In this document: positions 1 to 64,000 of the stretch, one piece after another
How the letters are laid out: each line of letters starts with the position of its first letter
How positions within the stretch are numbered: position 1 is the stretch's first letter
Assembly (NCBI GenBank): GCA_964016885.1
Contig: OZ024740.1
Location: 224,564,001-224,628,000, forward strand
DNA: 64,000 nucleotides
From: Eledone cirrhosa
Lineage: Eukaryota
Reading direction: 5' to 3'
Made by a program: the position numbers and the translations under genes
Notes under the pieces: generated by a model
Told to the model about the DNA's origin: nothing
The model's input: the letters and a program-made list of their open reading frames with translations, nothing else
Database searches by the model: none

Positions 1-76
1 CACCTCTCTATCCACCTCTTATTCATGAAATTTCTTCTGTCAGTCACCGCAACTATTTCTTTCATAACAATGATGG

Positions 77-112
77 TAACAACAACAACAACAACAACAA
101 CAACAATAATAT

Positions 113-153
<41 letters not shown>

Positions 154-183
154 GTATTACTACGACTACTACTACTACTAATG

Positions 184-241
<58 letters not shown>

Positions 242-284
242 GGTGGATGATGATGATGATGGTGATAACTATGATAATAATAAT
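77..284. repeat. Compound trinucleotide microsatellite (AAC)n(ACT)n(AAT)n(ATG)n
   Basis: Direct reading; it explains the spurious poly-T/L/I/M ORF 25..429. Confidence 0.95.
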
Positions 285-1213
285 ACAGAAAAAAAAATGG
301 GAGGCAATCAATAGGCTGTTTTTGGTTGCATGCAAATATCTGTCCACTAGAGAGAAGGAGGGTCTTGAAATAAGGGAGGTGGTATTGGTGCTGCTGCTGG
401 TAGACACAAGGCTGGTGCTGATAAAATAGAGGGTGGTGGTTGTTATAACAATAGTGACATGAGAAAAGAATCTAAGAATTTAGCAAGGCATCCCTCTGGC
501 AGCAAATTACAACTGCCAAGTCAATATAAGAAGCTGAGAGAAAGCAAAATCCTTCTAGTAAAGTTAATTCTTTTAATTCATTTTCCTCTTTGTAAACAAA
601 AGTAAACTCACAACCAACAGTAAAGAAATGGTTGTGCGTTTGCTTCAGACCACATGGTTTCAGGTTCTATTGAAATATGTAGAACCATGAACAAGTATCT
701 TCTGCCATAGCCATGAGTTGACCAATGCCTTGTCAGTGTTATTTAGAAATGAAACTGTGTGGATATACATACATATATACATACATGCATACGTGTGTGT
801 GTGTGAGCGTGTATGTCTGTTTATGCCCTGTAACTTTGTGGTCTAACAAAAAGGGATCGATAAACTAAGTACCAGAATTTTAAAACAAGTTCTTTGGTCG
901 ATATGCTCAAATAAATTCCTTCAAGGCAATGTTTAGCATGACCACAATTTAATGACTCAAACACATAAAATAAACGAGATTAAAATGAGACAAAATCAAC
1001 ACCAACAGAACTTAATTCATGACAGATTTCATTGTTTAACATTTGTTTATTATATTTTTTCTTTTATTTGCATTCAATAACTATCAGAATTTGCAAATAA
1101 AATATATTGGGGTTTTCTTGGCTTAATTTTATTTGAATACTGTATGAATGTATATTTGGTTTCTTCACTGCTCCTTCAGTGTTTCCATCTGTATCTTTTT
1201 TCTTTCTTGTGTG

Positions 1214-1263
<50 letters not shown>

Positions 1264-1476
1264 GAATGAATAATGACATGGTCGGCTGTACAATACGGTT
1301 TATTAACAATTGTTTCATTAATCCGTTAAAACTATCCTTGATACAAAGTACTCATATCCTCTAGGTGGATTACCTTAAATGATATCTTGTTATCTTATAT
1401 ATATATAAATATTTATATATATCGTTTCTGAATTTGTTTAGCAAGTTTCTTTATCTGAAAACGTGTGTTGAAACCG

Positions 1477-2312
1477 ATATTGTTATACTTTGGGAGTGTC
1501 ATGTTGCCAATAAGGTCCTTTTCAAAGACCTCCCTGTATAGATAAGAAATGTATAATCTGTAAATTAAGCCCCCACATTAACTGTAAAACTAGAAATGTA
1601 GTATATAGCATAAGATGTACTGAAGGACAATGTAGAGATAAAAATATAGTGTACATAGGTGAGACAGCTCGTAGTATAGGGGAACGGATAAATGAACACT
1701 GGCGAGACCTTCAAGATAGTAAAGAATCACCTGTACTCTACCAACATGCTAAAATAGAACATAGGGGTAAATTAGAGAACATAGAAATAAAAATAGAATC
1801 TACACACAGAAAAGACGCAATGTTTAGACAAATCACAGAGGCAATAAACATAAATGAACTCCAACCAAAATTAAATAGAAAATATGAGTGGAACAGCAAC
1901 ATCACAACTTACAATTAAGGACAAAATGAAAACACACACGCACAGAGAACAAACAACCAACCAGTAACATGTAAATAAACAAATAAATAAACGAATATAA
2001 ACACACACAGACACCCGGATGTAACACATGCGCAAACCAAGCACACAACACACATACAAAAACAAGATGGTGTAGGACAGAACAAAGGAGGGGCACAAAA
2101 ACAAAGAAAAGAATCCCCAGTCACTGAAGAGGTCACAGAATGTGTGACAAAAGAACTTTGACAATATATAAACAATCATCTGGTTGTGGAACCAACCAAC
2201 CGGAAATTTATAAATTCCTAAATTTATAAATTTATTATAATAAATTGAAGTGAAAGCAACTGGTGTGTGTGTTTCTTATTGGCAACATGACCCTCCCAAA
2301 GTATAACAATAT
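1477..2312 (+). mobile_element. 5'-truncated Penelope-like element (GIY-YIG end plus pseudo-LTR) with short inverted terminal duplication
   Basis: Frame reads CIICKLSPHINCKTRNVVYSIRC...VYIGETARSIGERINEH (GIY-YIG) to the stop at 1918. A 38 bp inverted repeat lies at 1477-1514 / 2275-2312 (1 mismatch). The element ends in (TA)n. Confidence 0.85.
2120..2162 (+). ncRNA. Degenerate type-I hammerhead ribozyme in PLE 3' region
   Basis: gtca-CTGAAGA-g-gtcaca-gaatg-tgtgac-AAAA-gaac-TT-tgac. Stem I is gtca/tgac and stem II is gtcaca/tgtgac; GAAA is mutated to AAAA. Confidence 0.6.
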
Positions 2313-5300
2313 TTATATATATATATATATATATTGGAGTCTTTAAGAATATTTATTTACAATGACTTATAACTGCCGGTTTCACAAGTTTCATGATTTC
2401 CGGAAGTTAAGAAAGATGGAGTGATGTGTGGATATGCCAATTTGTAACTTGAATCTAACTGATGTTGAGAATTTCTTTCAATTATGTGGAAAACATTTGG
2501 CTCATATATATATATCAGATATGGTGTGTTAAAACAGCAGGTGGACCATAAGCCACCAGAGTACTGGATACTTGGGGCAGTAGAGGGGGTAATATGAACA
2601 AATTTAGGACACCAATGGCTAAGCTCTGGGCGTTTTGACAGCTAGATCTGAACGCATTGGATCTCGGAACACGGCCTATAAATTAGAAGGTTTAAGTTAA
2701 ATATAATATAGATATAACTACAGATTTGCTGAAAAAAAGAATTAAGTATATGTTTTGACTATTCTTTTATACAGAAAAAGCATAATAGATTATCTTTATG
2801 CATTTTAAAAATGTTGGTCTCTTCTCCAGATGATAACTATCCTACTATTCGGTAAACATTGACAAGTTCAGTTGTCATCAGATTAAACTTTGTATTGAAT
2901 GCTTCAAAAGATCAATAAAATATATTCCTCTCAAGAATTAAAATGAACCTCATCAATAGTATACTTCTGTCATAAATCTGTTATTTTCAAACAATACTAT
3001 ATATATTATGTATAAGTTGCAATGATAGATAAGTCAGATTTCCATTTTACATACAAAATTTACAAAGTACCATATATTTTGAATTGAGTTCTTATAGATC
3101 CAGTATAAATCATGTGTTGGTTTTTCTTGATATATTTTTGTGGGAAAAAGATAAGTCAACTTTATCTTTCATCTTTCTAGGGTCGATAAAATACATATCA
3201 GAAATGAACTGGTGTCAACAGAGTTGCATAATTCCTCCCCTTATATTTCTGTTCTAGTGCTTTCACCAGAACTAATGTAGCATATTTTTCAGCCAATAAT
3301 CTGAAATGGACACACTTCCTATATGCAAACCTTGAACCGCATATCTGATGATTCGTATAAATTTTTTGTATTTATGTAGATGCTATAATTATGAATGTTT
3401 ATTTCATTTAATTAATCATACAGAAAAGGACTGTAAATGCCATAACTGAGAGTAATAAAAGGGGAAGAGCAATGGCTACTAGACAAGTGAAGAGGGAAGG
3501 GGAAAGAGTAACAGACTCTACATCTATGTTAGAGAGGTGTTTCTGCTGTGCCTCACAGACAAAATAGAAAAGGCATTTCTGCAGACAATGGCCAGGAACA
3601 CAGGCTGCAACAGCCAATTATGTATCATCTTTTGTATGAAGATTAAACAGACGAAATGTTTCCTAATTAGTGCATGTTTGTTAATATCTAAAGATTGTAG
3701 ATATGGATACGCAATGGTAGTCTGAAAGAGTGGTAAATTCACATATCTACAGGGCGTACCACTTGTGGTATGCTTTGTTGATCTTTAACAGTGAAAGTGT
3801 TGAGAAAAAGCAACAATATATTCTGATCTACATAGACATCATACTTTATTGCTTCCCATTTTTCTTTATCTTTTTTATGCTTATGTTGCCTCCCATTGAT
3901 CATCCCTATTTTTATATATTCTATTTCATTTTATTTTAATTATATTTTTATTTTTATATTTACTTATCTTTGTATGTCATGTTTTTTTTTTTCCACCATA
4001 AGTATTAGATACTTCCCCTAGTCTATCATGGCTTACTAACTCTATGTGGATGTTAAGATTGATTAAATAAATAAATATTAATGAAACTGTTGTTTTGTTC
4101 TAATATTTCATCAGAAATATTTATGTGGGCTGAAAACTTACCACAATCTGAAAATTAAAAATTGATGAGGAACTACATCTTTAATTGCTGTATTTCACAA
4201 ATATTTGGAATCATAATAGATTGTGATAATTGTAGGTTCACATTTATCATCACCATCATATTCATCATTACCGTTTAACATCCATTTTCCCACTCTAACA
4301 TGGGTTAGAGGAGTAGACTCTTTGAGAGATAAGCCAGGTCAGGTGACCATGTCTTGCTCATATAGAACTGATTTTGGCTTGGTTTCTAGGATTGGACTCC
4401 CTAACACCAACCACATTTACAATGTGTACTAGGTGCTTTTCACCATGACACCTACACAACCATTTTAAAGTGGTGAGTGCTTTTTGTCATGACACCTACA
4501 CCACCACATCACAATATACTGCCTAAACGATTTCTACATTAAAGCAGTGAAGGTTTTTTTAAATTTATTATTATTGTGGGGTTTTTTTTGGGGGGGGGGG
4601 GGGGTAAAACAACTCATAACTCTCAAACAGCTGCAAACAAAATCCTAGAACCAATTTTTTCAAGCCTTTATACTTCTACCTAAAAAGTTAAAAAATAATT
4701 GTTTCATGCTTTCATTAAAATTATAATTAACAATCAAGGAATCTTTCATTGAGTGTGGAAGTACTGATGACTTAATCATGATAATACTGCTGAGAAGAGT
4801 AGTTTACTCATTAAACCCTTTAGAGATAACATTTTCATTGTGTTAGCAGAGCTTATCTCCCTAATTGTGGTGACATATAAAGTTGACAACTTTTCCATGC
4901 TGGCAAAGTTTGGATGGAACCTTTTGCTTTACACATAGATGCCCTTCCTGGCACCAACCCATTTATTTGCTTCTAATGTCATGGTGAGATGCAGTGTACC
5001 TCTTCTAAACCAGATATAAACAACAATCTCTGCTAGTTGTATACAGTCTTTGCTCAGATGTTTTGTTTAGTCATAATTTCATGCCTTATTATTCATTAGT
5101 AACATCTAAATCTAATGATGCCAAACTTTTGCTTGACTGATGATTTCTCCTGCTAGACCTTTCATTTAATTTAACGCTAAATGTGAAACCCTATAATGAC
5201 TCATAATCAAGGGTATTCTCTGGATGACTGCAAATTCATACAAGGTGTAAATTACCTAATCAAAGAAAGCATCATTAGAACTGAGTACTTCACTGTGAGA

Positions 5301-5499
5301 GCTCTGATTATAGTTATGAATATGAAACTCACACATAATGCTTTGTCATTGATTTCTCAATCCCTATCAACATTTATACACTTGATATGATGTCAATGCC
5401 TAACATTTGACAGAGTCTAACCAATGCTAGCATGGGATAGTAGATGTAAAATGAGGATAATTATACTCTATTACATTAATTATCTAGCAAGGTTGATAT

Positions 5500-5960
5500 G
5501 GAACACACTACCATCATTTCTTCTGCTATACATAAGTTACCGGTGCCATAAGAAGGATCCTCCTCCTGCTCACCCTGTCAAACAGTATTGTCTGAATTCC
5601 CTTGCCTCCAACCCATCTTCAAGGACAGCCTTCAGCATTGTGGTCTCCTAACTCGTCTACACATATCAGGTTTCCAGAAAAGAACTCTGCCAGCAAGTTC
5701 AGCATAATATTTCACATGTCCAGCTAATGGGAGCCTCCTACGTCTTATGATGTCAGGAAGGTGAAGGTATGAGCCATAGAGGGATTTCTATGCTACGTGT
5801 TTTCTCCAGGATATGATCTGGACCTTTCTCGTCATCGGGGTGAATGTGCCATTAATCCTCTTTGTGAGTGTTTTTGTCAGTAGAGGAGAATGGACTCAAC
5901 CATTGCTTTGAATAGCCTCATACAGCTTGGCTCTAAGAAAAATTGTTGAAAGGATACCAA
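5500..5960 (-). mobile_element. Degraded RTE-type LINE 3' fragment
   Basis: Minus frame reads IISWRKHV*KSLYG...IIRRRRLPLAGHV...VLFWKP, resembling the RTE ORF C-terminus. Confidence 0.6.
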
Positions 5961-6996
5961 CACTACTGGCAATTAATTATCATTTTACTGCTTTCAAATC
6001 TTGGAATAATTGTATCAGTATACAAGAGTTTCAATTTGCATTACAAAGAGAGTGGAGTGTTTTCAATGAGTGATGAAACAAATTATCTCACAGAATAGCA
6101 ATGAATCTGCCTATTGGGGTTTAGATGACATCTTTGAATGTGGCGACTACGATATATTTTTGGTAGGTATGTGTCAAATATTTTATTATAACTGTTTCTA
6201 GTAAAATAAAAATTGTTTTTGATAAAATAAACAACAATTTCCTTGGATATTGCATTGAAAATAATGACTGACTTTGAAAGGCGAATTTGTCCTAAATTCC
6301 TTAAACGCTTATACTTCTAAAAATGAAATACAAGAAACCATTGTACAGCTAGTTTATCACAGTAAATAGGTAGTACATATTTCATACAAAATAAGGCTTA
6401 AAAATTACCACTTTTCTTTTTTCTCAAAAAGCTGTTGTTGCTTTAATTTGACAAGAAAATTACTTACATTCATGCTGTTAACATTTCCATGCCGTTTACA
6501 ATTGAGACGAACATATAAGACACAGCTCTAGCTGCAACACTGACACAAAGTGTGCATTCAATTATTTATTTTTCTCTTGCATCGTCTCCAAAAGAGAATC
6601 GTTGTAATTGTCCATTCAGAAAAAAACCCCAATGCAATTGTTCTGTTAAGATTCACAGAAGTATGATCAATGGCAAGGACACAATAGTCTCTCTAGTATT
6701 GGCACCATGATAAAACACAACCTGTACATTCTGTAAAGTGGTTACTGAAATGAAGAGAATTCAGCCTTAGAAAACCTACTGCATACATGGTCAAGAGGAC
6801 TGTTCAATTGTGTCAAAAGCATGATAACCTCCCTAGTGTTCGCGCCACAATAAAATAAACTCAGTTCACTCTATAGTGTAAGGGAACATAATTAAAATGC
6901 TCCACCAGTCCTATCTGAGAAATCTGTGGCTCTGGCTATGTTAACTACTCACTTGATCTTTGATGACCTGTGTATCACTTGCTAGTAGGGAAAGCT

Positions 6997-7345
6997 TCTT
7001 CTTCTTCTTCTTCTTTGTCCACTTATTCCTGTGAGAAGCACTCATTTCCAACTGATCCAGCTGGATCCCCAAGCTCATGGATGTTATCCAACCATCGTGC
7101 TCGGGCTCTACCCTTGGGTCTCCTGCCAGTTGGTTTTGCCCATAAAATCTATTCATCGATTCCTTCCTGAGACATTCTAACCACATTCCCATAGTATCAA
7201 AGCTGTGATCTCTCAATTTGGAGAAGTAGCGACATGATCTGGAATGACTCTCTGATCTTTGAGCTATGCACTCTTTCCAGTATCACTGCTCCAAAGACCC
7301 TTTGAAGGAATGCTATTTTGGCTGGTTGTAGTAGGCAAAGCAGGT
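6997..7345 (-). mobile_element. RTE-type LINE 3' fragment with (GAA)n tail
   Basis: Minus frame ILWAKPTGRRPKGRARARWLDNI (RTE C-terminal GxRPxGRPxxRW-like motif), followed by a short (GAA)n tail seen as (CTT)n on the plus strand. Confidence 0.75.
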
Positions 7346-7502
7346 ATTAAATAATAATTACGTCAGTTACCCCCGTATCAGTAATTGAATTAGGTTTGGT
7401 TGTTGTTATGCTGAGAGTGTTTTGGACATGGTTTGAGTGGTGCGATTTATTTTAATTTGTTTAGCACAGTATATGGATACGGTTGAGTGTAGGTATATGA
7501 AA

Positions 7503-7704
7503 TACGAGGGTCAGCCGAAAAGTTCATAGATTGACCAAGATACTCTCATGGAATGACCAAATATAATGTATTTTTCTACATAGCCCCTAGAAAGATATAA
7601 TGCAGTTAGTCATAAGAAGAGTTAAAATTATTGCATGCAACATGTCAAAGCTGTAGCATCAATCCTTCATAGTCAGCCTTTGAACTGTTCAGCTGATTTT
7701 TGTA
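7503..7704. mobile_element. Tc1/mariner-type MITE
   Basis: Starts TA-CGAGGGTCAGCCGAAAAGTTCATAGATTGAC and ends with the degenerate inverse GTCAGCCTTTGAACTGTTCAGCTGATTTTTG-TA. A copy of the right end recurs near 23270-23311. Confidence 0.65.
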
Positions 7705-8056
7705 TGTTTGCTTGAATTCATCTACAGCATTGGTTTGGTGTTGATTTGTTTGCATTCAAGTTAAGGCAATTAACAGTCATATCATCAACATCATCACCAT
7801 TTAAAATCCGTTTTTCCACGTTAGCATAGGTTAGACAAATTGTCCCATTGTGATACAAGTCAGATCAGATGATCATGCCTTGCTCATAAAGAACTGATTT
7901 TGGCTTAGTTTCTATGGTTGGATGCCGTTCCTAAAGCCAACCACATTAAGAGTGTGTACTGAGTGCTTTTTTACTTTCCCACCTATATGACCACTTTAAA
8001 GTGTGGCCTGCAGTCTGGGGTGTGGAAAGGGCATATGGATGGAAGGAGTGTATATA

Positions 8057-8547
<491 letters not shown>

Positions 8548-10808
8548 AAAGGATAACAAGGACGATTGACCCTCCCTAGCCGGCAGTGCAGACAGCACCA
8601 CACATAACTGTCTAGGAGATAAAGCCATACTCTCCAACCCCAATAACGACTCCGACTATCGCGCACGTTTGCGTACCAATAGAGACAAAGGACATAACGG
8701 CAATAGATTACTTGGAACCACTATGAAACATACGCCTGACCAAAACACATACAAACTACCACCCAACCACAGAAACCGAAGTAGACCTGTCACATGGTAT
8801 AACGCCCCTATTCCATACACGTCGCCACTAACATACCGGGAACCTTCTTCAGGCCTCCCGAACAATCTTTTGCACGCACACACAAATACCACAAGCTCTT
8901 CAATAGACACACCGTAAAATTATCTTTCTCCACAACACCAAACCTAGGCCACACAATAGCACACACTAATAGGGCAAAAATACGAAAACACATGGTTTCC
9001 CCGCAACAAACCACCACCACAACCCAGAGACGAAACCACACACACAACACAATACAACAACCCACACACCACACCCACACCGCATGACACCAACCTCCAC
9101 CGTGCCACCACACCGGTTACACCCAACTGCAACTGCAAAAAACGGGCCGAATGCCCACTAAACGGGGAGTGCCTCGTTAAGAATCTTGTTGCAATAAGGA
9201 GTACTCGTATATAGGTGCGACATCCACTACGTTTAAGGAGCGCTGGTATAACCATAGAAGCTCCTTCAAACATAGACTGAAACGACCCCAAACCAAACTG
9301 GCCGACTTGATCTGGGACCTCAAGGAAAAGAATATTGAACCCCAGATTTCGTGGTCAGTGAAAAGACGCGTGGCATATATCTCCAGTGACAGAAACCACT
9401 GCAGATTATGCCTGGCTGAGGCGGCGGAAATAATTAAATTAAAATCCGCCATAAACTATAGGTCGGACATAATTGTCAATTGCAGACACACCAGGATGAA
9501 CACCTTTTCTGCACAAACATTCGGGGGAGGGCCACGCACTAACCATGACCCACCATAATAATAACCACATCTGCCCCGTATCACCATCGCCCATCTCAAC
9601 GAATTTATTAATTTTAATTTTAATTTTAATTTTAATTTAATTTTATTTTATTTTACTTTATCTTATTTATTGTATTGCATGTAACCATCTGTAAGCCCGT
9701 TTTTTTGTATATCAAACCGCATACATCACCCACACCACAAATCACACTAACCATGACCCAGCATATTACTAACCACCTCTACACCGTCTCACCATCGCCC
9801 ATCTCAGTGAACCTATTTCATTGTACTGCATGTAACCATTTCTAAGCCCGCATTTGTATATCATACCGCATACATCACCGCCACCAAAATGCACATCACC
9901 ATACACCCCTCATCGTTGCAACATCGTATTAGATCGGTCTCCTATAATAGGTTTTACCTTACAATCCATAATAAGGGATCATGTAAATACAATGTCGATC
10001 ATATCACACCATCGCCACCACCACCACACCACACATCGTCATATGTCTACCATACACACCTACAACCTTATCCGCCCCCCCCCGTTCTCTCTGTCTACCC
10101 TAACCTACAACCCCACGCTAAATTCGACCCTGTAAATGTACTGTCGCACGCACACACAACCACCGCCACCACTAGATACATACACATACTTCAACAATCA
10201 TTAACATCATTAGCATCATCAACACATATCATCCCTCGCTCACAGATCGACTGTATTATACCCCCCCCCCGTCTGCCTTACCTTGTAACACACCGTAACT
10301 TCTGATCATGTAATCATCTTGTCGAACATATCACCCCAGTACCACCACCACCACCTTGACCACAACACACACCGCCATACATCCATAAACTCTTCTCCCC
10401 CGCGTTCCCTATGTCACCTTTTAACCGGTAACCCATCGCACCATTCGATCCTGTATATATTTTTGTCGCTCACAACTCCACCACCACAAGACACAACTCC
10501 ATACTTCATCAACACCGCCAACACATACCTCCACTTCCCAACCAACGCAAGTGTGTGTGTCTGTGTGTAAGTATTTTTTACATATACCGGCGTATAAATA
10601 TGCGTGCGTGTACGCATATTTATATGTATATATATATGTGTATGTGCACACATATATATATATATATGTGTATATATGCAAAAGTTTTATTTAAGATGGT
10701 TGGGTTACAACGAGTAAATATTTTATAACTGATATAAAAGCACTCAACAGTTTCTGGAGTAGGTTTACGATATTAAACAAATGGAAACTATATTTATAAA
10801 ACCATATT

Positions 10809-10875
10809 TATTTCGTTTTATATATTTCAGGGATATCATATTAAAAAATATGGTATGCCTTCCTCAGACAAAATA
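10809..10875 (-). ncRNA. Type-I hammerhead ribozyme motif (probably inactive)
   Basis: Reverse-complement partner of 11017-11082, but the cleavage triplet is mutated (GAAA-tatata-AA instead of -TA). Confidence 0.6.
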
Positions 10876-11016
10876 CAATACATAAGCTGTTTTATAAATA
10901 ATTTTTGACATACCTTTTAAATAATGCAACTTCCATTTAAAAATCAACTTTTTAAATGGAAGTTGCATTATTTAAAAGCAATGTCAAAAATTATTTATAA
11001 AACAGCTTATGTATTG

Positions 11017-11082
11017 TATTTTGTCTGAGGAAGGCATACCATATTTTTAATATGATATCCCTGAAATATATATAACGAAATA
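11017..11082 (+). ncRNA. Type-I hammerhead ribozyme motif
   Basis: tattttgt-CTGAGGA-aggcatacc...gatatccct-GAAA-tatata-TA-acgaaata. Stem I is 8 bp (one G-U), the core is intact and the minimal stem III is palindromic. Confidence 0.75.
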
Positions 11083-12343
11083 AATATGGTTTTATAAATA
11101 TAGTTTCCATTTGTTTAATATCGTATATGTGTATATATATATATATGTATGTGTATGTATGTGTGTGTATGTCTACATATATGTATATAGGTGAATATGA
11201 GTGTATGTGTACGTGAGCTTGTATATGTGCATGTATGTGTATATGTGCGTGTGTGTGTGTGTCTGTATATGTGTGTATATATATGTGTGAGTATACGTGT
11301 GTGTGAGTGTGTGTATGTGTATATTTCGTATACATGCGTGTGCGTGCATGTGCCCATATCCATATGTGTGTATGAGTATATGTATGTGTATGTATATATG
11401 TATAACACCTTCTCCATTGCCTGTCACCTTCCCTCCATCTTTGTCCTTCGCCACCCCCACCGATACTCCCCCACTCTCCATATTTGTGACCGCATGCGCG
11501 CATGCACATACATGTGTGTACATATACATATGGCTGTGTGTGAGCGTGTGACGACATGTGAGGGCAAGGGTGTGCGTAAGTGTTTTGTGTTGTGTGTGTT
11601 TATACAACAATATATGTGCACATATATACATATATGTGTGCGCGTATACGTATATACAAGGTATCTGTCAGACGAAGAGCGTCTAACTATGTATCTATGT
11701 AAGGACTTGACACCACCGATACATCCACCACACCACCACAAACGCCATTACCATAAACAACAACACCACTACCCCCCCCCCCCCCCCCCAACATACACAC
11801 ACACGCCAACCCGTCTACTGACCTCATACCACGGCCCATCCCACTAAGCGACCATAACCACCATCATATCATCACATCCGCCCCCACATACTCTACACGC
11901 CAAGACCAACCCGCCACCACCACACCACAGCCCATCTCATCCACCGACCGTCACCAACATCTCACCATCACATCCACCCCCATATACACTACAGGCCAGT
12001 ACATCGCCTTGATCCTCCCACCAATCAAAACAACTCATTTTGTCAAACTCTTGAAACTGTCTTTACCACATAACATGTATTTCATTTTCTTATAACATTT
12101 TAAGAGGGTCCGTCGTGCTGCCGATTATTGAGTCGGGTAGGATCGATATAGATCGAACCTTGAGCTGATCAGTGGCGAAACGCGCGTCACCTATTAATAA
12201 ATGCAATGAAGGAATAATCAAACGTCCTTGTTATCCTTTCAATATATTACACTCTGTATAGCTCTACACCTCATCACAGAAGTGAACCTAAACATCGAGT
12301 GCTCTCGCGGGTGAACCTGCAGTAACTCCTAGTTACATCCCTT

Positions 12344-12410
<67 letters not shown>

Positions 12411-13499
12411 AGGAATTTATCAGTTTTAAACAAAGTTTGATTTACTGCCATGCATCCTGTTTCACTCATGGACTCACCCCTCCTCCCTAATTTCTTTAAT
12501 ATTACACATATACGTTCGTGCTTACTTTTTTACCTTTTTACTCGTCGCATTTCCCCTGTCCATTATCACACAAGCACTTGTACATTCACCTCTAGATTCT
12601 TATAGCTCTCTTATGGTCAGAAACATACTCTCACAGCTGATACAGACCAACAAAATATGCACAGACACCTCTACGTTTCCCTTCACAGCTCTGTATACAC
12701 ACACACACTCATTTATATTAACATACTTTTGCTCACAACTTCGTACTTACAAGCCCACACACGCTCTTTTGCTTACATATGCACACAAATATCCCAGCAA
12801 ATGTGTGTGTGGAAGACCAGCTGTCATGGATGCATACCAGTCACCCCTCTGTACACCATTGATTTTGTCCAAGGGAATGGCAAATGCCAATACAGCTTGG
12901 TACCAATGACATCACTACTTATTTCTACAGCTGAGTGAACTGGAACAACATGAAATAAAGTGCTTTGCACAAGAACACAACGCACAACCCAGTTCAAGAA
13001 TCAAATTTACAACCTCAAGTTTGTAAGCTCAAAGCTCTAACCATTAAGCCATACCCCTTCGCTTATATTATGATGGCTGCAAACTCTGCTAAGAGTATTG
13101 CAATTGCTTGTCAGATTACAGAAAATGGTGTACTTTTAGGCTACGACCAGCCACACGACCTGTAACAGATCCTGAACATACATACATACATACATACAAA
13201 CAGACAGACAAGCAGACATACGGATATACATATCTCAAAGACATTGATCATACTTCTGTGATTCTTAGCAATACATTTAAAATTGCTAAATCTGAGAATG
13301 GGAAGGATTCCCCAGTATAACTTAAATATATTTAAATATATTAAATATATTTTCCAGTCAATTTGGCTTTCTGCAATAAGTTTGAACGAATGGGGACATT
13401 GTACATTTAATAATTACATATAATTTTCAAGTGTTCAATAATTGGTGAACCATGCTGATGAATGGGGTTAAGAATGTAAGGAAAAGTGACTGAATGATA

Positions 13500-13550
<51 letters not shown>

Positions 13551-14324
13551 GGATATTGAGGTGGGAGATCGCAAAATAGTGAAAAGGGAGAGTAAAGGAA
13601 TAGCATGACGAGAGATTGAAAAATATAGAAAGTGGAGAGTGAGGGGGTATAGGAAGAAGAAAGTGAGAAATATAGAAAGTGGAGAGAGTGATGTGTATAA
13701 GAAGAAAATGAGGAATAGAAAGAGGAGGGAGTGATGGGTATAAGAAAAATAAGAAAGTGTGAGGTATAGAAAGAGGAAAGAGAGGAATAAAAGAGGAGTG
13801 AGTTTGGAGCAAAGAGAAGAGAGATTTCTTTTGGCAATTCATGTAATTCATCTCATATTGCAATATGCTTTTTTGTTTTTCTATTTTGTTTTCTTTTTCA
13901 TTTCACCATTATTACTGCTTTTCTTCTCTTTCAGCACATATCTCAAGATAATCTCTTTAGGAAATGGCATTTTCTTCAGCTCAGATTTGTTTCAGTTTCT
14001 TGCATGAAGCCAAACATTTGCTGATTCTGTCTCAAAATAATGACAATAATTATAAAACTCCATAATCTTAAAGCTAAACTCTATTTAAAGAGATCCCTCA
14101 GCAATATTTTAGCATAGAATTCTTTCGCTTTCAGTTTTATACAATAAATGTTGTTCATTTAACATGTTTATCCTTTAAGGATTAGAAATAATTCCTGTTT
14201 GTAAGCTGTTTTATCAATCAAGTGAAACTTTGTTATCCAACATTTACAGAAATTTAAGGTATTACTATACTACACTGTTTTCACTTCATTAAAATCCAAT
14301 GCCAAAATGTAAGATGAAAATAAT

Positions 14325-14577
14325 TGTTTCTACGTTTGGCAAAGGCCAGCAATTACCCAGTGCATTACTGGTACTTTATTTTATCGACCCCGTAAGGATG
14401 AAAGGCAAAGTTAACCTCGGCGGGATTTGAACTCAGAATGGCAAGGGCCGTAACTCTATACGTAAGATGAAAATAATTGTTTCTACTTTAGGCACAAGGC
14501 CAGCAATTACCCAGTGCATTACTGGTACCTTATTTTATCGACCCCGTAAGGATGAAAGGCAAAGTTAACCTCGGCGG
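14325..14577 (-). mobile_element. Two tandem 5'-truncated SINE copies (family A)
   Basis: Both match the SINE at 36269-36460. They are separated and flanked by three copies of GATGAAAATAAT (14313, 14466, 14578). Confidence 0.85.
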
Positions 14578-15664
14578 GATGAAAATAATGAAGTTAAGAT
14601 AGTTTCCAAATGTTTTAGAATACCTGTTATCTTGAATGATCTGACTACATAATCCTTGTTTGTAAAGATAAAACATATTTAAAACAAAAACCTTCAGTCA
14701 GCAACTGCATTAACCCTTTAAGTACATTAATTAATGTTTGAGCATGTCACCATGACCACACATAAAAAAAGAATAAATAATAATGCTGAAAATTAGTATT
14801 ACAAAATTAAAATTTTATGATTTTTGAAAATGGTATGATGATCAGAATCTCTTATTGATAATGAGTTCTGTCTCTCAGCATACTTTCAGCATACCATTGA
14901 TCAATGTTGCCTGTACACAAGGAGTTAATTAAAAAATGGAAAACATTTAGGTTGTTTTACTATTTCCTTTTTGGACTATTTCTAATAATTTTATGCTTTT
15001 TATTCTATTTTTAACATTAAATATGTAAGATATAATTTATAAAATAATGGGCAGACATTTCTATTTTTCTAACGTTTAGCACACCATATTTTAGTATCGA
15101 TCATAAACCTTTATTACTTAATCTATCTAGAAATGATAAGATGGTAATAACACAGCAGTTCTTAGCCTAGTATCTGTTGACACTTGAGGGTCTGCAATGT
15201 TAGTACTGGTGATCGATTGACATTATTCTCTATGTATAAACATTTACCTCTAACAATCTAAGAGAGGAGTACTTACAGTAGGAGGAGTTTGTGATACATT
15301 CATTTAAATAAAAGTTGATCTTGGTCCTAAAAGTTTGAGAACTACTATTGTATCTACCTAGCATTTCAATATCTCTGTGCACAAAATTCCATACAATATT
15401 TTTCGACATCTTTATATTGGTACAAAATGTTATATAATGTTTTTGAATAAGAGTAATATTTCAGTAATCTTTGAAATGGAAATTGTTTCTGTTTTAATTT
15501 ACGTCCAGTTATACTTGTGAGGCTACGAATATGTGTTCAGAACCATGGGATTTTGGTTTCAACCTCAGTGCATATCATTTTGGACAAGTGTCTTCGACTA
15601 TACTTATGAACCAACTAATGCCTTGATGGAAGCTACAACTAAGTGCATACACACACACCCACAC

Positions 15665-15735
<71 letters not shown>

Positions 15736-16064
15736 ACTATGTATGTGCATGTTGTGAGATTATGGTTGTATGTTAATTTCCTCAAACATCATATGCTGCT
15801 GCAGATATGTCACAGGGAAAATAAGATTTGGCTGGTGTCATAAAGGGCATCTGGCTGTAGAAAGCCAGCCACTAAAAGCCTCATCTAACTGATACAAGCT
15901 GGGAAAAAGCAGGCATTAGAAATGATGATGACAATAACGATGATGATTTGCATAATGTGATCTGATATGTATATAAATAACTTTAGAGAATGTTCAGAAC
16001 AGTGTTGTAAATTACAATTTGCATTTTATGATAGATTATCTAAATAGTTTCAACAGTGTAAATG

Positions 16065-16326
16065 TGTTATTATGCATCAGGATTGCATGGATGGTTATCA
16101 ATGTGTGAAGATGTGCAAGGAAATGCCAGTGGAAGGAAGCTAGAGCAGAAGTAGAATGAGCAAGACTTGGGCAAAGGTGGTAAGAGCTGACCTGAAATTG
16201 CTGAGATGCACTGAGGGGATGATGAAAAAATGTTGCATATGGAGAGATGTTGAGCTGAAAAGGAGCCATCCAACCCATGCATGTGTGGAAAACGTATGTA
16301 AAAACGATGATAATGATGATGATGAC
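16065..16326 (+). mobile_element. RTE-type LINE extreme 3' end with (GAT)n tail
   Basis: Reads KTWAKVVRADLKLL...W then ccatccaacccatgcatgtgtggaaaacgtatgtaaaaacgatgat. It mirrors the 3' end at 50074-50330. Confidence 0.65.
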
Positions 16327-16818
16327 CCCATAAACAGCATGATATTGCACTGAAATGTGGGGATTATGAAAAAAGGCTAGTTGCAATATCTTTAAATCCA
16401 AATTCAACTGCATGCTTTATGAGAAGCTCCTACAATTTGTTGAGACAGGGTAACAATTACTTAAAAACAAACTCTTTTAAAACTGTTTTCCAAACTTCCC
16501 CTCTTGCTAGGAATCTCTGGATACATTTAAGTGATGAGCAGCTTAAAATATACCATATATACTGTCAGGTTATCCAGGTGGAAATAACCTTTAGTTTATT
16601 TATTAGCACCTTAGAAATCTTATTTCATGGAATAAAGTTCTCTGTTGGCTTATTCTATGAAAATGAGTAGCAAAGGAAATCAACTTAAGTGTTCCTACAT
16701 ACACACACACATATATGTATATATAGATAATACACACACACGCACACATATTTATATATATATTTATGCGTATATATATATGTGTATGTTTATTTATATA
16801 TATATGTGTGTGTATCTT

Positions 16819-16850
<32 letters not shown>

Positions 16851-17530
16851 TACACATTCATATATGCATATATACATCTATATATCTATATATATGTGCA
16901 TATGTCTAAAATGAGAGAAACAGATATCAGTAAGAAAAAAAACTGTCGTTGATTTACATAACCTTATACTTATGCTTTTCCCAGAACTATAATATTCTCA
17001 CCATGTTTACATAGAAATGCATAAAAGAGAAATTGAAAATAAATTGGGAAACAACGAATATTGAACTATGCTAAGATAGTTTAGATAAACAACTCTATTT
17101 TAAATTATTGAAAAAGTATCCAACTTCCTTTAGATTTCTGTATAAGGCAAACTATGACATATCACACGAATCTCAAAACAAGAACACAAGACAACAACAC
17201 TCAAAATACTTTTCTATCAAATGCAATTAAAATGAGATTGTGTATAAAAGGATAGTGATGTTTCAATCCTTTTTTGTGTGAGAAAAAACTATTTCATAAA
17301 TTTGCATAACATTATGACATTTCATATGAATTACATTGACAGAAAATTCATAAAGAATTTCTCAATTTAGTATAAACTTTTTTGAATAATAGATACAAAA
17401 ACAAAACAAAAAGCGATGGAGATTTGTGATATACATGTATTTCTTAAATCTATTAAAGCAGTGCAGTAAATGCAAGTATTTTCACTTTGAAACAAAATGT
17501 GTGTCATTTCTATAACAGTAAATAAAATTT

Positions 17531-17805
17531 GTTCACGCTCAGAGTTGCTGAAGCATGGAACAAACTACCTGCATCAGTTGTTAGCTGTCGAGAGACTGCA
17601 TCCTTTAAGGCCGCCATGCTTCCCGAGATCTGCCAACACTACAGCTAATGTTCGCCCTCCATACACATACACACATGTAGACCATGACTCATACACTATT
17701 CACTTCCCTGACATTTGTGTATTATTCTATGTACTATACCTTTGACGAATTGTAGTGCACCTGAGCACTTTAGACAATAATTTCATTATTATTATTATTA
17801 TTATT
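17531..17805 (+). mobile_element. CR1/L2-type LINE 3' end
   Basis: FTLRVAEAWNKLPASVVSCRETASFK (CR1-group C-terminal RVxxxWNxLP motif), then a short UTR and an (ATT)n tail. Confidence 0.8.
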
Positions 17806-18390
17806 ATATCAACTCAGCTTTAAAATAACTATATTGTAATTGATGATAAAATTAATGTTGAGTCATAGACTTGCCTTTGTCATACCTTGTCATTCTGATC
17901 AAAAACACAATCATTTTTTTAAATAATCAAGAATTTGATGAGATTTAGTAATATAACTAACTTTATTGTTATTTAGTTGGTGTTTAGAATATACTGTAAA
18001 AATTGTTCTTACATGTAAGATATGAATTTTAGTATGAACACATTAAAATCATCATAGAACTAGGGATGATTTCTGGTGGGTTGATATCAAAAGGGTTTAC
18101 TTGAGCTATAGTTAGAACCGTTTCTTCTCTGAGTATACAATAAAACAAAACACACAAGAGTAGAATACATGTCAATTAGACTAAGTATCTGGATTAAGAT
18201 TGGGCAAATTTTTTCTAGCAGTGGGCTGTATAAAATAGTGCACATCCTAAACTGGGCTACACTATTAACTAACAAATAAAATAATTAACATCATATGTAG
18301 TACAAAGTGCACAATATATTACATTAATCAAATATTTGAAATATATTAGAGCTAGGCCTAGTAAAAAGTATTATTATTTATATATCCATG

Positions 18391-18752
18391 GATTGGCAGT
18401 ATTGGTAGAGTGTCAGATGCCATGCTTTGGTGCATAGAGTTACGGCCCTTGCCATTCTGAGTTCAAATCCCGCCGAGGTTAACTTTGCCTTTCATCCTTA
18501 CGGGGTCGATAAAATAAAGTACCAGTAATACACTGGATAATTGCTGGCCTTGTGCCTAACGTAAAAACAATTATTTATATATCCATGATGTGAATTGGCA
18601 GTATCGGTAGAGGGTCGGACGCCATGCTTAGATGCATTCTGATTTCAAATCCTGTCGAGGTTAACTTTGCCTTTTATCCTTACGGGGGTCGATAAAATAA
18701 AGTACCAGTAATGCACTGGGTAATTGCTGGCGTTGTGCCGAAAGAAGAAAGA
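18391..18752 (+). mobile_element. Two tandem SINE copies (family A)
   Basis: Each has a tRNA-like A/B box head and the CTTTCATCCTTACGGGGTCGATAAAATAAAGTACCAG centre. They are delimited by three copies of ATTATTTATATATCCATG (18373, 18570, 18753). Confidence 0.9.
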
Positions 18753-18994
18753 ATTATTTATATATCCATGATATTATGCAAGCTGTATGTGAAATTATAA
18801 GAAGAGATATGGAACCCAATTGTTGCAGGCTGCTCATGTTTTTGTAGAGAGAAAACATTAATGACATAAGATTGGGTTAACCCTCAGAATGGAAACAATG
18901 TATACCTTATTCTATATTTATTCCAAATACATTTTTACACAATATTACTTAACTCACTTTTATCCCCACTGAAAAAAAACCCCAGGGATTTATA

Positions 18995-19765
18995 GATATA
19001 TAGGAAAAGTGTAGGTAGAAATTCCATCCACTGTCCCAATGAAAACTATCAGTACATAAGAGATGTAATAGATCTCAGGTAGTTTAGCTAAGAACATAGG
19101 TTTTACATGTAGCTGTTGTACATGAGCAGTAAGTCGTAAATGACCACAGGAAACAAGCACTATCAAATTCTGGGGAAGTTTGGTTGAAGTGGTAGACAGC
19201 TTGTGCTACCTAAGTGACCAAATTAGCAACAGAGGTGGGTGTTCTTAAAGTACAATAGACAGAGTGAGGACACAATGGAAGAAGTTCAGGGAGCTACTAC
19301 CACTGTTAGCTACAAAAGGCTTTTCCCTCAGGAAAAGGCAGATTGTACAATGCAAGTGTACGAGCAACAATTTTGCATGGTACTGAGGCCTGGGTGGTGA
19401 GTGCAGAGAACTTACGAATATTGGAAAGAAATGAAGCTGGCATGCTTCAATTGATGTGTAATAGTGATATACGTGAATGGCAAAGCATAAAGGAACTGAA
19501 AGAGAAACTAACTATAAGAAGAATTGGATGCAGTGTGCATTGGTATGGACATGTGATGCTTAGGAAGGATCACAGCTGTATAAAAAGGTATAGAGCATTC
19601 AAAGTTGATGGAAGCTATGGAGTAGGGAGACCTAGGAAGATTTGGGATGAGGTGATAAAAACTGAGCTTGCACAATCACACCTCTCAAAGTCAATGATAC
19701 AGCACTGGGACCTCTGGCATTATGCATTAATACAGAAGACCCACCTTCCCATGAGTACAGGCTGA
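18995..19765 (+). mobile_element. Degraded RTE-type LINE, C-terminal RT region
   Basis: CYLSDQISNRGGC, WKKFRELLPLL, YNASVRATILHGTEAW, WYGHVM and GRPRKIW motifs with stops and frameshifts. Confidence 0.85.
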
Positions 19766-21744
19766 AACATACATCTGGTATGGACCACATTCACCTTCAA
19801 CTCACACACCTCCCATGTCCTAACAATCTGCCCCTCACACACGCCCATATATCCATCGCCCTAATCCCCACACATCCTTTCAACCAAAACCTCGAGCCCA
19901 CACTGTAAAGTGGTTGTTTAGGTCTCACGGCAAAATGCACGCAGTATTCACTGAGAATGTGGTTGGCTTTAGGATGAACATGCAGCCATAGAAACCAAGC
20001 CAAAATCAGTTTTGTAAGACATGGTCATCGGACCTCAACTTGCCTCAAATAGGACAAACTGATTAACCCATGCTAGCTTGGAAAATGGACGTTAAAAATT
20101 GATGATGATGATGATGATACCATATATCCAGAGATATAGAAAAGTTTAACATTACTCCATATCCATTTTGTTTTCAGTTCAAAGTGTTTAATGGATTAAT
20201 CTATAGTCTTTTGGCACTCTTAATTTAAAAAAAATTACTCTTGTTACCTTCTAACATTGTTTCTTGAAATTTAGTACATCTTGGCATCATTCCATTTATT
20301 TTTACTTTTATGAATCATTAAATTGTATAGTATTTAATGTAAATAAAACTCCTAGCACTTGTTTGTGAGGCCAGTCTTATCCTTTTTGCTTAAGAGCTAC
20401 ATGAACATTTATCAGTATAAGCCTTAAATTATCATGCTTTCATTTTTCAAGTGAACACTTTTACTATTTTGGAACATCTCCATATTTTCAGATTTAGGTG
20501 CTATAGCAATTTTATAATAATAAGGAACTTTTAATATATACTGCAGTCTCTGGTAGAGATATCTGCATTTCACATAAAATTAATGTTTTCTGCAGCTTAT
20601 TATACTGTACCTTTAAATTTTGTTTTACTTGAGATCTAAGGTTTATCAGATATTTGACAACCCAACTGCACCAACGTACCCTAGATCAAATCTTTTAAAT
20701 TCATACTTAAACTTTATGTTCTTAAACGTATACCTTTCATATTTCTTTTCTAAATTAATTTCAGTGTTTTCATTTCTATATATCATTCCTTCTTATATGA
20801 GGTGTATATATTTTTCTGTGTATATTTAATTTGAAATAATTATAGCATATCCCTATATGGCTTGGTAGTAGAAAAGGTTTATAGCTGTAAAACATTGCTT
20901 AATAAATGATCTAATGATGGAGGTGAAATTGCCACAGTAGGGAAAAATGACCTTCAAATACTTGTTAGTCATTTCAAAAGTATGAAAAACATTGTTTTAA
21001 ACCATAAACTACTACTTTTGTAAAGAATTCATTTACCCATAATTATAGTTTAAACATTTGTATCCACTTGTTTCTAGGTAGTATTTAACATTATATAGAA
21101 GTTTATATATCACACTACTAATGCTTAAATTATTAGCTGTTGTTGGTGGCATTTGTGGGTAGCCTCAACCCAACTCTAATTCCCTGACATTATCACCTTT
21201 TTAATGTTGTATAGGGTTATCTTTTTTAATGTATTTTATTTTTCTTATACAAGATTTGGTTGCTATTTCTGTTGGATAAATTGACATGTAGAGACTTTCC
21301 AATTAAAGCATTAAATTCTTGTAAGCCTATTACTGTATTCTCTTGTACCATTGAATATCTTGGATTTCTTAAATCTCGTATTCTGACTCACCAAATGAAC
21401 AAAAACATTTATGTTTTTAATGAATGAATGCCCAGTTATTAACTTATAATTTAATTTCATAATCAAACTGTTACATTGATTGCACAATTGGAACACTCAA
21501 ACTAATGAAGGTCTAATCCATTCAATAAATATTCATATATTTGCATTTGTATAACTTTTGTTGATGTACAAAAGCAAAGGATATAAACTTTGGTGAGAAA
21601 ACTAGAAAGCTATTCAACATTTGTGATATAATATAAACAAATACACACACACACACACATATATGAAATAAGAGTAGTTAAAACGGTATTATTTCACCAT
21701 AATTGCTTTATTACATGATATATATTTTTGTATTATTATGTATT

Positions 21745-23250
21745 ACAATGTGAAAACCAAAATCGAGAGGTGTTCAGGTTGGCAAGGCAATTTGTCGAGG
21801 AAAACCGTGATGTTGTCGGGGAGAAATGCATCTGTAATGACAATGGCACACTTTCCCTCACCAACACTAAAAAGAAAGTTGCTGAACAGAAGGTGCAGCT
21901 GTATGGGTAAGCACCAGCCTAGTGAGTAAGGCAACTAAGAACATGAACACAAGTAAAGCTGCCGGACCATTGGGAATAGTTGCTGAGATGTTGAAGGCAT
22001 CTAGGTTGGTAAGACATGCTCTAACTACCTTTGTTGTAAACCAAGTAATACAGAATAGTGTCATTCCTAAAAAACTAGAATAATAATATCATTGTCAACT
22101 GTTACAAAAGAAAAGGAGTTGCCTTAGAGAGAAGTAACTTTAGAGGCATCAAGCTGATTGACCAGGACATGAAAGTTACAGAAAGAGTCATCACACAATG
22201 GATTAGAGATTGTATACTCCCAGATGAGATGCAGTTTGGATTTGTGCTGGGAAAAATCTCAACCAAGGTCCCCTTCCTTGTGAAGCTAATGCAGGAGAAG
22301 TACTTGGTTAAAAGCAAGCCACTCTACTTAACATTTATGGACCTAGAGAAAGCTTTTGACAGACTCCCTCGATCTATAATCTGCTGGGTTCTAGAAAATA
22401 AGCAGTAGATGAGTGGCACATGAGAGCACTACAAGCCATGTACAGTGGGAGGGGGTCACCAGCAAAGTTAAAATAAACCATGAGTACAGTGAGGAATTTA
22501 GTGTACAAGTGGGAGTCCACCAAGGATCTGTCCCTTCTCTTCATCAATGTCCTACAGGCTGTAACAGAGGAATTTTAGACTGGTTGCCATAGGAACTCCT
22601 ATACACTGACGATCTGATTCTCATAGGTGATTCTATGACATAATTAAAGAAGAGATTTCCAATATGGAGGCACAACTTGGAAATAAAAGGCTTTAATGTC
22701 AACTTGGCAAAAGCCAAAATCCTAGTGAGCAGAAAAGAAAACAGGGCTCTGATGCTCTCAGGGAATTGACACTGTGCTGTGTGCATGAAAGGAGTAGGCA
22801 GAAACTCAATCCAATGTCCCAAATGCAAATTGTGAATACACTAGTGGTGTAGTGGGAAATCAGGTAGGCTATCAAAAACTACAGACTTCATATGTGGACA
22901 CTGCACAGGGCAGTAAGCAAAGGCCCTTAAAAAACAATCTCCTTTAAATGCACAGAGGACCCCATAGAAATAGTTTATAGCTTTTGCTACCTGGGTAACC
23001 AAATCAGCAGCAGAGGCAATGCACACAAAGTACAGTTGCCAAAGTAGGAACTGAATGGAAAAAGTGTAGGGAGTTACTGCTGCTAGTTACAAAAGGCATA
23101 TCACTCAAGATAAAAGGCAATCTGCATGATGCCTGTGTGCACAGAGCAATGCTACATGGAAGTGATACATTGGCACTGCACGCGAAGGATCTACAAAGAT
23201 GGGAAAGGAATGACACCTGCATGCTCAGATGGATATGTAACACATAAATC
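21745..23250 (+). mobile_element. Degraded RTE-type LINE reverse transcriptase region
   Basis: KAAGPLGI, NFRGIKLIDQDMKV, QFGFVLG, FMDLEKAFDR, GVHQGS, LYTDDL and FCYLG motifs with several stops. A Cys/His-rich insert lies at 22773-22910. Confidence 0.9.
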
Positions 23251-24944
23251 TTCACAGCTCTAACATCCCTTTTTCATAGTCAGCCTATGAACATTTTAGC
23301 TGAGCCTTGTATATAAACTTAGTTTAGGATCTTCAAGAACTCTTAGAATATAGATCAATCCTGCTTATCAGGATTTTATAATTGGATCCAGTTATTAAAA
23401 GAGTATATTAAATCTGTTTATGATAATCCTCACTCCCATAAGTCATGCAAGGTGTTTGTTAACAAAAATGTCAGCAGACTGGTTTCATGAAACAGTTATC
23501 TTTCTCACTTTCCTCTCCTCGTATCCCAATCTTTGCCTTTCCCATCCATCTCTGCAGAGAGATATTTTACCTGTTATCATTAAATCTATTTGCCAACATT
23601 CAACCTTTATAGTTACATATACGTAAATAGATTTAATGATAAAGTTTAAAATATCGCTCTGCAGTAAATAATAACAGGTGCCTGCAATCCGTAAGTTTAA
23701 TAGATAGAGCAATAGAACTATTAATTGTAATAATGTAAAATCTACAATAATGAAATCTATTTTACTAAACCCCTTAATAACAAACTTGAGTGAAATTAAT
23801 GGCCTAATGCCAATAAGGAAGTAAGTATATAATTAGCAGTAAATGAATAAATAAAGACACCTGTTTACTATTCCAAAACAATTGTAATATTCAAATCTAA
23901 ACCAGGATAGACTCTAACTACAAACAACATTTGATACCACTAAAACTAATTCTTTAATATGTCTATCATTTTTCTTCAAGCTTATTCCCTCGATTTTATC
24001 AATGAGAAACTCCATCTAATCATGAATATAAGTTTGTAAATCTCTCACATACTTGTTCAGACAAGTATGTATTTTAGGTGGGTTGGTAATAGAAATTTCC
24101 AACCCACCTAAAAAATGTCCCTACTATATATCTGTTGAATTACTATTCTTGGGGTTTTTATTTATTTATTTTTTTTTTTTTTTTTTATTTATTTTATTTA
24201 TTTATTTATTCATTTATCTATTTATTCATTTATTTATTTATTTACTTATTTATTTATTTCAAAAAAGCACTCTGGCTAATTGACCACTCCCCAAAGAAAA
24301 AACGGCCTATGCCATGAAGTGGTCCTGTGTATCTAAATACCCCCACCCCCATCCACCACCCCTCCTTACCTAAATGTATAAATACCAGAACTTAATATGA
24401 CACCCAGCTTCCTGAAGATTTCATCTGAATGAAACAGTACTAGTCCTGTAGAAGCTCCTTCTATAAAATAAAAAAATGTTTACTCTGCCATGTATTGAGT
24501 ACCTTACTTACTGTGGTTATCCCCGACTCAACCCGGGACCTACGTATATATATATATCGTTTCAGCATGTCTGGAGTATTTCATCAATTGTGGAGAAAAA
24601 TCATATCATATTGGTTGTGCTATCGGGGGTGATAATAATGATGATATAAATATATACATATATGTCTTTGTGAGAAGGTTTCAGCATGGCCAGCTGGCCT
24701 GTCCCTTCTGATAACGGTGCCATCCAGTTTCACACTGAAATGTGGTTTGTGTTAGGAAGAGCATCCAGCTGTAAAAACCCTGGTCACATTTACAGTCTCA
24801 TTGAAGCAAGATACAGCAGAGCCAGTTCAGGCCAAACGTGGATGACCCATCTGACCTATGCAAGCATCGAAAATAGACATTAAACTGAGATGATGATGAT
24901 GTATTTGTAAGTATGCATATTTGTGTCTAATATGCACTAATCTA

Positions 24945-25260
24945 TTCTTCATCTTCTTCATCGTTCACTTATTCCTGGGAAGGTCGTGGGAGGCAGAGTC
25001 CTCAACACTTGTTCCAGCAGGTCTTGTCAGGAGCAACTCTAGACCAGAGAAGCTTTTGAATGTTATTCAAAAATCTTGTGTGGGGTCCACCTCTATGACT
25101 CCCGCTAGTTGGTTTCACCCATAAAATCTGACCAGCAATTCTTTCCTAAGATATTCTAACCAAATGCCCATAGTATCGGAGCTGTGATCTCTCAACTAAG
25201 AAAACTCTCTCATCTCCGAGCTATGCATTCTATTGAGTAATGTTCCTCCCAAAACTCTAT
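24945..25260 (-). mobile_element. RTE-type LINE 3' fragment
   Basis: Shares sequence with 6997-7345 (cccatagtatc..agctgtgatctctcaa, gagctatgca). Minus frame contains VKPTSGSHRGGPHTRF. Confidence 0.55.
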
Positions 25261-25831
25261 ATAGTTGAATTCTAATTATATTCCCTTGCTGGTATTACAG
25301 TAGTAATTTTTCCATTTCTTTCTACTGTTAATCACTAAGCATCAATTATGAATTTTTAACCAAATTTGACAGTCAGACAAACCTATAAAAGCACAGTTAT
25401 GTTTCTTGCCAACGTTGATATATCTACTGTTATTACAGCAAGATTTTAATTCATCCTCGTGTAATCAATTGTCAAAGACCTTAAAAGAAAAGCACTAGCT
25501 CCATTTACTTCTTTCTACATATATATATATATTTATATGTGTGTGTGTGTGTGAGTACATAAAGACACACAGTATATGTGTATGCACATCTGCATACACA
25601 TATACTGATGATGTCTGCAGTAAAAAATAATTCCTTTCATCTTTTTTGTCTTGCTTTCAAATGAAGAACTAAAATCTAAATGTCAAATCTCTTTTATTTC
25701 TTCTTCTAAATGATAAATACGTTAGAGCGTTGGGCACCATGCTTTGCAGCATAGGGTTACGCTCCTTTATGATCTGAGTTCAAATCCCACTGAGGTTAGC
25801 TTTGCCTTTCATCCTTAAAGGGTCAATAAAA

Positions 25832-26972
25832 TATTTATTTGATTCCTTTACCCGTTTCGCAGTTCTTCTGCTTTTCAAAAGTGGAATTGAGATGTAGTGT
25901 TTGTGTTTTTTCTCACATCTGATTGTTCTTTGAATGTTACTTCTGTTTTATGTGGAATAAAAGTGGCTCGTAATTCTAGGTTTTTAGAGAATTTGGTTGG
26001 TTGGTGAATAAGTATAATAAATTTTGTGCCAGTTCGCGTTACAAAGTTCTTATTATATTTGCCTTAAAAAAAAAAGGGGGAGGGCTCAGGTTGTTTTTTC
26101 ATATATGAGTAAAGTTTGGTTGGTTGATGCAATCAGGTGAATAAGCGCATCAGGTTTCGTGCCAGTTTGTGTTTGAATTTCTTTTTACTTAAAAAAAGGT
26201 GGCTCACAAAGACTTTTTTATAAAGGTAATTTGATTGGTTATAAATGAAATTATGACTGTCACGTGAACATTAAATTTAGCGCCCGTATTTGGGAATTTA
26301 TTTATTTATATTGGGGAATTTATTTATAAATAAATAAATTCCCAAATACGGGCACAAAATGTACTTGTTCACGTGACAGTCATAATTTCCTTTATAACCA
26401 ATCAAATTAGATTTCAGCACATCAGTCATACTCAGAACAACTCTCTCCATCCCTATTTCTTGGCACAAAATTCTCTAAATGGCTACAAAAAATTTCCAAA
26501 ATACAAGCGCGAAAATGTAATGTACTTGTTCATGTGACAGTCATAATTTCATTTATAACCAATCAAATTACATTTATAAAAAAAAAGCCTTCGTGAGCCA
26601 CCTTTTTTTAAGTAAAAAAAAATTCAAACACAAACTGGCACGAAAGCTGATGCGCTTATTCACGTGACTGCATCAACCAACCAAACTTCGCTCATATATG
26701 AAAAAACAACCTGAGCCCCTCCCCCCCTTTTTTTTTGAAGGCAAATATAATAAGAACTTTGTAACGCGAACTGGCGCGAAATTTAATATACTTATTCACC
26801 AACCAACCAATTACTTCTCTAAAAACCTAGCATTTCGACCCACTTTTTCCATATAAAACAGAAGTAACATTCAAAGAGCAACCAGATGTGAGAAAAACCA
26901 CAAAACCTCCTTCTCAATTCTACTTTTGAAAAGCAGAAGAACTGCAAAACCAGTAAAGGAACCAAATAAATA
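25832..26972. mobile_element. Foldback / long-TIR non-autonomous DNA element
   Basis: About 450 bp imperfect inverted arms (~25834-26290 vs ~26500-26970), TA at both ends and a nested internal hairpin at 26228-26409. It abuts a truncated family-A SINE (25720-25831). Confidence 0.8.
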
Positions 26973-27057
26973 TATTTAAAAAATAAAAAAGACTCCAGTT
27001 GCATTTTCGATTTTATCATTTTTACCTATATATAAACATATATTTATATACATATGA

Positions 27058-27660
27058 GATGGAGCAAGGGGGCTCCTTAGGGACAGTTGACTGATTATGT
27101 TACCTAGGTGATCAAATTAGGATACATTGAAAGTGTGGTAGCTAGGATAACAAGCTAGAAGACATTTAGAGAGCTGTTACTGCTGCTGACAACAAAGAGT
27201 CTCTATGATATGTCTATTAAAGGCAAAACATAAAAACGTTAAGGGTAGACTGTATGATGCCTGCATGAGAAACTGCAATGCTACATGGCAGTGTTTCACG
27301 AGCCTTGATTGCAGATAACCCGCAAAGGCTAGAAAGAATGTGTTGCATATGCCCTGACAGATGTGGAACAATGATGTACAAGAGAACCATGCCATAAGCA
27401 AACTGAGGGGAAAACATGGCATAAGAGGAATTGGATGTAGTGTACAAGAGAGAAATCTACATTGGTATGATCATGTAATGCTTATGGAAGAGAGCAGCTG
27501 CATAAAGAAATGCAGAGAAACCGACATGGCTGGGATCCATGGAAGAGGTAGGCCCAGGAAGATATAGGATGGGGTTGTGACAACCGACCATAACAAATTT
27601 AACCTCACAACAGAAATGACAAAGGACGGTGGGGACTAATTCTATGCTTGCTTGTGAAAA
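27058..27660 (+). mobile_element. Degraded RTE-type LINE C-terminal fragment
   Basis: YLGDQI, LYDACMR..AMLHGS, LHWYDHVM and GRGRPRKI motifs. Confidence 0.8.
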
Positions 27661-28838
27661 TCCAGCCTACCGCATATAATGTGGTCTGACTTATCCCCAT
27701 GTACCCCTCCCACTAGAACTCCCTAACAATTATTTTCACCATCATCACACCATATCCCATCTCTCTCTCTCTGTATATATATTTACATACACAGAGAAAC
27801 ACATACAGACACACTCACACATGTATATATATATATAGTCATCTATACTACTAAATTAAACATGAAAGAATGTAGAAAAATAAAAGAAAACCACCTAAAG
27901 CTGTAGCTGTCAAACTGCTAAAGTCATTTGCTTGAAAATAACACTTAAACCTTCTAGATAAATATAATTTTAGCCTTTTCTTCTAATAAAATAAGGAATG
28001 AAAGGAATAATAGTGTGAGGTGTGGGTTGGCATGGAATATCATGTCTATTAAAGGCAAAATATAAAAACTTTAAAATCGAAAAGGCTCTTATTTTATATG
28101 CAGGAAAGATAATTTATTTTTAGAAAAGATAATAACTATAATAGACTTTAATTGGAAATAAATAATAATTTTATTGTTATATGCATTTTTAAAAAATGTG
28201 TGTCATTTTATATTTATTTTTTAGTTATTTGTGAGTAGAAAGAATATTTTAATATACAGCACTGCTGATTCTGAAATTTAAAAAAATTACATCTTTAAAG
28301 ATAGAATATATATGGGTGGAAGGATATAAATGATAAAAGTTTTTTTGTACAAATTTATATGCATTTACCTATATAGATATAGGAAAGCACATAAAATGTA
28401 AAATTACAAATACTCATAAAAGCATGCATGCACACATACAGAAACACATATAGACATACGCTAACACAGGGTTAAACCACATGCATTCTACACACATAGT
28501 TTTATTTATTTAAGCATTTTCAAACCTGACAGTTATGGTCATGCTGGAAGATACAAATAATAATGCAAATATAAGTATACATACACACACACAAGAACAT
28601 ACACATACAGATATAATTCTTAAACTTTTCCATCAACTCAACTTTCTTGCTGGATATGCATTCATCAAATGTTATATCAACAAATATATTTTGAATTACA
28701 TACAGTATTAAATATCAAATATATATATATATACACCGGACCAATGAAACATTTGTTACTTGGAATAAACCCTAATGTATAGCTGATCGATGTTATCCTT
28801 CACTCCTTTATTATATATATATATATATATATTATATA

Positions 28839-29137
28839 TCATCATCATCATCATTTCATCTTACGTCCGCTTTTTCGCTGCTTGCAGGGGTGGGACGGGA
28901 ACTGATTCTGGCTTGATTTCTACAGCTGGATGCCCTTCCTAACACCAACCTCATTTACAGTGAGGGCTGGGTGCTTTTTTGCCGTGGCACCTCCACGACC
29001 ACTTTGCAGTGGAATAATAGGGACTGGGCCCCTATCATCTCATTTCTACAGCTGAGTAAACTGGAGCAATGTGAAATAAAGTGTCTTGCTCAAGGAAACA
29101 ACACATCACCCGGTCTGAGAATTGAACTCACAACCTT
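28839..29137 (-). mobile_element. SINE family B copy
   Basis: Near-identical to 8057-8340, with a (CAT)n tail on the plus strand. Confidence 0.8.
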
Positions 29138-29299
29138 TATATATATTACATATATATTATATATATATATGCCATTGTGCAACCCACGCTCAGTGTTATG
29201 CAATACTACATTTATGTACTAAATTTCATTGCATTGCCAAGTAGGTGTTCATTTGCTTTATGCATTTAATTTTTATTTTGTGTGCAGCTTCGTTATATA

Positions 29300-29351
<52 letters not shown>

Positions 29352-29520
29352 TATAGATAGGTAAATATACACGGGTGTGTATGATTATGTATAGAAAATT
29401 ATATTAATAAGAAGAATTCCAACTTTGTCTGATTTATTCGTTTTATTTACAATCCTTTAAAATATATATAATATGGTATTATAATGAAATAGTATGATAG
29501 AATATTAAATTCTAAGTGTT

Positions 29521-29564
29521 CATTGAACAAGTACTTTCATGCTTTCGCAATCTTCAGGTTCATG
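29521..29564 (-). ncRNA. Type-I hammerhead ribozyme motif (left arm)
   Basis: Exact reverse complement of 32615-32658. Confidence 0.8.
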
Positions 29565-29939
29565 ATATGTGGTGACAGTCGAGTTTGCAATTTTCAACTG
29601 TAATGAGATGGGTAAATTTACTACCTTTTATACATTTTATACAGAGAAAAGTGGCTCCAGAATGCAAAGCCCTGTAAACTGTATTTCGACCAATCAGTGT
29701 GTAGTTTCACTGAATTACTACAGCTGATTGGTTTAAGCGTCACGGCTGGTTGAGCATGCTAACGACCAATAGTCATACCCAACGTATCAATTGTTTTGCT
29801 TTTTGAAATGATGAAAATAGCATTTTCTATTAATCATCACCATCAACATCACTTTTATTATTATTATTATTGTTGTTGTTGTTGTTGTTAGTGGTCGTGG
29901 TCATAGTGGTAGTAGAAGTAATACCCCTAGGCGTTATTA

Positions 29940-31773
29940 TTGTTCATTTAGCTTGGGTTTGAATTTATCAATAAAATTCTTTTCTTTGATTTTTCTCTTG
30001 ATTTCACTTGGGCTGTGTAATTTGTAGAATGGGAATATTATAAATATTCCCTGACCACATGTTGCCAGGTGGCCGCTTAGGGGTATCTGACGGACATTTG
30101 GGTCTCTGATTTGTTGACGGTGTACCCGTGCACGTTCCGATAGTGCATTTCCAGTTTGACCGACAATTCGGGCATTTAATGCAGTAAATTAGATTTCTGC
30201 TTTTGCAGTTCATATTTGCATTTGGGAATATTTTTCCAGTTTTTGTTTTCATATATTGACCGGCGTGTATGGATTGACATGTGCCGCATCGATTATCATT
30301 GCATTTAGATAAAGTGAATGATTGGTCTTTGTTGTTAAGGTCAAACTTTGCTTTTGTTAGCAATTGCTTCAAATGCTTTGGCTGTCTTTTACTAATAGTC
30401 AAAGATCGATCTGTGATTAAGCCTTTTAATTCATTACTTTGAGCAATGAACGGTAGGTTTGCTTTGGCAGTGTTGAATATATTCTGTTGACATGGGTTGT
30501 GTGTCATTATAAATGGTATGACCAGTTCTTGGTTTCTTCTTCCTTGGGTTGTTCTAAGTTGTTGTATAGGTATTTTTATAGCCCGCTGTATGCCATTTTC
30601 TATAAGTAGAGATGGGTATTTTTGTTTGAGCAAAAATTCTCTTAGTTCTGTTAGGCGTTTGTACCTGGTATTCGTATCTTCTACAATGGTACAAATTCTT
30701 CTGGCTAGGCAGCATGGGATGTTGCGTTTTGTATGAGGTGGATGGCACGACTTAAAATTCAGATATTGATGGGTGTCTGTGTGTTTATAATATATATCCG
30801 TGGTAATGGTGGTGTCGTTTTTGATTATCATTATATCTAGGAATGGTAATTTGGTCCTACTCATCTCTTTTGTGAATTGGAGAGATGGGTGTAGGTTATT
30901 CAGGAGGATATTGAACTCATCCAGAGTATCTAGAGATTCTGTCCAGATGATGAAACAGTCGTCAAGTTATCTCTTCCAATATTTTTCAATGTACTTTCTA
31001 AAGTCAGTACTATATTTTTCCTCTATTTCTTGGTAGAGTTGTTGTTCTAAGTATCCCATTACAGAGTTCGCGTAAACGGGAGCAAACTTCGTTCCCATCG
31101 TTGTGCCTCTAATTTGGATGTAATTCTTTCCATTGAAGAAGAAAGTGTTGTTTTCCAGAATAAGTTTAACTGCGTCTAATATAAATGGCGCTGTGAATCT
31201 AATGGGAATCACTTCTCTATGTTTTTCCACCCAGTATTTAACCGCCTTTATTCCTAAATCATGTGTAATGTTGGTGTAAAGGCTTACCACATCAAAACTG
31301 AGTAGAAGTGAATTCGTTTCTGTGGTTTTGGGAAGATGGGACAGGAAGTCGATATCATCCCGGATGAAACTGGGTATGTGAATACATAGTGGTTTCAAAA
31401 TAATGTCAACAAAATTGCTTAGACGGTGAGTGGGGCATGTTGGACCAGCTATAATAGGTCTAAGTTTTAAGTCTTTTGGGTGTAATAATTTAATGTACTC
31501 ACTGTTTTGTTCTCTTACTGCCAGTTGTATTTCTTTTGACTTGTGAACTTTCGGTAGGCCATACAGGTTGCTGGGTTTCGGCTCAAAATTGGTGATGTAG
31601 TCTCTTTCCTTATCAGTAAATGAGTTGTGGTATTTTGAAGCCAGGTTGTTCATCTTCTTCATGATGTTGTGGTCTATATTTGACGGTATTTCATGATAGA
31701 ATGTTGTGTCTTTCAGTTGTTCCTCAACCAAATCCTTGTAGTATTCAGTATCCATTATAACAACTGCACGGGG
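29940..31773 (-). pseudogene. PLE RT-GIY-YIG ORF remnant
   Basis: ORFs 30967..31815 and 30004..30864. A stop replaces Y of YLDD, and a frameshift deletion removes Y of YIG; the alternate frame continues VGQTGNALSERARVH...KPKLNEQ*. Confidence 0.9.
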
Positions 31774-32614
31774 TCTTTGACTCTTAGTAAAAGACAGCCA
31801 AAAAATTTGAAGCAATTGCTAACAAAAGCAAAGTTTGACCTTAACAACAAAGACCAATCATTCACTTTATCTAAATGCAATGATAATCGATGCAGCACAT
31901 GTCAATCCATACACGCCGGTCAATATATGAAAACAAAAACTGGAAAAATATTCCCAAATGCAAATATGAACTGCAAAAGCAGAAATCTAATTTACTGCAT
32001 TAAATGCCCGAATTGTCGGTCAAACTGGAAATGCACTATCGGAACGTGCACGGGTACACCGTCAACAAATCAGAGACCCAAATGTCCGTCAGATACCCCT
32101 AAGCGGCCACCTAGCAACATGTGGTCAGGGAATATTTATAATATTCCCATTCTACAAATTACACAGCCCAAGTGAAATCAAGAGAAAAATCAAAGAAAAG
32201 AATTTTATTGATAAATTCAAACCCAAGCTAAATGAACAATAATAACGCCTAGGGGTATTACTTCTACTACCACTATGACCACCACCACTAACAACAACAA
32301 CAACAACAATAATAATAATAATAAAAGTGATGTTGATGGTGATGATTAATAGAAAATGCTATTTTCATCATTTCAAAAAGCAAAACAATTGATACGTTGG
32401 GTATGACTATTGGTCGTTAGCATGCTCAACCAGCCGTGACGCTTAAACCAATCAGCTGTAGTAATTCAGTGAAACTACACACTGATTGGTCGAAATACAG
32501 TTTACAGGGCTTTGCATTCTGGAGCCACTTTTCTCTGTATAAAATGTATAAAAGGTAGTAAATTTACCCATCTCATTACAGTTGAAAATTGCAAACTCGA
32601 CTGTCACCACATAT

Positions 32615-32658
32615 CATGAACCTGAAGATTGCGAAAGCATGAAAGTACTTGTTCAATG
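32615..32658 (+). ncRNA. Minimal type-I hammerhead ribozyme motif (right arm)
   Basis: tgaac-CTGAAGA-t-tgc-gaaa-gca-t-GAAA-gtac-TT-gttca. Stem I is 5 bp, stem II is GNRA-capped and stem III is the palindrome AAGTACTT. Confidence 0.8.
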
Positions 32659-33010
32659 AACACTTAGAATTTAATATTCTATCATACTATTTCATTATAA
32701 TACCATATTATGTATATTTTAAAGGATTGTAAATAAAACGAGTAAATCAGACAAAGTTGGAATTCCTCTTATTAATATATATATATATATATATGGAGGA
32801 GGTTGTAGTTCACTTGAAGCATTGTGTAATGAGGTATAAACGTTTGAATATGTGTAATAAAGCCAAAACAATGCAGGTATGGACATAGAAAAAAGAATGC
32901 AATTGTAAAAGATATTGTTGACAATTCGTCCTTTACCTTAAATTTATTTAAATGTCCTTAATTTTCGAGATAATATCTCTTCTTCATATCGAGATAATAT
33001 CTCTTCTTCT

Positions 33011-33751
33011 ATCCACACCTGCTTCTATAAAAAAGCCGCCAGCAGGGGCCTGTTCGTACATTTCAGATCGGCCCTCCCACTCGGTGCCAAGTTCGGATAC
33101 ATAAGGAACGAACTGGCACGTATCCGGAACAAATGCACCGACGCTAGAGACCGAGACACACACACCACACATTTCCTGGAAGTACTCAAACTGAACGGAT
33201 ACACGACATCCACCACAAACCGTGCCAGAAAGAACAGAGAACACCACACCCGAGGCACTAACACTTGCTTCCTGAAGCTCCCACACTTCAGTGAAAAAAC
33301 AACAACAGCCAGCCGCAGAGCCATCAGACGAGAGGGACTGGATATCCAACTGGCCCACTCGGGTCCTTCTCTGCGCGGACGGCTGGCCAAGAGACACTCC
33401 ACCAGACATGACAACTGCTGCAGGCTAGCCAACTGCCCCATCAACGACACAGACCTATGCCACCAGGCTTACGTCGTATACAGACTAGAGTGTGACAAAT
33501 GCAACAACTTCTACGTAGGTAGCACCACCAGACCACTCCACATAAGAATAAAAGAACACCTCAATACTAACGCTTCCTCATTTAAGAAACACCTAGTTAA
33601 ATGCAAAAACACCGACAAAACCATAACAGTTAGGATAGAAACTAAGGAAAGAAACCTCGGCAATCTTAGAATTAAGGAAGCACTAATTATAGATAAAACA
33701 CAACCACCAATCAATAATAGACTAGAACTCAACACCCAATTTATAACCTGA
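33011..33751 (+). pseudogene. 5'-truncated PLE ORF (RT thumb, Cys linker, GIY-YIG endonuclease), uninterrupted but without start codon
   Basis: Hand translation: FYKKAASRGLFVHFRSALP...CRLANCPINDTDLC...VVYRLECDKCNNFYVGSTTRPLHIRIKEH...LRIKEALII...PPINNR...*; 247 codons, absent from the ORF track. Confidence 0.85.
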
Positions 33752-34134
33752 TAGGGCCTCTAGCCCAATATTTACCCCCCCCCCCCCCACACACACGCTT
33801 ACACCTCCACTTATTCTCTCTCACACATACACACACAAAACCAGTTCTAACACCAGATAACACTTACCCCCCACATTTACGATTAGACTTATCTTCTCAC
33901 ACTCACACACACACACTCACATACTTACACCTTCATGCATTCTCCCACACACTTAAACAGGCATGTATATAAAAAATAAAAAAAAACCCTAAACAAACCC
34001 CTTTTAAAGGGAGACTACTCTTTATCCACCTAATTTTAACTCTTTGATATTAGAGATAGAACAGATACTCGATACTATTTCCTGTCAGCATGGCTTGGCT
34101 AGATATTTAGAACGCTGGTTTGAGACCTTTATTT

Positions 34135-34171
34135 CCCTCTGAAGAAGAGATATTATCTCGAAAATTAAGGA
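34135..34171 (+). ncRNA. Minimal hammerhead-like motif in pseudo-LTR
   Basis: cct-CTGAAGA-a-gagatattatctc-GAAA-at-TA-agg. Both core boxes and stem II are present, but stems I and III are very short. Confidence 0.5.
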
Positions 34172-34284
34172 CATTTAAATAAATTTAAGGTAAAGGACGA
34201 ATTGTCAACAATATCTTTTACAATTGCATTCTTTTTTCTATGTCCATACCTGCATTGTTTTGGCTTTATTACACATATTCAAAC

Positions 34285-34397
<113 letters not shown>

Positions 34398-34820
34398 TAT
34401 ATATAAGTTATACACACATACACACACATCACACACCCACACATACACATATATGGATATATATATCTTTGTGTCCATCAGTGTGGTGTACTAGCTAAAC
34501 ATATGGAACTTTCCATTTCATGAAGGTGAACTCCTGGTGAGGATGTGGTTTTTGCCAAATTACCTAATGTATGAACATTACCTAATTTCTGCTCATGGTG
34601 GTTTCATTTGGAGCACTGCTGCCAGATTGGAATCATAGATACTGGTACTTTGGTCCAGGTAACTTCAATTTCCTACCCACACGAAATGTCTTCCTCACTG
34701 ATTAACATATAAGTGTACACTCTAATTGATTCTGTTCTAATTTTATTAATACGGACTTAATTAAATTATTGAGTGAGTGAGAAAACTACTGAAGCAGTGT
34801 CCATTCTATTTGATAACCTT

Positions 34821-34931
<111 letters not shown>

Positions 34932-35570
34932 CTATATTTATTAAAAGAACAACAAGGCAACTGACTTGACTAGAACCACAAATCCTCATCTCAAGTTAGA
35001 TATAAATATGTCTATCCTTTATCTTCAGCTGGGGAATTGATAAAATCATGGGAGCATTGGACAAAAAGCTCTGTGATATTTATTCTGGTGTCTTGAGTTC
35101 AAATCCTGCCTACCTAAATTTAGTCTTTCATCTTTCCATGACTAATAAATAAATTACCAGTCCAAGATGGTGAGCTGGTAGAATGCCTTAAGTATTTACT
35201 CCACTACTTAAAGGATAGATCGAACCCATCACCTAGTTTATCCTGTTGCCTTCAGTTGAGTCAACTCTGTTCCAAGCATTCAGACCATATTTCTAGGATG
35301 TGATACCTTGCTTCTTCCCTCCCACCAATGTCAGAGGCTATGAAAAAATAAAGGGCTATGTTCTTGATTAAACGTAACCAAACTTTTCAGTCTCCTTCTC
35401 TATCTCAACTGCCTTACTGTTAATTTGTCCTCTACTTAGTACTAGTATGGCAGACTATACTATAATACTAAAATTAACCTTACCTGCAACACATGAATGA
35501 CTGACAAATTATCTGTAAAGTAGCTGAAATGGTGATGGTAGTTGAAGAGATCAGTTAAAAAATAGATGTA

Positions 35571-36260
35571 TCTATACTTAATTTAGGGAAGGAACTGTAT
35601 ATAAAAAGTAATCTCCAGCAATTTCTCTGTCTGTCTGTCCGACGCGTAGAGAGAGAGTGAGAGTGAAAGAAAGAGACAGACTACAAGAGGGGGATAGCGG
35701 GAGGGAGTGAGAGAGAGACGCTGGAAGAGGGAAAGGAAAGCTATGTCTTGCAGTCTGCATTACGATACATATATATATATACACGCTAAATCGCTTAATG
35801 CGGTCCCTAGGGCATTGAAAATTTGAAATACTTTTTGCTCAAAACACTCACAGGATCATAAGTATTACATGTCTAAAGTTTGAAAACAATCGGTTGGATG
35901 GTTCTCAAGTTTTAGTGAGCTGACAGACAGACAGACATTCTCTGTTTTAGATATATATACTAGCAGAAAACCGCCCTAGGGTGGTTTTCTGCTAGTCTCC
36001 TTATAATATATAACCAGCAATTTCTCTGTCTGTCCGACAGTGGAAACACGTGCGCGCGTGGTTGCTATCTCTCTCTCTCCAGCTATCCCTCTCTTTTAGT
36101 CTGTCTGTTTCTATCACTCTCACTCTTTCTCTTTGTAACAGACTAACATTCCTCCTCTCTATCGCTGTGATGAAAGAGGAGATGGAGGAGGAGGAGAGTG
36201 TAACTTCGTCATTTCACCTCTGCCTTTCTTTCTCTCCCCTCTCACTCCCTCATTACGTAC
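35571..36260. mobile_element. Cluster of non-autonomous Helitron terminal fragments in both orientations
   Basis: A|TCTATACT start at 35571, an inverted 5'-end-like segment at 35790-35958 resembling 46267-46420, a CTAG-bounded palindrome at 35959-35996, and a second TC start at 35996 sharing ccagcaatttctctgtctgtc with 35616. Confidence 0.6.
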
Positions 36261-36268
36261 AGACATTA

Positions 36269-36460
36269 AGGCGGTGGATTGGCAGAATCTGTAGAGAGTC
36301 GGACACCATGCTTCATAGCATGGAGTTACGTCCCTTTACGTTCTGAGTTCAAATACCGCCGAGGTTAACTTTGCCTTTCATCCTCACGGGGTCGATAAAA
36401 TAAAGTACCAGTAATGTACTGGGTAATTGCTGGCCTTGTGCCAAAAGTAGAAACAATTAT
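36269..36460 (+). mobile_element. Full-length tRNA-derived SINE (family A)
   Basis: GGCGGTGGATTGGCAGAAT A-box and GAGTTCAAATAC B-box; the central domain resembles Meta/MESC-type SINE domains. At least seven copies occur in the window. Confidence 0.9.
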
Positions 36461-36644
36461 TAGAAACATTGCTTCATTTTTACATATCTAAGCATTAGTA
36501 AAATAACTAATAATTTCAAAAGTAATTTTTCAATTCTAATTGTTATGAACAGCAAAACATTAATAATAATTTGTTCTAAGAAATATATATACATTTCTCT
36601 GTGTGTAATATATATATATATACACACACAGAAATATATATATA

Positions 36645-39600
36645 CTAGCTGAATGACGCGGCGTTGCCCGGGTTACTGCTGTTTTTATTCAGATTAGCAA
36701 ACAATAAATATGAAGAATTTTTTTTTCTCATATTCACTTTACATAAAATATGTCAAAGTTGTAATGATAATAGAATTTAGAAATGAAAATCTCTTCAACC
36801 CGGTTTTACCATCTTCTTTTCTCAACCAAGAAACCAACAAAAATCACAAAAAGGGAACCCCCCAAAAATATATATATTAAGAATAGCAAACAGAAATCGT
36901 AATAAATTTTCTGTCGAAAACAAAAAAACAGCCAAAAAACAGGTTTTTTTTTAACGGATGATAAAGTACTGTAAAGTTGTTGGAAGAGCCTGATAGAATG
37001 AGATGAGCAACAGCCAGAAGCACAGCAGCAGCAGTATTTCGAACTGTCCACCATTTAGGGTCGTAATCTTCAGTTTCGATATCAGATTTATGAGAGAGGT
37101 ATATCGTGAATTATTGAGTTTTATCGATTTTTTTTCGTAATTGGGGATCAATTTTAAATATATAAATTCTGCATGACCTAATTGAAGCTATTTCGAATGT
37201 TGATAAGTAATTTTCCATTGAAGGAGGTGTTTTTTTTTAATCGTATAGAAAAGGAACATGCACACACACTCGCTTTTATAGATAATGATATATATATATA
37301 TCTGTATGTGAGTGTGTGTATGTGTTTGTATATATATAAACTCTTTTTGTGTTAAATCATCTCAGTGGTAATGCACGTTACAGGACCTCTTTGTAGACTA
37401 TGTGGCGGGTCATACCGTTGGGTGTGTATGAAAAAAGGGAGTCCTTACTCCCAACTCGCGAGTAGGCAACATAAAGTTGGCCATGAGCAAAGCAGGGCTC
37501 TTTTAGATGAATGCCCGCCACGGACAAAGTTTGACCCTGAGATTTGTTTATGGTGATCGCGAAGCAGGGCCTTACGGGAAACTGATGTCGCCTAAAACCT
37601 ATCGGGATGTCCGTGGTCGAAGGTTGGATGCTTAGCCTTGGGATAATGACGGTCTGACCTTTACCACAACCAGTTAAAATGGTTGCTTCAATGAGATGGT
37701 TCGTCATTGATTTGACTACCATTCGAGTGCCGTTGCACTGTTTTGGGGGGCGCATGTTACGCATAAGCATAATCGGACTGCCGACCTTGAGCTTCGGGAT
37801 GTGGGGTGGGAGACCTGGGGGGTCAAGGCTATTCAAAAACTCTACTGGGTAATCCGTCGCCTCCTGTGGATCGGTGACGCGGTCTATAGACTTAAACATT
37901 TTCTCTTGGGCTGGAATCTTGCCGAGTAGCTCTTCGTTGAGAGCATTAACAGCAGAGTTTTGGGGGGCTAGGATGGCTCTTGAACTAAGCCAATCTAAGT
38001 TAGTGTAGTTAACCTGTAGGTTTGGAAAAACAGCTTCTAAAAGGGCCTGAGGACTGTCAACAGTATTACTGACAGATGCCAGCGACACCTCACCCTTTTC
38101 GTTGGAAGGAAGTCGGCCTTCCTCTATAGCTAGGATGGCCTGGCCGAATTCAGCAGACGTGCTGTCCCCGAGCAACTGCGCCCGCATGTTAACGCTGAGG
38201 CGGAGTGTCCGAACGATAGGCCAAAGCGTCGACGACTTCAGGCATGCGCGGACTTCATCAGCCCATGTCCCTTTGGGGATAACAGGCAACGTTTGCCTGA
38301 AGTCACCCGAAAGCAGTAAAGTCACGCCACCCAAGGGTGCCGAGGAGTTCCTGATATCTTTTAAACTCCTATCTAATGCATCCAGAGCACCCTTATGTGC
38401 CATGGTGCATTCGTCCCACACAATGAGGCAATATTTTGCGAGAAGTGCCGCTTTGTCGGAGTGCTTGCTAATGTTGCACGTCGGCGTATCAGTTCGTGCG
38501 AGGTCCAACGGAAGCTTTAAGGCAGCATGAGCCGTCTTCCCTCCAGGCAGCAAGGTAGCGGCGATCCCCGATGAGGCGACCGCAAGGGCAACCTTTGTTT
38601 GTTGTCGAAGACGCGCCAAAATAAGGGAGGTAACGAAGGTTTTGCCTGTACCGCCAGAGGCATCAAGAAAGAAGACACAACCTAATCCACCCAGTGCACT
38701 GTCAACGACAGTCTCATAAGCAACCCTTTGCTCGGGAAGAAGCTTACGTTCATTTTCATCTAGGAAAGTTGTCAACATGGCGACATCGTAAGATGTCTCC
38801 AACAGAATATATGGACCCAGCACACTAACATTTTCCCTGCTGGCGGCTGGCAAGCCGTATGTTGGCAAGTCATTCCCCTCTAGTTGAAGGAGCTCTTCTT
38901 GGATGGAAATTAGCCCTTGGTTGTAAATGATTTCGGTGAACCCCACTTCTAAAGACGGATTTTGCCGTTTGGCTGTGCGGAGGAAGACCTCGCACAAATC
39001 GTCCCTGTACTTCAGCCAAAGGGCTGAAGGGTTAGCTAAGCCACAATTGTGCAGCAAAAAGGCAAACAATTCCCTTAATTTCTGTGGGGATTTCAGCAGA
39101 GCACCATCGGCGAGGGTCGAGTCCCATTGGGAGTCATCTTCCAAGAGACCAAGCCTAAAGCAGGCTTCTCGAAAAGTGTTGCAAAGTTCCCCGCTTACTG
39201 TTTTTAAGTCAAAGAAACCTTGCGGCCCCTTGACCTCGTGCAGAAGAATGCGCAGGTGAAAGCACTCAGGTTGGGTTGGGGGAACCGTGTAGACTCTACC
39301 GAGGCAGTCAGAAAATTTAACTCCCGGATGCGATTCAATTGCCTTACCAGTTTTTCGCCGTACCCAGCTATTGCGGCGCCAAGTGAAGTAAGACGGCACC
39401 TGAGGGTAAATTAGAGTTCTCGCAAAAGCGTCTACCTGACAGAGCTTAAAGAAAGCAGTTAACGTGGTTTCTTTGGGGTTAGCCGCAACTTGAGCAGCAT
39501 TTGCGGCCGTAAAGTAAACCCGCTGTCCGTTCTCTAAGTGGACCGCCAAGTTTGTGATTTTGGGGAACCTTTCATGGATAGAAAAACAAAATATTCGCCA

Positions 39601-42600
39601 AAACGCTTCGTTTGTACTTATGTACCGGGCCGATAGGTACTCACTGACCTCGTCCCGGTCGGACTGGAGGGCGAATGCGGCGGAATTGCAGCCCTTGTTG
39701 ACGTACTTGCAAACATATTTAATCGATTTAACTGAGCTACAGAATTCCACATTAATGTGGGCTTGGAACGTCGAAGTGAGAAGTGGACAATAGGGGACCA
39801 CCCATCGATTGTAGACTTACAATGGCAGTAAAACCACCGCCTTCAGGCGACCGGCGCCTGTACAGGGGATAGCCGTCGTGTCCTGTCTGGGTCTCTGAAA
39901 CAAATTTCCTAGGGTACCTCTTACTACAGATCCCGTCTTTCTGACACGAATGGTTAGAACCTGGATAACAGGGTCCGTGTATCATGGAAGTGGTGACGAT
40001 GTCGAAGAGTTCTTTGTCGGTGGCAGGGTTGGGGATCTCTGCGCAGATAAATTTGTCGATGTCGTTGGAGTTGATCTTGTTCTGCAGCCACAGTAACAGA
40101 TGAATGTGAGGCAGGCGCCGTTTCTGCTATTCTACGGTGTACGTATGGCATCTAGCAGGGCTGAAGATGTTGGCTTTTGCATAACATGCCTTCATTTTCT
40201 GTATGTTCCTCTCGAAAGCCCTCGCTATGAGGTCAAGGCGGTGGTGGTATGACTGCCCTGGAGGAGTTCTCGGGTGATCTCATCCGACTTCGGGTTGCAC
40301 GTGAAGGTGATGAAGAGGTCAGGACGGCCGTAGGCCCGCACGTAGGTCATGGCGTCCTGAGTCCTCTCTGCATGTACCGAGGTCCTCCAGTGAAGGTAGA
40401 AGGCAGGATGCAGACCTTGCCAATGTTTCGGGGATCCCCGTCGTTGGTCAAGCCGTCTCGCAGGTGTATGTAGCTTTCGCTACGCAGTTGCTGCTGGTGG
40501 AGCAGTCGTTGAAGGCCAGTCGTTCTGACTCCATCTTTGCTGCCATATCCACCGCACATTGGTTCAGTAGGTCCTGCGATCTGTGCAAACTGTTGAAACA
40601 GTTTCTCCGAGGCATGAGTCGGTATGCGTAAAATTCCTTGCAGGACACGGTTTTAGCGGCAGCAACGGAGGGCTGGTTTGGCTGGCAGTGTGGAGTCTTG
40701 AAGTGGTAGCCGTCCTCGCCGCGGGGGAAAAGTAGAGGGTATTGGAGGCTGTCGTAGAATCGGTGTGTTTCGCGTATTCTGTGAAGGCCAGTTGCACGGT
40801 TGGATATGACGATATCCCGGGGGTTGTGCTGGTCTCCGTGAAGGACGACTGCCACCTCGTTGCACGCGGGCGCGTTGAATCGACGGGCGTGTTCTCCGGA
40901 TGGTCTTTTGTCGGCATCGATGACAATTTTGAAGTTAGGCAGGTCAGTAGTCTCCAAGGCGTACTTGAAGCTCTGCACGTAGCTGTTTTCGGAGTGTAGC
41001 ATTTGCTGCAGCGCAAGGAGGACGTCTCTGTCCAGGTTCTCTCTAGTGCCATCAGCTGGGATGACAGATGAGCGCATGTCAGCCTGCTTGTTGTAGTCAG
41101 CTATGAAGTAAATTTGCAGGAAGGCGGGTTGCGCTGACGGCGCAGGCTGTAGAGGACCTACATAGTGGTAAACCTGGCCCTAAACCTTAAAGGTTGGCAT
41201 CCACCCGCTTTCTCGGACAATTTTGGCCCCGAACGAAGTCATCTGGAAGGCGCAGTGGTATTTCCTTATGTTGCCAAGGAAGTCTGTTGATGTAGAGGTC
41301 TCTCCGCTAAGAAGTTCTCGCAAAGGTTCTGGAGGGGCCGCCAAAGGAGGAAGTGAAACCTTCCCATTAGAGCAGCACAGGCCAGGTGGTTCTCCGGGCC
41401 ACTTCTCTGCACCACAGAATTGGCATATGACATCCAACCTGCCTAGTTGAATGTCCGTACGGTCGGAGTATTTTACTGTTGGATCGTAGTTGAAAGCCTT
41501 CATAAGCCAAAATGACTCATGTGGACTCGTTGTTCCTCTGGTGGTATCTCGTCGTGCGTTGTTTGTGTCCAACCGAGCACGGCAGGCTGTTTGATGTTCT
41601 GCCGCAGGGGAGGCGGCGGTGGATACAGCGTTCTGGGACCTTCGGATGCTCTGGCAGCTGCGGTGGAGGCGGAGTCCTTGGACCTTCGGATGGCTGTCTG
41701 TATCTCGGTCTGGGATGCTCTGGCAGCTGCCTTGGAGGCGGAGTCCTTGGACCTTCGGATGGCTGTCTCCTGGTCGGTTTCTGTGGCACGGGAGGCGGCG
41801 GTTGAAGCAGCGTTCTTTGACCGTCTGGTGGCTGTTTGCGGTTTAGTTTCGGAGGCCCTTGCAGCAGCAGTAGTTGCAGCATTCCTAGCCCTACGAAGAG
41901 CTCTTTGGCTGTCACTCTCTGCTGCCCTAGAGGCGGCTGTTGCAACTGCATTACGACAATTACGAATGGCACGATTTGAAGCGGTAACCGTAGATAGAGA
42001 GGCGCTGGGTTGGGCTGTGCTAGGGGTACTTAAGTTTGAAAGCGAAGTAACAGTGGTTTGTGGCCAAAAATGCAGTCCGGCATCCGTAGATTGCTCATTC
42101 AATCGCCTCTTTTTTGAAACAACAGACGATGTTTTCCTACGGCTAAGGGTACTCTTTCTTTTCAGTGGCATGGTTGCAATAGTACAGTAAACAGTAAAGG
42201 GGAAGCAGGTTTAGAGCAAAGGCAATAAAGCGAACGTGATAAGCAGTATTTTGAGGAAGGTAAAAAAAAGTGACAAATTGTTACAATTTTAAGCAAGAAA
42301 AAAGTAAACAAAAAACGTACTGGGAATGTCAAAGTCTGAAAGGTCACAAAATGTAATGCAGTGAGGGTGAAGTACACGTATACACAGTAGCCTAACCAAG
42401 TAGCAAGTGTAGCGTTTGAAAACCAAAGTTTTGCAGGCCACTCAATCAACGATAAGAGTCTGCAGAATGTTTTGATAGCAGTCTTGCCAAAACAGAATAA
42501 AAGCTGCCACCTCCAGCCGTCCAGGAAATTTTTTTTTTGATTCAAGGCGAAAATTTGTCCACTTCTCGACCGAAAGAAAGCAAAAACTGACTCAACTGGT

Positions 42601-43243
42601 GCCAGGTGGTCAGAACTGGCAGGAACTGGTTTGTGTCACGTGAAGCTGTAACTATAGCAACAGTGGTTCCCTCGGTCTCAAAGACCAAAGTAAGTGGAGA
42701 GGGGAAGGTAATGTTACTGTAACACCAACAACGTCCCTCTCTATATTCCTCGCTCAATAAAGAAGCGGAGGGGGAAGGTAATGTTACTATAGCAACAGTG
42801 GTTCGCTCACTGACCAAAGTGGAGAGTGGAATGTAATATTTCTGTGAGACCCAAAACTTCTCTCTGTCTCTAAAGAAGGAGGAAGGGGAAGGTAATGTTT
42901 CTATAAGATCTGTTATTCCTGTCTCTCTATATACGAAGTGGAGATTCGACCTCGAACTTCACTCTCGACCGAATTTCGAAATGATTCGAGCACGACAACA
43001 AAATTTAGACTATTTTCTACCCATATTAGCAAAAAACCGGGTCAAAAAACTCAAAAGGAAAAATTGGTGAATTGGGGGGGGACCTATCAAAAAATAAAGT
43101 AGCCTAAGCAATGTAAAGGGTCATGAGGAGTGATGTATGCAAATTTGAGCGAGATCGGGCGAGCGGTGTAGACGCCAACCTCGAATAATGTAGAATCCAC
43201 ACACACACAGACAAACACACATCCTCTGTTTTATATATATAGA
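36645..43243 (-). mobile_element. Full-length Helitron (rolling-circle transposon)
   Basis: The minus strand begins A|TCTATATATATAAAAC (43243) and ends CCCGGGCAACGCCGCG hairpin...CTAG|T (36645). There is no TSD, the same minisatellite lies on both flanks, and a RepHel gene lies inside. Confidence 0.92.
37378..42171 (-). pseudogene. Helitron RepHel transposase (Zn finger, HUH/Y2 Rep, Pif1-family helicase), disrupted
   Basis: CQFCGAEKWPGEPPGLCCSNGK; PDLFITFTCNP; YTVE*QKRRLPHIHLLLW (HUH); KYVCKYVNKG (Y2); DASGGTGKT, IVWDE, GDFRQTLP, TINKSQGQT and QLYVAYSRV helicase motifs. Split over several frames, with the last 807 aa open. Confidence 0.95.
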
Positions 43244-43277
43244 TACACACAGAAATATATATACATTTCTCTGTGTG

Positions 43278-43324
<47 letters not shown>

Positions 43325-43401
43325 CACAGAAATATATATATATTTCTGTGTGTGTAATATATATATAGACTAGAACTGTTTCATTCTTGAGAAATCACCA
43401 G

Positions 43402-43457
<56 letters not shown>

Positions 43458-43496
43458 GATATTAATAAATGGAAACTATATTTATAAAACCATATT

Positions 43497-43561
43497 TATT
43501 TCATTATATATATTTCAAGGATTCCAAGTTACATTATGGTATGCCTTCATCAGACAAAATA
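43497..43561 (-). ncRNA. Type-I hammerhead ribozyme motif
   Basis: Reverse complement of 43701-43765 with one stem II substitution; core and triplet intact. Confidence 0.75.
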
Positions 43562-43700
43562 CAATATATAACATTTTTATAAATAGACATTCACGTACCC
43601 CTTTTAAAAATTGACCGTTGTATCCTGATGGCCTCCAAATACAACGGTCAATTTTTAAAAGGGATACGTCAATGTCTATTTATAAAACTGTTATATATTG

Positions 43701-43765
43701 TATTTTGTCTGATGAAGGCATACCATAATGTAACTTGGTATCCTTGAAATATATATAATGAAATA
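43701..43765 (+). ncRNA. Type-I hammerhead ribozyme motif
   Basis: tattttgt-CTGATGA-agg-c-atacca-taatgtaact-tggtat-cct-t-GAAA-tatata-TA-atgaaata. Canonical core; predicted cleavage after 43757. Confidence 0.82.
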
Positions 43766-43892
43766 AATATGGTTTTATAAATATAGTTTCCATTTATTAA
43801 TATCGTATATCTACTCCAAATATTTGTCGAGTGCTTTATATCAGTTATAAAAATATTTGCTTGTTGTATCCCAACAATTTAAATAAAACTTT

Positions 43893-43938
<46 letters not shown>

Positions 43939-43939
<1 letters not shown>

Positions 43940-44851
43940 TAGTAGTAAAGTCCGGCGTTGCTCGGGGTCGCTCAGTAGCTGTGTTAAAGTTACAATGTTA
44001 AGTTTCTTTCTTGGCTTAAAAACTGTAGTGTCTACTGTGCAGACTTGCATGTGGTGTTTTTGATTAATATTCCCTCAACCAACAATATGCCTTATGAAGT
44101 TAAGAAAACATAACGATAACCCCAATGTTATAACAAAAGAGGATGCTGGGGATAGAAACTGCACTGGTTATTTATTAACAAAGATCGAAAATGTAAACAC
44201 TGCAACGCAGAGAAAAACATTAGCGTAACCAAATTATCAGTTATGTCTGTCTGCACGCCTATATCACCTCTCTGCACGACTGTCTGTCTGCACGCCTATA
44301 TCACCTCTCTGCACGACTGTCTGTCTGCACGCCTATATCACCTCTCTGCACGACTATCTGTCTGCACGCGTATATCACCTCTCTGCACGACTCTCTGTCT
44401 GCACGACTGTCTGTCTGCACGCCTAACGACGAAATATTTGCTTGTTTTACGTAGTCTTTAAATAGACTTGTTTTCAAGTAAAAATATTGTTTTAAAATGC
44501 TTTTAAATAGAAATGAAGCAAAACGGAAGCTTAGTGTTCGAACTGATGAATTTTGCAGGTCAATATTTTGCTGGCTCGACAACTGTTAAAGCCAGCGTAA
44601 TTTTTTACGTAAGACGCTCAATGTAAACAGAACAAAGGGAAATAACTGATCACTTACGCTCAAAAATCGATACATTATATTCGATTTCGTCACATAGGGT
44701 GGGTGAATTTGAAATTTTTTTTTCCGATGTCTTCGCTAGGGCTCAATGTACAAGTCTAGCAATTTCGGTGCAATTCCGTGAGAGATTCTAAGAGGAGATG
44801 TGTGCCAAAAATCGATAGACAGACAGACAACCACAGTTTTATATATATAGA
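43939..44851 (-). mobile_element. Non-autonomous Helitron
   Basis: Minus strand runs A|TCTATATATATAAAAC (44851) to CCGAGCAACGCCGG hairpin...CTAG|T (43939). Confidence 0.85.
44244..44424. repeat. 37 bp minisatellite (~4.5 units) inside the Helitron
   Basis: tgtctgtctgcacgcctatatcacctctctgcacgac at 44244, 44281, 44318 and 44355. Confidence 0.9.
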
Positions 44852-44857
44852 TTGGTT

Positions 44858-44908
44858 AGTTTCAGAAGATCCCGTTAAGGGTGAAAGCAGCGATTCTTTG
44901 CTTAAACT
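44858..44908 (+). ncRNA. Variant hammerhead ribozyme motif (CAGAAGA core) in an isolated PLE pseudo-LTR fragment
   Basis: agttt-CAGAAGA-t-ccc-gttaa-ggg-t-GAAA-gca-gcgattctt-tgc-TT-aaact; homologous to 60959-61009 (minus). Confidence 0.65.
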
Positions 44909-44932
44909 TTAATCTTTTATTTTAATAAATAA

Positions 44933-45022
<90 letters not shown>

Positions 45023-45566
45023 TGTACGTATGTAATATATTAATAATATATATATAATGTATGTATATATAATATATAATATATAATATATATATATATA
45101 TGTTAGCAAATACGAAGAAATATTTATACTATTCCACACACATATAATATATATGTTATGTCGTCGACCACTGATTCCAACAACCACCGCTCTAGGCCAG
45201 TACGTGACACCTGCGTTCCCAGCCATGGCACGCGCGACCTTGGAGTAGTTACCATGGAGATCTAGCCAGACACAGCCGAAATCTTTGAATTTACAGACGA
45301 CAACTTTAAGACTGGCTTTTGGTGTTTTAACCAACTCACTGGGGCTGAGCATATAATATATATATATATATGTGTGTTATATGTGTGTGTTTGCGTGTGT
45401 GTTATATGTGTGAGTGTATGTGTGTGTGTATGTGCGTGTGTATGTGTGCGCGTGTGTGTGTTATATATGTGTGTGTGTTATATGTGTGTGTGTATGTGTG
45501 TGCGCGTGTGTGTTTTATATATGGGTGTGTGTTATATGTGTGTGTGTGTGTGTATATATAATATAT

Positions 45567-45605
<39 letters not shown>

Positions 45606-45894
45606 TATATATGTATATTATGTGTGTCTCTCTATATATATACATATATATAGGTTTAAGTGTGTATGTGTGTGTTAGCATGTGTGCATATGTGCGTATG
45701 TATGAGTGTGTGTATGGTATGTGTGTGTTAGTGTATGTGTCTGTAAGCGTGTGTGTCTGTCTGTGCGTGTGTCTGTGTGTATCTGTGTAAGTGTTTGTGT
45801 GTGTGTGTACAGGAATTCATAAATTTCCTAAAATATGTCTGTATGATTAATTTTTCTTAAAAATTATAAACTGGTTCTTCCTGTCAGAGATAAT

Positions 45895-46080
45895 TGTTTC
45901 TACTATTGGCACAAGGCCAGAAATTACCCAGTACATTACTGGTACTTTATTTTATCGACCCCGTAAGGATGAAAGGCAAAGTTAACCTCGGCGCGATTTG
46001 AACTCAGAATGGCAAGGGCCGTAACTCTATGCGTCAAAGCATGGCGTCCGACCCTCTACCGATACTGCCAATCCACCGCC
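45895..46080 (-). mobile_element. Full-length SINE family A with target-site duplication
   Basis: Flanked by CTGTCAGAGATAAT at 45881-45894 and 46081-46094. Confidence 0.92.
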
Positions 46081-46138
46081 CTGTCAGAGATAATAATCTG
46101 ATTTGAGAATAATGCATCTCAAAATATGAACATGGGTG

Positions 46139-46169
<31 letters not shown>

Positions 46170-46266
46170 CTGTGTTTGTGTTTGTGTGTTTGTGTTTGTG
46201 TGTTTGTGTGTGTGTTAAATATATATCGACTAGCAGAAAACCACCCACCGGGTAGTTTTCTGCTAG

Positions 46267-46754
46267 TCTATATATATAAAACTGAGGATGTCTGTCTGTG
46301 TATCTGTCTGTGAGTTTGAATCCCTAAAACTCTAGAAGTACCCAACCGATTTTTTTCAAACTTTACACGTGTATTACTTATCTTTCAGGGAGTGTTACGC
46401 ACATAAATCTAGGGCCCGCATTAGGTGAAAAACTGCGCTTTTCAGTCTTTAGGGATTTTTTGAGGCGTTATGTCAGACCTATTTCTTTGAAATTGTAACT
46501 ATGTATTAGTCAGTCTCTTCTTCATACCGTGAGTAAAGAAAATCCAACTTTTTATGGCCTAGGACCCGCATTAGGTGAGAAACTTTATTTTTCCTACTTC
46601 ATCGAGGAAAACCGTAAAGATTATCAAGCCATCAGAGTATTCGGTTTATTTTCTTTACATATTGTCCAGGCATGCAGTTTTTCCAAGATTAGGTCTCTTG
46701 GCGGCCTGTGTTCCAAAATACCTTATCCCATGCAACGCCGGGTATTACTGCTAG
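46267..46754 (+). mobile_element. Non-autonomous Helitron
   Basis: Starts TCTATATATATAAAACTGAGGATGTCTGTCTG (like the 43243 end) and ends CCCATGCAACGCCGGG...CTAG|T. Confidence 0.85.
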
Positions 46755-49602
46755 TTGGCAATACAATTGTCTGGCACCCAATAGATATGGGCTGCAAATA
46801 CGATGAGTAGGTCTCTTACACACTTTATTTACTATTTTTCAGTTTATCCACATTGTTTATCATCCTCATCACCATTATTATGATCTCACATCGATTATAT
46901 ATAGGTTAGATGTTCGTTGGGACCTGGGTTAGTTCATATTTGGAATTGTTGACTTCCTAGAAAAACTGTAAGAATAACGACTTGATTTCTATAATTGATG
47001 CCATTCCAATTACCGACCCCTTTTATAGAATGTGCTCGATACATTTTATTTTGACACCAGCACTGGAGATTTTGTCTGGTCTTCAAAAATATTAAACAGT
47101 TGTCTCTGCCCTATACTATCATTGTTTAATTACAATTAAAAACTTTACTGGAAGCATTTTATCATGTAAGGTTAATATATGATGATGATCATCATCATTT
47201 AACGTCCATATTCCATGTTGTTTTACAGTATCCATTCATTGAAGGCAAATGTGATCTAAAGACGTGATTCATACAGTAAAGGTGATAGCTGAGAGGTTGA
47301 AAGAGGGAAGAATATGGATTTGTGTATGCTGGGGAATCAGGGATATGATGGTTGAGATGAAGAGAACTGTAGTAGCTATTTGCAGGTTGTTGTGAGTGCA
47401 TTGGTGTATATGAGTCACATGATGGGATGGCACTAGGAATGTGACACACCAGTAAACATATACATTTCAAATTCTGGACATTTTGCTTATTCATACATAT
47501 ACTCTATAAAATCTATGGCTGTTTAAAAGTATTTGGGACACTTTATGTAACACTAAACATATTTTTGTTACAAATAGGCTCTTGGCAGCGATCATACACT
47601 TTTATAGATTATACATACATTTACACCTTTATCTATTTACATATGCATACACAAATATAAGCATTTATACATAAATATTTTAATAAATAGAAACACACAT
47701 CCATACCTATCTATATAACTACCAATAGCTGCATATATAATCAAACACAATTATGCTTACATATATTTAAAATATATAAAAATCACACAAATAGTTTCAA
47801 ATAGTATATTCTAGCAACTATTTCCCTATATATCATCAACCTATGAATAAAGTAATAGGAATGCAAGTTACTTCAGTTAGCAGGTTACAGAAAGCTGTAT
47901 CATCATCATCATCATCATCATTTTACGTCTGTAATGGAATATAATTCAAATTATGTATGAAAAAATAAATGACAGGGAAAGGTAGTCGTTATATTTGTGA
48001 ATATTAATGTTCATGTTAGAATTTGATATACTTAAAGAATAAAACTTCATTGGTGTTTTCATAATCAAGAGAAGTTAGTCAAGCATCTATTGTGCTAAGT
48101 TTAAATATACCCTTGAAACACCTATAAAAGCTACATGAATTAACTGTTTGTGTAAAATATACTGTGAATAACTTTAACTTCAAAGGTATTCTGTATCAAA
48201 GAATATGGTTTTGAAAAGCAACTGGAAATGATTCAATGCTGGATCAAGCATATTCATTGAAAACTGCAGTATGGAGGTACAGAAATTGTAAAGGGGGACA
48301 TAATTGAGTGAATATACTGTTAAAAAACCAGCACAAAGTTCTGGAGTTCAAATCTAATACAGCAATATTTTCTGCATAATTTAGTAAAAACATTTATTTC
48401 TAGACATTTCTTTTTATCAGAGTTACATTGACTAAATAAAAATAAAATTTATTAATTTTTTCAAACAAAACTCCAAAAATAAAATATAAAAAATAAAAAA
48501 AGATAAAGGAAAATCAGAAAATGATAAAGTGCCACATCTGCAGTTGAACAATTAATCTCTGCTATGCCTCAAGGACAAGATAGCAATACTACTGCATCAT
48601 CCATTCAACCTATATGTTCCATTTTCTTGTGAAGCTTTCTTCTCAATTTAGCAGAGGAGACAGATAGTCTAAAAACTAAGGGCACTAGTAATCTCAATAG
48701 TGATTGCTATAGAAATATCAGATGGGAATAGGCCCCAAGACTTTGACTGAGCATGCTGGATTATGAATACAGAAAATTTATATCTTATTTGCTTCATACC
48801 CAAAAGCTGGAGCTTAGCAATAGACCTTAAAGACCCCATGACGAAAGGGTACATAAAATGGTGTTAAGAATAAAAACGATTCCATACTTTAGAGTAGATA
48901 AATGAGAAATTGTGACATTCATTCGTTTTTCAAAGATAAGCAGGAAGGTTGCAATTAAAGAGAAATGGCTGGTAACTAAAATTTTTATTTCATATTTGGC
49001 TTGTTAAAGAATTTACCACCTACTGTTTGGCACTTGCTACAAATATCAAAATATTATTATCAACACTTTATTTAATAAGTATGCTCTTACTTGGTTATTA
49101 TATACATAGCCAATATAATATTTGCTGCATATTATTGGATATAGTTTTAAAAAGGTTTTATTTTCTCTTGATAATATTCAAAGTGTTTTGGAGAGGAAAG
49201 AAACCTTTCAGTGATCCCAGAGGAACAGCTACAATTTTCGGAAATTCATTTCTTTCATGCAATCATGTTCTTTGATCATTATTGAAAATTCACAAGTGAG
49301 GCTTATTGCAATATTTTTCAAATAATGATTTTCTTGTTTTATTTCTATTAATATAATATTGTTATTATTTTATCTAATAACAAATTTCCTCTAGATGAAT
49401 GTTTCTCAAATATTAAGATAATTTAAAAATGAAACAAAAACATTTCAGAGATATTTCTTAATATGTTAGCAAATTGTTGCCCATATCCATACATTATCGC
49501 TATTTCTCATTCTTTTCCCTCTCTTTTCCTACATATATGTATATATATATATATTATTCAGAATATTAATAAATGAAGACATTCACATAATCAAAATATA
49601 TG

Positions 49603-49664
49603 TTTTATTATATATATTTTGAAGGTACTGTGCTGTTTTTTCAGTACGTCCTCGTCAGATAAAA
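49603..49664 (-). ncRNA. Degenerate type-I hammerhead motif in a TA-flanked PLE-like end fragment
   Basis: Minus: ttttat-CTGACGA-ggac-gtactg-...-cagtac-cttc-AAAA-tatata-TA-ataaaa. Stem I is 6 bp and stem II includes gtactg/cagtac; GAAA is mutated. Confidence 0.65.
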
Positions 49665-50073
49665 TACATGAATTGATGTATGACTTAACTCAACGGTCTT
49701 GATGGTTCAATTCCAGTATTGGCAGTGATTTATTACAACAAATCTCAACATTTATATACCACAAATAAAAACATGATAAACTTAAATTTAATGAAGAAGA
49801 TGATATAGAGTGAGATATAGGTATAAGGAGGGGGTGAGTATGAGGAAATGCAAGAAGAAAATAGATACATACATACATAAATATTTAAATGCATAAGTAG
49901 ACGTATTAGGGAAGAAAAAGGAAGAGAGAGAGAGAGAGATAGAAGAGAGAAGAAGAAAGAAATAATGGCAAAAAAGAAAGAGAAATGATGTGCGACCGTT
50001 GCTTTCAAATATTAAGTCAAATAGAGGCAACCAATTAAATACCATGACATTTTTTAATATATATATATATATC

Positions 50074-51420
50074 ATTATCATCATCATCATCATCATCATC
50101 ATCATAGTCATTATCCCCATTATCATCATCGTTTTTACGTCTACTTTTCCTGGTATGCATGGGTTGGACGGGTCCCTTCTCAGCTCAACCTCTGCTCTGG
50201 GCTTTCATGGTCATCCACTATTGTAGCTTCCTTCCACTGGGATTTCCTGGCATTTCTTCACCAATTGATCATTGTCCATGTTCATCACATATCCATACCA
50301 ATGCAGTCTTCTTTCCTGCACACCATCTCGGATTTCCCTTAAACCTAGCTTCTCTCTGAACTCATCTAAGCTCTACCTTTCTCTCATATTTATATTGCAC
50401 ATCCAATGAAACATGGCTGCTTCATTTCTCTCCAGTCTACGAATGTCCTCTGAAAACTTTTGTTGTCAGCAGTGGGTGCAGTTCTCTAAACTTCTTCCAT
50501 CCTATCTTTATTCTAACTATTATAAACTCAGCGCACCCTCCTCTGCTGCTAATTAGGTCACCTAGATAACAGAATCTATTAACCATATCTATGGATCTTT
50601 TCTGTGGCTGGAAAAGGTTTATATCATAACCACTTGTCCTCTCGATTTTTCCTGTGCATCTTCTACAAGCAAAGTTCTCCCTTCCTCTTAATCTACTCAT
50701 TTTCCCACTACAACTTTGTGTACCCAAGATTTACATTGTGTACATTGTATGGAGTTTATACTTACTCCTTTTCTGCATATTGAGCAAGGCCATTTCCCTG
50801 GGGGAATCTGGATCCTGTTTTTTTTCCTACTCACTGACACTTTAGTTTTTGCTAAGTTTACTCTCAGACATTTTGATTTTAAATTCAGTTTCCATAATCA
50901 GAATATATTTTCTAGTTCCTTTTTGGTTTCAGCTATAAGGACGAAATAAACTGCATAATGTAGTTCCTATTGGCAGGCCGTTTTAAACTATTCTGTTATG
51001 GTCTGAAGAACTATGATGAACAGCAGTGGACAAAGAACTGAACCGTGATGGATTCCTACCTGTACCTTGTATTCCTCAATAAACACATTTCCTACACCTC
51101 ACTGTACTGACAGCTCCTCTGTACATAGCTTGCACTGCTCTCACAAGCCATTCTTCCACACCTAATTTCATTAAGGACCACCGATTATAGATTGAGGTAC
51201 TCTTTCAAAAGCCATTTCCAGATGTATGAAATCTAAATATAGTGGCTTATTCTTGGCTAGGAACTTCTTTGTTGCTTCACTAAGAAGAAAGCATATGCAG
51301 TACTTTTCCCAGGCATGAAACCAAACTGCATTACATCTATTTTGTTCCTTTCCTTATTACCTGCGGCATAAAATTTTCTGTCACTATCATAACTTGGTCC
51401 ATTTGTTTAATCCTCTATAT
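50074..51420 (-). mobile_element. Degraded RTE-type LINE (RT to 3' tail)
   Basis: QFGFMPGKS, FIHLEMAFE, GIHHGSVL, FCYLGDLISSRGGC and WKKFREL motifs; Cys/His insert at 50651-50793; (GAT)n tail. Confidence 0.85.
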
Positions 51421-54077
51421 ACTACTGGGGTCGTCTTTAAGTCCCCCTCCCCCAAACGTTGTTGCCTGGAGTAACCCATCCTTGCAACATATTAATAGAT
51501 TCTGTTTACTTTTATATTGAATTAAAATTGCAATAGCTTTTAATATATTCTTTTGTTATGTGTTTGTAATATATTAGTCACTAATTCACTGCACTTCTAA
51601 TGGTGAGAATGACGTCAGTGCATCTGTGATTCAGTGAAAGAAAAATTGCAAAATGACACAATTGGATCAAACCCTGTAAAACGTGCTTGTAAAGCAAAAT
51701 TCTTACTGAGCCAAGGAGCTCAAATATATGGTTACATTTTGAAAACCGCTATAAATATTCTTCCACATTCATTTAAAGTTCACCAACATCACCATTAACA
51801 TCCCCATCATCTGTTTCTCTATGTTCAATATGTTTACTGTTAAATCAGGGAGAGGGGGTCAGTTAACATGACACTTTTCTGAGTATCTGAGACTGATGGG
51901 GGGGGGGGGGGGGGCTAAGGCAGAAGGGCATTATTCTCAAACTGAGGTCTAGGCCTGAATGCATGCAAAAGAGGGGGCTCTGCTAAAGGCACATACAAAC
52001 CAGGTGGTAGTGTTAAACTGGGCAACATATTAAAAATGTTTTGGATGTGTCTTTTAAAGCAAGTGTTGTTACTTTTCGTTATCCCCTGTCATCGTTTTTA
52101 TGAGGTTCAGCTTCTTGACGGGAACATTTACCCCTTGCCTTCCCATTTTTTCCATGGCAAATATTTCAAGAGCTGGAAGTCATCAGTAAAACTTTGTGAT
52201 TACTAAACAATTTTTAAAAGGTATAAATATTAAAATTCTAAATATTATAAATTTTTTTTTTAGCATGTAATATACTCAAACATTAATTAACATACCTAAA
52301 ACGTTAAATTGGTACCTCTACCTGTACGTTAATAGTACTTATTGTTAATGGCACTACAAATACAGAAGACTTAGTTGAACTAGAAAGATTTTGAAACAAG
52401 TAGTGCTATGCATGTATGTATGGTCCTGTAACTCCTGGGGCATTTGTAGGGGCGCCATATTGACATATGGAAATTTGGGGGTATTTTAAAACTTGGTGGG
52501 ACCTATTCCTCTCCAGGCCAGAGTACAGCAGATTTCTTCTGGAGAATGACGGAAATAGTGAGAGAATAAAAATCAGACAGAAATATAGAGGAAGAATCTA
52601 CCCAGTACATATTTTAACAACCTCAAATAGATGAAAGGCAAAGTTGATCTCCGTGGGATTGGAACTAAGAGAGCACATAGAGCTGGAACAAATATCACAA
52701 ACTATTCTATACATTGTTCTTACTCTGCCAATTCCCTGCCTAGTAGTGTCATATTAAAATATTAAAGCATTTACTATAAAGTACTTGTTCGGTTTTTATT
52801 TGTCTCAGAATCTCCACAACCTATACTTTATTTAAGTTAATTATTATTTATAAGTATATACCTTGTTCTACCATTGAAAATAAAATACTTAATTTTGGGG
52901 CAAGTTTAATTAGAGCATTCATTATAATTAAATTTTCTAGCCACCTTAATTAGAATTTTATTTTTGTTATTGATGTTATTGTTATTTAACGAATTTAAAA
53001 GAGGACATTTTTTAAATTGTTCCAACATATATTTCTAACTAAAGCTTTGCCAAAAGATAGTTATGATGATATTTTTCCATTAACAAGTCTACAATTTAAT
53101 TTAAATTGGCTCAGTAAAGAAAAAATATATTCTAAATTGCAAAGATATTAAAATAAGAAGAAACACAAATAAATACTGAGTGAGTTTTGTTGATGGTCAG
53201 CTTATTCTAATTGTTTTATATTGGCAATTCATTGTTATTTGTGTCCTATTATGCTATATTTAGGTAATCTTAGAGAGAAATTTAGGTCAATAAAACATTG
53301 AGTGAAGTAACTGAACTAAAGAAACAAGTAATTACAATATAACAATATATATATATGTGTGTGTGTGTGAGATTACTCTTGAGTGCTACTGGTATCATGT
53401 AAACCAGTACAACCTGTTGCATGATTGGTTCGTCGGTGACTAAGCTGGCAAACCCACCAGGTTTACTTGGTGAGGAGGGTGATTTTGGACACCCTGCAGG
53501 ACAAAAAACAAAACCTGACAAAGGGTGGAAGAACACATAAGAGTCAACGACCATCCAAAAGTGTGTAAATATGTATATACACACCTACATATATATGTAT
53601 ATATGCATATGCATGTGTGCATGTGTATGTATATGCGCGAGGACATCGAAATAGTCGGGTTGGATAACTGATCACGCGGTTAAACCACTGGGAGTGAAGG
53701 ACTCCTAGGCTTTGTTAGGGCATTCTTCTAGGAGAAGGCAACTCAGGAAACTGGGATAACTCCAACATAAAACTTGCGGCTCAGTAGTTACCGATGATGT
53801 TGATCTTTTCTTCTTTTCCGGTTATAGCTAGTGTCGCTCAGAGAGTGGGATTGGCTCAGTGAACGGTCTTTTCTCACTTCAAAAAAAAATCTTGATGCAC
53901 AGGCATTGAACTAATTAATAATTATTAATAACGGCATATCGTGCAATGGCCATACTCGATAACGAGGGGGCAGCCATCATATGTATACACACATGTGTAT
54001 GTGTGTGTGTGTGTATATATATGTATGTGTATATATATACATATGTATATATATAAATATATGTATATATATATATA

Positions 54078-54891
54078 GAAATTACATGAATCAAAGTTCT
54101 GTTCAAATCATTTATTCGCTTACAATTGTTTGGAGTCTTCGGAGCAATTTTTCAATGATTGTTTACATACATGACCTCCTTTCCAACACAAGAGACATAC
54201 AGAAACATATGTATATATATGCACAGTGGGTTGACATCCATTATAATATTTAAGCATGGCAGTTTACATTCAAAGATTAAAGTCATATTAAAAGAAAATT
54301 ACAACAAAATTAAAGTTATAATACAACATTGGCAGTTTACGAAGATGATGCAGGAGGATAGTTAGAAGTAGTTAGTGTATGCGATAGTTACACGTGGGGC
54401 ATGCACGTGTGTCCTATTTATATAAGATTATAGCGCGGTAATGTGTTATATGGAATATAAGAACTTTAAGCGGGCAATCAAGAGTATGATGGGGGTTGTA
54501 TAGTATTTTATATGTATGATATAGAAGCTTGTGTGCAGAGAAATATTTAAAATATTAAGAATGAGAAGCAAAACAGTGTTATGGTTTTTCGTATACACCA
54601 CCATTTTCACAATCCAGGAAACGTAATATATAGATTATATGTCCTTCACATAATCTACGATGATTCAATATTGGGTGCTTGATGAATTAGGTTGGAATAT
54701 TACAGCTTGTTGTTCTTTAATCCAATATTATAGAGCAGGTTGTTTTTGTTGTGAGGCTTAACATCGTATTATTTTCCGGAAGTGTGTGTGTGATTAAGGG
54801 GAGTTAATGCGTGAGGGGAGGTAACTCGGTTTGGAAGAAACAATTGTAAGCTAATAAATGATTTGAACAGAACTTTGATTCATGTAATTTC
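54078..54891. mobile_element. Non-coding TA-adjacent element with 54 bp inverted terminal duplication (PLE-like architecture)
   Basis: gaaattacatgaatc...acaattgttt (54078-54131) is the reverse complement of 54838-54891 (1 mismatch). Confidence 0.55.
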
Positions 54892-55072
54892 TATATAACT
54901 GCTCCGTAGAACAACTGATGTTATTACATTGAGCTATTTATCTTACTGGTAATAAGGTAGTAATAAATTACTGTCTTTCACTGTTTAGGGTTTTAAATAT
55001 ATATAAATATAAAAGGTTTTAGTATATACCTAACCATAAATAGTATCCTTAATACTATATATATATATATAT

Positions 55073-55109
<37 letters not shown>

Positions 55110-55127
<18 letters not shown>

Positions 55128-56131
55128 TGTAGTTCCTGTCTGTTTTTTTGTTTGTTTGTTTGTTCACGAACCCCACCTATGGTTTTAGAGATAGACCACC
55201 ATAACCATATATATTCTGCAACTACATTGCCCAGGGTACTTGGATAAGTATATTTTATTTTAATCAAAGGGTTCCCCGAGAGCACAAACCCCCGCAGAAG
55301 ACTCCTGCTGAAAATGTTATTCCCTTCGATTCATATGAAATTTAAACCATAGGTAAATGACAAGATATGATGCCTATTCTCAAAATCTCAGCAAAGTTCA
55401 ATAATATTAAGAGAGCATAATGGGGGTTACAAACCCTATAGTGAAATTTTGGTCAATAAATGGAACAAGATGTGTTGTAATAAGAATGCACGAGAACTTG
55501 ATTGAAGCAACCATTATATTTGGGACTTACAAAATCAAGCTCTTCTCATTCTGAGGATTCCACTTATACCAAGTAATATCGAGTTGCCTCCCAATGAGGC
55601 CATGCTTTGCCATGAGCCTCAATAAGAGTGAAGATCAAACTTTCAAAACTATTGGTATAGATCTGAGAAACCCATGTTTCAGTCATGGTATGTTTTATGT
55701 GGCTGTTTCAAGGGCTGGAACTTCAAAAAATCTCTACATTTTAGCTAATCTGAGAAAGACAAGAAATGTTGTTTACCCTGAAGTTCTTCATTAGGACAAT
55801 GTATTTATTATTTTAAAATATAAATAATTAAACTTTGAATTTCTAATATGAAAATAATGCTTTACAATAAAATGATATGAAGTTTTGAATTGATATTTTG
55901 AAAAATATTATTTACAATAAACAAAATAAGAATAAGATTTAATAATGTAATTTTGATTTGATATATTACGGAAAAAAATGTTTTCCAATCTTTCATGCAT
56001 TACATTTTACATTGAGTAATATTGAAATGCAGAGTTTTTCTCCATAAATCATATCACTGATTTAAAATCAATCATCATCTTCTTACAAAAAGAATGTGTG
56101 AAATGCAGCAAGGCGTGGGTAATTCGGCTAG
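55110..56131 (+). mobile_element. Internally deleted Helitron retaining the Pif1 helicase C-terminus
   Basis: NGTRCVV..LIEATI and RPCFAMSLNKSEDQT...SHGMFYVAVSR...RNVVYPEVL (55594..55794). The 3' end is gcagcaaggcgtggg...CTAG|T at 56128-56132. The 5' end merges with (TA)n, so the start is approximate. Confidence 0.8.
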
Positions 56132-56175
56132 TTTATATATATATAATTATGTAATAAACAACATAAGATAATTAT

Positions 56176-56234
56176 TTCATTTACCAGTGGTTTCTTGAAG
56201 ACATGCTGTGTCTGTCTTCAGTCGTCAAAATGAA
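56176..56234 (-). ncRNA. Variant hammerhead ribozyme motif (TTGACGA core)
   Basis: Minus: ttcatt-TTGACGA-c-tgaagaca-gacacagca-tgtcttca-a-GAAA-cc-act-gg-TA-aatgaa. Stem I is 6 bp and stem II is 8 bp. Confidence 0.6.
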
Positions 56235-56765
56235 TAAAAAAACATGGTGTATTTATTAATATGGATTTGAAAACAAAATTTCGGAAATATGAAAGTGAGG
56301 CTGAAAAAAAGGGGGAAAATATATATATATATATATATATAAAAATATAAATGTCCAGAACGTAAACATACACACACACAAATACGCGCATATACTAAAA
56401 AGTACGTAGACGTATACTTTCTCATATAAGCGTATTTGCGTCATCATAGAAATACGGACAGGAACATAAATACATACACAGATATATACATAAATACATA
56501 CACATACATATACACAGATATATATGCACTCAAAAATGTACACACGAATACGGACAGTGGTTAGGAAGCAGGAATAACTAAATAAATAAATAAGAACAAA
56601 AGATCCCCCCAAAATATATATAAATAAGAAAGTTAAAAAGAAAATCAAAAACAAAATCAAAGTAAAGTAAAAAGAGGGAGATGTGTTGACAACGATAGGA
56701 GTGTGGGGGAGGGGGAATGAATAAAAACAATTTAAATATAAACAAATAAACAAGATATGCATAAC

Positions 56766-56799
<34 letters not shown>

Positions 56800-57045
56800 T
56801 ACATACACATATACACATATACATGCATACATACCTATACACACATGCAAACACACACACGTATATATGTGTATGTATATATATATAAAATAAATATACA
56901 TACACATACATGTGCATACATATACACACACATATATATATAAAATGGGGTGCTGCGTGGTTGCACATGGTTTACATATGAATAAAATTAGTCCTTCATC
57001 AGTGATCTTCCAACCTTCATTGGTATTTCATCGCTTTAACGATTA

Positions 57046-57596
57046 TATACCTCTGGTTGGTGCGAGCAATAACTAAAGAAAGTTATTGGGACACGTAAAA
57101 TAGGGTGAAGCGAGCGAGACATGTAAATAAACATAGATGGTAATGCAACGGAAAGAGAGGAAGAGGAGAAACAAGTTCGTGATATCTATGAACTTAAGTT
57201 CGGTGAAATCATAGACGAGAGGTAAAGGCCATCCGACCTGGGCGAGATGTGAGCTAGAAAAGGATTTCACACACGTCAAACGGGAGGAAGTGAGAGAGGG
57301 GAGAAGCAGAGAATGAATGAGTGAGTGAAAGGGCGAGGAAGAGGCCAGCTGAGAGAGAGTGACTGGCTATACCTCTGGTTGGTGCGAGCAATAACTAAAA
57401 ATAAGTTATTGGGACAGGTAAATTAGGGTTAAGCGAGCGAGACATGTAAACAAACGGAGATGGTAATGCAACAGAAAGATAGGAAGAGGAGAAACAAATC
57501 CGTGATATCTATGAACTTAAGTTCGGTGAAATCATAGACGAGAGGTAAAGACCATCCGAACTGCGTGAGATGTGAGCGAGAAAAGGATTTCACACA
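57046..57596. repeat. Direct repeat of ~228 bp separated by a purine-rich spacer
   Basis: 57046-57273 and 57368-57596 align end to end with scattered substitutions. Confidence 0.9.
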
Positions 57597-57621
57597 TATG
57601 TATATATATATATATATACCG

Positions 57622-57684
<63 letters not shown>

Positions 57685-57688
57685 GTAT

Positions 57689-57720
<32 letters not shown>

Positions 57721-57727
57721 TACATAT

Positions 57728-57770
<43 letters not shown>

Positions 57771-58034
57771 ACACACACATAATACACATCCACATGCATA
57801 CACATACAAAAACACTACAATAAAATAGAAAAATGAATCTCAAAGGTACATAACCCACGTACATACGTACACATAAGCGTGCGCACACACGCACGCAATA
57901 AGAAATCAACACACGCATACAAATAAACATATACGTAAATACACACACATATATACAGATATATACACATATACACAAAGACATATATACAAACACATGT
58001 ATACATATATACAAATACATATAAACAAATATGT

Positions 58035-58091
<57 letters not shown>

Positions 58092-58100
58092 AACACACAC

Positions 58101-58167
<67 letters not shown>

Positions 58168-58189
58168 AATATATATATACACACACACA

Positions 58190-60727
58190 TACACATAAAT
58201 GTAAAAACCCGTATATATGTAAGTACACATAAGCCTGTTTGCATATGCACCGACATATAACCTTATGTGAGTACACTTAAAACCCTAGTGGATAAGGAAG
58301 GCCAAAGGGGAGTAAAACTGCACTAAAAGAAATAATAAAAACAACTATTAAGAACAGGTAACGAAGAAAAGGGGTGTAAATGTTGTAGTAGAGAGTAAAT
58401 GTTTGTGGTGAGATCTGGATAAGGGTATATAGTTAAAAAGTGATCTGGGTAAAGGATAAAGGTAGTGGGTGTGTATGTATCAAAGGTATGGTAGATAGTA
58501 GGGGGTTTATATAAGTCAAATGATGTATAGAGAGAGATGAGGGAGAAAAAATATATATTGGTAGAAAGTATGTGTTCATAAGGTAATGAAATTTGTAGTG
58601 AGTGGAAGGCGTGATAAGTAAAGAAGAAGCTCAAGGTGGTCGTATGTTAATCCAGTTAAAAAGTAGATGCGATTTCAGGTGCGGACAACATCTAAAGATC
58701 ACGGTCTTAGAGTTGAGACAAGTGGTAGGGGTTTTCAAGTTTTGGAGAATTCTAAATTTTTCAGTACTACACAAAGAACATTTCTTTGTGCTCCTTTGGT
58801 ATTCCCTTGAATGGTCTAAATTGAACTATGACTGACTTATTTCAATGGTTAAATACTTCCTGTTATTTCTTGGTTTAATAACATACAAGGAAAAAATAAA
58901 TGTAGATTTACCCAAATTGATATTGTTGATTTTTACCCCTTTATTAGTGAATCCTTATTAATAAAAGCTTTAGATTTTGCTAGACTTTTCATTAATATTT
59001 CTAAATTAGTAGAAGTCGTTATCTTTCAGGCTAGGAAAAAAATACTCTTTGCTAATGAAGGTACTTGGGTTAAAAAATCAGGCCCTGAAAACTCATTTGA
59101 TGTTGCAATGTGCTCATATGATAGTGCCGATGTGTGCGACTTAGTAGGATTATTTCTCCTCCACACCATTAAAGAGAAATTTCCTTGCCAAAATATCGGT
59201 TTATACCGAGACGACGGTTTGGAAGTTTCTCATACCACCAACGGCCATAACCTTGATAAATTCCGTAAAGACTTAGTCAATACGTTTGCTAACTTAAAAC
59301 TTAAAATTACTATAGATACGAATCTTACTAATACTAACTTTCTTGAATCAATCTTGACCTACATACCACCTCCTTTAAACCTTATCATAAATCTAATGAA
59401 AATTTAAGATATATACACAAAGAGTCATGCCATCCCCTATAGTCTTTAAAAATCTTATTCCTAATATTAGCCGTAGGATTTCTACCTTATCTTCGTCTAT
59501 AGACATTTTTAACCAAGCCGTCCCTTATAATAAAGCCCTCAATAACAGCGGCTTCACCGAACATATTAAGTATTTATCCACTCCTTGTTCTAACACTAAA
59601 CACAATAACAGGAAAAGAAAAATTATTTGGTTCACACACCCCTCTCTCTAACTGTTAAAACTAACGTAGCGAGAAAATTCCTCGACCTCCTTGACAAATA
59701 TAGATATAATAATATATTCAATAGAAATGTAGTTAAAATCTGTTACTCTTGTTGCCCATCAATGAAAACTAAAATTACCAACTCTAATGGTACTAGAGTA
59801 AATCCAGGATGCAATTGCAGGAAGCCGGAAGAATGCCCGTTAGAGGGTAAATGTAATACCAAATCTATTGTGTATGGGGCCAAATTGGTACCAATGATTA
59901 ATAACCGGCCAGCAAGGGGTGAACGATATGTTGGCATGACTCAGGACCCATTTAAAACCAGGTATTATGTATATGTGGCTTCTTTCAAACACCCTGAAAA
60001 AAGAACAGCAACGGCGCTGGCAAATATAGTGTGGGAGTTTAAAGACAAAAACATTCCGTACACTATTGATTGGTCTATTTTAGACCATTTAAGAGACTAC
60101 CAAAGGAGCACAAAGAAATGTTCTTTGTGTACTACTGAAAAATTTAGAATTCTCCAAATCTTGAAAACCCCTACCACTTGTCTCAACTCTAAATCGAGAT
60201 CTTTAGAAGTCTGCACCTGAAATCGCATCTACTTTTTAACTAGATTAACATACGAACGATTACTCAACCACCTTGAGCTTCTTCTTTACTTATCACGCCT
60301 TCCACTCAATACCAATTTCATTACCTTATGAACACATAATTTTACCAATATATACTTTTTCTCCCTCATCTCTCTCTATATATGATTTGACTAATATGCC
60401 CCCTCTACTATCTACCATACCTTTAATACATACACATCCACTACCTTTATCCTTTACCCAAATCACTTTTTAACTATATAACCTTATCCAGATCTCATCA
60501 CAAACACTTACTCTCCACTACAACCTTTATACCCCTTTTCTTCCTTACCTGTTCTTAATAATTGATTTTATTATTTTATATTAGTTCAGTTTTACTCCCC
60601 TTTGGACTTACTCATCCACTAGGTTTTTAGGTGTACTAACATAAGGTTAAATGTGGGCGCATATGCAAACAGGCTTATGTGTACTTACATATATACGGGT
60701 TTTTTACATTTATATGTATGTGTGTGG
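58190..60727 (+). mobile_element. Penelope-like element, Hydra-clade-like, with ~640 bp inverted 3' duplication
   Basis: DIVDFYP, FDVAMCSYDSADVCDLVG, LYRDDG, RKRKIIWF, CNCRKPEECPLEGKC, YVGMTQDPFKTR and CSLCTTE in shifting frames 58830-60220. Segment 58190-58826 is a diverged reverse complement of 60072-60727. Confidence 0.92.
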
Positions 60728-60729
60728 GT

Positions 60730-60835
<106 letters not shown>

Positions 60836-60848
60836 TTGTATATATATA

Positions 60849-63549
60849 GTAATAATAATAAATTTGAAGACTAAAATCCAAAGAGAGCTCGATAAGGATA
60901 AATATATTTCAAATATATAAGAACCGTAGAGCAAATATTTATTAAAATAACAAATTAAAGTTTAAGCGAAGAATCGCTGCTTTCACCCTTTACGGGATCT
61001 TCTGAAACTAACAAAGTCAATCTGTCAACGCAGAAGTGAATATTTCAAAAAACGTTGCAACCGGAGGAAGACTGGAAGACGATACATTGGTTCGTGGAAA
61101 CGTTCCCTGGCAAAGAACGTGAAAAAACGAATATAATACGTCATCATTTTTAGCGGTGAAAAACAATTACACGCAAAGATAAAACCATGTTTATGATATA
61201 AAAGAAGTCGTAGACTAGTATTCTATTAGGTGGTTCATAGAGACATTCTCTGGCAATGAACGGAAAAAACGTCATATGTAGAGTGGGCAGAACAATTGCA
61301 CGCAAAGACAAAACCACATAAATGGTATAACTGAAGTCGTAGACTAAAATTCTAACTGAGAAACCGAATGATTCTCGGCTTCAGCGTTAAGAATAAAGTA
61401 AATAAAATACAGAGGTATTTGAAATTAAATAAATACATACACGCATCCATACACGTACATACACAAGCATACGCGAAAACACTCGCCGTAGGTATACAAA
61501 TACACGCTAGTACAAAAAAAAACAAAAACAAAAACCCGCACGCACATACAGAACCCACGCAACGCCTGTACCCGCACGCATACGAATGTATACACCAAAT
61601 ACACATAAAAATATATATTAAAAAAGAAAATATATATATATATATGTGTGTGTGCGTGTAAACATAATTAAATAAACGTATATAAATAAATAAATACGTA
61701 TATAACAAGCGCACACACATACGTACATGTAAATACACATATGTGTGGAGACGACCGTCAACCAAAACGCAAAGTTCACATGTACACACACCCTACATAC
61801 GTACTAACCCACATACTCACACAGACGCAAAACCTACGTTTACACATAGCCAAAAGCATATGTACCGGAATATATAATATATACGCCATAACATATACAA
61901 TCAAATATACGTACGAGAAAGTATACATACCTTCACAAAACATACAGGTAATATATACTTACCTATACAAATAAGTAATGGTATAAACATAACATATACT
62001 TAGCTACCACATCAAGACGTAAAATATCCGCGTATAGTTCGTACTATCCGTTAGGGTATTATGTGGGGTTATAATACAGGAAAGTTTTGTACAATTTATG
62101 TTTACAAGCCGAAATTGCCTCAGATTTTTTGTTTAAGATGTCGTCTTTGGCGCAGAGTCTTTCCAAGGCCTCAGCGGCGCAGAGGTCACATGGTCTTTTA
62201 TTTCCGTTATACGATCTATCCCTAGCTAGCATCTCCCAGTGTAACTTATATTGGGTGTGGTTGTCTTTTAGACTCCAGATATAAGCTGAAAGTGACGTCA
62301 TATTCCTTCTTAAAGGGTAACGAAAAGAATGGGTATGCATGTAAAGACGCTGCTTAAATCTATTGGTGGTTAACCCTATGTAGGCCCTACGGGACGTGGG
62401 TGTTTCAACCTTACATTTGTAAACAATGTTACTAGAGAGGCATTTCCCGGATAGGGGGCAGTCAACCCGATTCCTACGATTACAGTTAGTACTAACTACA
62501 GGGTTGCACATGTTCCTACGACTAGCTAGTTTAGCTAAATTTGAAGCTGTGATATTATGTGCAAGGTTGGGAGTCGTAGAGTAAGAAATTAATAGTATTT
62601 CTATTAAAAATGTTACTATATTTATGTGTAGGGGGAAAATGCTTCATAATAAGGGAGAGAAAGAAAGATCTTAGCTAATGGTGTGGCAACCTCCATATTA
62701 TATGGTGGGTTATACCATATAATGTGTCGGGATCTATTTTTCTAGGTCTATTCTCGTACTCTGTATATGCTACCTTATTGAGAAATATATTCCGAACAAG
62801 AGCTTCATTGTAATATGAGGAATGGTCGTTGAAAATATGCTCGTTAGTAGATAGACGGGAAAGCCTCAAAGAAACGTTTCTTACCAGGTTCTTGATTATG
62901 CTGGCAGGATGGTTAGAATGCTTATTTATGTAATTAAGCGTATCATTCCGCTTTCTATACGGGTATTGCGAGCTATTCGATAAAGAGAGGGTAACGTCGA
63001 GGTAATTAACGACCGAGAGGTTGGCCTCAACCTGTATGGAGAAGTTGAAACCTTTAAAGAAGGCTGTGAGTTATTTTATGAACCCGTCGCAAACACGTGG
63101 GCCGCACATAGTCATGGTCAAAAGAGCATCATCACGGTACAAACCACCGCCCACTTTGGGGAATTCTTCCTTGATAGAGAAAAGAAGGAAAAGGCCGTTA
63201 AGATCAGTAACATCCGCAGAATCTATGGCGCCCATACTCACGTCGAATGGGGTACTATTAGATTTTTTAATCCAAATAGAGTCGTCGAAATTAATCACCG
63301 ACTTACGGGCATTGAGGATGACATCAACTTCGAAATCCTTAACCACCGTGAGTGTTTTAGCGAAATTGATAACTCTAAGGAGAAGTGGTAAAGTGATGGA
63401 GGAGTAGTAATTATTGATGTCGAATTGGATAAAACGGCAATATTCATTGTTGCATATGCCGTTGAACCAATCAATCACCGCGAAAGAAAGGGGTTCTCCT
63501 ACATTGATATAAAGTAGTGGCCGTACTCGAAAACGAGTTGGCATCCACC
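60849..63549 (-). mobile_element. Penelope-like element, Hydra-clade-like, 5'-truncated
   Basis: FIQFDINNYY, FDVSMGAIDSA, LYRDDAL, NYLDVTL, CNRRNRVDCPLSGKC, IVYKCKV..AYIGLTTNRFKQR and CDLCAAE, then ~1.2 kb of 3' UTR. Microsatellites at both ends. Confidence 0.92.
60959..61009 (-). ncRNA. Variant hammerhead ribozyme motif (CAGAAGA core) at the 3' end of the PLE, on its sense strand
   Basis: Minus: agttt-CAGAAGA-t-ccc-gtaaa-ggg-t-GAAA-gc-agcgattcttc-gc-TT-aaact. Confidence 0.65.
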
Positions 63550-64000
63550 ATATATATATGTATATATATATATTTATATATATATGTATGTATATGTGTG
63601 TATATATGTATATATGTAAATATGTGGGTATAGGTGTGTATGTGTGGATATAGATATGTATGGATATGTGTGTATATGATTATGTGCATATGTGTAATTG
63701 TGTATTTAGGTTTGCATCTATTTGTGCCTATGTATATTTTTGGTTGGATATCAATATAACTACCTCTCTCTATATATAGTGTGGATCTATGCACTTTTTA
63801 ATCTATCAAATTTATGTGTTTTAACTATGCCAACATGTATTTATCTGAGTTTGATTATTTATGCATAAACATACTTGATAATATTTTAGAGCGTATCATT
63901 TCTGAATTATACTAAGTGCAATTTGCCACACCGTACTATATTGTGTTGGTTAAGTTGTATATTATCACATTACTGTATTTCATTATCTTATTATAATTTT

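Follow-up and report, generated by a model that had tools for sequence, protein, structure and literature searches.

Palindromic double-hammerhead insertions in Eledone cirrhosa as probable short stubs of an autonomous Penelope-like element

The stretch of Eledone cirrhosa DNA considered here, 64 kb in length and termed the window, contains two units of ~445 bp. Each consists of a ~355-bp palindrome plus an 88-bp tail, with a hammerhead motif in each arm, and both are bordered by (TA)n-type repeats (Table 1). A preliminary description made from the window alone had reported the two units and their coordinates, and both are present there with palindrome and 88-bp tail. With the centre included, the identity of one arm to the other is 96.4% in copy 1 (palindrome 10766-11125) and 95% in copy 2 (palindrome 43455-43807). 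No reading frame of at least 120 aa was found wholly inside either unit, in agreement with the description's absence of an ORF. One low-complexity frame (10991-11599, minus strand) extends from the flank into the right end of copy 1.

Table 1. Features of the two palindromic units in the 64-kb window, with positions and strand
Feature	Position	Strand	Remark
Copy 1 (subfamily A) 88-nt tail	10678..10765	-	In source copies runs on into the 5' UTR of the Penelope-like element (PLE) ORF
Copy 1 tail-bearing arm (pLTR 3' part)	10766..10943	-	177 of 191 nt; ends 14 nt before the initiator-like A
Copy 1 type I minimal hammerhead motif	10805..10880	-	Core from 10867; U16.1 to A at 10818
3-nt microhomology between copy 1 arms	10941..10943	.	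Identical junction in L014, L021 and L028
Copy 1 tailless arm	10941..11125	+	Ends 6 nt before the initiator-like A; outer end in (TA)n-type flank
Copy 1 type I minimal hammerhead motif	11012..11086	+	Core 11025-11031; self-complementary stem III; predicted cut after 11074
Copy 2 (subfamily B) tailless arm	43455..43621	-	Core from 43553; 167 of 189 nt; ends 22 nt before the initiator-like A
Copy 2 tail-bearing arm	43621..43807	+	187 of 189 nt; ends 2 nt before the initiator-like A
Copy 2 type I minimal hammerhead motif	43696..43769	+	Core 43709-43715; predicted cut after 43757
Copy 2 88-nt tail	43808..43895	+	pLTR and tail match directly upstream of the ORF in L101

CUGANGA, a stem II and GAAA are present in all four window arms, and the hammerhead core is intact in three of them (CUGANGA, GAAA and NUH with stems I-III). 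In the minus-strand arm of copy 1, U16.1 has been replaced by A, and going by its sequence the hammerhead there is likely dead. The earlier claim of a hammerhead in each arm thus stands for the motif and fails for the intact core, and the statement that the core varies only at N7 falls with the same substitution; the two predicted cut sites were correctly placed, as judged from the hammerhead alignment. The form is that of a type I minimal hammerhead with an A-U pair at 10.1-11.1 and, as stem III, a self-complementary stub of 2 bp. The pattern is not a chance one, since its exact 21-nt version has 6,506 matches in the genome as against 0 for a reversed control. Among 13 variants from related loci, 95.3% of hammerhead cells are paired and three stem II pairs have changed on both sides, these rows being mutually related and their shuffle control not to be read as a probability. 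Rfam gave no hammerhead match for the whole window or for copy 1, only hairpin-type matches under the gathering scores, and folding energy is not better than that of shuffles (z +0.41, -0.64 and -0.25), so that the ribozyme call is founded on motif and covariation. On that footing the window arms carry a type I minimal hammerhead that is a predicted ribozyme.

In the 3.0-Gb genome there are 2,057 first-look candidates for copy 1 and 946 for copy 2. The best 40 scored relatives of each window copy are 97-100% identical to that copy, and the two copies therefore represent two subfamilies, A and B. That they differ clearly from each other, as had been remarked, is correct at 80% identity, but the difference is one of subfamily divergence. 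Extrapolation from 70 Mb of one contig gives roughly 1,000-1,500 short palindromes genome-wide.

Longer copies place the same arm and tail next to a coding sequence. At locus L101 a copy-2-type arm and tail are followed, 46 nt on, by an intact ORF of 742 aa; the pLTR and tail that precede this ORF share 98.9% identity with window positions 43621-43895 (275 nt), and those that precede the ORF in L099 likewise share 98.9% identity with positions 10678-10943. Given the continuity of arm and tail with the ORF in L101, the tail is the first part of the 5' leader of the element. The genome has 20 plus 44 exact tail-to-5'UTR junctions, partial tandems that form pLTRs are present in L099, L100, L102, L103 and L108, and the lengths of PLE units are 3,842, 4,263 and 3,955 bp. 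Locus L031 has arms of 1,159 bp, 100% identical to each other (96% to another copy), around a GIY-YIG-type reading frame. A search with that frame gave 30 endonuclease-bearing loci, and all 29 among the matches listed end ~1.35 kb downstream in a copy-1 arm. (The 30th, L084, is covered by L099.)

The RT and GIY-YIG of the 742-aa ORF were assigned by reading of motifs, namely RWR at 37, DKT at 118, YRDD, CxCx5C at 601, CxxC at 699 and CxH at 726, without CCHH; the GIY-YIG core contains a single Cys. No significant match to the ORF was obtained from Pfam, NCBIfam or PDB, and a homolog search gave 138 proteins, mostly unnamed, of which the 120 listed are 32-45% identical. In the available text of PMC8557442, the Hydra clade is delimited by DKT, RW[K/R], a CxCx5C linker, CxxC, CxH and the lack of CCHH. 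By its predicted protein, the ORF-bearing element is an EN+ PLE with Hydra-clade motifs, a placement made from motifs and not from an RT tree. The family appears new, yet is a member of a known clade. It is very probable indeed that the window units are extremely short 5'-truncated insertions of this autonomous element. The link to PLEs suspected in the preliminary description is upheld by the adjacency of the same arm and tail to an intact RT/GIY-YIG ORF; its separate, non-autonomous, retrozyme-like family is not, the units being the short end of a series of ORF-bearing PLE insertions.

The extent of that series is apparent from a position-ordered sample, the first 100 hammerhead matches on one contig (C1), which fall into 74 loci and from which spacings are also taken. 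Two-ended inverted insertions, picked by hand, make up 43 of the 74; the other 31 have no hammerhead-bearing partner arm in the ~4.5 kb fetched, a few having an inverted tail fragment only. ORF sequence is present in 15 of the 74. The 43 two-ended insertions span 174-5,741 bp, with eight at no more than 300 bp, 13 at 301-450, seven at 451-1,000, seven at 1,001-2,500 and eight above, so that 21 are of 450 bp or less. The tail is at exactly one end in 41 of the 43 (one partial), at neither in two and at both in none (binomial p 2e-10), and among endonuclease-bearing loci the ORF is found on either side of it. The sampled flanks are (TA)n, within which target-site duplications are unreadable. One same-strand neighbour within 5 kb, 2.2 kb distant, occurs among the first 100 matches, and a tandem array of retrozyme type is therefore not what is present. 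The description had set against its own proposal the prospect that copies prove to be random-length truncations of an ordinary PLE. A 5'-truncated, ORF-bearing PLE series of the above range is found, but its lengths are not random; they pile up at a sharp boundary, which accounts for the impression of fixed length given by the two window copies.

The boundary is at a TCACT-type motif, which almost every subfamily reference has 186-191 nt inward of the arm end, despite differing flanks. Half of the arms in the position-ordered loci, 53 of 106, reach no further than the A of TCACT (29 ending at -10 to 0, 7 exactly at 0); none end at +1 to +56 and the remaining 53 extend beyond that (Fisher p 3e-10), a count that includes one mis-anchored reference, L161. 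The best-hit set comprises 96 arms; 68 do not extend past the A, and of the 28 that do, five end at +1 to +34. All four window arms end short of the A (Table 1), and in the position-ordered loci 46 of the 53 short arms stop 1-80 nt before it and not on it. What follows an arm that ends near the A is the partner arm or (TA)n, not unmatched element sequence, and single arms abutting (TA)n also stop at the boundary (L019, L122). Arm classes, which were assigned by hand, are concordant per insertion: 20 are short/short, seven mixed and 16 long/long (p 1e-5). From the boundary it is ~90 nt downstream to the hammerhead core and 140 nt to the cut site. The boundary is accordingly distinct from the ribozyme cut, and the RNA copied was presumably uncleaved.

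Rotifer pLTRs have, according to the accessible part of PMC3846280, an initiator-like TCACT together with a TATA box, and in subfamily A there is a TATA-like run ~23 nt upstream of TCACT, with a hairpin and a pyrimidine-rich stretch just upstream of the motif. Read from DNA ends alone, the A of TCACT may be the transcription start. A control set is formed by 60 of the 64 copies whose tail runs into the 5' UTR, with 54 rows kept of 61. The upstream pLTRs of these ORF-linked copies have no boundary (three of the 54 end at -10 to 0 and seven at +1 to +41). This lack speaks against a stall caused by sequence, and also against all copies deriving from one linear mRNA. Contrary to a simple linear-mRNA model, there is no pile-up of full-length cDNA at +1 in the ORF-linked pLTRs, and a second class of template therefore has to be assumed.

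Junctions between arms are available for short best-hit copies, 19 of them in subfamily A and 12 in subfamily B; another locus could not be anchored. The junctions vary from copy to copy, the arms being joined through 0-8 nt of microhomology or with a few additional bases, and some recur (L005/L017/L023; L008/L009). A site with two alleles agrees between the arms in 15 of 15 informative copies (p ~5e-5; one further copy is uninformative). The copy 1 junction is found on both alleles of this marker site (L001 as against L021 and L028), and hence arose more than once. The earlier suggestion that every insertion creates its inversion afresh is well sustained by the differing junctions and by the one that recurs on both alleles. 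In L058 both arms end exactly on the initiator-like A, with six untemplated bases between. High arm identity is by itself no evidence in this regard: over the first 100 nt, an arm's own partner is closer than the nearest other copy in eight cases, tied with it in 15 and further in 20, a comparison that does not discriminate. All-against-all extension of arms is confounded by the palindromes.

A motif of ~45 nt is duplicated, with one copy after the arm end and one after the tail end. In each of two subfamilies none of 2,000 single-base shuffles scores as high; the two hairpins of the motif fold no better than shuffles, and what is supported is accordingly a repeat of sequence, not a structure. 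The two copies of the motif may be protein-binding sites. Pertinent in this context is an anole PLE whose purified protein, in the available sections of PMC11167929, primes the two strands of the target from a pair of internal RNA sites, which set the limits of the tail, requires RNA downstream of the start sites and uses uncleaved RNA as its main template. The same source has initiation in vitro without homology, whereas here the arm ends show TA microhomology to the target.

The mechanism proposed for the cephalopod element starts with the RT/GIY-YIG protein, probably a dimer, which would nick both strands of the target. Two internal RNA sites, separated by 88 nt and each lying before a copy of the ~45-nt motif, would each be the start of one cDNA. 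The template would be a transcript that begins at the TCACT initiator and is uncut by its own hammerhead, and both cDNAs would run off the front end of this RNA having copied no more than ~190 nt, or ~280 where the tail is included. Their head-to-head joining, via 0-8 nt of microhomology or a few untemplated bases, would give a ~350-bp palindrome with an 88-bp tail. Long copies would come from templates without an end at the initiator, either read-through tandem or circularised RNA. As most short arms stop before the A, the run-off model needs trimming of ends or early stops. We lean, with some reserve, towards run-off and twin priming as the way in which the stubs form, and regard as rather likely the joint reading of PLE stub identity with two-site priming, run-off and joining. 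The short copies are without the second motif beyond the tail and without the upstream TATA-like sequence, and are most likely dead on arrival. Much more tentatively, a dimeric RT may dock on both RNA motifs and always use both starts, one per target strand, capped linear transcripts giving the ~445-bp palindromes, and long or tandem copies coming from circular monomers cut by the hammerhead and re-ligated. If true, this would account at once for the tail, for the inverted pLTR and for what the hammerhead does.

Other origins of the short units can be weighed against the same evidence. One is fold-back, in which a single cDNA (or antisense RNA) primes itself and copies itself, as proposed for rotifer PLEs in the part of PMC3846280 available. 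It would account for the near-identity of the arms and for their shared allele, and some centres are on small natural palindromes (L117, L048, L016). However, fold-back of a cDNA requires the tail arm to be the longer, and among 30 short best-hit copies (L050, with a nested insert, being left out) it is longer in seven, equal in four and shorter in 19. The location of the ORF on either side of the tail also tells against fold-back, as does L058, whose two arms ending on the A would require two run-off ends, and we consider this origin unlikely. A retrozyme-like non-autonomous family, with short hammerhead units transcribed and copied in trans by the PLE protein, would be in keeping with the discrete size class (the 21 of 43 two-ended insertions at 450 bp or less) and with the recurrence of some junctions. 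In its favor too, as far as the available portions of the sources go, pLTRs can act in cis on foreign RNA (PMC3846280) and a preprint derives animal retrozymes from pLTRs (10.64898/2026.07.22.740005). Yet the presence of one junction on both marker alleles points to multiple origins, tandem monomers are absent among the first 100 hammerhead matches, both window subfamilies match an ORF-linked pLTR at 98.9%, and neither the second motif past the tail nor the upstream TATA-like sequence is carried by the short copies; such a family is the least probable of the readings dealt with here, and very improbable.

Long inverted repeats are unstable, which would suit an origin of the short units as remnants of long inverted-repeat insertions that lost their middle by deletion, and microhomology at the junctions is compatible with this. 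A variant is that the RT stalls at structure near TCACT, for which the hairpin and pyrimidine-rich stretch in subfamily A would be candidates. Deletion, though, would not keep a one-base boundary across many subfamilies with different flanks, and single arms abutting (TA)n observe the same boundary; a stall is countered by the freedom with which ORF-linked upstream pLTRs pass TCACT. Both forms together strike us as decidedly improbable, only marginally less so than the retrozyme-like family. Strand transfer of the LTR-type strong-stop kind is also disfavoured, the arms being concordant and no second boundary being present upstream of ORFs.

Relationships to known systems are several. In L1 twin priming, reportedly set out by Ostertag and Kazazian in 2001, two target strands prime two cDNAs whose joining at microhomology gives an inversion, and the two cDNAs are said to copy different parts of the RNA. 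By contrast, the cDNAs proposed here would copy the same part of the RNA from two fixed starts, giving a palindrome. In the literature searched on PLE twin priming, strong-stop and recent mechanism, largely that outside subscription journals, no description of the run-off class was found. With published PLE insertion units, in so far as the accessible texts describe them, there are in common 5' truncation, head-to-head inverted pLTRs and a tail at one end (PMC8557442; PMC3846280; PMC11167929), and an initiator-like TCACT in the pLTR together with two RT start sites (PMC3846280; PMC11167929). The designation of the window units as a candidate undescribed system is thereby overtaken, inverted pLTR and one-sided tail being published PLE anatomy (PMC8557442; PMC3846280). 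The published tail is 30-40 nt long and that here 88 nt (PMC8557442; PMC3846280; PMC11167929). Further differences are that ORF-less double-pLTR stubs here constitute a class of their own, sharply bounded at the initiator, and that the ~45-nt motif is duplicated after both start sites. Initiator boundary, 88-nt tail and duplicated motif were not found in the PLE literature searched, again largely the accessible parts of papers outside subscription journals.

The Hydra-clade EN+ PLEs of PMC8557442 (e.g. Hydra-1_Obim and Penelope-13_HM), as portrayed in its available text, likewise have one ORF for RT and C-terminal GIY-YIG, with the same DKT, RW[K/R], CxCx5C, CxxC and CxH and no CCHH, and share the (TA)n target and type I hammerhead. 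In Penelope-13_HM there is likewise an inverted 5'-truncated copy with a hammerhead on each strand. Hydra-1_Obim belongs to a different family, its protein and hammerhead differing by eye from those of the element here. The clade is generally below 3 kb (a tendency, not strict) and has RWK; the unit here is 3.8-4.3 kb, with a long 3' region, and has RWR. Non-LTR retrozymes, in the parts of PMC7229834 and 10.64898/2026.07.22.740005 available, are likewise non-coding, a few hundred bp long, AT-rich, furnished with type I hammerheads and related to PLEs. They are head-to-tail repeats of 150-450 bp whose same-strand hammerheads release monomers and circles, whereas the window units have two opposite-strand hammerheads in one palindrome, one per transcript and that one buried in a long hairpin. 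Nor is the independence of retrozymes from a coding element in cis found here, arm and tail being continuous with the ORF in longer copies.

As objects, the window units are mostly ordinary, dead stubs of an abundant retrotransposon. Their value is mechanistic, since PLE papers, to go by the texts available, state as open both how inverted pLTRs and tails originate and what the hammerhead does. This PLE family separates the 5' boundary from the ribozyme by ~90 nt and has strictly one-sided tails, and with an intact natural ORF, two defined start sites and a duplicated motif it offers precise predictions for an in vitro PLE assay.

Alongside the two short hammerhead palindromes of the family studied, the window carries a second Penelope-like element (PLE) resembling them in its inverted layout but larger in size, and which, going by the Cx4CxxC motif of its linker, may be described as Neptune-like. 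Three other PLE fragments are also present, which have 31-47% identity, on sequence comparison, to the intact ORF of L101, a locus of the same genome with a member of the family studied.

Other features of the window
Feature	Position	Strand	Details
PLE fragment	8806-9507		
Solitary hammerhead-like motif	24400-24465	plus	core at 24412; unrelated to family studied
Nested inverted repeats	25828-26976		arms 133 and 154 nt; central hairpin
Second PLE	29386-32793		inverted arms 1,020 nt, 99% identical; unrelated to family studied
its hammerhead motif, one arm	29557	minus	
its hammerhead motif, other arm	32622	plus	
its RT/GIY-YIG frames	30004-31818		linker Cx4CxxC
GIY-YIG-type frame with inverted arms	32835-34291		frame 32942-33751, lying between 163-nt inverted arms (98%)
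GC-richer block	37378-42210	minus	long frames (812 aa and others)
PLE fragment	58330-60576		includes 237-nt inverted arms
PLE fragment	62074-63481		

Of the remaining features, the nested inverted repeats are fold-back or MITE-like, and the long minus-strand frames look, from their motifs, like Helitron Rep/helicase, a label that we take to be putative.

Within the L101 ORF (L101:3175-5400), RT and endonuclease are separated by an asparagine-rich stretch, reminiscent of the N-rich inserts of rotifer PLEs (PMC3846280). Immediately upstream of the endonuclease part, four copies of the subfamily of window copy 1 (L099, L100, L103 and L107) change frame at a poly-C run, which could be a defect that they share or a homopolymer assembly error.

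Dimeric action is part of the general background on hammerheads. In an alignment of 13 hammerhead variants from related loci, an A-to-G variant is common in stem III (columns 60-67). The G-U pairs expected from it would preserve intermolecular pairing, consistent with a dimeric hammerhead, an idea that comes partly from PMC7229834.
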